A DNA stretch of 64,000 nt from Lepidodermella squamata (taxonomy: Eukaryota; Animalia; Gastrotricha). This document shows positions 1 through 64,000 of the stretch, piece after piece (the stretch's first letter is position 1; each line of letters opens with the position of its first letter). The notes beneath the pieces are model-generated. The model worked only from the letters and a program-made list of their open reading frames with translations. It made no database searches and had not been told where the DNA came from. Where the stretch lies: the NCBI GenBank assembly GCA_047495785.1, contig JBLDXI010000050.1, positions 455,908 through 519,907 of the forward strand, read 5' to 3'. The translations under genes and the position numbers were made by a program.

Positions 1-3000
1 ATAATGCCTGGCAGACAAAAGGCGCCGTGTCCGATCATTGTGGTAGCTGTCACAGAAATGTCAGAAAATTCATTTCTCGGGTGCGAAACGATAATGCATG
101 GCAGACAGAACGCGTCGTGTCAGTTCATTGTGGTAGCTGTCACAGAAATGTCAGAAAATTCATTGCTCGGGTGCGAAACGATAATGCCTGGCAGACAAAA
201 CGCGCCGTGTCAGCTCATTGTGGTAGCTCTCACAGAAATCTCAGGAAATTCATTGCTGGGTTGCGAAACGATAATGCCTCGCCGACAGAACGCGTTGTGC
301 CTGCTCATTGTGGTAGCTGTCACAGCAATGTCAGAAAATTCATTGCTCGGGTGCGAAACGATAATGCCTCGCCGACAGAACGCGTTGTCCCTGCTCATTG
401 TTGTAGATGTCACAGAAATGTCAGAAAATTCATTTCTCGGGTGCGAAACGATAATGCCTGGCAGACAAAACGCGCCGTGTCCGATCATTGTGGTAGCTCT
501 CACGAAATTTCAGAAAATTCATTGCCCTTGAGTGAATGGAGAATGCCTCGCCGACAGAACGCGTCGTGTCTGTTCATTGTGGTAGATGTCACAGAAATGT
601 CAGAAAATTCATTTCTCGGGTGCGAAACAATAATGCATGGCAGACGGAACGCGTCGTGTCCCATCATTGTGGTAGCTCTCACAGAAATTTCAGAAAATGC
701 ATTGCCCTTGAGTGAATGGAGAATGCCTCGCCGACAGAACGCGTCGTATCTGTTCATTGTGGTAGCCATCACAGAAATGTCAGGAAATTCATTGCTCGGG
801 TGCGAAACGATAATGCCTGGCAGACAAAAGGCGCCGTGTCCGATCATTGTGGTAGCTGTCACAGAAATGTCAGAAAATTCATTTCTCGGGTGCGAAACGA
901 TAATGCATGGCAGACGGAACGCTTCGTGTCAGTTCATTGTGGTAGCCATCACAGAAATGTCAGAAAATTCATTTCTCGGGTGCGAAACGATAATGCATGG
1001 CAGACGGAACGCTTCGTGTCAGTTCATTGTGGTAGCCATCACAGGAATTTCAGGAAATTCATTTCTCGGGTGCGAAACGATAATGCATGGCAGACAGAAC
1101 GCGTCGTGTCAGTTCATTGTGGTAGCTCTCACAGAAATTTCAGGAAATTCATTGCTCGGGTGCGAAACGATAATGCCTGGCAGACAAAACGCGCCGTGTC
1201 CGATCATTGTGGTAGCTCTCACAGAAATTTCAGAAAATTCATTGCCCTTGAGTGAATGGAGAATGCCTCGCCGACAGAACGCGTTGTGCCTGCTCATTGT
1301 GGTAGCTGTCACAGAAATGTCAGAAAATTCATTTCTCGGGTGCGAAACGATAATGCATGGCAGACGGATCGCTTCGTGTCAGTTCATTGTGGTAGCCATC
1401 ACAGGAATTTCAGGAAATTCATTGCTCGGGTGCGAAACGATAATGCCTCGCCGACAGAACGCGTTGTCCCTGCTCATTGTTGTAGATGTCACAGAAATGT
1501 CAGAAAATTCATTTCTCGGGTGCGAAACGATAATGCCTGGCAGACAAAACGCGCCGTGTCCGATCATTGTGGTAGCTCTCACGAAATTTCAGAAAATTCA
1601 TTGCCCTTGAGTGAATGGAGAATGCCTCGCCGACAGAACGCGTCGTGTCTGTTCATTGTGGTAGATGTCACAGAAATGTCAGAAAATTCATTTCTCGGGT
1701 GCGAAACAATAATGCATGGCAGACGGAACGCGTCGTGTCAGTTCATTGTGGTAGCCATCACAGAAATGTCAGGAAATTCATTGCTCGGGTGCGAAACGAT
1801 AATGCCTGGCAGACAAAAGGCGCCGTGTCCGATCATTGTTGTAGCTGTCACAGAAATGTCAGAAAATTCATTTCTCGGGTGCGAAACGATAATGCATGGC
1901 AGACGGAACGCTTCGTGTCAGTTCATTGTGGTAGCCATCACAGGAATTTCAGGAAATTCATTTCTCGGGTGCGAAACGATAATGCATGGCAGACAGAACG
2001 CGTCGTGTCAGTTCATTGTGGTAGCTCTCACAGAAATTTCAGGAAATTCATTGCTCGGGTGCGAAACGATAATGCCTGGCAGACAAAACGCGCCGTGTCC
2101 GATCATTGTGGTAGCTCTCACAGAAATTTCAGAAAATTCATTGCCCTTGAGTGAATGGAGAATGCCTCGCCGACAGAACGCGTCGTGTCTGTTCATTGTG
2201 GTAGATGTCACAGAAATTTCAGGAAATTCATTGCTCGGGTGCGAAACGATAATGCCTGGCAGACAAAAGGCGCCGTGTCCGATCATTGTGGTAGCTGTCA
2301 CAGAAATGTCAGAAAATTCATTTCTCGGGTGCGAAACGATAATGCATGGCAGACGGAACGCTTCGTGTCAGTTCATTGTGGTAGCCATCACAGGAATTTC
2401 AGGAAATTCATTGCTCGGGTGCGAAACGATAATGCCTCGCCGACAGAACGCGTTGTCCCTGCTCATTGTGGTAGCTGTCACAGAAATGTCAGAAAATTCA
2501 TTTCTCGGGTGCGAAACGATAATGCATGGCAGACGGAACGCTTCGTGTCAGTTCATTGTGGTAGCCATCACAGGAATTTCAGGAAATTCATTGCTCGGGT
2601 GCGAAACGATAATGCCTCGCCGACAGAACGCGTTGTCCCTGCTCATTGTGGTAGATGTCACAGAAATGTCAGAAAATTCATTTCTCGGGTGCGAAACGAT
2701 AATGCCTCGCCGACAGAACGCGTCGTGTCTGTTCATTGTGGTAGATGTCACAGAAATTTCAGGAAATTCATTGCTCGGGTGCGAAACGATAATGCCTGGC
2801 AGACAAAAGGCGCCGTGTCCGATCATTGTGGTAGCTGTCACAGAAATGTCAGAAAATTCATTTCTCGGGTGCGAAACGATAATGCATGGCAGACAGAACG
2901 CGTCGTGTCAGTTCATTGTGGTAGCTGTCACAGAAATGTCAGAAAATTCATTGCTCGGGTGCGAAACGATAATGCCTGGCAGACAAAACGCGCCGTGTCA

Positions 3001-6000
3001 GCTCATTGTGGTAGCTCTCACAGAAATCTAAGGAAATTCATTGCTGGGTTTTGAAACGATAATGCCTCGCCGACAGAACGCGTTGTGCCTGCTCATTGTG
3101 GTAGCTGTCACAGCAATGTCAGAAAATTCATTGCTCGGGTGCGAAACGATAATGCCTCGCCGACAGAACGCGTTGTCCCTGCTCATTGTTGTAGATGTCA
3201 CAGAAATGTCAGAAAATTCATTTCTCGGGTGCGAAACGATAATGCCTGGCAGACAAAACGCGCCGTGTCCGATCATTGTGGTAGCTCTCACGAAATTTCA
3301 GAAAATTCATTGCCCTTGAGTGAATGGAGAATGCCTCGCCGACAGAACGCGTCGTGTCTGTTCATTGTGGTAGATGTCACAGAAATGTCAGAAAATTCAT
3401 TTCTCGGGTGCGAAACAATAATGCATGGCAGACGGAACGCGTCGTGTCCCATCATTGTGGTAGCTCTCACAGAAATTTCAGAAAATGCATTGCCCTTGAG
3501 TGAATGGAGAATGCCTCGCCGACAGAACGCGTCGTATCTGTTCATTGTGGTAGCCATCACAGAAATGTCAGGAAATTCATTGCTCGGGTGCGAAACGATA
3601 ATGCCTGGCAGACAAAAGGCGCCGTGTCCGATCATTGTGGTAGCTGTCACAGAAATGTCAGAAAATTCATTTCTCGGGTGCGAAACGATAATGCATGGCA
3701 GACGGAACGCTTCGTGTCAGTTCATTGTGGTAGCCATCACAGAAATGTCAGAAAATTCATTTCTCGGGTGCGAAACGATAATGCATGGCAGACGGAACGC
3801 TTCGTGTCAGTTCATTGTGGTAGCCATCACAGGAATTTCAGGAAATTCATTTCTCGGGTGCGAAACGATAATGCATGGCAGACAGAACGCGTCGTGTCAG
3901 TTCATTGTGGTAGATGTCACAGAAATTTCAGGAAATTCATTGCTCGGGTGCGAAACGATAATGCCTGGCAGACAAAAGGCGCCGTGTCCGATCATTGTGG
4001 TAGCTGTCACAGAAATGTCAGAAAATTCATTTCTCGGGTGCGAAACGATAATGCATGGCAGACGGAACGCTTCGTGTCAGTTCATTGTGGTAGCCATCTC
4101 AGGAATTTCAGGAAATTCATTGCTCGGGTGCGAAACGATAATGCCTCGCCGACAGAACGCGTTGTCCCTGCTCATTGTGGTAGCTGTCACAGAAATGTCA
4201 GAAAATTCATTTCTCGGGTGCGAAACGATAATGCATGGCAGACGGAACGCTTCGTGTCAGTTCATTGTGGTAGCCATCACAGAAATGTCAGGAAATTCAT
4301 TGCTCGGGTGCGAAACGATAATGCCTCGCCGACAGAACGCGTTGTCCCTGCTCATTGTGGTAGATGTCACAGAAATGTCAGAAAATTCATTTCTCGGGTG
4401 CGAAACGATAATGCCTGGCAGACGGAACGCTTCGTGTCAGTTCATTGTGGTAGCCATCACAGGAATTTCAGGAAATTCATTGCTCGGGTGCGAAACGATA
4501 ATGCCTCGCCGACAGAACGCGTTGTCCCTGCTCATTGTGGTAGATGTCACAGAAATGTCAGAAAATTCATTTCTCGGGTGCGAAACGATAATGCCTCGCC
4601 GACAGAACGCGTCGTGTCTGTTCATTGTGGTAGATGTCACAGAAATTTCAGGAAATTCATTGCTCGGGTGCGAAACGATAATGCCTGGCAGACAAAAGGC
4701 GCCGTGTCCGATCATTGTGGTAGCTGTCACAGAAATGTCAGAAAATTCATTTCTCGGGTGCGAAACGATAATGCATGGCAGACAGAACGCGTCGTGTCAG
4801 TTCATTGTGGTAGCTGTCACAGAAATGTCAGAAAATTCATTGCTCGGGTGCGAAACGATAATGCCTGGCAGACAAAACGCGCCGTGTCAGCTCATTGTGG
4901 TAGCTCTCACAGAAATCTAAGGAAATTCATTGCTGGGTTTTGAAACGATAATGCCTCGCCGACAGAACGCGTTGTGCCTGCTCATTGTGGTAGCTGTCAC
5001 AGCAATGTCAGAAAATTCATTGCTCGGGTGCGAAACGATAATGCCTCGCCGACAGAACGCGTTGTCCCTGCTCATTGTGGTAGATGTCACAGAAATGTCA
5101 GAAAATTCATTTCTCGGGTGCGAAACAATAATGCATGGCAGACGGAACGCGTCGTGTCCCATCATTGTGGTAGCTCTCACAGAAATTTCAGAAAATGCAT
5201 TGCCCTTGAGTGAATGGAGAATGCCTCGCCGACAGAACGCGTCGTATCTGTTCATTGTGGTAGCCATCACAGAAATGTCAGGAAATTCATTGCTCGGGTG
5301 CGAAACGATAATGCCTGGCAGACAAAAGGCGCCGTGTCCGATCATTGTGGTAGCTGTCACAGAAATGTCAGAAAATTCATTTCTCGGGTGCGAAACGATA
5401 ATGCATGGCAGACGGAACGCTTCGTGTCAGTTCATTGTGGTAGCCATCACAGAAATGTCAGAAAATTCATTTCTCGGGTGCGAAACGATAATGCATGGCA
5501 GACGGAACGCTTCGTGTCAGTTCATTGTGGTAGCCATCACAGGAATTTCAGGAAATTCATTTCTCGGGTGCGAAACGATAATGCATGGCAGACAAAACGC
5601 GCCGTGTCCGATCATTGTGGTAGCTCTCACAGAAATTTCAGAAAATTCATTGCCCTTGAGTGAATGGAGAATGCCTCGCCGACAGAACGCGTCGTGTCTG
5701 TTCATTGTGGTAGCCATCACAGAAATGTCAGGAAATTCATTGCTCGGGTGCGAAACGATAATGCCTGGCAGACAAAAGGCGCCGTGTCCGATCATTGTGG
5801 TAGCTGTCACAGAAATGTCAGAAAATTCATTTCTCGGGTGCGAAACGATAATGCATGGCAGACGGAACGCTTCGTGTCAGTTCATTGTGGTAGCCATCAC
5901 AGAAATGTCAGAAAATTCATTTCTCGGGTGCGAAACGATAATGCATGGCAGACGGAACGCTTCGTGTCAGTTCATTGTGGTAGCTCTCACAGAAATTTCA

Positions 6001-9000
6001 GGAAATTCATTGCTCGGGTGCGAAACGATAATGCCTGGCAGACAAAACGCGCCGTGTCCGATCATTGTGGTAGCTCTCACAGAAATTTCAGAAAATTCAT
6101 TGCCCTTGAGTGAATGGAGAATGCCTCGCCGACAGAACGCGTCGTGTCTGTTCATTGTGGTAGATGTCACAGAAATTTCAGGAAATTCATTGCTCGGGTG
6201 CGAAACGATAATGCCTGGCAGACAAAAGGCGCCGTGTCCGATCATTGTGGTAGCTGTCACAGAAATGTCAGAAAATTCATTTCTCGGGTGCGAAACGATA
6301 ATGCATGGCAGACGGAACGCTTCGTGTCAGTTCATTGTGGTAGCCATCTCAGGAATTTCAGGAAATTCATTGCTCGGGTGCGAAACGATAATGCCTCGCC
6401 GACAGAACGCGTTGTCCCTGCTCATTGTGGTAGCTGTCACAGAAATGTCAGAAAATTCATTTCTCGGGTGCGAAACGATAATGCATGGCAGACGGAACGC
6501 TTCGTGTCAGTTCATTGTGGTAGCCATCACAGAAATGTCAGGAAATTCATTGCTCGGGTGCGAAACGATAATGCCTCGCCGACAGAACGCGTTGTCCCTG
6601 CTCATTGTGGTAGATGTCACAGAAATGTCAGAAAATTCATTTCTCGGGTGCGAAACGATAATGCCTGGCAGACAAAACGCGTCGTGTCCCATCATTGTGG
6701 TAGCTCTCACAGAAATTTCAGAAAATTCATTGCCCTTGAGTGAATGGAGAATGCCTCGCCGACAGAACGCGTCGTGTCTGTTCATTGTGGTAGATGTCAC
6801 AGAAATTTCAGGAAATTCATTGCTCGGGTGCGAAACGATAATGCCTGGCAGACAAAAGGCGCCGTGTCCGATCATTGTGGTAGCTGTCACAGAAATGTCA
6901 GAAAATTCATTTCTCGGGTGCGAAACGATAATGCCTCGCCGACAGAACGCGTTGTGCCTGCTCATTGTGGTAGCTGTCACAGAAATGTCAGAAAATTCAT
7001 TGCTCGGGTGCGAAACGATAATGCCTGGCAGACAAAACGCGCCGTGTCAGCTCATTGTGGTAGCTCTCACAGAAATCTCAGGAAATTCATTGCTGGGTTG
7101 CGAAACGATAATGCCTCGCCGACAGAACGCGTTGTGCCTGCTCATTGTGGTAGCTGTCACAGCAATGTCAGAAAATTCATTTCTCGGGTGCGAAACGATA
7201 ATGCATGGCAGACAGAACGCGTCGTGTCAGTTCATTGTGGTAGCTCTCACAGAAATTTCAGGAAATTGATTGCTCGGGTGCGAAACGATAATGCCTGGCA
7301 GACAAAACGCGCCGTGTCCGATCATTGTGGTAGCTCTCACGAAATTTCAGAAAATTCATTTCTCGGGTGCGAAACGATAATGCATGGCAGACGGAACGCT
7401 TCGTGTCAGTTCATTGTGGTAGCCATCACAGAAATGTCAGGAAATTCATTGCTCGGGTGCGAAACGATAATGCCTCGCCGACAGAACGCGTTGTCCCTGC
7501 TCATTGTTGTAGATGTCACAGAAATGTCAGAAAATTCATTTCTCGGGTGCGAAACGATAATGCCTGGCAGACAAAACGCGTCGTGTCCCATCATTGTGGT
7601 AGCTCTCACAGAAATTTCAGAAAATTCATTGCCCTTGAGTGAATGGAGAATGCCTCGCCGACAGAACGCGTCGTGTCTGTTCATTGTGGTAGATGTCACA
7701 GAAATTTCAGGAAATTCATTGCTCGGGTGCGAAACGATAATGCCTGGCAGACAAAAGGCGCCGTGTCCGATCATTGTGGTAGCTGTCACAGAAATGTCAG
7801 AAAATTCATTTCTCGGGTGCGAAACGATAATGCATGGCAGACAGAACGCGTCGTGTCAGTTCATTGTGGTAGCTCTCACAGAAATTTCAGGAAATTGATT
7901 GCTCGGGTGCGAAACGATAATGCCTGGCAGACAAAACGCGCCGTGTCCGATCATTGTGGTAGCTGTCACAGAAATGTCAGAAAATTCATTTCTCGGGTGC
8001 GAAACGATAATGCCTCGCCGACAGAACGCGTTGTGCCTGCTCATTGTGGTAGCTGTCACAGAAATGTCAGAAAATTCATTGCTCGGGTGCGAAACGATAA
8101 TGCCTGGCAGACAAAACGCGCCGTGTCAGCTCATTGTGGTAGCTCTCACAGAAATCTCAGGAAATTCATTGCTGGGTTGCGAAACGATAATGCCTCGCCG
8201 ACAGAACGCGTTGTGCCTGCTCATTGTGGTAGCTGTCACAGCAATGTCAGAAAATTCATTTCTCGGGTGCGAAACGATAATGCATGGCAGACAGAACGCG
8301 TCGTGTCAGTTCATTGTGGTAGCTCTCACAGAAATTTCAGGAAATTGATTGCTCGGGTGCGAAACGATAATGCCTGGCAGACAAAACGCGCCGTGTCCGA
8401 TCATTGTGGTAGCTGTCACAGAAATGTCAGAAAATTCATTTCTCGGGTGCGAAACGATAATGCATGGCAGACAGAACGCGTCGTGTCAGTTCATTGTGGT
8501 AGCTCTCACAGAAATTTCAGGAAATTGATTGCTCGGGTGCGAAACGATAATGCCTGGCAGACAAAACGCGCCGTGTCCGATCATTGTGGTAGCTGTCACA
8601 GAAATGTCAGAAAATTCATTTCTCGGGTGCGAAACGATAATGCCTCGCCGACAGAACGCGTTGTGCCTGCTCATTGTGGTAGCTGTCACAGAAATGTCAG
8701 AAAATTCATTGCTCGGGTGCGAAACGATAATGCCTGGCAGACAAAACGCGCCGTGTCAGCTCATTGTGGTAGCTCTCACAGAAATCTCAGGAAATTCATT
8801 GCTGGGTTGCGAAACGATAATGCCTCGCCGACAGAACGCGTTGTGCCTGCTCATTGTGGTAGCTGTCACAGCAATGTCAGAAAATTCATTTCTCGGGTGC
8901 GAAACGATAATGCATGGCAGACAGAACGCGTCGTGTCAGTTCATTGTGGTAGCTCTCACAGAAATTTCAGGAAATTGATTGCTCGGGTGCGAAACGATAA

Positions 9001-12000
9001 TGCCTGGCAGACAAAAGGCGCCGTGTCCGATCATTGTGGTAGCTGTCACAGAAATGTCAGAAAATTCATTTCTCGGGTGCGAAACGATAATGCATGGCAG
9101 ACAGAACGCGTCGTGTCAGTTCATTGTGGTAGCTCTCACAGAAATTTCAGAAAATTCATTGCTCGGGTGCGAAACGATAATGCCTCGCCGACAGAACGCG
9201 TAGTCCCTGCTCATTGTTGTAGATGTCACAGAAATGTCAGAAAATTCATTTCTCGGGTGCGAAACGATAATGCCTGGCAGACAAAACGCGCCGTGTCCGA
9301 TCATTGTGGTAGCTCTCACAGAAATTTCAGAAAATTCATTGCCCTTGAGTGAATGGAGAATGCCTCGCCGACAGAACGCGTCGTGTCTGTTCATTGTGGT
9401 AGATGTCACAGAAATGTCAGAAAATTCATTTCTCGGGTGCGAAACAATAATGCATGGCAGACGGAACGCGTCGTGTCCCATCATTGTGGTAGCTCTCACA
9501 GAAATTTCAGAAAATGCATTGCCCTTGAGTGAATGGAGAATGCCTCGCCGACAGAACGCGTCGTGTCTGTTCATTGTGGTAGATGTCACAGAAATTTCAG
9601 GAAATTCATTGCTCGGGTGCGAAACGATAATGCCTGGCAGACAAAAGGCGCCGTGTCCGATCATTGTGGTAGCTGTCACAGAAATGTCAGAAAATTCATT
9701 TCTCGGGTGCGAAACGATAATGCATGGCAGACGGAACGCTTCGTGTCAGTTCATTGTGGTAGCCATCACAGAAATGTCAGGAAATTCATTGCTCGGGTGC
9801 GAAACGATAATGCCTGGCAGACAAAACGCGCCGTGTCCGATCATTGTGGTAGCTGTCACAGAAATGTCAGAAAATTCATTTCTCGGGTGCGAAACGATAA
9901 TGCCTCGCCGACAGAACGCGTTGTGCCTGCTCATTGTGGTAGCTGTCACAGAAATGTCAGAAAATTCATTGCTCGGGTGCGAAACGATAATGCCTGGCAG
10001 ACAAAACGCGCCGTGTCAGCTCATTGTGGTAGCTCTCACAGAAATCTCAGGAAATTCATTGCTGGGTTGCGAAACGATAATGCCTGGCAGACAAAAGGCG
10101 CCGTGTCCGATCATTGTGGTAGCTGTCACAGAAATGTCAGAAAATTCATTTCTCGGGTGCGAAACGATAATGCATGGCAGACAGAACGCGTCGTGTCAGT
10201 TCATTGTGGTAGCTCTCACAGAAATTTCAGGAAATTGATTGCTCGGGTGCGAAACGATAATGCCTGGCAGACAAAACGCGCCGTGTCCGATCATTGTGGT
10301 AGCTGTCACAGAAATGTCAGGAAATTCATTTCTCGGGTGCGAAACGATAATGCCTCGCCGACAGAACGCGTTGTGCCTGCTCATTGTGGTAGCTGTCACA
10401 GAAATGTCAGAAAATTCATTGCTCGGGTGCGAAACGATAATGCATGGCAGACAGAACGCGTCGTGTCAGTTCATTGTGGTAGCTCTCACAGAAATTTCAG
10501 GAAATTGATTGCTCGGGTGCGAAACGATAATGCCTGGCAGACAAAACGCGCCGTGTCCGATCATTGTGGTAGCTCTCACAGAAATTCCAGAAAATTCATT
10601 GCCCTTGAGTGAATGGAGAATGCCTCGCCGACAGAACGCGTCGTGTCTGTTCATTGTGGTAGATGTCACAGAAATTTCAGGAAAATCTTTGCTCGGGTGC
10701 GAAACGATAATGCCTCGCCGACAGAACGCGTTGTGTCTGCTCATTGTGGTAGCTGTCACAGCAATGTCAGAAAATTCATTTCTCGGGTGCGAAACGATAA
10801 TGCATGGCAGACAGAACGCGTCGTGTCAGTTCATTGTGGTAGCTCTCACAGAAATTTCAGGAAATTCATTGCTCGGGTGCGAAACGATAATGCCTGGCAG
10901 ACAAAAGGCGCCGTGTCCGATCATTGTGGTAGCTGTCACAGAAATGTCAGAAAATTCATTTCTCGGGTGCGAAACGATAATGCATGGCAGACAGAACGCG
11001 TCGTGTCAGTTCATTGTGGTAGCTCTCACAGAAATTTCAGGAAATTCATTGCTCGGGTGCGAAATAACGATAATGCCTCGCCGACAGAACGCGTTGTGTC
11101 TGCTCATTGTGGTAGCTGTCACAGAAATGTCAGAAAATTCATTTCTCGGGTGCGAAACGATAATGCATGGCAGACAGAACGCGTCGTGTCAGCTCATTGT
11201 GGTAGCTCTCACAGAAATCTCAGGAAATTCATCGCTGGGTTGCGAAACGATAATGCCTCGCCGACAGAACGCGTTGTGCCTGCTCATTGTGGTAGCTGTC
11301 ACAGAAATGTCAGAAAATTCATTTCTCGGGTGCGAAACGATAATGCATGGCAGACAGAACGCGTCGTGTCAGCTCATTGTGGTAGCTCTCACAGAAATCT
11401 CAGGAAATTCATCGCTGGGTTGCGAAACGATAATGCCTCGCCGACAGAACGCGTTGTGCCTGCTCATTGTGGTAGCTGTCACAGAAATGTCAGAAAATTC
11501 ATTTCTCGGGTGCGAAACGATAATGCATGGCAGACAGAACGCGTCGTGTCAGTTCATTGTGGTAGCTCTCACAGAAATCTCAGGAAATTCATCGCTGGGT
11601 TGCGAAACGATAATGCCTCGCCGACAGAACGCGTTGTGCCTGCTCATTGTGGTAGCTGTCACAGAAATGTCAGAAAATTCATTTCTCGGGTGCGAAACGA
11701 AAATGCATGGCAGACAGAACGCGTCGTGTCAGTTCATTGTGGTAGCTCTCACAGAAATTTCAGAAAATTCATTGCCCTTGAGTGAATGGAGAATGCCTCG
11801 CCGACAGAACGCGTCGTGTCTGTTCATTGTGGTAGATGTCACAGAAATTTCAGGAAAATCTTTGCTCGGGTGCGAAACGATAATGCCTCGCCGATAGAAC
11901 GCGTTGTGTCTGCTCATTGTGGTAGCTGTCACAGCAATGTCAGAAAATTCATTTCTCGGGTGCGAAACGATAATGCATGGCAGACAGAACGCGTCGTGTC

Positions 12001-15000
12001 AGTTCATTGTGGTAGCTCTCACAGAAATTTCAGGAAATTGATTGCTCGGGTGCGAAACGATAATGCCTGGCAGACAAAAGGCGCCGTGTCCGATCATTGT
12101 CGTAGCTGTCACAGCAATGTCAGAAAATTCATTTCTCGGGTGCGAAACGATAATGCATGGCAGACAGAACGCGTCGTGTCAGTTCATTGTGGTAGCTCTC
12201 ACAGAAATTTCAGGAAATTGATTGCTCGGGTGCGAAACGATAATGCCTGGCAGACAAAAGGCGCCGTGTCCGATCATTGTCGTAGCTGTCACAGAAATGT
12301 CAGAAAATTCATTTCTCGGGTGCGAAACGATAATGCATGGCAGACGGAACGCGTCGTGTCAGTTCATTGTGGTAGCCATCACAGGAATTTCAGGAAATTC
12401 ATTGCTCGGGTGCGAAACGATAATGCATGGCAGACGGAACGCGTCGTGTCTGCTCATTGTCGTAGCTGTCACAGAAATGTCAGAAAATTCATTTCTCGGG
12501 TGCGAAACGATAATGCATGGCAGACAAAACGCGTCGTGTCAGTTCATTGTGGTAGCCATCACAGGAATTTCAGGAAATTCATTGCTCGGGTGCGAAATAA
12601 CGATAATGCCTCGCCGACAAAAGGCGCCGTGTCCGATCATTGTGGTAGCTGTCACAGAAATGTCAGAAAATTCATTTCTCGGGTGCGAAACGATAATGCA
12701 TGGCAGACAGAACGCGTCGTGTCAGTTCATTGTGGTAGCTCTCACAGAAATTTCAGGAAATTCATTGCTCGGGTGCGAAATAACGATAATGCCTCGCCGA
12801 CAGAACGCGTTGTGTCTGCTCATTGTGGTAGCTGTCACAGAAATGTCAGAAAATTCATTTCTCGGGTGCGAAACGATAATGCATGGCAGACAGAACGCGT
12901 CGTGTCAGCTCATTGTGGTAGCTCTCACAGAAATCTCAGGAAATTCATCGCTGGGTTGCGAAACGATAATGCCTCGCCGACAGAACGCGTTGTGCCTGCT
13001 CATTGTGGTAGCTGTCACAGAAATGTCAGAAAATTCATTTCTCGGGTGCGAAACGATAATGCATGGCAGACAGAACGCGTCGTGTCAGCTCATTGTGGTA
13101 GCTCTCACAGAAATCTCAGGAAATTCATCGCTGGGTTGCGAAACGATAATGCCTCGCCGACAGAACGCGTTGTGCCTGCTCATTGTGGTAGCTGTCACAG
13201 AAATGTCAGAAAATTCATTTCTCGGGTGCGAAACGATAATGCATGGCAGACAGAACGCGTCGTGTCAGTTCATTGTGGTAGCTCTCACAGAAATCTCAGG
13301 AAATTCATCGCTGGGTTGCGAAACGATAATGCCTCGCCGACAGAACGCGTTGTGCCTGCTCATTGTGGTAGCTGTCACAGAAATGTCAGAAAATTCATTT
13401 CTCGGGTGCGAAACGAAAATGCATGGCAGACAGAACGCGTCGTGTCAGTTCATTGTGGTAGCTCTCACAGAAATTTCAGAAAATTCATTGCCCTTGAGTG
13501 AATGGAGAATGCCTCGCCGACAGAACGCGTCGTGTCTGTTCATTGTGGTAGATGTCACAGAAATTTCAGGAAAATCTTTGCTCGGGTGCGAAACGATAAT
13601 GCCTCGCCGATAGAACGCGTTGTGTCTGCTCATTGTGGTAGCTGTCACAGCAATGTCAGAAAATTCATTTCTCGGGTGCGAAACGATAATGCATGGCAGA
13701 CAGAACGCGTCGTGTCAGTTCATTGTGGTAGCTCTCACAGAAATTTCAGGAAATTGATTGCTCGGGTGCGAAACGATAATGCCTGGCAGACAAAAGGCGC
13801 CGTGTCCGATCATTGTCGTAGCTGTCACAGAAATGTCAGAAAATTCATTTCTCGGGTGCGAAACGATAATGCATGGCAGACAAAACGCGTCGTGTCAGTT
13901 CATTGTGGTAGCCATCACAGGAATTTCAGGAAATTCATTGCTCGGGTGCGAAATAACGATAATGCCTCGCCGACAAAAGGCGCCGTGTCCGATCATTGTG
14001 GTAGCTGTCACAGAAATGTCAGAAAATTCATTTCTCGGGTGCGAAACGATAATGCATGGCAGACAGAACGCGTCGTGTCAGTTCATTGTGGTAGCTCTCA
14101 CAGAAATTTCAGGAAATTCATTGCTCGGGTGCGAAATAACGATAATGCCTCGCCGACAGAACGCGTTGTGTCTGCTCATTGTGGTAGCTGTCACAGAAAT
14201 GTCAGAAAATTCATTTCTCGGGTGCGAAACGATAATGCATGGCAGACAGAACGCGTCGTGTCAGCTCATTGTGGTAGCTCTCACAGGAATCTCAGGAAAT
14301 TCATCGCTGGGTTGCGAAACGATAATGCCTCGCCGACAGAACGCGTTGTGCCTGCTCATTGTGGTAGCTGTCACAGAAATGTCAGAAAATTCATTTCTCG
14401 GGTGCGAAACGATAATGCATGGCAGACAGAACGCGTCGTGTCAGCTCATTGTGGTAGCTCTCACAGAAATCTCAGGAAATTCATCGCTGGGTTGCGAAAC
14501 GATAATGCCTCGCCGACAGAACGCGTTGTGCCTGCTCATTGTGGTAGCTGTCACAGAAATGTCAGAAAATTCATTTCTCGGGTGCGAAACGATAATGCAT
14601 GGCAGACAGAACGCGTCGTGTCAGTTCATTGTGGTAGCTCTCACAGAAATCTCAGGAAATTCATCGCTGGGTTGCGAAACGATAATGCCTCGCCGACAGA
14701 ACGCGTTGTGCCTGCTCATTGTGGTAGCTGTCACAGAAATGTCAGAAAATTCATTTCTCGGGTGCGAAACGAAAATGCATGGCAGACAGAACGCGTCGTG
14801 TCAGTTCATTGTGGTAGCTCTCACAGAAATTTCAGAAAATTCATTGCCCTTGAGTGAATGGAGAATGCCTCGCCGACAGAACGCGTCGTGTCTGTTCATT
14901 GTGGTAGATGTCACAGAAATTTCAGGAAAATCTTTGCTCGGGTGCGAAACGATAATGCCTCGCCGACAGAACGCGTTGTGTCTGCTCATTGTGGTAGCTG

Positions 15001-18000
15001 TCACAGCAATGTCAGAAAATTCATTTCTCGGGTGCGAAACGATAATGCATGGCAGACAGAACGCGTCGTGTCAGTTCATTGTGGTAGCTCTCACAGAAAT
15101 TTCAGGAAATTGATTGCTCGGGTGCGAAACGATAATGCCTGGCAGACAAAAGGCGCCGTGTCCGATCATTGTGGTAGCTGTCACAGAAATGTCAGAAAAT
15201 TCATTTCTCGGGTGCGAAACGATAATGCCTGGCAGACAAAAGGCGCCGTGTCCGATCATTGTGGTAGCCATCACAGGAATTTCAGGAAATTCATTGCTCG
15301 GGTGCGAAACGATAATGCCTCGCCGACTGAACGCGTTGTGCCTGCTCATTGTGGTAGATGTAACAGAAATGTCAGAAAATTCATTTCTCGGGTGCGAAAC
15401 GATAAGGCCTGGCAGACAAAACGCGCCGTGTCCGATCATTGTGGTAGCTCTCACAGAAATTCCAGAAAATTCATTGCCCTTGAGTGAATGGAGAATGCCT
15501 CGCCGACAGAACGCGTCGTGTCTGTTCATTGTGGTAGATGTCACAGAAATGTCAGAAAATTCATTTCTCGGGTGCGAAACGATAATGCCTCGCCGACAGA
15601 ACGCGTCGTGTCAGTTCATTGTGGTAGCTCTCACAGAAATTTCAGGAAATTCATTGCTCGGGTGCGAAATAACGATAATGCCTCGCCGACAAAAGGCGCC
15701 GTGTCCGATCATTGTGGTAGCTGTCACAGAAATGTCAGAAAATTCATTTCTCGGGTGCGAAACGATAATGCATGGCAGACAGAACGCGTCGTGTCAGTTC
15801 ATTGTGGTAGCTCTCACAGAAATTTCAGGAAATTGATTGCTCGGGTGCGAAATAACGATAATGCCTCGCCGACAGAACGCGTTGTGTCTGCTCATTGTGG
15901 TAGCTGTCACAGAAATGTCAGAAAATTCATTTCTCGGGTGCGAAACGATAATGCATGGCAGACAGAACGCGTCGTGTCAGCTCATTGTGGTAGCTCTCAC
16001 AGAAATCTCAGGAAATTCATCGCTGGGTTGCGAAACGATAATGCCTCGCCGACAGAACGCGTTGTGCCTGCTCATTGTGGTAGCTGTCACAGAAATGTCA
16101 GAAAATTCATTTCTCGGGTGCGAAACGATAATGCATGGCAGACAGAACGCGTCGTGTCAGCTCATTGTGGTAGCTCTCACAGAAATCTCAGGAAATTCAT
16201 CGCTGGGTTGCGAAACGATAATGCCTCGCCGACAGAACGCGTTGTGCCTGCTCATTGTGGTAGCTGTCACAGAAATGTCAGAAAATTCATTTCTCGGGTG
16301 CGAAACGATAATGCATGGCAGACAGAACGCGTCGTGTCAGCTCATTGTGGTAGCTCTCACAGAAATCTCAGGAAATTCATCGCTGGGTTGCGAAACGATA
16401 ATGCCTCGCCGACAGAACGCGTTGTGCCTGCTCATTGTGGTAGCTGTCACAGAAATGTCAGAAAATTCATTTCTCGGGTGCGAAACGAAAATGCATGGCA
16501 GACAGAACGCGTCGTGTCAGTTCATTGTGGTAGCTCTCACAGAAATTTCAGAAAATTCATTGCCCTTGAGTGAATGGAGAATGCCTCGCCGACAGAACGC
16601 GTCGTGTCTGTTCATTGTGGTAGATGTCACAGAAATTTCAGGAAAATCTTTGCTCGGGTGCGAAACGATAATGCCTCGCCGATAGAACGCGTTGTGTCTG
16701 CTCATTGTGGTAGCTGTCACAGCAATGTCAGAAAATTCATTTCTCGGGTGCGAAACGATAATGCATGGCAGACAGAACGCGTCGTGTCAGTTCATTGTGG
16801 TAGCTCTCACAGAAATTTCAGGAAATTCATTGCTCGGGTGCGAAACGATAATGCCTGGCAGACAAAACGCGCCGTGTCCGATCATTGTGGTAGCTCTCAC
16901 AGAAATTCCAGAAAATTCATTGCCCTTGAGTGAATGGAGAATGCCTCGCCGACAGAACGCGTCGTGTCTGTTCATTGTGGTAGATGTCACAGAAATTTCA
17001 GGAAAATCTTTGCTCGGGTGCGAAACGATAATGCCTCGCCGACAGAACGCGTTGTGCCTGCTCATTGTGGTAGCTGTCACAGAAATGTCAGAAAATTCAT
17101 TTCTCGGGTGCGAAACGATAATGCATGGCAGACAGAACGCGTCGTGTCAGCTCATTGTGGTAGCTCTCACAGAAATCTCAGGAAATTCATCGCTGGGTTG
17201 CGAAACGATAATGCCTCGCCGACAGAACGCGTTGTGCCTGCTCATTGTGGTAGCTGTCACAGAAATGTCAGAAAATTCATTTCTCGGGTGCGAAACGATA
17301 ATGCATGGCAGACAGAACGCGTCGTGTCAGCTCATTGTGGTAGCTCTCACAGAAATCTCAGGAAATTCATCGCTGGGTTGCGAAACGATAATGCCTCGCC
17401 GACAGAACGCGTTGTGCCTGCTCATTGTGGTAGCTGTCACAGAAATGTCAGAAAATTCATTTCTCGGGTGCGAAACGAAAATGCATGGCAGACAGAACGC
17501 GTCGTGTCAGTTCATTGTGGTAGCTCTCACAGAAATTTCAGAAAATTCATTGCCCTTGAGTGAATGGAGAATGCCTCGCCGACAGAACGCGTCGTGTCTG
17601 TTCATTGTGGTAGATGTCACAGAAATTTCAGGAAAATCTTTGCTCGGGTGCGAAACGATAATGCCTCGCCGATAGAACGCGTTGTGTCTGCTCATTGTGG
17701 TAGCTGTCACAGCAATGTCAGAAAATTCATTTCTCGGGTGCGAAACGATAATGCATGGCAGACAGAACGCGTCGTGTCAGTTCATTGTGGTAGCTCTCAC
17801 AGAAATTTCAGGAAATTCATTGCTCGGGTGCGAAACGATAATGCCTGGCAGACAAAACGCGCCGTGTCCGATCATTGTGGTAGCTCTCACAGAAATTCCA
17901 GAAAATTCATTGCCCTTGAGTGAATGGAGAATGCCTCGCCGACAGAACGCGTCGTGTCTGTTCATTGTGGTAGATGTCACAGAAATTTCAGGAAAATCTT

Positions 18001-20343
18001 TGCTCGGGTGCGAAACGATAATGCCTCGCCGACAGAACGCGTTGTGTCTGCTCATTGTGGTAGCTGTCACAGCAATGTCAGAAAATTCATTTCTCGGGTG
18101 CGAAACGATAATGCATGGCAGACAGAACGCGTCGTGTCAGTTCATTGTGGTAGCTCTCACAGAAATTTCAGGAAATTGATTGCTCGGGTGCGAAACGATA
18201 ATGCCTGGCAGACAAAAGGCGCCGTGTCCGATCATTGTGGTAGCTGTCACAGAAATGTCAGAAAATTCATTTCTCGGGTGCGAAACGATAATGCCTGGCA
18301 GACAAAAGGCGCCGTGTCCGATCATTGTGGTAGCCATCACAGGAATTTCAGGAAATTCATTGCTCGGGTGCGAAACGATAATGCCTCGCCGACCGAACGC
18401 GTTGTGCCTGCTCATTGTGGTAGATGTAACAGAAATGTCAGAAAATTCATTTCTCGGGTGCGAAACGATAAGGCCTGGCAGACAAAACGCGCCGTGTCCG
18501 ATCATTGTGGTAGCTCTCACAGAAATTCCAGAAAATTCATTGCCCTTGAGTGAATGGAGAATGCCTCGCCGACAGAACGCGTCGTGTCTGTTCATTGTGG
18601 TAGATGTCACAGAAATGTCAGAAAATTCATTTCTCGGGTGCGAAACGATAATGCCTCGCCGACAGAACGCGTTGTGTCTGCTCATTGTGGTAGCTGTCAC
18701 AGCAATGTCAGAAAATTCATTTCTCGGGTGCGAAACGATAATGCATGGCAGACAGAACGCGTCGTGTCAGTTCATTGTGGTAGCTCTCACAGAAATTTCA
18801 GAAAATTCATTGCCCTTGAGTGAATGGAGAATGCCTCGCCGACAGAACGCGTCGTGTCTGTTCATTGTGGTAGATGTCACAGAAATTTCAGGAAAATCTT
18901 TGCTCGGGTGCGAAACGATAATGCCTCGCCGATAGAACGCGTTGTGTCTGCTCATTGTGGTAGCTGTCACAGCAATGTCAGAAAATTCATTTCTCGGGTG
19001 CGAAACGATAATGCATGGCAGACAGAACGCGTCGTGTCAGTTCATTGTGGTAGCTCTCACAGAAATTTCAGGAAATTCATTGCTCGGGTGCGAAACGATA
19101 ATGCCTGGCAGACAAAACGCGCCGTGTCCGATCATTGTGGTAGCTCTCACAGAAATTCCAGAAAATTCATTGCCCTTGAGTGAATGGAGAATGCCTCGCC
19201 GACAGAACGCGTCGTGTCTGTTCATTGTGGTAGATGTCACAGAAATTTCAGGAAAATCTTTGCTCGGGTGCGAAACGATAATGCCTCGCCGACAGAACGC
19301 GTTGTGTCTGCTCATTGTGGTAGCTGTCACAGCAATGTCAGAAAATTCATTTCTCGGGTGCGAAACGATAATGCATGGCAGACAGAACGCGTCGTGTCAG
19401 TTCATTGTGGTAGCTCTCACAGAAATTTCAGGAAATTGATTGCTCGGGTGCGAAACGATAATGCCTGGCAGACAAAAGGCGCCGTGTCCGATCATTGTGG
19501 TAGCTGTCACAGAAATGTCAGAAAATTCATTTCTCGGGTGCGAAACGATAATGCCTGGCAGACAAAAGGCGCCGTGTCCGATCATTGTGGTAGCCATCAC
19601 AGGAATTTCAGGAAATTCATTGCTCGGGTGCGAAACGATAATGCCTCGCCGACCGAACGCGTTGTGCCTGCTCATTGTGGTAGATGTAACAGAAATGTCA
19701 GAAAATTCATTTCTCGGGTGCGAAACGATAAGGCCTGGCAGACAAAACGCGCCGTGTCCGATCATTGTGGTAGCTCTCACAGAAATTTCAGAAAATTCAT
19801 TGCCCTTGAGTGAATAGAGAATTCCTCGCCGACAGAACGCGCCGTGTCCGATCATTCTGGTAGCTCTCACAGAAAATTCATTGCCCTTGAGTGAAAGAAG
19901 AACGCCTCGCCGACAGAGCGCGTCGTGTCCGATCATTGTGGTAGCTCTCACAGCAATTTCAGAACATTCATTTCTCGGGTGCGAAACGATAATGCCTGGC
20001 AGACAAAACGCGCCGTGTCAGTTTATTGTGGTAGCTCTCAAAGAAATTTCAGAAAATTCATTGCTCGGGTGCGAAACGATAATGCCTGGCAGACAAAACG
20101 CATCGTGTCAGTTAATTTCGCTAGCTCTCACAGAAAATTCAGAAAATTTATTGCCCTTGAGTGAATGGAGAATGCCTCGCCGACAGAACGCATCGTGTCC
20201 GATCATTGTGGTAGCTCTCACAGAAATGTCATGAAATGAATTGTCTAGGAGGAAATCGAGAATACAGCCAGACATGACGCATCGTGTCAGTTCATTCTGG
20301 TAGCTCTCACAGAAATTTCAGGAAATTCATTGCTCGGGTGCGA
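1..20343. repeat. 90-bp tandem satellite, block 1 (homogeneous domain, mostly full 90-bp monomers, 180-bp dimer structure)
   Basis: Head-to-tail repeat, approximate consensus ATAATGCCTGGCAGACAAAACGCGTCGTGTCCGATCATTGTGGTAGCTCTCACAGAAATTTCAGAAAATTCATTGCTCGGGTGCGAAACG. The 90-bp period is directly visible (monomers start at 1, 91, 181, 271...). The array continues past the left window edge. Confidence 0.98.
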
Positions 20344-21228
20344 TCCGGGCGATCCGTTCTTTAAGCGATTGCATCGAACTGCAGAAAGACTTGGATGAAA
20401 TCATCAACTGGTTTGACGCTAACGGCCTGTCTGTGAATTCGAAAAAATGCGTCGTGCTTATACTCGGGCAAAACAAATTTATGTTCAAATTCAAAATTAA
20501 AGATGTCGAGCTTGATGTTGTGGACTCAGTGAAAGACCTCGGAATAATTATTGATAAAAATCTCACCTTCTCTGAGCACTGTAACGCATTGGCAACTAAA
20601 TGCCTCAGAATTAACGGTGTTATTTGTAAATCGTTCGCCTCTAAATCCTTACGTCTCAAAGCCTATAAAACGTATACTTTATCTCGTCTTGACTTTTGCC
20701 CGTCTGTTTACTCGCGTTACCTAATAACAGATATTGAAAAGGTCGAATCGATTCAAATCCGCTTCACAAAACGTTTGCTATATCGTAGTACCTACTACTC
20801 ATCGATCGAAGGCTCTTCCTATGAAGAACGACTAAAAAAGCTTGGGTTGTGTTCACTCGAATTAAGACGCTACCAACACGATCTTGCGTTATGTCATAAA
20901 ATGTACCAGCGTGCTGTGGACTTAAATTTCTCTGACTTCTTTAATATTTCCACTAATCCGCGCTTACCGCATCATTCTGTTACGATGGAAAGCTACAGTC
21001 ATGCCAGCTCTCAGTTTTCATTTGTGAGGCGAGTGCGTCCAGCCTGGAACCGGCTACCATCTTCCGTCGTTAATAATTCGTATTCTTCATTCTTGAAATA
21101 TCTTAAATGTACTGACTTGGAAAAATTCACAATTTCTGTGGTGAGGCGCCATAACTTAACGTTTTGTTAATTCTTAATTGCTAAATGTCGAAAGACAAAT
21201 TGCAAAATAAAACAGTATCAGTACTACC
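20344..21228 (+). mobile_element. 5'-truncated non-LTR retrotransposon (LINE, CR1/L2-like), 885 bp, flanked by GCGA duplication
   Basis: Non-satellite insert. GCGA lies at 20340-20343 and 21229-21232, and removing the insert restores gggtGCGAaacgat. It encodes the C-terminal part of an RT ORF. AATAAA at 21206-21211 is followed by a short CAGTAT-CAGTAC repeat tail rather than poly(A), as expected for CR1/L2-group elements. Confidence 0.9.
20346..21170 (+). pseudogene. LINE ORF2 fragment: end of the reverse transcriptase domain and C-terminal region
   Basis: Open frame reads SDCIELQKDLDEIINWFDANGLSVNSKKC...VKDLGIIIDKNLTFSEHC...IEKVESIQIRFTKRL...SYEERLKKLGLCSLELRRYQHDL, motifs typical of CR1/L2/Jockey-group ORF2 just after the YADD box. 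The YADD motif and endonuclease are missing (5' truncation). The remaining part has no internal stops. Confidence 0.88.
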
Positions 21229-24200
21229 GCGAAACGATAATGCCTGGCAGACAAAACGTGTCGTGTCCGATCATTGTGGTAGCTCTCAGAGAAATTTCAG
21301 GAAATTCATTGCCCTTGAGTGAATGGAGAATGCCTCGCCGAAAGAACGCGTCGTGTCCGATTATTGTGGTAGCTCTCACATAAATTTCAGGAAATTCATT
21401 GCTCGGGTGCGAAACGATAATGCCTGGCAGACAAAACGCATCGTGTCCGATCATTGTGGTAGCTCTCACAGAAATGTCATGAAATGAATTGTCTAGGAGG
21501 AAATCGAGAATACAGCCAGACATGACGCATCGTGTCAGTTCATTGTGGTAGCTCTCACAGAAATTTCAGGAAATTCATTGCTCGGGTGCGAAACGATAAT
21601 GCCTGGCAGACAAAACGTGTCGTGTCCGATCATTGTGGTAGCTCTCAGAGAAATTTCAGGAAATTCATTGCCCTTGAGTGAATGGAGAATGCCTCGCCGA
21701 AAGAACGCGTCGTGTCCGATTATTGTGGTAGCTCTCACATAAATTTCAGGAAATTCATTGCTCGGGTGCGAAACGATAATGCCTGGCAGACAAAACGCAT
21801 CGTATCAGTTAATTGTGGTAGCTCTTACAGAAATTTCAGAAAATTCATTGCCCTTGAGTGAAAGGAGAATGGCTCGCCGAAAGAACGCATCGTGTCTGTT
21901 TATTGTGGTAGCCATCACAGGAATTTCAGGAAATTCATTGCTCGGGTGCGAAACGATAATGCCTCGCCGACAGAACGCATCGTGTATGTTTATTGTGGTA
22001 GCCATCACAGGAATTTCAGGAAATTCATTGCTCGGGTGCGAAACGATAATGCCTGGCAGACAAAACGCATCGTGTCCGATCATTGTGGTAGCCATCACAG
22101 AAATGTCATGAAATGAATTGTCTAGGAGGAAATCGAGAATACAGCCAGACATGACGCATCGTGTCAGTTCATTGTGGTAGCTCTTACAGAAATTTCAGAA
22201 AATTCATTGCCCTTGAGTGAATGGAGAATGCCTCGCCGACAGAACGCATCGTGTCTGTTTATTGTGGTAGCCATCACAGGAATTTCAGGAAATTCATTGC
22301 TCGGGTGCGAAACGATAATGCCTGGCAGACAAAACGCATCGTGTCCGATCATTGTGGTAGCCATCACAGAAATGTCATGAAATGAATTGTCTAGGAGGAA
22401 ATCGAGAATACAGCCAGACATGACGCATCGTGTCAGTTCATTGTGGTAGCTCTCACAGAAATTTCAGGAAATTCATTGCTCGGGTGCGAAACGATAATGC
22501 CTGGCAGACAAAACGTGTCGTGTCCGATCATTGTGGTAGCTCTCAGAGAAATTTCAGGAAATTCATTGCCCTTGAGTGAATGGAGAATGCCTCGCCGAAA
22601 GAACGCGTCGTGTCCGATTATTGTGGTAGCTCTCACAGAAATTTCAGGAAATTCATTGCTCTGGTGCGAAACGATAATGCCTGGCAGACAAAACGTGTCG
22701 TGTCCGATCATTGTGGTAGCTCTCAGAGAAATCTCAGAAAATTCATTGCTCGGGTGCGAAACGATAATGCCTGGCAGACAGAACGCATCGTGTCCGATCA
22801 TTGTGGTAGCTCTCAGAGAAATCTCAGAAAATTCATTGCTTGGGTGCGAAGCGATAATGCCTGGCAGACAAAACGTGTCGTGTTCGATCATTGTGGTAGC
22901 TCTCAGAGAAATTTCAGGAAATTCATTGCTCGGGTGCGAAACTATAATGCCTGGCAGACAAAACGCGCCGTGTCCGATCATTGTGGTAGCTCTCACAGAA
23001 ATTTCAGAAAATTCATTGCGCGGGTCCGATCATTGTGGTAGCTCTCAGAGAAATCTCAGAAAATTCATTGCTCGGGTGCGAAACGATAATGCCTGGCAGA
23101 CAAAAAGCATCGTGTCCGATCATTGTGGTAGCTCTCACAGAAATTTCAGAAAATTCATTGCCCTTGAGTGAAAGGAGAATGCCTCGCCGACAGAACGCAT
23201 CGTGTCTGTTCATTGTGTTAGCTGTCACAGAAATGTCATGAAAAGAATTGTCTAGGAGGAAATCGAGAATACAGCCAGACATGACGCATCGTGTCAGTTC
23301 ATTGTGGTAGCTCTCACAGAAATTTCAGGAAATTCATTGCTCGGGTGCGAAACGATAATGCCTGGCAGACAAAACGCATCGTGTCCGATCATTGTGGTAG
23401 CTCCCACAGAAATGTCATGAAATGAATTGTCTAGGAGGAAATCGAGAATACAGCCAGACAAAACGCGCCGTGTCCGATCATTGTGGTAGCTCTCGCAGAA
23501 AATTCATTGCCCTTGAGTGAATGGAGAATGGCTCGCCGACAGAACGCATCGTGTCTGTTTATTGTGGTAGCCATCACAGGAATTTCAGGAAATTCATTGC
23601 TCGGGTGCGAAACGATAATGCCTGCAGAAAAACGCATCTTGTCCGATCATTTTAGTAGCTCTCACAGAAATTTCAGACAATTCATTGCCCTTGAGTGAAT
23701 GGAGAATGCCTCGCCGACAGAACGCATCGTGTCTGTTTATTGTGGTAGCCATCACAGAAATTTCAGAAAATTTATTGCCCCTGAGTGAAAGGAGAATGCC
23801 TCGCCGACAGAACGCGTTGTGTCCGATCATTGTGGTAGCTCTCACAGAAATTTCAGTAAATTTATTGCCCTTGAGTGAAAGGAGAATGCCTCGCCGACAG
23901 AACGCGTCGTGTCTGTTCATTGTGTTAGCTGTCACAGAAATGTCATGAAAAGAATTGTCTAGGAGGAAATCGAGAATACAGCCAGACAGAACGCATCGTG
24001 TCCGATCATTGTGGTAGCTCTCACAGAAATTTCAGAAAATTCATTTCTCGGTTGCGAATCGATAATGCCTGCAGAAAAACGCATCTTGTCCGATCATTTT
24101 AGTAGCTCTCACAGAAATTTCAGAAAATTTATTGCCCTTGAGTGAAAGGAGAATGCCTCGCCGCCAGAACGCATCGTGTCTGTTTATTGTGGTAGCCATC

Positions 24201-27200
24201 ACAGAAATTTCAGAAAATTTATTGCCCTTGAGTGAAAGGAGAATGCCTCGCCGACAGAACGCGTTGTGTCCGATCATTGTGGTAGCTCTCACAGAAATTT
24301 CAGTAAATTTATTGCCCTTGAGTGAAAGGAGAATGCCTCGCCGACAGAACGCGTTGTGTCTGCTTATTGTGTTAGCTGTCACAGAATTGTGAGAAAATTC
24401 ATTGCTCGGGTGCGAAACGATAATGCCTGGCAGACAAAACGCAGCGTGTCCGATCATTGTGGTAGCTCTCATAGAAATTTCAGAAAATTCATTTCTCGGT
24501 TGCGAATCGATAATGCCTGCAGAAAAACGCATCTTGTCCGATCATTTTAGTAGCTCTCACAGAAATTTCAGAAAATTCATTGCCCTTGAGTGAATGAAGA
24601 ATGGCTCGCCGGCAGAACGCGACGTCTCCGATCATTGTGGTAGCTCTCACAGAAAATTCATTGCCCTTCAGTGAATGAAGAATGCCTCGCCGACAGAACG
24701 CATCGTGTCTGTTCATTGTGTTAGCTGTCACAGAAATGTCATGAAAAGAATTGTCTAGGAGGAAATTGAGAATACAGCCAGACAGAACGCATCGTGTCCG
24801 ATCATTGTGGTAGCTCTCATAGAAATTTCAGAAAATTCATTGCTCGGGTGCGAAACGATAATGCCTGCAGAAAAACGCATCTTGTCCGATCATTTTAGTA
24901 GCTCTCACAGAAATTTCAGACAATTCATTGCCCTTGAGTGAATGGAGAATGGCTCGCCGGCAGAACGCGACGTGTCCGATCATTGTGGTAGCTCTCACAG
25001 AAATTTCAGAAAATTTATTGCCCTTGAGTGAATGGAGAATGCCTCGCCGACAGAACGCATCGTGTCTGTTTATTGTGGTAGCCATCACAGAAATTTCAGA
25101 AAATTTATTGCCCTTGAGTGAAAGGAGAATGCCTCGCCGACAGAACGCGTCGTGTCCGATCATTGTGGTAGCTCTCACAGAAATTTCAGTAAATTTATTG
25201 CCCTTGAGTGAAAGGAGAATGCCTCGCCGACAGAACGCGTTGTGTCTGCTTATTGTGTTAGCTGTCACAGAATTGTGAGAAAATTCATTTCTCGGGATCG
25301 AAACGATTTCAGGAAATTCATTGCTCGGGTGCGAAACGATAATGCCTGGCAGACAAAACGCAGCGTGTCCGATCATTGTGGTAGCTCTCACAGAAATTTC
25401 AGAAAATTCATTTCTCGGTTGCGAATCGATAATGCCTGCAGAAAAACGCATCTTGTCCGATCATTTTAGTAGCTCTCACAGAAATTTCAGAAAATTCATT
25501 GCCCTTGAGTGAATGAAGAATGGCTCGCCGGCAGAACGCGACGTCTCCGATCATTGTGGTAGCTCTCACAGAAAATTCATTGCCCTTCAGTGAATGGAGA
25601 ATGCCTCGCCGACAGAACGCATCGTGTCTGTTCATTGTGTTAGCTGTCACAGAAATGTCATGAAAAGAATTGTCTAGGAGGAAATTGAGAATACAGCCAG
25701 ACAGAACGCATCGTGTCCGATCATTGTGGTAGCTCTCATAGAAATTTCAGAAAATTCATTTCTCGGTTGCGAATCGATAATGCCTGCAGAAAAACGCATC
25801 TTGTCCGATCATTTTAGTAGCTCTCACAGAAATTTCAGACAATTCATTGCCCTTGAGTGAATGGAGAATGGCTCGCCGGCAGAACGCGACGTGTCCGATC
25901 ATTGTGGTAGCTCTCACAGAAATTTCAGAAAATTTATTGCCCTTGAGTGAATGGAGAATGCCTCGCCGACAGAACGCATCGTGTCTGTTTATTGTGGTAG
26001 CCATCACAGAAATTTCAGAAAATTTATTGCCCTTGAGTGAAAGGAGAATGCCTCGCCGACAGAACGCGTCGTGTCCGATCATTGTGGTAGCTCTCACAGA
26101 AATTTCAGTAAATTTATTGCCCTTGAGTGAAAGGAGAATGCCTCGCCGACAGAACGCGTTGTGTCTGCTTATTGTGTTAGCTGTCACAGAATTGTGAGAA
26201 AATTCATTTCTCGGGATCGAAACGATTTCAGGAAATTCATTGCTCGGGTGCGAAACGATAATGCCTGGCAGACAAAACGCAGCGTGTCCGATCATTGTGG
26301 TAGCTCTCACAGAAATTTCAGAAAATTCATTTCTCGGTTGCGAATCGATAATGCCTGCAGAAAAACGCATCTTGTCCGATCATTTTAGTAGCTTTCACAG
26401 AAATTTCAGAAAATTCATTGCCCTTGAGTGAATGAAGAATGGCTCGCCGGCAGAACGCGACGTCTCCGATCATTGTGGTAGCTCTCACAGAAAATTCATT
26501 GCCCTTCAGTGAATGGAGAATGCCTCGCCGACAGAACGCATCGTGTCTGTTCATTGTGTTAGCTGTCACAGAAATGTCATGAAAAGAATTGTCTAGGAGG
26601 AAATTGAGAATACAGCCAGACAGAACGCATCGTGTCCGATCATTGTGGTAGCTCTCATAGAAATTTCAGAAAATTCATTTCTCGGTTGCGAATCGATAAT
26701 GCCTGCAGAAAAACGCATCTTGTCCGATCATTTTAGTAGCTCTCACAGAAATTTCAGACAATTCATTGCCCTTGAGTGAATGGAGAATGGCTCGCCGGCA
26801 GAACGCGACGTGTCCGATCATTTTGGTAGCTCTCACAGAAATTTCAGAAAATTTATTGCCCTTGAGTGAAAGGAGAATGCCTCGCCGACAGAACGCGTTG
26901 TGTCCGATCATTGTGGTAGCTCTCACAGAAATTTCAGAAAATTCATTTCTCGGGTGCGAAACGATAATGTGGTAGCTCTCACAGAAATTTCAGAAAATTC
27001 ATTTCCCGGTTGCGAATCGATAATGCCTGCAGAAAAACGCATCTTGTCCGATCATTTTAGTAGCTCTCACAGAAATTTCAGAAAATTCATTGCCCTTGAG
27101 TGAATGAAGAATGGCTCGCCGGCAGAACGCGACGTGTCCGATCATTGTGGTAGCTCTCGCAGAAAATTCATTGCCCTTGAGTGAATGGAGAATGGCTCGC

Positions 27201-30200
27201 CGACAGAACGCATCGTGTCTGTTTATTGTGGTAGCCATCACAGGAATTTCAGGAAATTCATTGCTCGGGTGCGAAACGATAATGCCTGCAGAAAAACGCA
27301 TCTTGTCCGATCATTTTAGTAGCTCTCACAGAAATTTCAGACAATTCATTGCCCTTGAGTGAATGGAGAATGCCTCGCCGACAGAACGCATCGTGTCTGT
27401 TTATTGTGGTAGCCATCACAGAAATTTCAGAAAATTTATTGCCCTTGAGTGAAAGGAGAATGCCTCGCCGACAGAACGCGTTGTGTCCGATCATTGTGGT
27501 AGCTCTCACAGAAATTTCAGTAAATTTATTGCCCTTGAGTGAAAGGAGAATGCCTCGCCGACAGAACGCGTTGTGTCTGCTTATTGTGTTAGCTGTCACA
27601 GAATTGTGAGAAAATTCATTTCTCGGGATCGAAACGATTTCAGGAAATTCATTGCTCGGGTGCGAAACGATAATGCCTGGCAGACAAAACGCATCGTGTC
27701 TGTTCATTGTGTTAGCTGTCACAGAAATGTCATGAAAAGAATTGTCTAGGAGGAAATTGAGAATACAGCCAGACAGAACGCATCGTGTCCGATCATTGTG
27801 GTAGCTCTCATAGAAATTTCAGAAAATTCATTTCTCGGTTGCGAATCGATAATGCCTGCAGAAAAACGCATCTTGTCCGATCATTTTAGTAGCTCTCACA
27901 GAAATTTCAGACAATTCATTGCCCTTGAGTGAATGGAGAATGCCTCGCCGACAGAACGCATCGTGTCTGTTTATTGTGGTAGCCATCACAGAAATTTCAG
28001 AAAATTTATTGCCCTTGAGTGAAAGGAGAATGCCTCGCCGACAGAACGCGTTGTGTCTGCTTATTGTGTTAGCTGTCACAGAATTGTGAGAAAATTCATT
28101 TCTCGGGATCGAAACGATTTCAGGAAATTCATTGCTCGGGTGCGAAACGATAATGCCTGGCAGACAAAACGCATCGTGTCTGTTCATTGTGTTAGCTGTC
28201 ACAGAAATGTCATGAAAAGAATTGTCTAGGAGGAAATTGAGAATACAGCCAGACAGAACGCATCGTGTCTGTTTATTGTGGTAGCCATCACAGGAATTTC
28301 AGGAAATTCATTGCTCGGGTGCGAAACGATAATGCCTGCAGAAAAACGCATCTTGTCCGATCATTTTAGTAGCTCTCACAGAAATTTCAGACAATTCATT
28401 GCCCTTGAGTGAATGGAGAATGCCTCGCCGACAGAACGCATCGTGTCTGTTTATTGTGGTAGCCATCACAGAAATTTCAGAAAATTTATTGCCCTTGAGT
28501 GAAAGGAGAATGCCTCGCCGACAGAACGCGTTGTGTCCGATCATTGTGGTAGCTCTCACAGAAATTTCAGTAAATTTATTGCCCTTGAGTGAAAGGAGAA
28601 TGCCTCGCCGACAGAACGCGTTGTGTCTGCTTATTGTGTTAGCTGTCACAGAATTGTGAGAAAATTCATTTCTCGGGATCGAAACGATTTCAGGAAATTC
28701 ATTGCTCGGGTGCGAAACGATAATGCCTGGCAGACAAAACGCAGCGTGTCCGATCGTTGTGATAGCTCTCACAGAAATTTCAGAAAATTCATTTCTCGGT
28801 TGCGAATCGATAATGCCTGCAGAAAAACGCATCTTGTCCGATCATTTTAGTAGCTCTCACAGAAATTTCAGAAAATTCATTGCCCTTGAGTGAATGAAGA
28901 ATGGCTCGCCGGCAGAACGCGACGTGTCCGATCATTGTGGTAGCTCTCACAGAAATTTCAGAAAATTTATTGCCCTCGAGTGAAAGGAGAATGCCTCGCC
29001 GACAGAACGCGTTGTGTCCGATCATTGTGGTAGCTCTCACAGAAATTTCAGAAAATTTATTGCCCTCGAGTGAAAGGAGAATGCCTCGCCGACAGAACGC
29101 GTTGTGTCCGATCATTGTGGTAGCTCTCACAGAAATTTCAGAAAATTTATTGCCCTTGAGTGAAAGGAGAATGCCTCGCCGACAGAACGCGTTGTGTCCG
29201 ATCATTGTGGTAGCTCTCACAGAAATTTCAGAAAATTCATTTCTCGGTTGCGAATCGATAATGCCTGCAGAAAAACGCATCTTGTCCGATCATTTTAGTA
29301 GCTCTCACAGAAATTTCAGACAATTCATTGCCCTTGAGTGAATGGAGAATGGCTCGCCGGCAGAACGCGACGTGTCCGATCATTTTGGTAGCTCTCACAG
29401 AAATTTCAGAAAATTTATTGCCCTTGAGTGAAAGGAGAATGCCTCGCCGACAGAACGCGTTGTGTCCGATCATTGTGGTAGCTCTCACAGAAATTTCAGA
29501 AAATTCATTTCTCGGGTGCGAAACGATAATGTGGTAGCTCTCACAGAAATTTCAGAAAATTCATTTCCCGGTTGCGAATCGATAATGCCTGCAGAAAAAC
29601 GCATCTTGTCCGATCATTTTAGTAGCTCTCACAGAAATTTCAGAAAATTCATTGCCCTTGAGTGAATGAAGAATGGCTCGCCGGCAGAACGCGACGTGTC
29701 CGATCATTGTGGTAGCTCTCGCAGAAAATTCATTGCCCTTGAGTGAATGGAGAATGGCTCGCCGACAGAACGCATCGTGTCTGTTTATTGTGGTAGCCAT
29801 CACAGGAATTTCAGGAAATTCATTGCTCGGGTGCGAAACGATAATGCCTGCAGAAAAACGCATCTTGTCCGATCATTTTAGTAGCTCTCACAGAAATTTC
29901 AGACAATTCATTGCCCTTGAGTGAATGGAGAATGCCTCGCCGACAGAACGCATCGTGTCTGTTTATTGTGGTAGCCATCACAGAAATTTCAGAAAATTTA
30001 TTGCCCTTGAGTGAAAGGAGAATGCCTCGCCGACAGAACGCGTTGTGTCCGATCATTGTGGTAGCTCTCACAGAAATTTCAGTAAATTTATTGCCCTTGA
30101 GTGAAAGGAGAATGCCTCGCCGACAGAACGCGTTGTGTCTGCTTATTGTGTTAGCTGTCACAGAATTGTGAGAAAATTCATTTCTCGGGATCGAAACGAT

Positions 30201-30348
30201 TTCAGGAAATTCATTGCTCGGGTGCGAAACGATAATGCCTGGCAGACAAAACGCAGCGTGTCCGATCGTTGTGATAGCTCTCACAGAAATTTCAGAAAAT
30301 TCATTTCTCGGTTGCGAATCGATAATGCCTGCAGAAAAACGCATCTTG
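21229..30348. repeat. 90-bp satellite, block 2 (transition zone, then diverged domain with 89/88/81/56/33-bp variant monomers)
   Basis: Same monomer core (TCATTGTGGTAGCTCTCACAGAAATTTCAGAAAATTCATT) with new diagnostic variants: TCTAGGAGGAAATCGAGAATACAGCC, CCTGCAGAAAAACGCATCTT and GGGATCGAAACGATTTC. Confidence 0.97.
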
Positions 30349-30675
30349 TGTAACCGGTGTGAAGTCGACCATGACGAACCGCCGCTCAGATCGTCGACAT
30401 GCTACGCATCACCGGCATCGTAGCGCGGTTCCACTCGGCTTACACCGCTACGGCTCACTGACGTTTTAGCGCGATCCCTGTAGCCGACACAGTAGCTGAT
30501 GTTTCGCATGACCGGTTCTCATCATCCGGAACCAACACGGCCTCGAAAAACAACCCATCCTGATAGTATTTAAGCTGATGTAATTTGTCGATAAAATAAC
30601 AAGTTGTACAAGTATAATAAAGTTGTGAGATTACCACTTCTGCCGTCTCTTGCCTAGTGTCGAACCCCTGTTACA
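30349..30675 (+). repeat. 5' LTR (327 bp)
   Basis: Direct repeat of 38595-38921. Begins TGTAAC and ends GTTACA. Contains TATTTAA (30567-30573, TATA-like) and AATAAA (30616-30621). Confidence 0.98.
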
Positions 30676-30678
30676 TTT

Positions 30679-30693
30679 TGGTGTCAGAAGTGG
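30679..30693 (+). promoter_or_regulatory. Primer-binding site complementary to the 3' end of tRNA-Leu(CAA)
   Basis: TGGTGTCAGAAGTGG, 3 nt after the 5' LTR, is the reverse complement of ...CCACTTCTGACACCA. That matches the 3' end of metazoan tRNA-Leu(CAA) as I recall it; not searched. Confidence 0.88.
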
Positions 30694-30900
30694 CTCTAGC
30701 CAAGAACGGCAGATCCCGCAGTCAAGTTGGAACCGGTCGACCCAAGCGAGCAAGACCAAACCGAAGCAAGCAACCAAGCTACTAACACTAGCAGAAGAAG
30801 CCAAGCGGAAGCAAGCAAACCATCCACCGACCTCCTTGCAATTACCCTAAAGAGACTTGGTCAGAAAACCAGCGCGCAGAAGAAGCCAGCAGCAACAACA

Positions 30901-32031
30901 ATGACGACAACTCTGTCTATCGACAAGGCGACGACGATCATCCCGAAAATCACCGGCGAATCATGGATGGCATTCGACAATGAGTGGCGACAATTCGTCG
31001 ATATCGTTCACGCTTGTGGTGGCGCCGACCCATTGCCGATACCAACGAGTGGAGCAGACCCAAATGCCTCGGAACCACAAAAATCCAAGGTCGAGAAGAT
31101 GCAATATTTTGTCAACATCCTGGGATCGTTCCTACGCGGAAAAGCACTTCAAGTCTGGTATGAAGGTAACCGAGACGACATCAAAACGCTAGCAACAGCA
31201 AAAGCAGTACTGGAGGAAGGCCTCAACCTAAGACTGACAGCAGGCAGAGCAACGAAGCAGTTCTTCTCACGCGTACAAGGCACAAACGAAACGGTACGTG
31301 ATTACATCGGCGACCTCAAACGCATAATGCAACACATGGGCAAAACGGAAAGCGAACGTGAGTACTGCCTGACACAACGTTTCCTAATGGGAATTAAACC
31401 AGCACTACGGGTGGCAGTCTTCCGGCACGGCGAACCGAAGTCACTACAGAGCGCGTATGAACTAGCAGCCCTAGAAGAAGCCGCGCTGAATTCAACGACA
31501 CTAAGCGAAAACGGAGCAGTTGTAGCCCAAGTATGGCCAACACCGGACGACATCGGAACCAACGACCCCGTGAAGCTACTGGTTCAGTTGGTACGCGATC
31601 AAAACGAGATGCTACAAACTATGAAATCGTTAGTCGGACGGAGCAATAATCGTGAGCCCGATCAACGACAGTTTAGCAATAACAACCGCCGATACCCACC
31701 ACGACAACAGCAAAACGGACGAAACGGTCAACAACAGCCGAGACCACCTACAGCGGGTTGCTACAATTGCGGACGCCACGGCCATATCGCGAGAAACTGT
31801 AACAACGGAAGATCTTGCTACAAGTGCGGACGACGAGGACACGTGCAAGCCCAATGTCGAAGTCAAGCACCTACAAACCAGACACCGAACGACCGTTACC
31901 CACAAAACCAACCCGACGCAACAGTAAAGCCATGGAACGTACAACAAGTCACGGAAGATCCGATCTACTGGCAACCGCAAGTCGACGAATGGGGAAACGC
32001 AAACGGGTCGACCCCTTGTCCGGGAAAGTAG
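30901..32031 (+). CDS. gag: Gag polyprotein (capsid-like region and two CCHC zinc knuckles), about 376 aa
   Basis: First ATG after the LTR is at 30901 (the frame is also open upstream, from the TTG at 30727). Retrotransposon capsid-like motifs FLRGKALQVW and RVQGTNETVRDYIGDL. Knuckles CYNCGRHGHIARNC and CYKCGRRGHVQAQC. Confidence 0.93.
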   Translation: MTTTLSIDKATTIIPKITGESWMAFDNEWRQFVDIVHACGGADPLPIPTSGADPNASEPQKSKVEKMQYFVNILGSFLRGKALQVWYEGNRDDIKTLATAKAVLEEGLNLRLTAGRATKQFFSRVQGTNETVRDYIGDLKRIMQHMGKTESEREYCLTQRFLMGIKPALRVAVFRHGEPKSLQSAYELAALEEAALNSTTLSENGAVVAQVWPTPDDIGTNDPVKLLVQLVRDQNEMLQTMKSLVGRSNNREPDQRQFSNNNRRYPPRQQQNGRNGQQQPRPPTAGCYNCGRHGHIARNCNNGRSCYKCGRRGHVQAQCRSQAPTNQTPNDRYPQNQPDATVKPWNVQQVTEDPIYWQPQVDEWGNANGSTPCPGK

Positions 32032-35000
32032 CGGAACGACCCAAGCAACAAGACGATACGAACGACCCGGAAGCATGTATGACGGTAAACAATGTAAATA
32101 ACAATAAGGTGGCGGGTTACGGATTACATGCTGATGTTTCATTTAATAGTAGTGATGTAGGAAAACATATATCGAAAAATTTGTTGTTTATGTTAGACAC
32201 AGGCGCAGAAATTAGTTGTATCAATAGCAAACATGTCCCGAAGTCAACAACCCTGGAACCAGCGTTAGCAGTCGGTGCAGACGGTCAAGACCTCAGCGTG
32301 CGAGGAAAAACCAAGTGCGAAGTTACCCCGGAAAATGGTCAAGCATACAAGGACGAAGTTTTGGTTGTCGAAGGTTTGTGCACCGACGGACTACTCGGGT
32401 TCGACTTCATGAAGCAAAACGCCAACGGTATCAACTTCCAACGCAAGACGCTCGAATTCAAGGAAGGTCCAGTAAAACTCAAAGAAGTCCAATCAAGGCG
32501 AAAAATGTTGGCAGCCGTACATGCTAGCGAAAAAGTGGAGATCCCAGCGTTCAGTGTCAAAGCGATCCGAGGTACCATTGGTGATGGTAAACGGAAATCG
32601 TACGGAACAGGCATCGTTGTCGGCGCCGAAAACACTTGCAATCAGAAAATGTGCGAAGTTATCCCTAGCCTGACAAAGACACCGTACGGACAAGTCAACG
32701 TACTTTATGTCAATCTGATGGACGAAGCGGTAAGCATTGAAAAAGATGAACCTATTGCAGGGTATGAAGAGGCCGAAGAAGCAACAATCCAAACGATCGG
32801 TAAATTCCGACGTGCGACCGAAACCGAAAGGAAGCAACTCCCAAAGCCAAACCTCCGCCAGCTGATCAAACTACACAGCGACATCCCGAAAGAACACGCC
32901 GAGAAATTCTACCAGCTAGCAGAAAAATACCCTGAAATCTTCTCTGTCTCGGACGACGATTTCGGGTACACCACCTACGTCAAGCACGAAATTCGAACAA
33001 ATGGCGGCCCAATCCGTCAAACCGGTTACCGCCTGGGACGAAGCCAACTGGAAGAAGTCGAGTCGAAAATCAAGGATATGCTTAAGAAAAAGGTAATTCG
33101 CCCCAGTTCATCTGCATGGTCATCACCGATCGTCATGGTACCCAAAAAGTCGGGCGAAATGAGATTCTGTGTCGACCTGCGCAAAGTCAACGACGTCACG
33201 GAGAAAGATGCGTTCCCACTACCACGTACCGACGACATATTGGAAGCACTGGGAGGATCGCAACTGTACAGTACTATGGACCTTACCAGCGGATACTGGC
33301 AATTGGAACTCGAAGAATCAAGCAAGGAGAAGACCGCGTTCGTCACACCCTTCGGACTCTACGAATTCAACCGCATGCCATTCGGGCTGTGTAACGCCCC
33401 AGCCACGTTTCAAAGATTGATGATGTTCGTACTAAACGGCCTGTTATACCGCGAAGTTTTGGTGTACCTCGACGACATCATCGTATTCAGCAAGACACTT
33501 GAAGAGCAACTCGAACGTCTTGAACGAGTTTTCATTCGACTGCGTGATGCAGGTTTGAAAATTAAACCATCTAAATGCAATTTTCTTTGTCCTTCAGTTA
33601 CCTACTTGGGACACGTCGTCTCGAAAGATGGTATCAAACCCGATCCGAATCGCATTTCAGCTGTCAAAAACTGGCCGACACCTAATAGTGCCGCACAAGT
33701 GCGATCATTCCTGGGCCTAGCCAATTATTATCGGCGTTTTGTTCCAAAATTCGCCGACATTGCGAAACCACTATACAATCTCCTCAAGAAAGGCGAGAAA
33801 TTCAACTGGACAACAGAAACAAAACAATCCTTCGAAACATTGCGTGACAAACTGGTTACTCACCCGATCTTGGCCTACCCGAACTTCGAGTTACCCTTCA
33901 GAGTCGACACTGATGCTTCAAACTTTGCTATCGGAGCCATCCTGAGTCAAAAACAAGACGGACAAGAACGAGTCATTGCCTACGCGAGCCGAACATTGAA
34001 CCAGGCTGAACGAAACTACATGACGACGGAACGAGAACTCTTGGCTGCAACATGGGGTGTGGCGCAATTCGCACCATTCTTGAAATCCAAAGCGCAAGGT
34101 GGAGCATTCGAGCTATGGACCGACCACAACCCTTTGACAAGTCTACGCGCTTTGAAAGATCGCGGAGGAAAGCTAGCACGATACGAGTATCAACTGATGC
34201 CCTATGAAATCACGTTCAAATGGAGAAAAGGCATCGACCATTCTAATGCCGATAGTCTGTCGCGAAGACCCGACCTTGAAGCTTTACCAATGGTCGGAAA
34301 AATCATCACGTTCGAACAACCAGACATCAACCGCGACGACGTTAAAATCGCACAACGAGAAGACGGAGAACTGAATTTGATTATAAAGCAATTGGAAGAG
34401 AATCCAGCGATCGGCGAAAAGTATGGTTTAAAATTAGCTGACAATGTTCTTTATCGTTACAGAGGTGAAAAAGGAGCAATCGTTATCCCGCCGGCGTTAA
34501 GACCTACAATTCTTAAGGCGATCCACGACGATATGGGTCACCTAGGCACCGAACGAACCCTTCAACGATTACGCGAACGATTCTACTGGCGCGGTTTCGA
34601 ACTCGATACCGAAATCTACGTCAAATGTTGCGAACAATGTCAACGCCGCAAGAACCCACCAAAAACCCCTGTGGCCCCGCTCAACCCGATTGTGGTCAAC
34701 CGACCAATGGAAATCGTCGGATGGGATGTCATGGGACCGATACAGCCAACATCGTCGAGTGGTCACCAGTACATTCTCGTCATTGGCGACTTATTCTCCA
34801 AATACATCGAAGCATTCCCAATGAAAAACTACACGTCGGAAACACTGCTAAAACACCTCAACGGTTTTATGCTTCGCCACGGAGTACCTCAAAAACTTTT
34901 GAATGATCAAGGTAGTTCGCTGAATTCTGAAGTTGTTGAACAGGTTTGCAAGATGCTGAAAATCAAACACGTTCGAACTTCGAGCTACCACGCCCAAACA

Positions 35001-35837
35001 AATGGTTTCGTTGAACGACAGAACCGGAACCTTCAAAACATGCTAGCCAAGTACCTTCACGGCAAGTCACAGCGCGAATGGGATAGTTACCTGCCAGTTG
35101 CAGTGTTCGCCTACAACACTTCGGAGCACGAATCAACGAAGTACATGCCATATTTCCTATGGTACGGACGACCGCCACGCATCCCGATCGATGCCTTGCA
35201 ACTGTACGAACCCTATCACGCCAGCGGTCTTACCCCATCGAAAGAAGACCCACAAGGCTATGCTACGAAAACATGGGCAGCACTGCGCGATGCGTACGAA
35301 GCGACACGGCAAAGACTCTTGAAAGCGCAAGCACGCCAAAAGGACCAGTACGACAAAAAGGAGAACGTGACAAACTACGTAACGGGACAATTGGTTTGGC
35401 TCAATTTACGCACGGTAAACACGAAAAATAACGAAGGTCGCAAATGGCTACTCAGTTGGCGAGGCCCGTTCACCGTACTGGCACCGTTGAAGAACAGCAC
35501 CTACTTGATTCGACTGTTTGATGGCAGTGGACCGGAGAAAGTTGTACACCACAATCGATTGAAACCGTATTTCGGATGCCCACCGAGAACGACTAAACAA
35601 TGGACGGAAAATGTTGGCAGTGACGATCTCGACGTAATCGTTGAAGACCCCGACGAATCAACCAATTGGCCAGAATTCTGGGCAAGTCACAATGTCGAGG
35701 AACAGTCGGAGCGACCGACGGTCGAGCAACCTGCACCGGCGAGAAGTGACGAACGAGTAATTCCGATCAGATCATTCACGGACGACTTCCTGGAGGAAAC
35801 GGATCGACTACTACAAGGATTGCCAATTCACAAATGA
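31815..35837 (+). CDS. pol: Pol polyprotein (protease, reverse transcriptase, RNase H, integrase), probably translated as Gag-Pol from about 31998
   Basis: Protease LDTGA. RT motifs MRFCVDLRKVN, MDLTSGYWQ, MPFGLCNAPATFQ and YLDDII. RNase H motifs TDAS, TERELLA and TDHNPL. Integrase HHCC (HDDMGH...CEQC), DDE core (WDVMGP, NDQG, VERQN) and GPF motif. No stops or frameshifts. Confidence 0.97.
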   Translation: MLQVRTTRTRASPMSKSSTYKPDTERPLPTKPTRRNSKAMERTTSHGRSDLLATASRRMGKRKRVDPLSGKVAERPKQQDDTNDPEACMTVNNVNNNKVAGYGLHADVSFNSSDVGKHISKNLLFMLDTGAEISCINSKHVPKSTTLEPALAVGADGQDLSVRGKTKCEVTPENGQAYKDEVLVVEGLCTDGLLGFDFMKQNANGINFQRKTLEFKEGPVKLKEVQSRRKMLAAVHASEKVEIPAFSVKAIRGTIGDGKRKSYGTGIVVGAENTCNQKMCEVIPSLTKTPYGQVNVLYVNLMDEAVSIEKDEPIAGYEEAEEATIQTIGKFRRATETERKQLPKPNLRQLIKLHSDIPKEHAEKFYQLAEKYPEIFSVSDDDFGYTTYVKHEIRTNGGPIRQTGYRLGRSQLEEVESKIKDMLKKKVIRPSSSAWSSPIVMVPKKSGEMRFCVDLRKVNDVTEKDAFPLPRTDDILEALGGSQLYSTMDLTSGYWQLELEESSKEKTAFVTPFGLYEFNRMPFGLCNAPATFQRLMMFVLNGLLYREVLVYLDDIIVFSKTLEEQLERLERVFIRLRDAGLKIKPSKCNFLCPSVTYLGHVVSKDGIKPDPNRISAVKNWPTPNSAAQVRSFLGLANYYRRFVPKFADIAKPLYNLLKKGEKFNWTTETKQSFETLRDKLVTHPILAYPNFELPFRVDTDASNFAIGAILSQKQDGQERVIAYASRTLNQAERNYMTTERELLAATWGVAQFAPFLKSKAQGGAFELWTDHNPLTSLRALKDRGGKLARYEYQLMPYEITFKWRKGIDHSNADSLSRRPDLEALPMVGKIITFEQPDINRDDVKIAQREDGELNLIIKQLEENPAIGEKYGLKLADNVLYRYRGEKGAIVIPPALRPTILKAIHDDMGHLGTERTLQRLRERFYWRGFELDTEIYVKCCEQCQRRKNPPKTPVAPLNPIVVNRPMEIVGWDVMGPIQPTSSSGHQYILVIGDLFSKYIEAFPMKNYTSETLLKHLNGFMLRHGVPQKLLNDQGSSLNSEVVEQVCKMLKIKHVRTSSYHAQTNGFVERQNRNLQNMLAKYLHGKSQREWDSYLPVAVFAYNTSEHESTKYMPYFLWYGRPPRIPIDALQLYEPYHASGLTPSKEDPQGYATKTWAALRDAYEATRQRLLKAQARQKDQYDKKENVTNYVTGQLVWLNLRTVNTKNNEGRKWLLSWRGPFTVLAPLKNSTYLIRLFDGSGPEKVVHHNRLKPYFGCPPRTTKQWTENVGSDDLDVIVEDPDESTNWPEFWASHNVEEQSERPTVEQPAPARSDERVIPIRSFTDDFLEETDRLLQGLPIHK
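31992..32052 (+). promoter_or_regulatory. -1 programmed ribosomal frameshift signal (G_GGA_AAC plus downstream structure)
   Basis: Heptamer G GGA AAC at 31992-31998 is correctly phased in the gag frame, and pol is in the -1 frame. After a 6-nt spacer, GGGTCG (32005-32010) can pair with CGACCC (32037-32042). Confidence 0.85.
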
Positions 35838-35924
35838 ACAGTAGTAACCAGTAACCCCGAAACCCTTAGTATGTAGTAAGATTAAAGAAAGTGGTTGCTG
35901 CGCGGCGTCAAGCGCCAGCGCAAG

Positions 35925-35945
35925 GTGTATGTGTTTTGTTTTTAG
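35925..35945 (+). promoter_or_regulatory. Putative 3' splice acceptor for env subgenomic mRNA
   Basis: T-rich tract GTGTTTTGTTTTTAG ends at 35945, immediately before the env ATG at 35946. Confidence 0.7.
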
Positions 35946-37784
35946 ATGAATATTTTATCTTATGTTATATGGAGTGCGACGATAATTGGAACGGTAGCGA
36001 CGCCCGTCGAGCAGGAATTTTGGCAGAAGCTGTTACTTCTTGGTCGCAGTCATGAAATGATCGCATGGTATGACACTGAAGTCCCTGTTGTCCTCCACCA
36101 CGACCTCCACTTCCGACCACTCCATATCCGAGCCGGCATGTTCAAGTGGAAGGCCCTCAAAGCCATGATTGACCAATGGAACGCCAATTTCCCCAAACTA
36201 ACCCCAATATTCACCGATACCGTCGACGACAACCGTCGAGCCAAACGGGACGTTTGCGAGTATGCGGTGCTACGATGGTTCTATGAACTTTTCAATGGAA
36301 AATGCTCGATATTGGGCAGGGGCGCCAAAGAAGCGCTACTCGATGAAGCCAACACCCTTCAACGCGAAAACACCGTAGCCCGAATAATCAATGACCAGAC
36401 GGCAACACTGTCGACGGAGGCTCATCAACTCCATAGTGAAGTGGGCGACATTGAGGATTTTCTCACTAATTATTATCAAGGTGGAGTGGGCAATGCGGTC
36501 GATTCTCAATTACTACTAGCAGTGTGGCATTTATCGAATTTCGTCGAACAACGCACCGTTTGGGACCAGATCGAACGGTTGAAGGCTGCAAGTCGCATGG
36601 GAAGCTTTGCAATCAGCGATTTGCCGAACGCTGTACGTGCTAAATTCGAAACAGTCGTCATCTCTGCGATCAACCACATTAACGGTTCGGAACTTACGCG
36701 GGCGATGGTCCTAGGGCACGCACCGATCTTCCAACGACCACACTTCCAGTGGGTTACCGAGCAGTCACAAGTAAGCTTCCAACTAAGGGCGTCGCTACCA
36801 ATCGTCGCGATGGAGAGTTGCCATATCTTCCGATTGTCACCAGTGACGTTGAAAACAAACCGCGGTTGTGTAGGACCTGCCGAAGACGCTTACAAGGGCA
36901 AGTTAATTTTGAAATGTGTTGACAAGTACTTTTATTTTGAAGAGAGCCGGCTGGCACAATGTCATCAAGCCAACGCCAGAACCTATCTTTGCGATAACGC
37001 CGCAAGCCAATCCCGAGTTACAGTTCGGCCGAACGCCCATTCACTCGATGTTCTGGCGCATGGCGAGTCAGTGGTGTGCCCGAGATTAAAAACGATTCGA
37101 ATCAGTGGAGATACCGTGTTGTTGACTGGAGATGCCCGGGTCAAGTTTACGAAAGGGGAGAACGTCTCCGAGGAGTTGGCACCGGCTGGTACGGTGATGC
37201 AAATTCCGTGTGGTGGCTCGCTCCAAGTTGCCGACGAGCTACCGCTGATGGTTGTTGGATCCAACTGTATGGACAATCTTTCGATGGCGCCAATCGAAAT
37301 TGCAAGTGTTGACGAGCTCGATTTTACGGTGAATACGAATCAGTCGAATAATACTGTGTTGGAAACCCTGGTGACAAAGATGGTGGCAAGTCGAAAATCG
37401 GATAAGTGGGCAGATTTAGAAGCAGCGTACACCCGTCGTAGTAACGAAATTGGCAATCTGTTCGCGAAAACGGACGAGGAACTCGCTAACGTCAAAGCTG
37501 AAATTGCTAAGATAGTCGAAATTGGCGATCAAGTTCCGCTTGTATGGTACTTCTTGGCAACAATCCTGATGATCCTGTCGATGGCAAATTCTGTAGCTTT
37601 GGTGTTTCTTCTTGGTCGTACAAAGGTGGCAACGACAATTCGTTCGGTAGTACGACCGCAACCAGAACCGCAACTAAGCTTAACGCCGACGGCAGTTCGG
37701 TACGATAAGGAAGAAGATATCGTTTTCATCACGCCACCTGACGAACCCGACGAGCCCGACGTTAAAGATGGGCACCTCATTTAG
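35946..37784 (+). CDS. env: Env-like membrane glycoprotein (putative class I fusion protein), 612 aa
   Basis: Third ORF after pol. Hydrophobic N-terminal signal peptide. Furin-type site RRAKR (aa 97-101) followed by a hydrophobic Cys-flanked segment and a heptad-like helix. Cys-rich middle, N-X-S/T sequons (NGS, NVS, NLS, NQS, NNT), membrane-proximal helix, TM segment at about aa 532-557 and an acidic tail. Confidence 0.85.
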   Translation: MNILSYVIWSATIIGTVATPVEQEFWQKLLLLGRSHEMIAWYDTEVPVVLHHDLHFRPLHIRAGMFKWKALKAMIDQWNANFPKLTPIFTDTVDDNRRAKRDVCEYAVLRWFYELFNGKCSILGRGAKEALLDEANTLQRENTVARIINDQTATLSTEAHQLHSEVGDIEDFLTNYYQGGVGNAVDSQLLLAVWHLSNFVEQRTVWDQIERLKAASRMGSFAISDLPNAVRAKFETVVISAINHINGSELTRAMVLGHAPIFQRPHFQWVTEQSQVSFQLRASLPIVAMESCHIFRLSPVTLKTNRGCVGPAEDAYKGKLILKCVDKYFYFEESRLAQCHQANARTYLCDNAASQSRVTVRPNAHSLDVLAHGESVVCPRLKTIRISGDTVLLTGDARVKFTKGENVSEELAPAGTVMQIPCGGSLQVADELPLMVVGSNCMDNLSMAPIEIASVDELDFTVNTNQSNNTVLETLVTKMVASRKSDKWADLEAAYTRRSNEIGNLFAKTDEELANVKAEIAKIVEIGDQVPLVWYFLATILMILSMANSVALVFLLGRTKVATTIRSVVRPQPEPQLSLTPTAVRYDKEEDIVFITPPDEPDEPDVKDGHLI

Positions 37785-37846
37785 AATAGTTAACACTGTG
37801 TAGCAGGTAGCTCTTTGAACTGAAATATTCTTTTCTGCGCCGTTTG

Positions 37847-37852
37847 TTTATT
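37847..37852 (-). terminator. Minus-strand poly(A) signal AATAAA downstream of the antisense ORF
   Basis: TTTATT on + at 37847-37852, about 275 nt after the antisense ORF stop, at the end of an AT-rich UTR-like tract. Confidence 0.45.
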
Positions 37853-38126
37853 GAAAAGGGGAGGGAAAATAGTAAGTTGAATAGTGGAATGATTGTAGCA
37901 TTCATTACAGTAGTAACGTGCAGTAGTTTGTAGCGTATTATGCAAAGTAGTATACATAGTATACAATGTAGTTGTCGTATGCAATGAATGGTTGCGTGTG
38001 AATGGTAGTGTTGTATAGTTGCATGAATGACTCTGTAAAAACATGTAGTTCAGAATGTATTTTGTTTTGAAAAAGGTTATCTCACAACTCTACGGTCGAC
38101 TGTTCTATATCGGTGTTGGAGTGATG

Positions 38127-38480
38127 TCACGGAACGCGTTGCGGCGCATCCTCGTCGTTATTGTCATCGCCGCCAACAATTGCGACATTGGCAGCAGCCT
38201 GCGGCACAGCCCGATCCACGGTCGCGTCAATCGCGTTAAGCGCATCCGCAAGTTCTGGCGCGAATTCCGCAACCAAGGCCTCCAGCTCCGGATCGGGTGC
38301 CAATAATTGTTGACGGACGCTTTGATGGAAACGCATGACTGCGTCGTCAACTGCAACAGTGCGGGCTTGGTCAGCATAAACCGATAACTGGAGCTCGTAC
38401 GTCGCAATAATAAAATGGGCGAATTCTACGACACCCGCAATCGTCGTTAAGTCTAGAGCTTCGAGGCCCGCGATCGACAT
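38127..38480 (-). CDS. Antisense accessory ORF of unknown function (117 aa from ATG 38480; 163 aa if started at ATG 38618 in the 3' LTR)
   Basis: GC-rich, coding-like segment between AT-rich flanks. ATG lies in CAAAATG context. Product MSIAGLEALDLTTIAGVVEFAHFII...DDNNDEDAPQRVP is Ala/Leu/Val-rich, helical-looking and acidic. No homologue recognised. Confidence 0.55.
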   Translation of the reverse strand: MSIAGLEALDLTTIAGVVEFAHFIIATYELQLSVYADQARTVAVDDAVMRFHQSVRQQLLAPDPELEALVAEFAPELADALNAIDATVDRAVPQAAANVAIVGGDDNNDEDAPQRVP

Positions 38481-38584
38481 TTTGGCAATGTTGCAGATTT
38501 GAAAGTTTCCCAATTGAAATGAATAGGCAATGGCAAGTACCCCAACAAGTTGGTTTGATGGACACCGGTAGTCAAAGGATAAAC

Positions 38585-38594
38585 GGGGAGGAAA
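38585..38594 (+). promoter_or_regulatory. Polypurine tract (PPT)
   Basis: GGGGAGGAAA abuts the TG start of the 3' LTR at 38595. Confidence 0.9.
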
Positions 38595-38921
38595 TGTAAC
38601 CGGTGTGAAGTCGACCATGACGAACCGCCGCTCAGATCGTCGACATGCTACGCATCACCGGCATCGTAGCGCGGTTCCACTCGGCTTACACCGCTACGGC
38701 TCACTGACGTTTTAGCGCGATCCCTGTAGCCGACACAGTAGCTGATGTTTCGCATGACCGGTTCTCATCATCCGGAACCAACACGGCCTCGAAAAACAAC
38801 CCATCCTGATAGTATTTAAGCTGATGTAATTTGTCGATAAAATAACAAGTTGTACAAGTATAATAAAGTTGTGAGATTACCACTTCTGCCGTCTCTTGCC
38901 TAGTGTCGAACCCCTGTTACA
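38595..38921 (+). repeat. 3' LTR (327 bp)
   Basis: Matches 30349-30675 with no mismatch found by eye. AATAAA at 38862-38867. Confidence 0.98.
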
Positions 38922-41900
38922 CTTGTCCGATCATTTTAGTAGCTCTCACAGAAATTTCAGAAAATTCATTGCCCTTGAGTGAATGAAGAATGGCTCGCCG
39001 GCAGAACGCGACGTGTCCGATCATTGTGGTAGCTCTCACAGAAATTTCAGAAAATTTATTGCCCTCGAGTGAAAGGAGAATGCCTCGCCGACAGAACGCG
39101 TTGTGTCCGATCATTGTGGTAGCTCTCACAGAAATTTCAGAAAATTTATTGCCCTTGAGTGAAAGGAGAATGCCTCGCCGACAGAACGCGTTGTGTCCGA
39201 TCATTGTGGTAGCTCTCACAGAAATTTCAGAAAATTCATTTCTCGGGTGCGAAACGATAATGTGGTAGCTCTCACAGAAATTTCAGAAAATTCATTTCCC
39301 GGTTGCGAATCGATAATGCCTGCAGAAAAACGCATCTTGTCCGATCATTTTAGTAGCTCTCACAGAAATTTCAGAAAATTCATTGCCCTTGAGTGAATGA
39401 AGAATGGCTCGCTGGCAGAACGCGACGTGTCCGATCATTGTGGTAGCTCTCGCAGAAAATTCATTGCCCTTGAGTGAATGGAGAATGCCTCGCCGACAGA
39501 ACGCATCGTGTCTGTTTATTGTGGTAGCCATCACAGGAATTTCAGGAAATTCATTGCTCGGGTGCGAATCGATAATGCCTGCAGAAAAACGCATCTTGTC
39601 CGATCATTTTAGTAGCTCTCACAGAAATTTCAGACAATTCATTGCCCTTGAGTGAATGGAGAATGCCTCGCCGACAGAACGCATCGTGTCTGTTTATTGT
39701 GGTAGCCATCACAGAAATTTCAGAAAATTTATTGCCCTTGAGTGAAAGGAGAATGGCTCGCCGGCAGAACGCGACGTGTCGGATCATTTTGGTAGCTCTC
39801 ACAGAAATTTCAGAAAATTTATTGCCCTTGAGTGAAAGGAGAATGCCTCGCCGACAGAACGCGTTGTGTCCGATCATTGTGGTAGCTCTCACAGAAATTT
39901 CAGAAAATTCATTTCTCGGGTGCGAAACGATAATGTGGTAGCTCTCACAGAAATTTCAGAAAATTCATTTCCCGGTTGCGAATCGATAATGCCTGCAGAA
40001 AAACGCATCTTGTCCGATCATTTTAGTAGCTCTCACAGAAATTTCAGAAAATTCATTGCCCTTGAGTGAATGAAGAATGGCTCGCCGGCAGAACGCGACG
40101 TGTCCGATCATTGTGGTAGCTCTCGCAGAAAATTCATTGCCCTTGAGTGAATGGAGAATGGCTCGCCGACAGAACGCATCGTGTCTGTTTATTGTGGTAG
40201 CCATCACAGAAATTTCAGAAAATTCATTTCCCGGTTGCGAATCGATAATGCCTGCAGAAAAACGCATCTTGTCCGATCATTTTAGTAGCTCTCACAGAAA
40301 TTTCAGAAAATTCATTGCCCTTGAGTGAATGAAGAATGGCTCGCTGGCAGAACGCGACGTGTCCGATCATTGTGGTAGCTCTCGCAGAAAATTCATTGCC
40401 CTTGAGTGAATGGAGAATGCCTCGCCGACAGAACGCATCGTGTCTGTTTATTGTGGTAGCCATCACAGGAATTTCAGGAAATTCATTGCTCGGGTGCGAA
40501 TCGATAATGCCTGCAGAAAAACGCATCTTGTCCGATCATTTTAGTAGCTCTCACAGAAATTTCAGACAATTCATTGCCCTTGAGTGAATGGAGAATGCCT
40601 CGCCGACAGAACGCATCGTGCCTGTTTATTGTGGTAGCCATCACAGAAATTTCAGAAAATTTATTGCCCTTGAGTGAAAGGAGAATGCCTCGCCGACAGA
40701 ACGCGTTGTGTCTGCTTATTGTGTTAGCTGTCACAGAATTGTGAGAAAATTCATTTCTCGGGATCGAAACGATTTCAGGAAATTCATTGCTCGGGTGCGA
40801 AACGATAATGCCTGGCAGACAAAACGCATCGTGTCTGTTCATTGTGTTAGCTGTCACAGAAATGTCATGAAAAGAATTGTCTAGGAGGAAATTGAGAATA
40901 CAGCCAGACAGAACGCATCGTGTCCGATCATTGTGGTAGCTCTCATAGAAATTTCAGAAAATTCATTTCTCGGTTGCGAATCGATAATGCCTGCAGAAAA
41001 ACGCATCTTGTCCGATCATTTTAGTAGCTCTCACAGAAATTTCAGACAATTCATTGCCCTTGAGTGAATGGAGAATGCCTCGCCGACAGAACGCATCGTG
41101 TCTGTTTATTGTGGTAGCCATCACAGAAATTTCAGAAAATTTATTGCCCTTGAGTGAAAGGAGAATGCCTCGCCGACAGAACGCGTTGTGTCCGATCATT
41201 GTGGTAGCTCTCACAGAAATTTCAGTAAATTTATTGCCCTTGAGTGAAAGGAGAATGCCTCGCCGACAGAACGCGTTGTGTCTGCTTATTGTGTTAGCTG
41301 TCACAGAATTGTGAGAAAATTCATTTCTCGGGATCGAAACGATTTCAGGAAATTCATTGCTCGGGTGCGAAACGATAATGCCTGGCAGACAAAACGCATC
41401 GTGTCTGTTCATTGTGTTAGCTGTCACAGAAATGTCATGAAAAGAATTGTCTAGGAGGAAATTGAGAATACAGCCAGACAGAACGCGACGTGTCCGATCA
41501 TTGTGGTAGCTCTCGCAGAAAATTCATTGCCCTTGAGTGAATGGAGAATGGCTCGCCGACAGAACGCATCGTGTCTGTTTATTGTGGTAGCCATCACAGG
41601 AATTTCAGGAAATTCATTGCTCGGGTGCGAAACGATAATGCCTGCAGAAAAACGCATCTTGTCCGATCATTTTAGTAGCTCTCACAGAAATTTCAGACAA
41701 TTCATTGCCCTTGAGTGAATGGAGAATGCCTCGCCGACAGAACGCATCGTGTCTGTTTATTGTGGTAGCCATCACAGAAATTTCAGAAAATTTATTGCCC
41801 TTGAGTGAAAGGAGAATGCCTCGCCGACAGAACGCGTTGTGTCTGCTTATTGTGTTAGCTGTCACAGAATTGTGAGAAAATTCATTTCTCGGGATCGAAA

Positions 41901-44900
41901 CGATTTCAGGAAATTCATTGCTCGGGTGCGAAACGATAATGCCTGGCAGACAAAACGCATCGTGTCTGTTCATTGTGTTAGCTGTCACAGAAATGTCATG
42001 AAAAGAATTGTCTAGGAGGAAATTAAGAATACAGCCAGACAGAACGCATCGTGTCCGATCATTGTGGTAGCTCTCATAGAAATTTCAGAAAATTCATTTC
42101 TCGGTTGCGAATCGATAATGCCTGCAGAAAAACGCATCTTGTCCGATCATTTTAGTAGCTCTCACAGAAATTTCAGACAATTCATTGCCCTTGAGTGAAT
42201 GGAGAATGCCTCGCCGACAGAACGCATCGTGTCTGTTTATTGTGGTAGCCATCACAGAAATTTCAGAAAATTTATTGCCCTTGAGTGAAAGGAGAATGCC
42301 TCGCCGACAGAACGCGTTGTGTCTGCTTATTGTGTTAGCTGTCACAGAATTGTGAGAAAATTCATTTCTCGGGATCGAAACGATTTCAGGAAATTCATTG
42401 CTCGGGTGCGAAACGATAATGCCTGGCAGACAAAACGCATCGTGTCTGTTCATTGTGTTAGCTGTCACAGAAATGTCATGAAAAGAATTGTCTAGGAGGA
42501 AATTGAGAATACAGCCAGACAGAACGCGACGTGTCCGATCATTGTGGTAGCTCTCGCAGAAAATTCATTGCCCTTGAGTGAATGGAGAATGGCTCGCCGA
42601 CAGAACGCATCGTGTCTGTTTATTGTGGTAGCCATCACAGGAATTTCAGGAAATTCATTGCTCGGGTGCGAAACGATAATGCCTGCAGAAAAACGCATCT
42701 TGTCCGATCATTTTAGTAGCTCTCACAGAAATTTCAGACAATTCATTGCCCTTGAGTGAATGGAGAATGCCTCGCCGACAGAACGCATCGTGTCTGTTTA
42801 TTGTGGTAGCCATCACAGAAATTTCAGAAAATTTATTGCCCTTGAGTGAAAGGAGAATGCCTCGCCGACAGAACGCGTTGTGTCTGCTTATTGTGTTAGC
42901 TGTCACAGAATTGTGAGAAAATTCATTTCTCGGGATCGAAACGATTTCAGGAAATTCATTGCTCGGGTGCGAAACGATAATGCCTGGCAGACAAAACGCA
43001 TCGTGTCTGTTCATTGTGTTAGCTGTCACAGAAATGTCATGAAAAGAATTGTCTAGGAGGAAATTGAGAATACAGCCAGACAGAACGCATCGTGTCTGTT
43101 TATTGTGGTAGCCATCACAGGAATTTCAGGAAATTCATTGCTCGGGTGCGAAACGATAATGCCTGCAGAAAAACGCATCTTGTCCGATCATTTTAGTAGC
43201 TCTCACAGAAATTTCAGACAATTCATTGCCCTTGAGTGAATGGAGAATGCCTCGCCGACAGAACGCATCGTGTCTGTTTATTGTGGTAGCCATCACAGAA
43301 ATTTCAGAAAATTTATTGCCCTTGAGTGAAAGGAGAATGCCTCGCCGACAGAACGCGTTGTGTCCGATCATTGTGGTAGCTCTCACAGAAATTTCAGTAA
43401 ATTTATTGCCCTTGAGTGAAAGGAGAATGCCTCGCCGACAGAACGCGTTGTGTCTGCTTATTGTGTTAGCTGTCACAGAATTGTGAGAAAATTCATTTCT
43501 CGGGATCGAAACGATTTCAGGAAATTCATTGCTCGGGTGCGAAACGATAATGCCTGGCAGACAAAACGCAGCGTGTCCGATCGTTGTGATAGCTCTCACA
43601 GAAATTTCAGAAAATTCATTTCTCGGTTGCGAATCGATAATGCCTGCAGAAAAACGCATCTTGTCCGATCATTTTAGTAGCTCTCACAGAAATTTCAGAA
43701 AATTCATTGCCCTTGAGTGAATGAAGAATGGCTCGCCGGCAGAACGCGACGTCTCCGATCATTGTGGTAGCTCTCACAGAAAATTCATTGCCCTTCAGTG
43801 AATGGAGAATGCCTCGCCGACAGAACGCATCGTGTCTGTTCATTGTGTTAGCTGTCACAGAAATGTCATGAAAAGAATTGTCTAGGAGGAAATCGAGAAT
43901 ACAGCCAGACAGAACGCATCGTGTCCGATCATTGTGGTAGCTCTCACAGAAATTTCAGAAAATTCATTTCTCGGGTGCGAAACGATAATGTGGTAGCTCT
44001 CACAGAAATTTCAGAAAATTCATTTCCCGGTTGCGAATCGATAATACCTGCAGAAAAACGCATCTTGTCCGATCATTTTAGTAGCTCTCACAGAAATTTC
44101 AGAAAATTCATTGCCCTTGAGTGAATGAAGAATGGCTCGCCGGCAGAACGCGACGTGTCCGATCATTGTGGTAGCTCTCGCAGAAAATTCATTGCCCTTG
44201 AGTGAATGGAGAATGGCTCGCCGACAGAACGCATCGTGTCTGTTTATTGTGGTAGCCATCACAGGAATTTCAGGAAATTCATTGCTCGGGTGCGAAACGA
44301 TAATGCCTGCAGAAAAACGCATCTTGTCCGATCATTTTAGTAGCTCTCACAGAAATTTCAGACAATTCATTGCCCTTGAGTGAATGGAGAATGCCTCGCC
44401 GACAGAACGCATCGTGTCTGTTTATTGTGTTAGCTGTCACAGAAATGTCATGAAAAGAATTGTCTAGGAGGAAATTGAGAATACAGCCAGACAGAACGCA
44501 TCGTGTCTGTTTATTGTGGTAGCCATCACAGGAATTTCAGGAAATTCATTGCTCGGGTGCGAAACGATAATGCCTGCAGAAAAACGCATCTTGTCCGATC
44601 ATTTTAGTAGCTCTCACAGAAATTTCAGACAATTCATTGCCCTTGAGTGAATGGAGAATGCCTCGCCGACAGAACGCATCGTGTCTGTTTATTGTGGTAG
44701 CCATCACAGAAATTTCAGAAAATTTATTGCCCTTGAGTGAAAGGAGAATGCCTCGCCGACAGAACGCGTTGTGTCCGATCATTGTGGTAGCTCTCACAGA
44801 AATTTCAGTAAATTTATTGCCCTTGAGTGAAAGGAGAATGCCTCGCCGACAGAACGCGTTGTGTCTGCTTATTGTGTTAGCTGTCACAGAATTGTGAGAA

Positions 44901-47900
44901 AATTCATTTCTCGGGATCGAAACGATTTCAGGAAATTCATTGCTCGGGTGCGAAACGATAATGCCTGGCAGACAAAACGCAGCGTGTCCGATCGTTGTGA
45001 TAGCTCTCACAGAAATTTCAGAAAATTCATTTCTCGGTTGCGAATCGATAATGCCTGCAGAAAAACGCATCTTGTCCGATCATTTTAGTAGCTCTCACAG
45101 AAATTTCAGAAAATTCATTGCCCTTGAGTGAATGAAGAATGGCTCGCCGGCAGAACGCGACGTCTCCGATCATTGTGGTAGCTCTCACAGAAAATTCATT
45201 GCCCTTCAGTGAATGGAGAATGCCTCGCCGACAGAACGCATCGTGTCTGTTCATTGTGTTAGCTGTCACAGAAATGTCATGAAAAGAATTGTCTAGGAGG
45301 AAATCGAGAATACAGCCAGACAGAACGCATCGTGTCCGATCATTGTGGTAGCTCTCACAGAAATTTCAGAAAATTCATTTCTCGGGTGCGAAACAATAAT
45401 GTGGTAGCTCTCACAGAAATTTCAGAAAATTCATTTCCCGGTTGCGAATCGATAATACCTGCAGAAAAACGCATCTTGTCCGATCATTTTAGTAGCTCTC
45501 ACAGAAATTTCAGAAAATTCATTGCCCTTGAGTGAATGAAGAATGGCTCGCCGGCAGAACGCGACGTGTCCGATCATTGTGGTAGCTCTCGCAGAAAATT
45601 CATTGCCCTTGAGTGAATGGAGAATGGCTCGCCGACAGAACGCATCGTGTCTGTTTATTGTGGTAGCCATCACAGGAATTTCAGGAAATTCATTGCTCGG
45701 GTGCGAAACGATAATGCCTGCAGAAAAACGCATCTTGTCCGATCATTTTAGTAGCTCTCACAGAAATTTCAGACAATTCATTGCCCTTGAGTGAATGGAG
45801 AATGCCTCGCCGACAGAACGCATCGTGTCTGTTTATTGTGGTAGCCATCACAGAAATTTCAGAAAATTTATTGCCCTTGAGTGAAAGGAGAATGCCTCGC
45901 CGACAGAACGCGTTGTGTCCGATCATTGTGGTAGCTCTCACAGAAATTTCAGTAAATTTATTGCCCTTGAGTGAAAGGAGAATGCCTCGCCGACAGAACG
46001 CGTTGTGTCTGTTTATTGTGGTAGCCATCACAGAAATTTCAGAAAATTTATTGCCCTTGAGTGAAAGGAGAATGCCTCGCCGACAGAACGCGTTGTGTCC
46101 GATCATTGTGGTAGCTCTCACAGAAATTTCAGAAAATTCATTGCCCTTGAGTGAATGAAGAATGGCTCGCCGGCAGAACGCGACGTCTCCGATCATTGTG
46201 GTAGCTCTCACAGAAAATTCATTGCCCTTCAGTGAATGGAGAATGCCTCGCCGACAGAACGCATCGTGTCTGTTCATTGTGTTAGCTGTCACAGAAATGT
46301 CATGAAAAGAATTGTCTAGGAGGAAATCGAGAATACAGCCAGACAGAACGCATCGTGTCCGATCATTGTGGTAGCTCTCACAGAAATTTCAGAAAATTCA
46401 TTTCTCGGGTGCGAAACAATAATGTGGTAGCTCTCACAGAAATTTCAGAAAATTCATTTCCCGGTTGCGAATCGATAATACCTGCAGAAAAACGCATCTT
46501 GTCCGATCATTTTAGTAGCTCTCACAGAAATTTCAGAAAATTCATTGCCCTTGAGTGAATGAAGAATGGCTCGCCGGCAGAACGCGACGTGTCCGATCAT
46601 TGTGGCAGCTCTCGCAGAAAATTCATTGCCCTTGAGTGAATGGAGAATGGCTCGCCGACAGAACGCATCGTGTCTGTTTATTGTGGTAGCCATCACAGGA
46701 ATTTCAGGAAATTCATTGCTCGGGTGCGAAACGATAATGCCTGCAGAAAAACGCATCTTGTCCGATCATTTTAGTAGCTCTCACAGAAATTTCAGACAAT
46801 TCATTGCCCTTGAGTGAATGGAGAATGCCTCGCCGACAGAACGCATCGTGTCTGTTTATTGTGGTAGCCATCACAGAAATTTCAGAAAATTTATTGCCCT
46901 TGAGTGAAAGGAGAATGCCTCGCCGACAGAACGCGTTGTGTCCGATCATTGTGGTAGCTCTCACAGAAATTTCAGTAAATTTATTGCCCTTGAGTGAAAG
47001 GAGAATGCCTCGCCAACAGAACGCGTTGTGTCTGTTTATTGTGGTAGCCATCACAGAAATTTCAGAAAATTTATTGCCCTTGAGTGAAAGGAGAATGCCT
47101 CGCCGACAGAACGCGTTGTGTCCGATCATTGTGGTAGCTCTCACAGAAATTTCAGAAAATTCATTGCCCTTGAGTGAATGAAGAATGGCTCGCCGGCAGA
47201 ACGCGACGTCTCCGATCATTGTGGTAGCTCTCACAGAAAATTCATTGCCCTTCAGTGAATGGAGAATGCCTCGCCGACAGAACGCATCGTGTCTGTTCAT
47301 TGTGTTAGCTGTCACAGAAATGTCATGAAAAGAATTGTCTAGGAGGAAATCGAGAATACAGCCAGACAGAACGCATCGTGTCCGATCATTGTGGTAGCTC
47401 AAACAGAAATTTCAGAAAATTCATTTCTCGGGTGCGAAACGATAATGTGGTAGCTCTCACAGAAATTTCAGAAAATTCATTTCCCGGTTGCGAATCGATA
47501 ATACCTGCAGAAAAACGCATCTTGTCCGATCATTTTAGTAGCTCTCACAGAAATTTCAGAAAATTCATTGCCCTTGAGTGAATGAAGAATGGCTCGCCGG
47601 CAGAACGCGACGTGTCCGATCATTGTGGTAGCTCTCGCAGAAAATTCATTGCCCTTGAGTGAATGGAGAATGGCTCGCCGACAGAACGCATCGTGTCTGT
47701 TTATTGTGGTAGCCATCACAGGAATTTCAGGAAATTCATTGCTCGGGTGCGAAACGATAATGCCTGCAGAAAAGCGCATCTTGTCCGATCATTTTAGTAG
47801 CTCTCACAGAAATTTCAGACAATTCATTGCCCTTGAGTGAATGGAGAATGCCTCGCCGACAGAACGCATCGTGTCTGTTTATTGTGGTAGCCATCACAGA

Positions 47901-50900
47901 AATTTCAGAAAATTTATTGCCCTTGAGTGAAAGGAGAATGCCTCGCCGACAGAACGCGTTGTGTCCGATCATTGTGGTAGCTCTCACAGAAATTTCAGTA
48001 AATTTATTGCCCTTGAGTGAAAGGAGAATGCCTCGCCGACAGAACGCGTTGTGTCTGCTTATTGTGTTAGCTGTCACAGAATTGTGAGAAAATTCATTTC
48101 TCGGGATCGAAACGATTTCAGGAAATTCATTGCTCGGGTGCGAAACGATAATGCCTGGCAGACAAAACGCAGCGTGTCCGATCGTTGTGATAGCTCTCAC
48201 AGAAATTTCAGAAAATTCATTTCTCGGTTGCGAATCGATAATGCCTGCAGAAAAACGCATCTTGTCCGATCATTTTAGTAGCTCTCACAGAAATTTCAGA
48301 AAATTCATTGCCCTTGAGTGAATGAAGAATGGCTCGCCGGCAGAACGCGACGTCTCCGATCATTGTGGTAGCTCTCGCAGAAAATTCATTGCCCTTGAGT
48401 GAATGGAGAATGGCTCGCCGACAGAACGCATCGTGTCTGTTTATTGTGGTAGCCATCACAGGAATTTCAGGAAATTCATTGCTCGGGTGCGAAACGATAA
48501 TGCCTGCAGAAAAACGCATCTTGTCCGATCATTTTAGTAGCTCTCACAGAAATTTCAGACAATTCATTGCCCTTGAGTGAATGGAGAATGCCTCGCCGAC
48601 AGAACGCATCGTGTCTGTTTATTGTGGTAGCCATCACAGAAATTTCAGAAAATTTATTGCCCTTGAGTGAAAGGAGAATGCCTCGCCGACAGAACGCGTT
48701 GTGTCCGATCATTGTGGTAGCTCTCACAGAAATTTCAGTAAATTTATTGCCCTTGAGTGAAAGGAGAATGCCTCGCCGACAGAACGCGTTGTGTCTGTTT
48801 ATTGTGGTAGCCATCACAGAAATTTCAGAAAATTTATTGCCCTTGAGTGAAAGGAGAATGCCTCGCCGACAGAACGCGTTGTGTCCGATCATTGTGGTAG
48901 CTCTCACAGAAATTTCAGAAAATTCATTGCCCTTGAGTGAATGAAGAATGGCTCGCCGGCAGAACGCGACGTCTCCGATCATTGTGGTAGCTCTCACAGA
49001 AAATTCATTGCCCTTCAGTGAATGGAGAATGCCTCGCCGACAGAACGCATCGTGTCTGTTCATTGTGTTAGCTGTCACAGAAATGTCATGAAAAGAATTG
49101 TCTAGGAGGAAATCGAGAATACAGCCAGACAGAACGCATCGTGTCCGATCATTGTGGTAGCTCTCACAGAAATTTCAGAAAATTCATTTCTCGGGTGCGA
49201 AACAGTAATGTGGTAGCTCTCACAGAAATTTCAGAAAATTCATTTCCCGGTTGCGAATCGATAATACCTGCAGAAAAACGCATCTTGTCCGATCATTTTA
49301 GTAGCTCTCACAGAAATTTCAGAAAATTCATTGCCCTTGAGTGAATGAAGAATGGCTCGCCGGCAGAACGCGACGTGTCCGATCATTGTGGTAGCTCTCG
49401 CAGAAAATTCATTGCCCTTGAGTGAATGGAGAATGGCTCGCCGACAGAACGCATCGTGTCTGTTTATTGTGGTAGCCATCACAGGAATTTCAGGAAATTC
49501 ATTGCTCGGGTGCGAAACGATAATGCCTGCAGAAAAACGCATCTTGTCCGATCATTTTAGTAGCTCTCACAGAAATTTCAGACAATTCATTGCCCTTGAG
49601 TGAATGGAGAATGCCTCGCCGACAGAACGCATCGTGTCTGTTTATTGTGGTAGCCATCACAGAAATTTCAGAAAATTTATTGCCCTTGAGTGAAAGGAGA
49701 ATGCCTCGCCGACAGAACGCGTTGTGTCCGATCATTGTGGTAGCTCTCACAGAAATTTCAGTAAATTTATTGCCCTTGAGTGAAAGGAGAATGCCTCGCC
49801 GACAGAACGCGTTGTGTCTGTTTATTGTGGTAGCCATCACAGAAATTTCAGAAAATTTATTGCCCTTGAGTGAAAGGAGAATGCCTCGCCGACAGAACGC
49901 GTTGTGTCCGATCATTGTGGTAGCTCTCACAGAAATTTCAGAAAATTCATTGCCCTTGAGTGAATGAAGAATGGCTCGCCGGCAGAACGCGACGTCTCCG
50001 ATCATTGTGGTAGCTCTCGCAGAAAATTCATTGCCCTTGAGTGAATGGAGAATGGCTCGCCGACAGAACGCATCGTGTCTGTTCATTGTGTTAGCTGTCA
50101 CAGAAATGTCATGAAAAGAATTGTCTAGGAGGAAATCGAGAATACAGCCAGACAGAACGCATCGTGTCCGATCATTGTGGTAGCTCAAACAGAAATTTCA
50201 GAAAATTCATTTCTCGGGTGCGAAACGATAATGTGGTAGCTCTCACAGAAATTTCAGAAAATTCATTTCCCGGTTGCGAATCGATAATACCTGCAGAAAA
50301 ACGCATCTTGTCCGATCATTGTGGTAGCTCTCACAGAAATTTCAGAAAATTCATTGCCCTTGAGTGAATGAAGAATGGCTCGCCGGCAGAACGCGACGTC
50401 TCCGATCATTGTGGTAGCTCTCGCAGAAAATTCATTGCCCTTGAGTGAATGGAGAATGGCTCGCCGACAGAACGCATCGTGTCTGTTCATTGTGTTAGCT
50501 GTCACAGAAATGTCATGAAAAGAATTGTCTAGGAGGAAATCGAGAATACAGCCAGACAGAACGCATCGTGTCCGATCATTGTGGTAGCTCAAACAGAAAT
50601 TTCAGAAAATTCATTTCTCGGGTGCGAAACGATAATGTGGTAGCTCTCACAGAAATTTCAGAAAATTCATTTCCCGGTTGCGAATCGATAATACCTGCAG
50701 AAAAACGCATCTTGTCCGATCATTTTAGTAGCTCTCACAGAAATTTCAGAAAATTCATTGCCCTTGAGTGAATGAAGAATGGCTCGCCGGCAGAACGCGA
50801 CGTGTCCGATCATTGTGGTAGCTCTCGCAGAAAATTCATTGCCCTTGAGTGAATGGAGAATGCCTCGCCGACAGAACGCATCGTGTCTGTTTATTGTGGT

Positions 50901-53900
50901 AGCCATCACAGAAATTTCAGAAAATTCATTGCTCGGGTGCGAAACGATAATGCCTGCAGAAAAACGCATCTTGTCCGATCATTTTAGTAGCTCTCACAGA
51001 AATTTCAGACAATTCATTGCCCTTGAGTGAATGGAGAATGCCTCGCCGACAGAACGCATCGTGTCTGTTTATTGTGGTAGCCATCACAGAAATTTCAGAA
51101 AATTTATTGCCCTTGAGTGAAAGGAGAATGCCTCGCCGACAGAACGCGTTGTGTCCGATCATTGTGGTAGCTCTCACAGAAATTTCAGTAAATTTATTGC
51201 CCTTGAGTGAAAGGAGAATGCCTCGCCGACAGAACGCGTTGTGTCTGCTTATTGTGTTAGCTGTCACAGAATTGTGAGAAAATTCATTTCTCGGGATCGA
51301 AACGATTTCAGGAAATTCATTGCTCGGGTGCGAAACGATAATGCCTGGCAGACAAAACGCAGCGTGTCCGATCGTTGTGATAGCTCTCACAGAAATTTCA
51401 GAAAATTCATTTCTCGGTTGCGAATCGATAATGCCTGCAGAAAAACGCATCTTGTCCGATCATTTTAGTAGCTCTCACAGAAATTTCAGAAAATTCATTG
51501 CCCTTGAGTGAATGAAGAATGGCTCGCCGGCAGAACGCGACGTCTCCGATCATTGTGGTAGCTCTCGCAGAAAATTCATTGCCCTTGAGTGAATGGAGAA
51601 TGGCTCGCCGACAGAACGCATCGTGTCTGTTTATTGTGGTAGCCATCACAGGAATTTCAGGAAATTCATTGCTCGGGTGCGAAACGATAATGCCTGCAGA
51701 AAAACGCATCTTGTCCGATCATTTTAGTAGCTCTCACAGAAATTTCAGACAATTCATTGCCCTTGAGTGAATGGAGAATGCCTCGCCGACAGAACGCATC
51801 GTGTCTGTTTATTGTGGTAGCCATCACAGAAATTTCAGAAAATTTATTGCCCTTGAGTGAAAGGAGAATGCCTCGCCGACAGAACGCGTTGTGTCCGATC
51901 ATTGTGGTAGCTCTCACAGAAATTTCAGTAAATTTATTGCCCTTGAGTGAAAGGAGAATGCCTCGCCGACAGAACGCGTTGTGTCTGTTTATTGTGGTAG
52001 CCATCACAGAAATTTCAGAAAATTTATTGCCCTTGAGTGAAAGGAGAATGCCTCGCCGACAGAACGCGTTGTGTCCGATCATTGTGGTAGCTCTCACAGA
52101 AATTTCAGAAAATTCATTGCCCTTGAGTGAATGAAGAATGGCTCGCCGGCAGAACGCGACGTCTCCGATCATTGTGGTAGCTCTCACAGAAAATTCATTG
52201 CCCTTCAGTGAATGGAGAATGCCTCGCCGACAGAACGCATCGTGTCTGTTCATTGTGTTAGCTGTCACAGAAATGTCATGAAAAGAATTGTCTAGGAGGA
52301 AATCGAGAATACAGCCAGACAGAACGCATCGTGTCCGATCATTGTGGTAGCTCAAACAGAAATTTCAGAAAATTCATTTCTCGGGTGCGAAACGATAATG
52401 TGGTAGCTCTCACAGAAATTTCAGAAAATTCATTTCCCGGTTGCGAATCGATAATACCTGCAGAAAAACGCATCTTGTCCGATCATTTTAGTAGCTCTCA
52501 CAGAAATTTCAGAAAATTCATTGCCCTTGAGTGAATGAAGAATGGCTCGCCGGCAGAACGCGACGTGTCCGATCATTGTGGTAGCTCTCGCAGAAAATTC
52601 ATTGCCCTTGAGTGAATGGAGAATGCCTCGCCGACAGAACGCATCGTGTCTGTTTATTGTGGTAGCCATCACAGAAATTTCAGAAAATTCATTGCTCGGG
52701 TGCGAAACGATAATGCCTGCAGAAAAACGCATCTTGTCCGATCATTTTAGTAGCTCTCACAGAAATTTCAGACAATTTATTGCCCTTGAGTGAATGGAGA
52801 ATGCCTCGCCGACAGAACGCATCGTGTCTGTTTATTGTGGTAGCCATCACAGAAATTTCAGAAAATTTATTGCCCTTGAGTGAAAGGAGAATGCCTCGCC
52901 GACAGAACGCGTTGTGTCCGATCATTGTGGTAGCTCTCACAGAAATTTCAGTAAATTTATTGCCCTTGAGTGAAAGGAGAATGCCTCGCCGACAGAACGC
53001 GTTGTGTCTGCTTATTGTGTTAGCTGTCACAGAATTGTGAGAAAATTCATTTCTCGGGATCGAAACGATTTCAGGAAATTCATTGCTCGGGTGCGAAACG
53101 ATAATGCCTGGCAGACAAAACGCAGCGTGTCCGATCGTTGTGATAGCTCTCACAGAAATTTCAGAAAATTCATTTCTCGGTTGCGAATCGATAATGCCTG
53201 CAGAAAAACGCATCTTGTCCGATCATTTTAGTAGCTCTCACAGAAATTTCAGAAAATTCATTGCCCTTGAGTGAATGAAGAATGGCTCGCCGGCAGAACG
53301 CGACGTCTCCGATCATTGTGGTAGCTCTCGCAGAAAATTCATTGCCCTTGAGTGAATGGAGAATGGCTCGCCGACAGAACTTGAATCGTGTCTGTTTATT
53401 GTGGTAGCCATCACAGGAATTTCAGGAAATTCATTGCTCGGGTGCGAAACGATAATGCCTGCAGAAAAACGCATCTTGTCCGATCATTTTAGTAGCTCTC
53501 ACAGAAATTTCAGACAATTCATTGCCCTTGAGTGAATGGAGAATGCCTCGCCGACAGAACGCATCGTGTCTGTTTATTGTGGTAGCCATCACAGAAATTT
53601 CAGAAAATTTATTGCCCTTGAGTGAAAGGAGAATGCCTCGCCGACAGAACGTGTTGTGTCCGATCATTGTGGTAGCTCTCACAGAAATTTCAGTAAATTT
53701 ATTGCCCTTGAGTGAAAGGAGAATGCCTCGCCGACAGAACGCGTTGTGTCTGCTTATTGTGTTAGCTGTCACAGAATTGTGAGAAAATTCATTTCTCGGG
53801 ATCGAAACGATTTCAGGAAATTCATTGCTCGGGTGCGAAACGATAATGCCTGGCAGACAAAACGCAGCGTGTCCGATCGTTGTGATAGCTCTCACAGAAA

Positions 53901-54548
53901 TTTCAGAAAATTCATTTCTCGGTTGCGAATCGATAATGCCTGCAGAAAAACGCATCTTGTCCGATCATTTTAGTAGCTCTCACAGAAATTTCAGAAAATT
54001 CATTGCCCTTGAGTGAATGAAGAATGGCTCGCCGGCAGAACGCGACGTCTCCGATCATTGTGGTAGCTCTCACAGAAAATTCATTGCCCTTCAGTGAATG
54101 GAGAATGCCTCGCCGACAGAACGCATCGTGTCTGTTCATTGTGTTAGCTGTCACAGAAATGTCATGAAAAGAATTGTCTAGGAGGAAATCGAGAATACAG
54201 CCAGACAGAACGCATCGTGTCCGATCATTGTGGTAGCTCTCACAGAAATTTCAGAAAATTCATTTCTCGGTTGCGAATCGATAATGCCTGCAGAAAAACG
54301 CATCTTGTCCGATCATTTTAGTAGCTCTCACAGAAATTTCAGAAAATTCATTGCTCTTGAGTGAATGGAGAATGCCTCGCCGACAGAACGCATCGTGTCT
54401 GTTTATTGTGGTAGCCATCACAGAAATTTCAGAAAATTTATTGCCCTTGAGTGAAAGGAGAATGCCTCGCCGACAGAACGCGTTGTGTCCGATCATTGTG
54501 GTAGCTCTCACAGAAATTTCAGTAAATTTATTGCCCTTGAGTGAAAGG
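38922..54548. repeat. 90-bp satellite, block 3 (same variant domain as block 2, kb-scale HORs)
   Basis: The monomer interrupted at 30348 resumes exactly (CTTG|TCCGATC). Carries the same diagnostic variants as 23.5-30.3 kb. Confidence 0.97.
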
Positions 54549-56150
54549 CAGTGTTCCGAGACCGGGGGCTAAGGGGGAAGAATGATCCCCCAGAGAGCTG
54601 CGATGAAACTTTGAAGAGGATAAGCTTACCCCCTTGGAGCTAAAAATTTTGGAAAAATTGGCCCATTTTGAAACCAGCAGAATCATGGTTTTCTAGTGGA
54701 ATAGACGTCGAAAACTCAGCCTTGTTAAAGGAAATTCCCCTTTCCATGATTCCATCTTTTTCCACTAAGTAACAAGTAACAAGTCACTTTGATCGCTTAA
54801 AAAAAAATCAAGAAATCACTTCAAAATCGATAATCGATATTCGACAATCGATAAAGAGTTGCCAATATCAGAAAATAGACATCGCCAATGGATTTCCCGT
54901 GAAAAGTTACCCTAGATGACATGGCCTCGCCGTGATTCCTTATTGAGAAATAAAGATTCAATTTATAATGAAACAAAATTGTTCGTTTGTCTGCTTTCAC
55001 GGCCCTATTATAAATTGAAAAAATTAAAATTCCATAAAAAACCTCTTTAAGCTGCTTTTTTCAATACATAATCCCCCTTAACAACCCGAAGGGATAATTT
55101 CTGTATGCTGATTCCGTTCGCTTTTGCAGAATTTTCATAAAGATCACCGATCTCGAGATGATTAGGGGGTGCAATAAATTTATGACTTAATTGCCAATGA
55201 CCCAATTTTTCTTCAAATCCTAACGTGTAACATATATAATTATGCAGAATTTCGCGCTGAATCCAGCGGTGATGTCAGTTTTAAGATCAGACGCATGGTT
55301 GTCAATAAAAAGCTACCTTATTATAAGCGATTTTTACCATTATTTGTTGGCACAATTTATCGTAAACATGCAATTTTAATGGTTCTATGTCAATTGAGCA
55401 AACGAAAATTGAGCAACGAAAATAGAGCAAGGGCTTTTGAGCAACGATATGAGAGCAAACGACACGAGAGCAAAACGAGATTAGAGCAAAACGACACGAG
55501 AGCAAATTTAATAATTAATTGCAGCTGTTGTTTATTTTAAATAAAATTTGCTCTCGTGTCGTTTTGCTCTAATCTCGTTTTGCTCTCGTGTCGTTTTGCT
55601 CTAATCTCGTTTTGCTCTCGTGTCGTTTTGCTCTAATTTCGTTTTGCTCTAATCTCGTTTTGCTCTAATTACGTTTGCTCTAATATCGTTGCTCAAAAGC
55701 CCTTGCTCTATTTTCGTTGCTCAATTTTCGTTTGCTCAATTGACATAGAACCATTTTAAAGCAATCTTAAACTATTCTCAGCCATAATTGTCGAAAAATA
55801 CCGTCAGCTAAAGCTCGCTTCGCTCGCGTGCCTTATTTATTTTTAGTTGTCGGTGTCCGCGCCGAAGTCTTTTGGGGACCTTTGTATGATCCTTTTTCAT
55901 TCAAATTTGTACCCGAAAAGTGTGGACTATGGCTTCAATTGAGAGTACGATTTGAGATCGCAGAAATTGTTCGTCAAGAACCAGTGAGTCATCAGCAAAA
56001 TGAAAGTATGAAAAGTAGAGATGATTATGCTCCTTATAAACACTCTCGAACCAGTGATCAATGCGAGCGAACGCGCTAGCGTTCGCGAGCGAATTTTTTT
56101 TTAAGAAAATTGCCTTATCCCCCTCAGACCAAATCCTTCTCGGATCACTG
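54549..56150. mobile_element. Non-autonomous hAT-like DNA transposon, 1602 bp
   Basis: 8-bp TSD GTGAAAGG at 54541-54548 and 56151-56158. TIRs CAGTGTTCCGAGA and CAGTGATCCGAGA match 12/13. AT-rich interior with no transposase ORF. An 8-bp TSD with short CAG-starting TIRs is the hAT signature. Confidence 0.9.
55380..55753. mobile_element. Nested foldback-type MITE (long inverted arms built of 16-bp subrepeats), about 374 bp
   Basis: Left arm 55380-55509 and right arm 55544-55753 are reverse complements (TGGTTCTATGTCAATTGAGC...). Subrepeats GAGCAAAACGAGATTA and GAGCAAAACGACACGA. TTTTAA direct repeat at 55374-55379 and 55754-55759. Confidence 0.78.
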
Positions 56151-59100
56151 GTGAAAGGAGAATGCCTCGCCGCCAGAACGCGTTGTGTCCGATCATTGTG
56201 GTAGCTCTCACAGAAATTTCAGAAAATTCATTTCTCGGTTGCGAATCGATAATGCCTGCAGAAAAACGCATTTTGTCCGATCATTTTAGTAGCTCTCACA
56301 GAAATTTCAGAAAATTCATTGCCCTTGAGTGAAAGGAGAATGCCTCGCCGACAGAACGCGTTGTGTCCGATCATTGTGGTAGCTCTCACAGAAATTTCAG
56401 AAAATTTATTGCCCTTGAGTGAAAGGAGAATGCCTCGCCGACAGAACGCGTTGTGTCCGATCATTGTGGTAGCTCTCACAGAAATTTCAGAAAATTCATT
56501 GCCCTTGAGTGAATGAAGAATGGCTCGCCGGCAGAACGCGACGTGTCCGATCATTGTGGTAGCTCTCACAGAAATTTCAGAAAATTTATTGCCCTTGAGT
56601 GAAAGGAGAATGCCTCGCCGACAGAACGCGTTGTGTCCGATCATTGTGGTAGCTCTCACAGAAATTTCAGAAAATTCATTTCTCGGGTGCGAAACGATAA
56701 TGTGGTAGCTCTCACAGAAATTTCAGAAAATTCATTTCTCGGTTGCGAATCGATAATGCCTGCAGAAAAACGCATTTTGTCCGATCATTTTAGTAGCTCT
56801 CACAGAAATTTCAGAAAATTCATTGCCCTTGAGTGAAAGGAGAATGCCTCGCCGACAGAACGCGTTGTGTCCGATCATTGTGGTAGCTCTCACAGAAATT
56901 TCAGAAAATTTATTGCCCTTGAGTGAAAGGAGAATGCCTCGCCGACAGAACGCGTTGTGTCCGATCATTGTGGTAGCTCTCACAGAAATTTCAGAAAATT
57001 CATTTCTCGGGTGCGAAACGATAATGTGGTAGCTCTCACAGAAATTTCAGAAAATTCATTTCCCGGTTGCGAATCGATAATGCCTGCAGAAAAACGCATC
57101 TTGTCCGATCATTTTAGTAGCTCTCACAGAAATTTCAGAAAATTCATTGCCCTTGAGTGAATGAAGAATGGCTCGCCGGCAGAACGCGACGTGTCCGATC
57201 ATTGTGGTAGCTCTCGCAGAAAATTCATTGCCCTAGAGTGAATGGAGAATGGCTCGCCGGCAGAACGCATCGTGTCCGATCATTTTAGTAGCTCTCACAG
57301 AAATTTCAGAAAATTCATTGCCCTTGAGTGAATGAAGAATGGCTCGCCGGCAGAACGCGACGTGTCCGATCATTGTGGTAGCTCTCACAGAAATTTCAGT
57401 AAATTCATTGCCATTGAGTGAATGAAGAATGGCTCGCCGGCAGAACGCGACGTGTCCGATCATTGTGGTAGCTCTCACAGAAATTTCAGAAAATTTATTG
57501 CCCTTGAGTGAAAGGAGAATGCCTCGCCGACAGAACGCGTTGTGTCCGATCATTGTGGTAGCTCTCACAGAAATTTCAGAAAATTCATTTCTCGGGTGCG
57601 AAACGATAATGTGGTAGCTCTCACAGAAATTTCAGAAAATTCATTGCCCTTGAGTGAATGAAGAATGGCTCGCCGGCAGAACGCGACGTGTCCGATCATT
57701 GTGGTAGCTCTCGCAGAAAATTCATTGCCCTAGAGTGAATGGAGAATGGCTCGCCGGCAGAACGCATCGTGTCCGATCATTTTAGTAGCTCTCACAGAAA
57801 TTTCAGAAAATTCATTGCCCTTGAGTGAATGAAGAATGGCTCGCCGGCAGAACGCGACGTGTCCGATCATTGTGGTAGCTCTCACAGAAATTTCAGTAAA
57901 TTCATTGCCCTTGAGTGAATGAAGAATGGCTCGCCGGCAGAACGCGACGTGTCCGATCATTGTGGTAGCTCTCACAGAAATTTCAGAAAATTTATTGCCC
58001 TTGAGTGAAAGGAGAATGCCTCGCCGACAGAACGCGTTGTGTCCGATCATTGTGGTAGCTCTCACAGAAATTTCAGAAAATTCATTTCTCGGGTGCGAAA
58101 CGATAATGTGGTAGCTCTCACAGAAATTTCAGAAAATTCATTTCTCGGGTGCGAAACGATAATGTGGTAGCTCTCACAGAAATTTCAGAAAATTCATTTC
58201 TCGGTTGCGAATCGATAATGCCTGCAGAAAAACGCATCTTGTCCGATCATTTTAGTAGCTCTCACAGAAATTTCAGAAAATTTATTGCCCTTGAGTGAAA
58301 GGAGAATGCCTCGCCGACAGAACGCGTTGTGTCCGATCATTGTGGTAGCTCTCACAGAAATTTCAGAAAATTCATTTCTCGGGTGCGAAACGATAATGTG
58401 GTAGCTCTCACAGAAATTTCAGAAAATTCATTTCTCGGTTGCGAATCGATAATGCCTGCAGAAAAACGCATCTTGTCCGATCATTGTGGTAGCTCTCACA
58501 GAAATTTCAGTAAATTCATTGCCCTTGAGTGAATGAAGAATGGCTCGCCGGCAGAACGCGACGTGTCCGATCATTGTGGTAGCTCTCACAGAAATTTCAG
58601 AAAATTTATTGCCCTTGAGTGAAAGGAGAATGCCTCGCCGACAGAACGCGTTGTGTCCGATCATTGTGGTAGCTCTCACAGAAATTTCAGAAAATTCATT
58701 TCTCGGGTGCGAAACGATAATGTGGTAGCTCTCACAGAAATTTCAGAAAATTCATTTCCCGGTTGCGAATCGATAATGCCTGCAGAAAAACGCATCTTGT
58801 CCGATCATTTTAGTAGCTCTCACAGAAATTTCAGAAAATTCATTGCTCTTGAGTGAATGAAGAATGGCTCGCCGGCAGAACGCGACGTGTCCGATCATTG
58901 TGGTAGCTCTCGCAGAAAATTCATTGCCCTTGAGTGAATGGAGAATGGCTCGCCGACAGAACGCATCGTGTCTGTTTATTGTGGTAGCCATCACAGGAAT
59001 TTCAGAAAATTTATTGCCCTTGAGTGAAAGGAGAATGCCTCGCCGACAGAACGCGTTGTGTCCGATCATTGTGGTAGCTCTCACAGAAATTTCAGAAAAT

Positions 59101-62100
59101 TCATTTCTCGGGTGCGAAATGATAATGTGGTAGCTCTCACAGAAATTTCAGAAAATTCATTTCCCGGTTGCGAATCGATAATGCCTGCAGAAAAACGCAT
59201 CTTGTCCGATCATTTTAGTAGCTCTCACAGAAATTTCAGAAAATTCATTGCTCTTGAGTGAATGAAGAATGGCTCGCCGGCAGAACGCGACGTGTCCGAT
59301 CATTGTGGTAGCTCTCACAGAAATTTCAGTAAATTCATTGCCCTTGAGTGAATGAAGAATGGCTCGCCGGCAGAACGCGACGTGTCCGATCATTGTGGTA
59401 GCTCTCACAGAAATTTCAGAAAATTTATTGCCCTTGAGTGAAAGGAGAATGCCTCGCCGACAGAACGCGTTGTGTCCGATCATTGTGGTAGCTCTCACAG
59501 AAATTTCAGAAAATTCATTTCTCGGGTGCGAAACGATAATGTGGTAGCTCTCACAGAAATTTCAGAAAATTCATTTCTCGGTTGCGAATCGATAATGCCT
59601 GCAGAAAAACGCATCTTGTCCGATCATTTTAGTAGCTCTCACAGAAATTTCAGAAAATTCATTGCCATTGAGTGAATGAAGAATGGCTCGCCGGCAGAAC
59701 GCGACGTGTCCGATCATTGTGGTAGCTCTCACAGAAATTTCAGAAAATTTATTGCCCTTGAGTGAAAGGAGAATGCCTCGCCGACAGAACGCGTTGTGTC
59801 CGATCATTGTGGTAGCTCTCACAGAAATTTCAGAAAATTCATTTCTCGGGTGCGAAATGATAATGTGGTAGCTCTCACAGAAATTTCAGAAAATTCATTT
59901 CCCGGTTGCGAATCGATAATGCCTGCAGAAAAACGCATCTTGTCCGATCATTTTAGTAGCTCTCACAGAAATTTCAGAAAATTCATTGCTCTTGAGTGAA
60001 TGAAGAATGGCTCGCCGGCAGAACGCGACGTGTCCGATCATTGTGGTAGCTCTCGCAGAAAATTCATTGCCCTTGAGTGAATGGAGAATGGCTCGCCGAC
60101 AGAACGCATCGTGTCTGTTTATTGTGGTAGCCATCACAGGAATTTCAGAAAATTCATTGCTCGGGTGCGAAACGATAATGCCTGGCAGACAAAACGCATC
60201 TTGTCCGATCATTTTAGTAGCTCTCACAGAAATTTCAGAAAATTTATTGCCCTTGAGTGAAAGGAGAATGGCTCGCCGGCAGAACGCGACGTGTCCGATC
60301 ATTGTGGTAGCTCTCACAGAAATTTCAGTAAATTCATTGCCCTTGAGTGAATGAAGAATGGCTCGCCGGCAGAACGCGACGTGTCCGATCATTGTGGTAG
60401 CTCTCGCAGAAAATTCATTGCCCTAGAGTGAATGGAGAATGGCTCGCCGGCAGAACGCATCGTGTCCGATCATTTTAGTAGCTCTCACAGAAATTTCAGA
60501 AAATTCATTGCCCTTGAGTGAATGAAGAATGGCTCGCCGGCAGAACGCGACGTGTCCGATCATTGTGGTAGCTCTCACAGAAATTTCAGTAAATTCATTG
60601 CCCTTGAGTGAATGAAGAATGGCTCGCCGGCAGAACGCGACGTGTCCGATCATTGTGGTAGCTCTCACAGAAATTTCAGAAAATTTATTGCCCTTGAGTG
60701 AAAGGAGAATGCCTCGCCGACAGAACGCGTTGTGTCCGATCATTGTGGTAGCTCTCACAGAAATTTCAGAAAATTCATTTCTCGGGTGCGAAACGATAAT
60801 GTGGTAGCTCTCACAGAAATTTCAGAAAATTCATTTCTCGGGTGCGAAACGATAATGTGGTAGCTCTCACAGAAATTTCAGAAAATTCATTTCTCGGTTG
60901 CGAATCGATAATGCCTGCAGAAAAACGCATCTTGTCCGATCATTTTAGTAGCTCTCACAGAAATTTCAGAAAATTCATTGCCATTGAGTGAATGAAGAAT
61001 AGCTCGCCGGCAGAACGCGACGTGTCCGATCATTGTGGTAGCTCTCACAGAAATTTCAGAAAATTTATTGCCCTTGAGTGAAAGGAGAATGCCTCGCCGA
61101 CAGAACGCGTTGTGTCCGATCATTGTGGTAGCTCTCACAGAAATTTCAGTAAATTTATTGCCCTTGAGTGAATGAAGAATGGCTCGCCGGCAGAACGCGA
61201 CGTGTCCGATCATTGTGGTAGCTCTCACAGAAATTTCAGTAAATTCATTGCCCTTGAGTGAATGAAGAATGGCTCGCCGGCAGAACGCGACGTGTCCGAT
61301 CATTGTGGTAGCTCTCACAGAAATTTCAGAAAATTTATTGCCCTTGAGTGAAAGGAGAATGCCTCGCCGACAGAACGCGTTGTGTCCGATCATTGTGGTA
61401 GCTCTCACAGAAATTTCAGAAAATTCATTTCTCGGGTGCGAAACGATAATGTGGTAGCTCTCACAGAAATTTCAGAAAATTCATTTCTCGGTTGCGAATC
61501 GATAATGCCTGCAGAAAAACGCATCTTGTCCGATCATTTTAGTAGCTCTCACAGAAATTTCAGAAAATTCATTGCCATTGAGTGAATGAAGAATGGCTCG
61601 CCGGCAGAACGCGACGTGTCCGATCATTGTGGTAGCTCTCACAGAAATTTCAGAAAATTTATTGCCCTTGAGTGAAAGGAGAATGCCTCGCCGACAGAAC
61701 GCGTTGTGTCCGATCATTGTGGTAGCTCTCACAGAAATTTCAGAAAATTCATTTCTCGGGTGCGAAATGATAATGTGGTAGCTCTCACAGAAATTTCAGA
61801 AAATTCATTTCCCGGTTGCGAATCGATAATGCCTGCAGAAAAACGCATCTTGTCCGATCATTTTAGTAGCTCTCACAGAAATTTCAGAAAATTCATTGCT
61901 CTTGAGTGAATGAAGAATGGCTCGCCGGCAGAACGCGACGTGTCCGATCATTGTGGTAGCTCTCGCAGAAAATTCATTGCCCTTGAGTGAATGGAGAATG
62001 GCTCGCCGACAGAACGCATCGTGTCTGTTTATTGTGGTAGCCATCACAGGAATTTCAGAAAATTCATTGCTCGGGTGCGAAACGATAATGCCTGGCAGAC

Positions 62101-64000
62101 AAAACGCATCTTGTCCGATCATTTTAGTAGCTCTCACAGAAATTTCAGAAAATGTATTGCCCTTGAGTGAAAGGAGAATGCCTCGCCGACAGAACGCATC
62201 GTGTCCGATCATTGTGGTAGCTCTCACAGAAATTTCAGAAAATTCATTTCTCGGTTGCGAATCGATAATGCCTGCAGAAAAACGCATCTTGTCCGATCAT
62301 TTTAGTAGCTCTCACAGAAATTTCAGAAAATTCATTTCTCGGTTGCGAATCGATAATGCCTGCAGAAAAACGCATCTTGTCCGATCATTTTAGTAGCTCT
62401 CACAGAAATTTCAGAAAATTCATTTCTCGGTTGCGAATCGATAATGCCTGCAGAAAAACGCATCTTGTCCGATCATTTTAGTAGCTCTCACAGAAATTTC
62501 AGAAAATTCATTGCCCTTGAGTGAATGAAGAATGGCTCGCCGGCAGAACGCGACGTGTCCGATCATTGTGGTAGCTCTCACAGAAATTTCAGAAAATTCA
62601 TTGCCCTTGAGTGAATGAAGAATGGCTCGCCGGCAGAACGCGACGTGTCCGATCATTGTGGTAGCTCTCACAGAAATTTCAGAAAATTTATTGCCCTTGA
62701 GTGAAAGGAGAATGCCTCGCCGACAGAACGCGTTGTGTCCGATCATTGTGGTAGCTCTCACAGAAATTTCAGAAAATTCATTTCTCGGGTGCGAAACGAT
62801 AATGTGGTAGCTCTCACAGAAATTTCAGAAAATTCATTTCCCGGTTGCGAATCGATAATGCCTGCAGAAAAACGCATCTTGTCCGATCATTTTAGTAGCT
62901 CTCACAGAAATTTCAGAAAATTCATTGCCCTTGAGTGAATGAAGAATGGCTCGCCGGCAGAACGCGACGTGTCCGATCATTGTGGTAGCTCTCACAGAAA
63001 TTTCAGAAAATTTATTGCCCTTGAGTGAAAGGAGAATGACTCGCCGACAGAACGCGTTGTGTCCGATCATTGTGGTAGCTCTCACAGAAATTTCAGAAAA
63101 TTTATTGCCCTTGAGTGAAAGGAGAATGCCTCGCCGACAGAACGCATCGTGTCCGATCATTGTGGTAGCTCTCACAGAAATTTCAGAAAATTTATTGCCC
63201 TTGAGTGAAAGGAGAATGGCTCGCCGGCAGAACGCGACGTGTCCGATCATTGTGGTAGCTCTCACAGAAATTTCAGAAAATTTATTGCCCTTGAGTGAAA
63301 GGAGAATGCCTCGCCGACAGAACGCATCGTGTCCGATCATTGTGGTAGCTCTCACAGAAATTTCAGAAAATTCATTTCTCGGTTGCGAATCGATAATGCC
63401 TGCAGAAAAACGCATCTTGTCCGATCATTGTGGTAGCTCTCACAGAAATTTCAGAAAATTCATTTCTCGGGTGCGAAACGATAATGTGGTAGCTCTCACA
63501 GAAATTTCAGAAAATTCATTTCTCGGGTGCGAAACGATAATGTGGTAGCTCTCACAGAAATTTCAGAAAATTCATTTCCCGGTTGCGAATCGATAATGCC
63601 TGCAGAAAAACGCATCTTGTCCGATCATTTTAGTAGCTCTCACAGAAATTTCAGAAAATTCATTGCCCTTGAGTGAATGAAGAATGGCTCGCCGGCAGAA
63701 CGCGACGTGTCCGATCATTGTGGTAGCTCTCGCAGAAAATTCATTGCCCTAGAGTGAATGGAGAATGGCTCGCCGGCAGAACGCATCGTGTCCGATCATT
63801 TTAGTAGCTCTCACAGAAATTTCAGAAAATTCATTGCCCTTGAGTGAATGAAGAATGGCTCGCCGGCAGAACGCGACGTGTCCGATCATTGTGGTAGCTC
63901 TCACAGAAATTTCAGAAAATTCATTGCCCTTGAGTGAATGAGGAATGGCTCGCCGGCAGAACGCGACGTGTCCGATCATTGTGGACTCTCACGAGATGTG
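56151..64000. repeat. 90-bp satellite, block 4 (third variant domain, rich in CCCTTGAGTGAA-type and 56-bp monomers)
   Basis: Resumes after the hAT TSD. Lacks the TCTAGGAGG and GGGATCGAAAC monomers and gains CCCTAGAGTG and CCATTGAGTG variants. The last ~16 nt deviate from consensus. Confidence 0.96.

Follow-up and report, generated by a model that had tools for sequence, protein, structure and literature searches.

Is the DNA that separates the last sense gene from the 3' LTR in a Ty3/gypsy-type retrotransposon a mere spacer, or does it carry a gene of its own that is read backwards? This question is raised by an 810-bp spacer at 37785-38594, delimited by direct reading of the env-like stop and by the LTR boundaries. 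It lies in the window analysed here, that is, the whole 64-kb stretch of DNA. A first-pass annotation had proposed that an antisense accessory gene, transcribed from the 3' LTR, occupies this position. We conclude that the minus-strand open reading frame (ORF) in the spacer is probably an accessory or captured gene.

The carrier element and its satellite setting

The element at 30349-38921 is an intact, retrovirus-like Ty3/gypsy-type element, in which the gag, pol and env-like frames are all open with zero breaks. It is flanked by a 4-bp target-site duplication, CTTG (left copy at 30345-30348, right copy at 38922-38925), and the satellite unit into which it inserted is restored across both flanks. 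The 5' LTR (30349-30675, plus strand) has a length of 327 bp and TG..CA ends, and it is identical at 327 of 327 positions to the likewise 327-bp 3' LTR (38595-38921, plus strand). With its two LTRs 100% identical, the element is very young and recently inserted. Only one copy was found within the 64-kb window.

The gag ORF (30727-32031, plus strand) encodes a Retrotrans_gag domain and two CCHC zinc knuckles, and its first methionine is codon 59 of the listed frame. The pol ORF (31815-35837, plus strand) lies in the -1 frame relative to gag, and the order of its Pfam domains is RVP, RVT_1, RT_RNaseH, Integrase_H2C2, rve and Integrase_p58_C. The element thus has the LTRs, the target duplication, gag and the pol order PR-RT-RH-IN of the env-bearing metazoan Ty3/gypsy (errantivirus-like) elements. 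In the protein search, Pol was matched best, with about 50% identity, by unnamed proteins of metagenomes or assemblies. The named Pol relatives belong to fish, amphibians, a sponge, a pseudoscorpion and one green alga, with identities of 34-50%. An animal host is therefore probable, and we do not regard the DNA as human.

The third sense frame, the env-like ORF3 (35946-37784, plus strand, 612 aa), is assigned to the envelope class only by its topology. It has a hydrophobic N-terminus, an RRAKR motif at residues 97-101, one strong hydrophobic segment at residues 537-555, 10 cysteines and five N-x-S/T sites. The predicted arrangement of an N-terminal hydrophobic stretch, RRAKR and a C-terminal membrane segment would fit a class-I fusion glycoprotein of the F type or a gB-type one. 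The single-sequence AF2 model of this protein was unusable (pLDDT 34.8). The env-like ORF3 had no Pfam match, no PDB sequence match and no relative in the word search, and as an orphan itself it merits its own study.

Outside the element, the window is almost wholly 90-bp satellite, in which three mobile elements are inserted. The satellite covers 1-30344 and 38926-64000, with higher-order periods of 180, 270, 324, 404 and 480 bp. It comprises two or more sub-variants, with a changeover near 20.3-23 kb, and yields many chance ORFs of 80-120 aa on both strands. One of the other two insertions, at 20343-21229 (plus strand), is the tail of a 5'-truncated non-LTR retrotransposon, which ends in an AATAAA and a short tail before the satellite resumes. 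Its 259-aa open frame (20391-21170) reads like the C-terminal part of a LINE ORF2 and has no Pfam match. The other, a non-autonomous DNA transposon of about 1.6 kb (54549-56150), is flanked by an 8-bp target duplication, GTGAAAGG, and ends in 13-nt inverted repeats that match at 12 of 13 positions. It contains two inverted arrays of a 32-bp unit, at about 55400-55720.

Coding signature of the antisense frame

The antisense ORF occupies 38480-38127 on the minus strand, between the env-like stop (37784) and the start of the 3' LTR (38595). It comprises 354 nt, or 117 codons plus the stop, and runs from an ATG at 38480 in the context CAAAATG to a TGA at 38129-38127. By direct reading, the coordinates, length and start context in the first-pass annotation are exact. 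The same annotation is correct that the frame stays open upstream to an ATG at 38618, which lies inside U3 (the 3' LTR begins at 38595) and would give a 163-aa form. The layout convergent with env, which had also been claimed, is borne out: the frame is self-contained and lies downstream of the env-like gene.

The two forms differ in their coding signal. A sliding codon score along the spacer is positive only from about 38510 to about 38150, and the upstream extension (38481-38618, minus strand) is open and not coding-like, with a codon log-likelihood of -0.18 bits/codon and a periodicity chi2 of 4.1. Since the signal ends at about 38510 and the extension scores negatively, the coding unit is the 117-codon frame and not the 163-codon one. 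The 163-aa reading that starts in U3 was rejected for this lack of coding signal, and the extension is probably a 5' UTR or promoter zone.

The length of the antisense ORF is barely beyond chance. When the spacer is dinucleotide-shuffled, 4.5% of the shuffles contain an ATG-initiated ORF of 117 codons or more; for the whole element the figure is 87%. Much stronger is the dependence of nucleotide on codon position, with a chi2 of 57.1. In 1591 dinucleotide shuffles the longest open frames had a mean chi2 of 6.3 and none reached this value, nor did any of 425 satellite windows (maximum 23.6). Even the in-frame windows of gag, pol and env stay below the antisense ORF, with a maximum of 35.6. No tandem repeats that could be the source of the periodicity were found in the ORF.

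Codon usage was scored with a table built from the element's own gag, pol and env. The antisense ORF scores +0.17 bits/codon; counting the stop codon lowers this to +0.12. For shuffled ORFs the score is -0.07 +/- 0.07, and none of the 1591 reaches the antisense ORF; likewise, none of the 208 satellite ORFs does (at most 0.03). True in-frame windows of the genes score 0.19 +/- 0.09, and windows that are off-frame or antisense to them never rise above -0.07. The GC content of the antisense ORF at codon positions 1, 2 and 3 is 0.73, 0.40 and 0.55, the same ordering as in gag, pol and env. About half of its codons are GNN (23 Ala, 13 Val, 12 Asp, 8 Glu and 4 Gly out of 117), which is why the periodicity exceeds that of the element's own genes and why the protein is somewhat low in complexity.

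Taken together, these measures clearly show a strong coding signature, which begins at the ATG of the antisense ORF and ends at its stop; the frame did not arise by chance. The earlier proposal is supported in part, by codon signature and layout, and the length of the ORF adds little.

A decayed sense gene, of which the minus-strand ORF would be a shadow, was also considered and rejected. The plus-strand frame aligned to the antisense ORF scores negatively and contains four stops, whereas gag, pol and the env-like gene are unbroken. That the antisense ORF is itself intact is uninformative on purifying selection, because the LTRs are 100% identical.

Spacer anatomy and the predicted antisense transcript

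Read from the env-like stop to the LTR, the spacer consists of a purine 17-mer, a C-poor tract, the GC- and CpG-rich ORF block and an AT-richer stretch of 114 nt, and its composition switches sharply at about 38100 and about 38480. The 17-mer (37853-37869, plus strand) is all-purine and resembles a polypurine tract (PPT). It shares a GGGGAGG..AAA core with the polypurine tract adjoining the 3' LTR (38585-38594, plus strand), which was located by direct reading and from the LTR boundary. Placed just past the env-like stop, the 17-mer is maybe a relic PPT that predates the cassette, or a second plus-strand priming site. The C-poor, AT-rich tract (37861-38059, with 4-7 C per 50 nt) is correspondingly G-poor on the minus strand, where it is the putative 3' UTR of the antisense mRNA. 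It is flanked by 17-nt direct repeats at 37844-37860 and 38060-38076. This anatomy suggests a composite spacer that formed when a cassette entered between the LTR and an earlier polypurine tract.

Comparison of the spacer with the remainder of the element and of the window revealed no similarity. An inverted match of 16/18 between 38075-38092 and 38864-38881 (and 30618-30635), in R/U5 of the LTRs, has an E-value of 1.8 over the whole window and is probably due to chance.

The candidate poly(A) signal of the antisense mRNA is a minus-strand AATAAA at 37852-37847, about 275 nt past the ORF stop. It is present where the first-pass annotation had noted it, 63 nt from the env-like stop at 37784. 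It is one of only two minus-strand AATAAA motifs in the element, and the chance expectation for such a motif in a 300-nt AT-rich trailer is about 0.4 by arithmetic from base composition; taken singly, the motif is at chance level. Outside the LTRs, the plus strand of the element has a single AATAAA, at 38409-38414. It falls within the antisense ORF, some 180 nt before the 3' LTR begins, and might act as a premature poly(A) signal for sense transcripts.

At the other end of the predicted transcript, the stretch from the outer end of the 3' LTR to 38481 contains eight ATGs on the minus strand, of which only that at 38618 shares an open frame with the ORF. Because of these eight upstream ATGs, the ATG at 38480 is the first start only if transcription begins within 38617-38481. 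The predicted start zone is therefore at the U3 edge and the PPT region, closer to what an own promoter just upstream of the ORF would give than to LTR-driven transcription, and initiation deep within the LTR is disfavoured. The original proposal of transcription from the 3' LTR is not supported, given the upstream ATGs and with no core-promoter set recognised. The Inr-like TCATTT that had been pointed out at 38522-38517 (minus strand) is indeed present. It is a chance-level motif, with four minus-strand and two plus-strand occurrences in the element, and by reading it has neither a TATA at -30 nor a DPE match at +28.

From these signals we propose that a genuine coding frame at 38480-38127 forms a compact antisense cassette within the 3' internal region of the element, located between the polypurine-like 17-mer past the env-like stop and the working PPT with the 3' LTR. 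A monocistronic antisense mRNA of about 0.65-0.7 kb would start in the 137-nt interval 38617-38481 and end past the minus-strand AATAAA, near 37830. Translation from the ATG at 38480 would then give a 12.4-kDa acidic protein (pI about 4) free of Lys, Cys and Trp. Furthermore, such an antisense RNA would match the 3' end of any sense transcript by complementarity along its whole length and could thus enter small-RNA pathways.

The predicted protein, competing readings and known antisense genes

The predicted antisense protein has a mass of 12.4 kDa and a pI of 4.05, with 20 Asp and Glu residues, five Arg and zero Lys, Cys and Trp. The absence of Lys has a probability of 0.08 and is not significant. 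No membrane segment was found in the protein. AF2, run without an alignment, modelled four to five helices with low confidence (pLDDT 62.8, pTM 0.41), and the protein is probably helical.

Searches with the 163-aa form gave no match at E <= 0.001 in an exhaustive search of 1.84 billion representative proteins, and nothing in a word-indexed protein search, in Pfam at E <= 0.1 or in PHROGs. Against PDB sequences it matched only a lamin coiled coil, with an E-value of 1.2. The 117-aa form found nothing in PHROGs or PADLOC and a single sub-threshold, unrelated match each in Pfam (at E <= 10) and NCBIfam. The Foldseek comparison that had been suggested as a check was run with the low-confidence AF2 model and gave no significant fold match in PDB (best E-value 1.3) or BFVD (0.79), where the best matches were generic helical bundles. 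This absence of relatives says little, because none was found for the env-like protein either and even the best Pol match reaches only about 50% identity. The element's family is simply unsampled in the searched collections, and the exact proteins of the present copy are absent there.

The roles listed by the first-pass annotation (silencing suppressor, targeting factor or regulator) find no backing in a domain, a fold match, a basic region or a bZIP. Since the protein is acidic and without a basic or DNA-binding region, a protein-binding role is the most likely one. It may be an accessory factor whose partner would be basic, either a host factor or one of the element's own proteins (nucleocapsid or integrase), and binding of this partner would modulate the expression or life cycle of the element. 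Function is the least supported step of the proposal and is suggested by composition alone.

Whether 38480-38127 truly serves the element as an antisense accessory gene, with a short antisense mRNA as its transcript, is in our judgement about an even call. The strongest competing reading is that the element carries a useless passenger, a complete or partial coding sequence captured from the host or from another mobile element and placed in reverse between the older PPT and the LTR. Both readings rest on genuine minus-strand coding sequence, so the coding signature is explained equally well by either. The composite spacer, with its PPT-like tract after the env-like stop, its direct repeats and its sharp switches of composition, would be natural for a captured sequence, and a periodicity and GNN share beyond those of the element's own genes hint at a different origin. 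Moreover, transduced ORFs in one or few copies are known in LTR retrotransposons (PMC7264820). We nevertheless consider a passenger unlikely: no source gene was found among the 1.84 billion representative proteins, the codon usage fits the element's own table, and the signal coincides exactly with a good-context ATG and a stop, which is not expected of a captured fragment.

A role at the RNA level, with the frame being incidental, is considerably less probable. The spacer would then act as an antisense transcript that pairs with sense RNAs, to regulate them or to trigger small RNAs, or as an element of the sense 3' UTR such as an export signal. Some retroviruses have export elements between env and the 3' LTR. 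In addition, no core-promoter set was recognised for the antisense ORF and its protein is only a predicted one, and non-coding antisense RNAs of LTR elements are documented, for example for micropia, as cited in PMC7264820. A strong frame-specific codon signature is not expected of a non-coding RNA, however, and neither half of the spacer folds better than its shuffles (z = +0.29 and -0.18); no Rfam match for the spacer was found at E <= 1.

Least probable is a chance ORF in a GC-rich, stop-poor non-coding stretch, for which the frequency of equally long ORFs in shuffles, the ORFs of 83 and 100 aa that overlap the antisense ORF in other frames of this block and the lack of relatives in any library searched could be cited, but which is contradicted by a periodicity and codon score beyond all 1591 shuffled ORFs, a codon score beyond the 208 satellite ORFs, a chi2 beyond the 425 satellite windows and a signal bounded by ATG and stop.

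Returning to the antisense accessory gene, several known systems share its layout. Antisense ORFs termed aORF-3R are found in plant Ty3/gypsy elements, namely gene23 of maize Grande, rice RIRE2, Silene Retand and Phaseolus PvRetro13 (PMC7264820; see also PMC11963269). Their products have no clear database similarity and the ORF is kept across copies (PMC7264820). The ORF studied here shares with those of the plant elements its antisense orientation and its place between the 3' LTR and the last of the sense genes. The Grande promoter is located immediately upstream of the ORF and not deep in the LTR (PMC7264820), a position that matches the constraint set by the upstream ATGs of the present ORF. 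The plant elements differ in having very long 3' internal regions and no 612-aa env-like ORF, in contrast to the env-like ORF and 810-bp spacer found here. Moreover, the named Pol relatives of the present element are mostly from animals, and no sequence similarity was found for its antisense ORF.

Another example is brtn, an antisense gene of the Boty-like Ty3/gypsy elements of Botrytis cinerea (Zhao et al. 2011, as cited in PMC7264820). Like the present ORF, brtn is antisense and additional to the usual genes of a Ty3/gypsy element whose host is not a plant. It differs in its fungal host and in that the Boty elements have no env-like gene; our searches returned no similarity to it.

The third comparison is with retroviruses. 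HBZ of HTLV-1 is a bZIP factor that is transcribed from within the 3' LTR. Like HBZ, the present ORF is encoded on the minus strand near the 3' end, is convergent with env and is placed between env and the 3' LTR. Its protein differs in having no bZIP or basic region (0 Lys, 5 Arg, pI 4.05), and a start deep in the LTR is disfavoured here by the eight upstream minus-strand ATGs. No HBZ-like or bZIP chain was returned by the PDB sequence and fold searches, and HBZ, the HIV-1 antisense protein, Grande gene23 and Boty brtn were all missing from the matches of the antisense-protein searches. HBZ is accompanied by antisense genes of other complex retroviruses in the literature (Barbeau and Mesnard 2011, as cited in PMC7264820).

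Besides these antisense genes, extra ORFs of several types, called ORF3, were captured by the metazoan LTR retrotransposons Juno and Vesta of bdelloid rotifers, according to the portion of PMC5408684 that deals with them. These elements resemble the present one in being metazoan and Ty3/gypsy-type, with family-specific extra ORFs downstream of pol, some of which have no known homologues. They differ in that several of the extra ORFs have recognisable enzymatic domains; in the same portion of that source the ORFs are described as downstream of pol and none is mentioned as antisense.

Judged by these sequence comparisons, the layout is a match to aORF-3R, brtn and HBZ, but the present ORF is not a member of these groups, as there is no sequence similarity, no bZIP and a different carrier element. 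The fullest version of our reading is one that we hold tentatively, at somewhat less than an even chance. It holds that an env-bearing Ty3/gypsy-type element, probably of an animal, carries a true fourth gene, evolved or acquired. This gene would be read backwards from the edge of the 3' LTR, as an independent counterpart of the HBZ and aORF-3R layout that arose by convergence, and it would encode an orphan, Lys-free, acidic and helical protein that serves the element.

Antisense genes beside the 3' LTR are already known from complex vertebrate retroviruses, some plant Ty3/gypsy lineages and one fungal lineage. In a limited full-text literature search, which is not proof of absence, no antisense ORF was found described in env-bearing or errantivirus-like Ty3/gypsy elements outside plants and fungi. 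The codon-signature test cleanly separates the antisense ORF from equally long chance ORFs in the window and is applicable to other single-copy candidates. If the antisense ORF is expressed and conserved, the same layout would have arisen repeatedly in reverse-transcribing elements, and an accessory gene would be added to a group that is usually described as gag-pol-env only.
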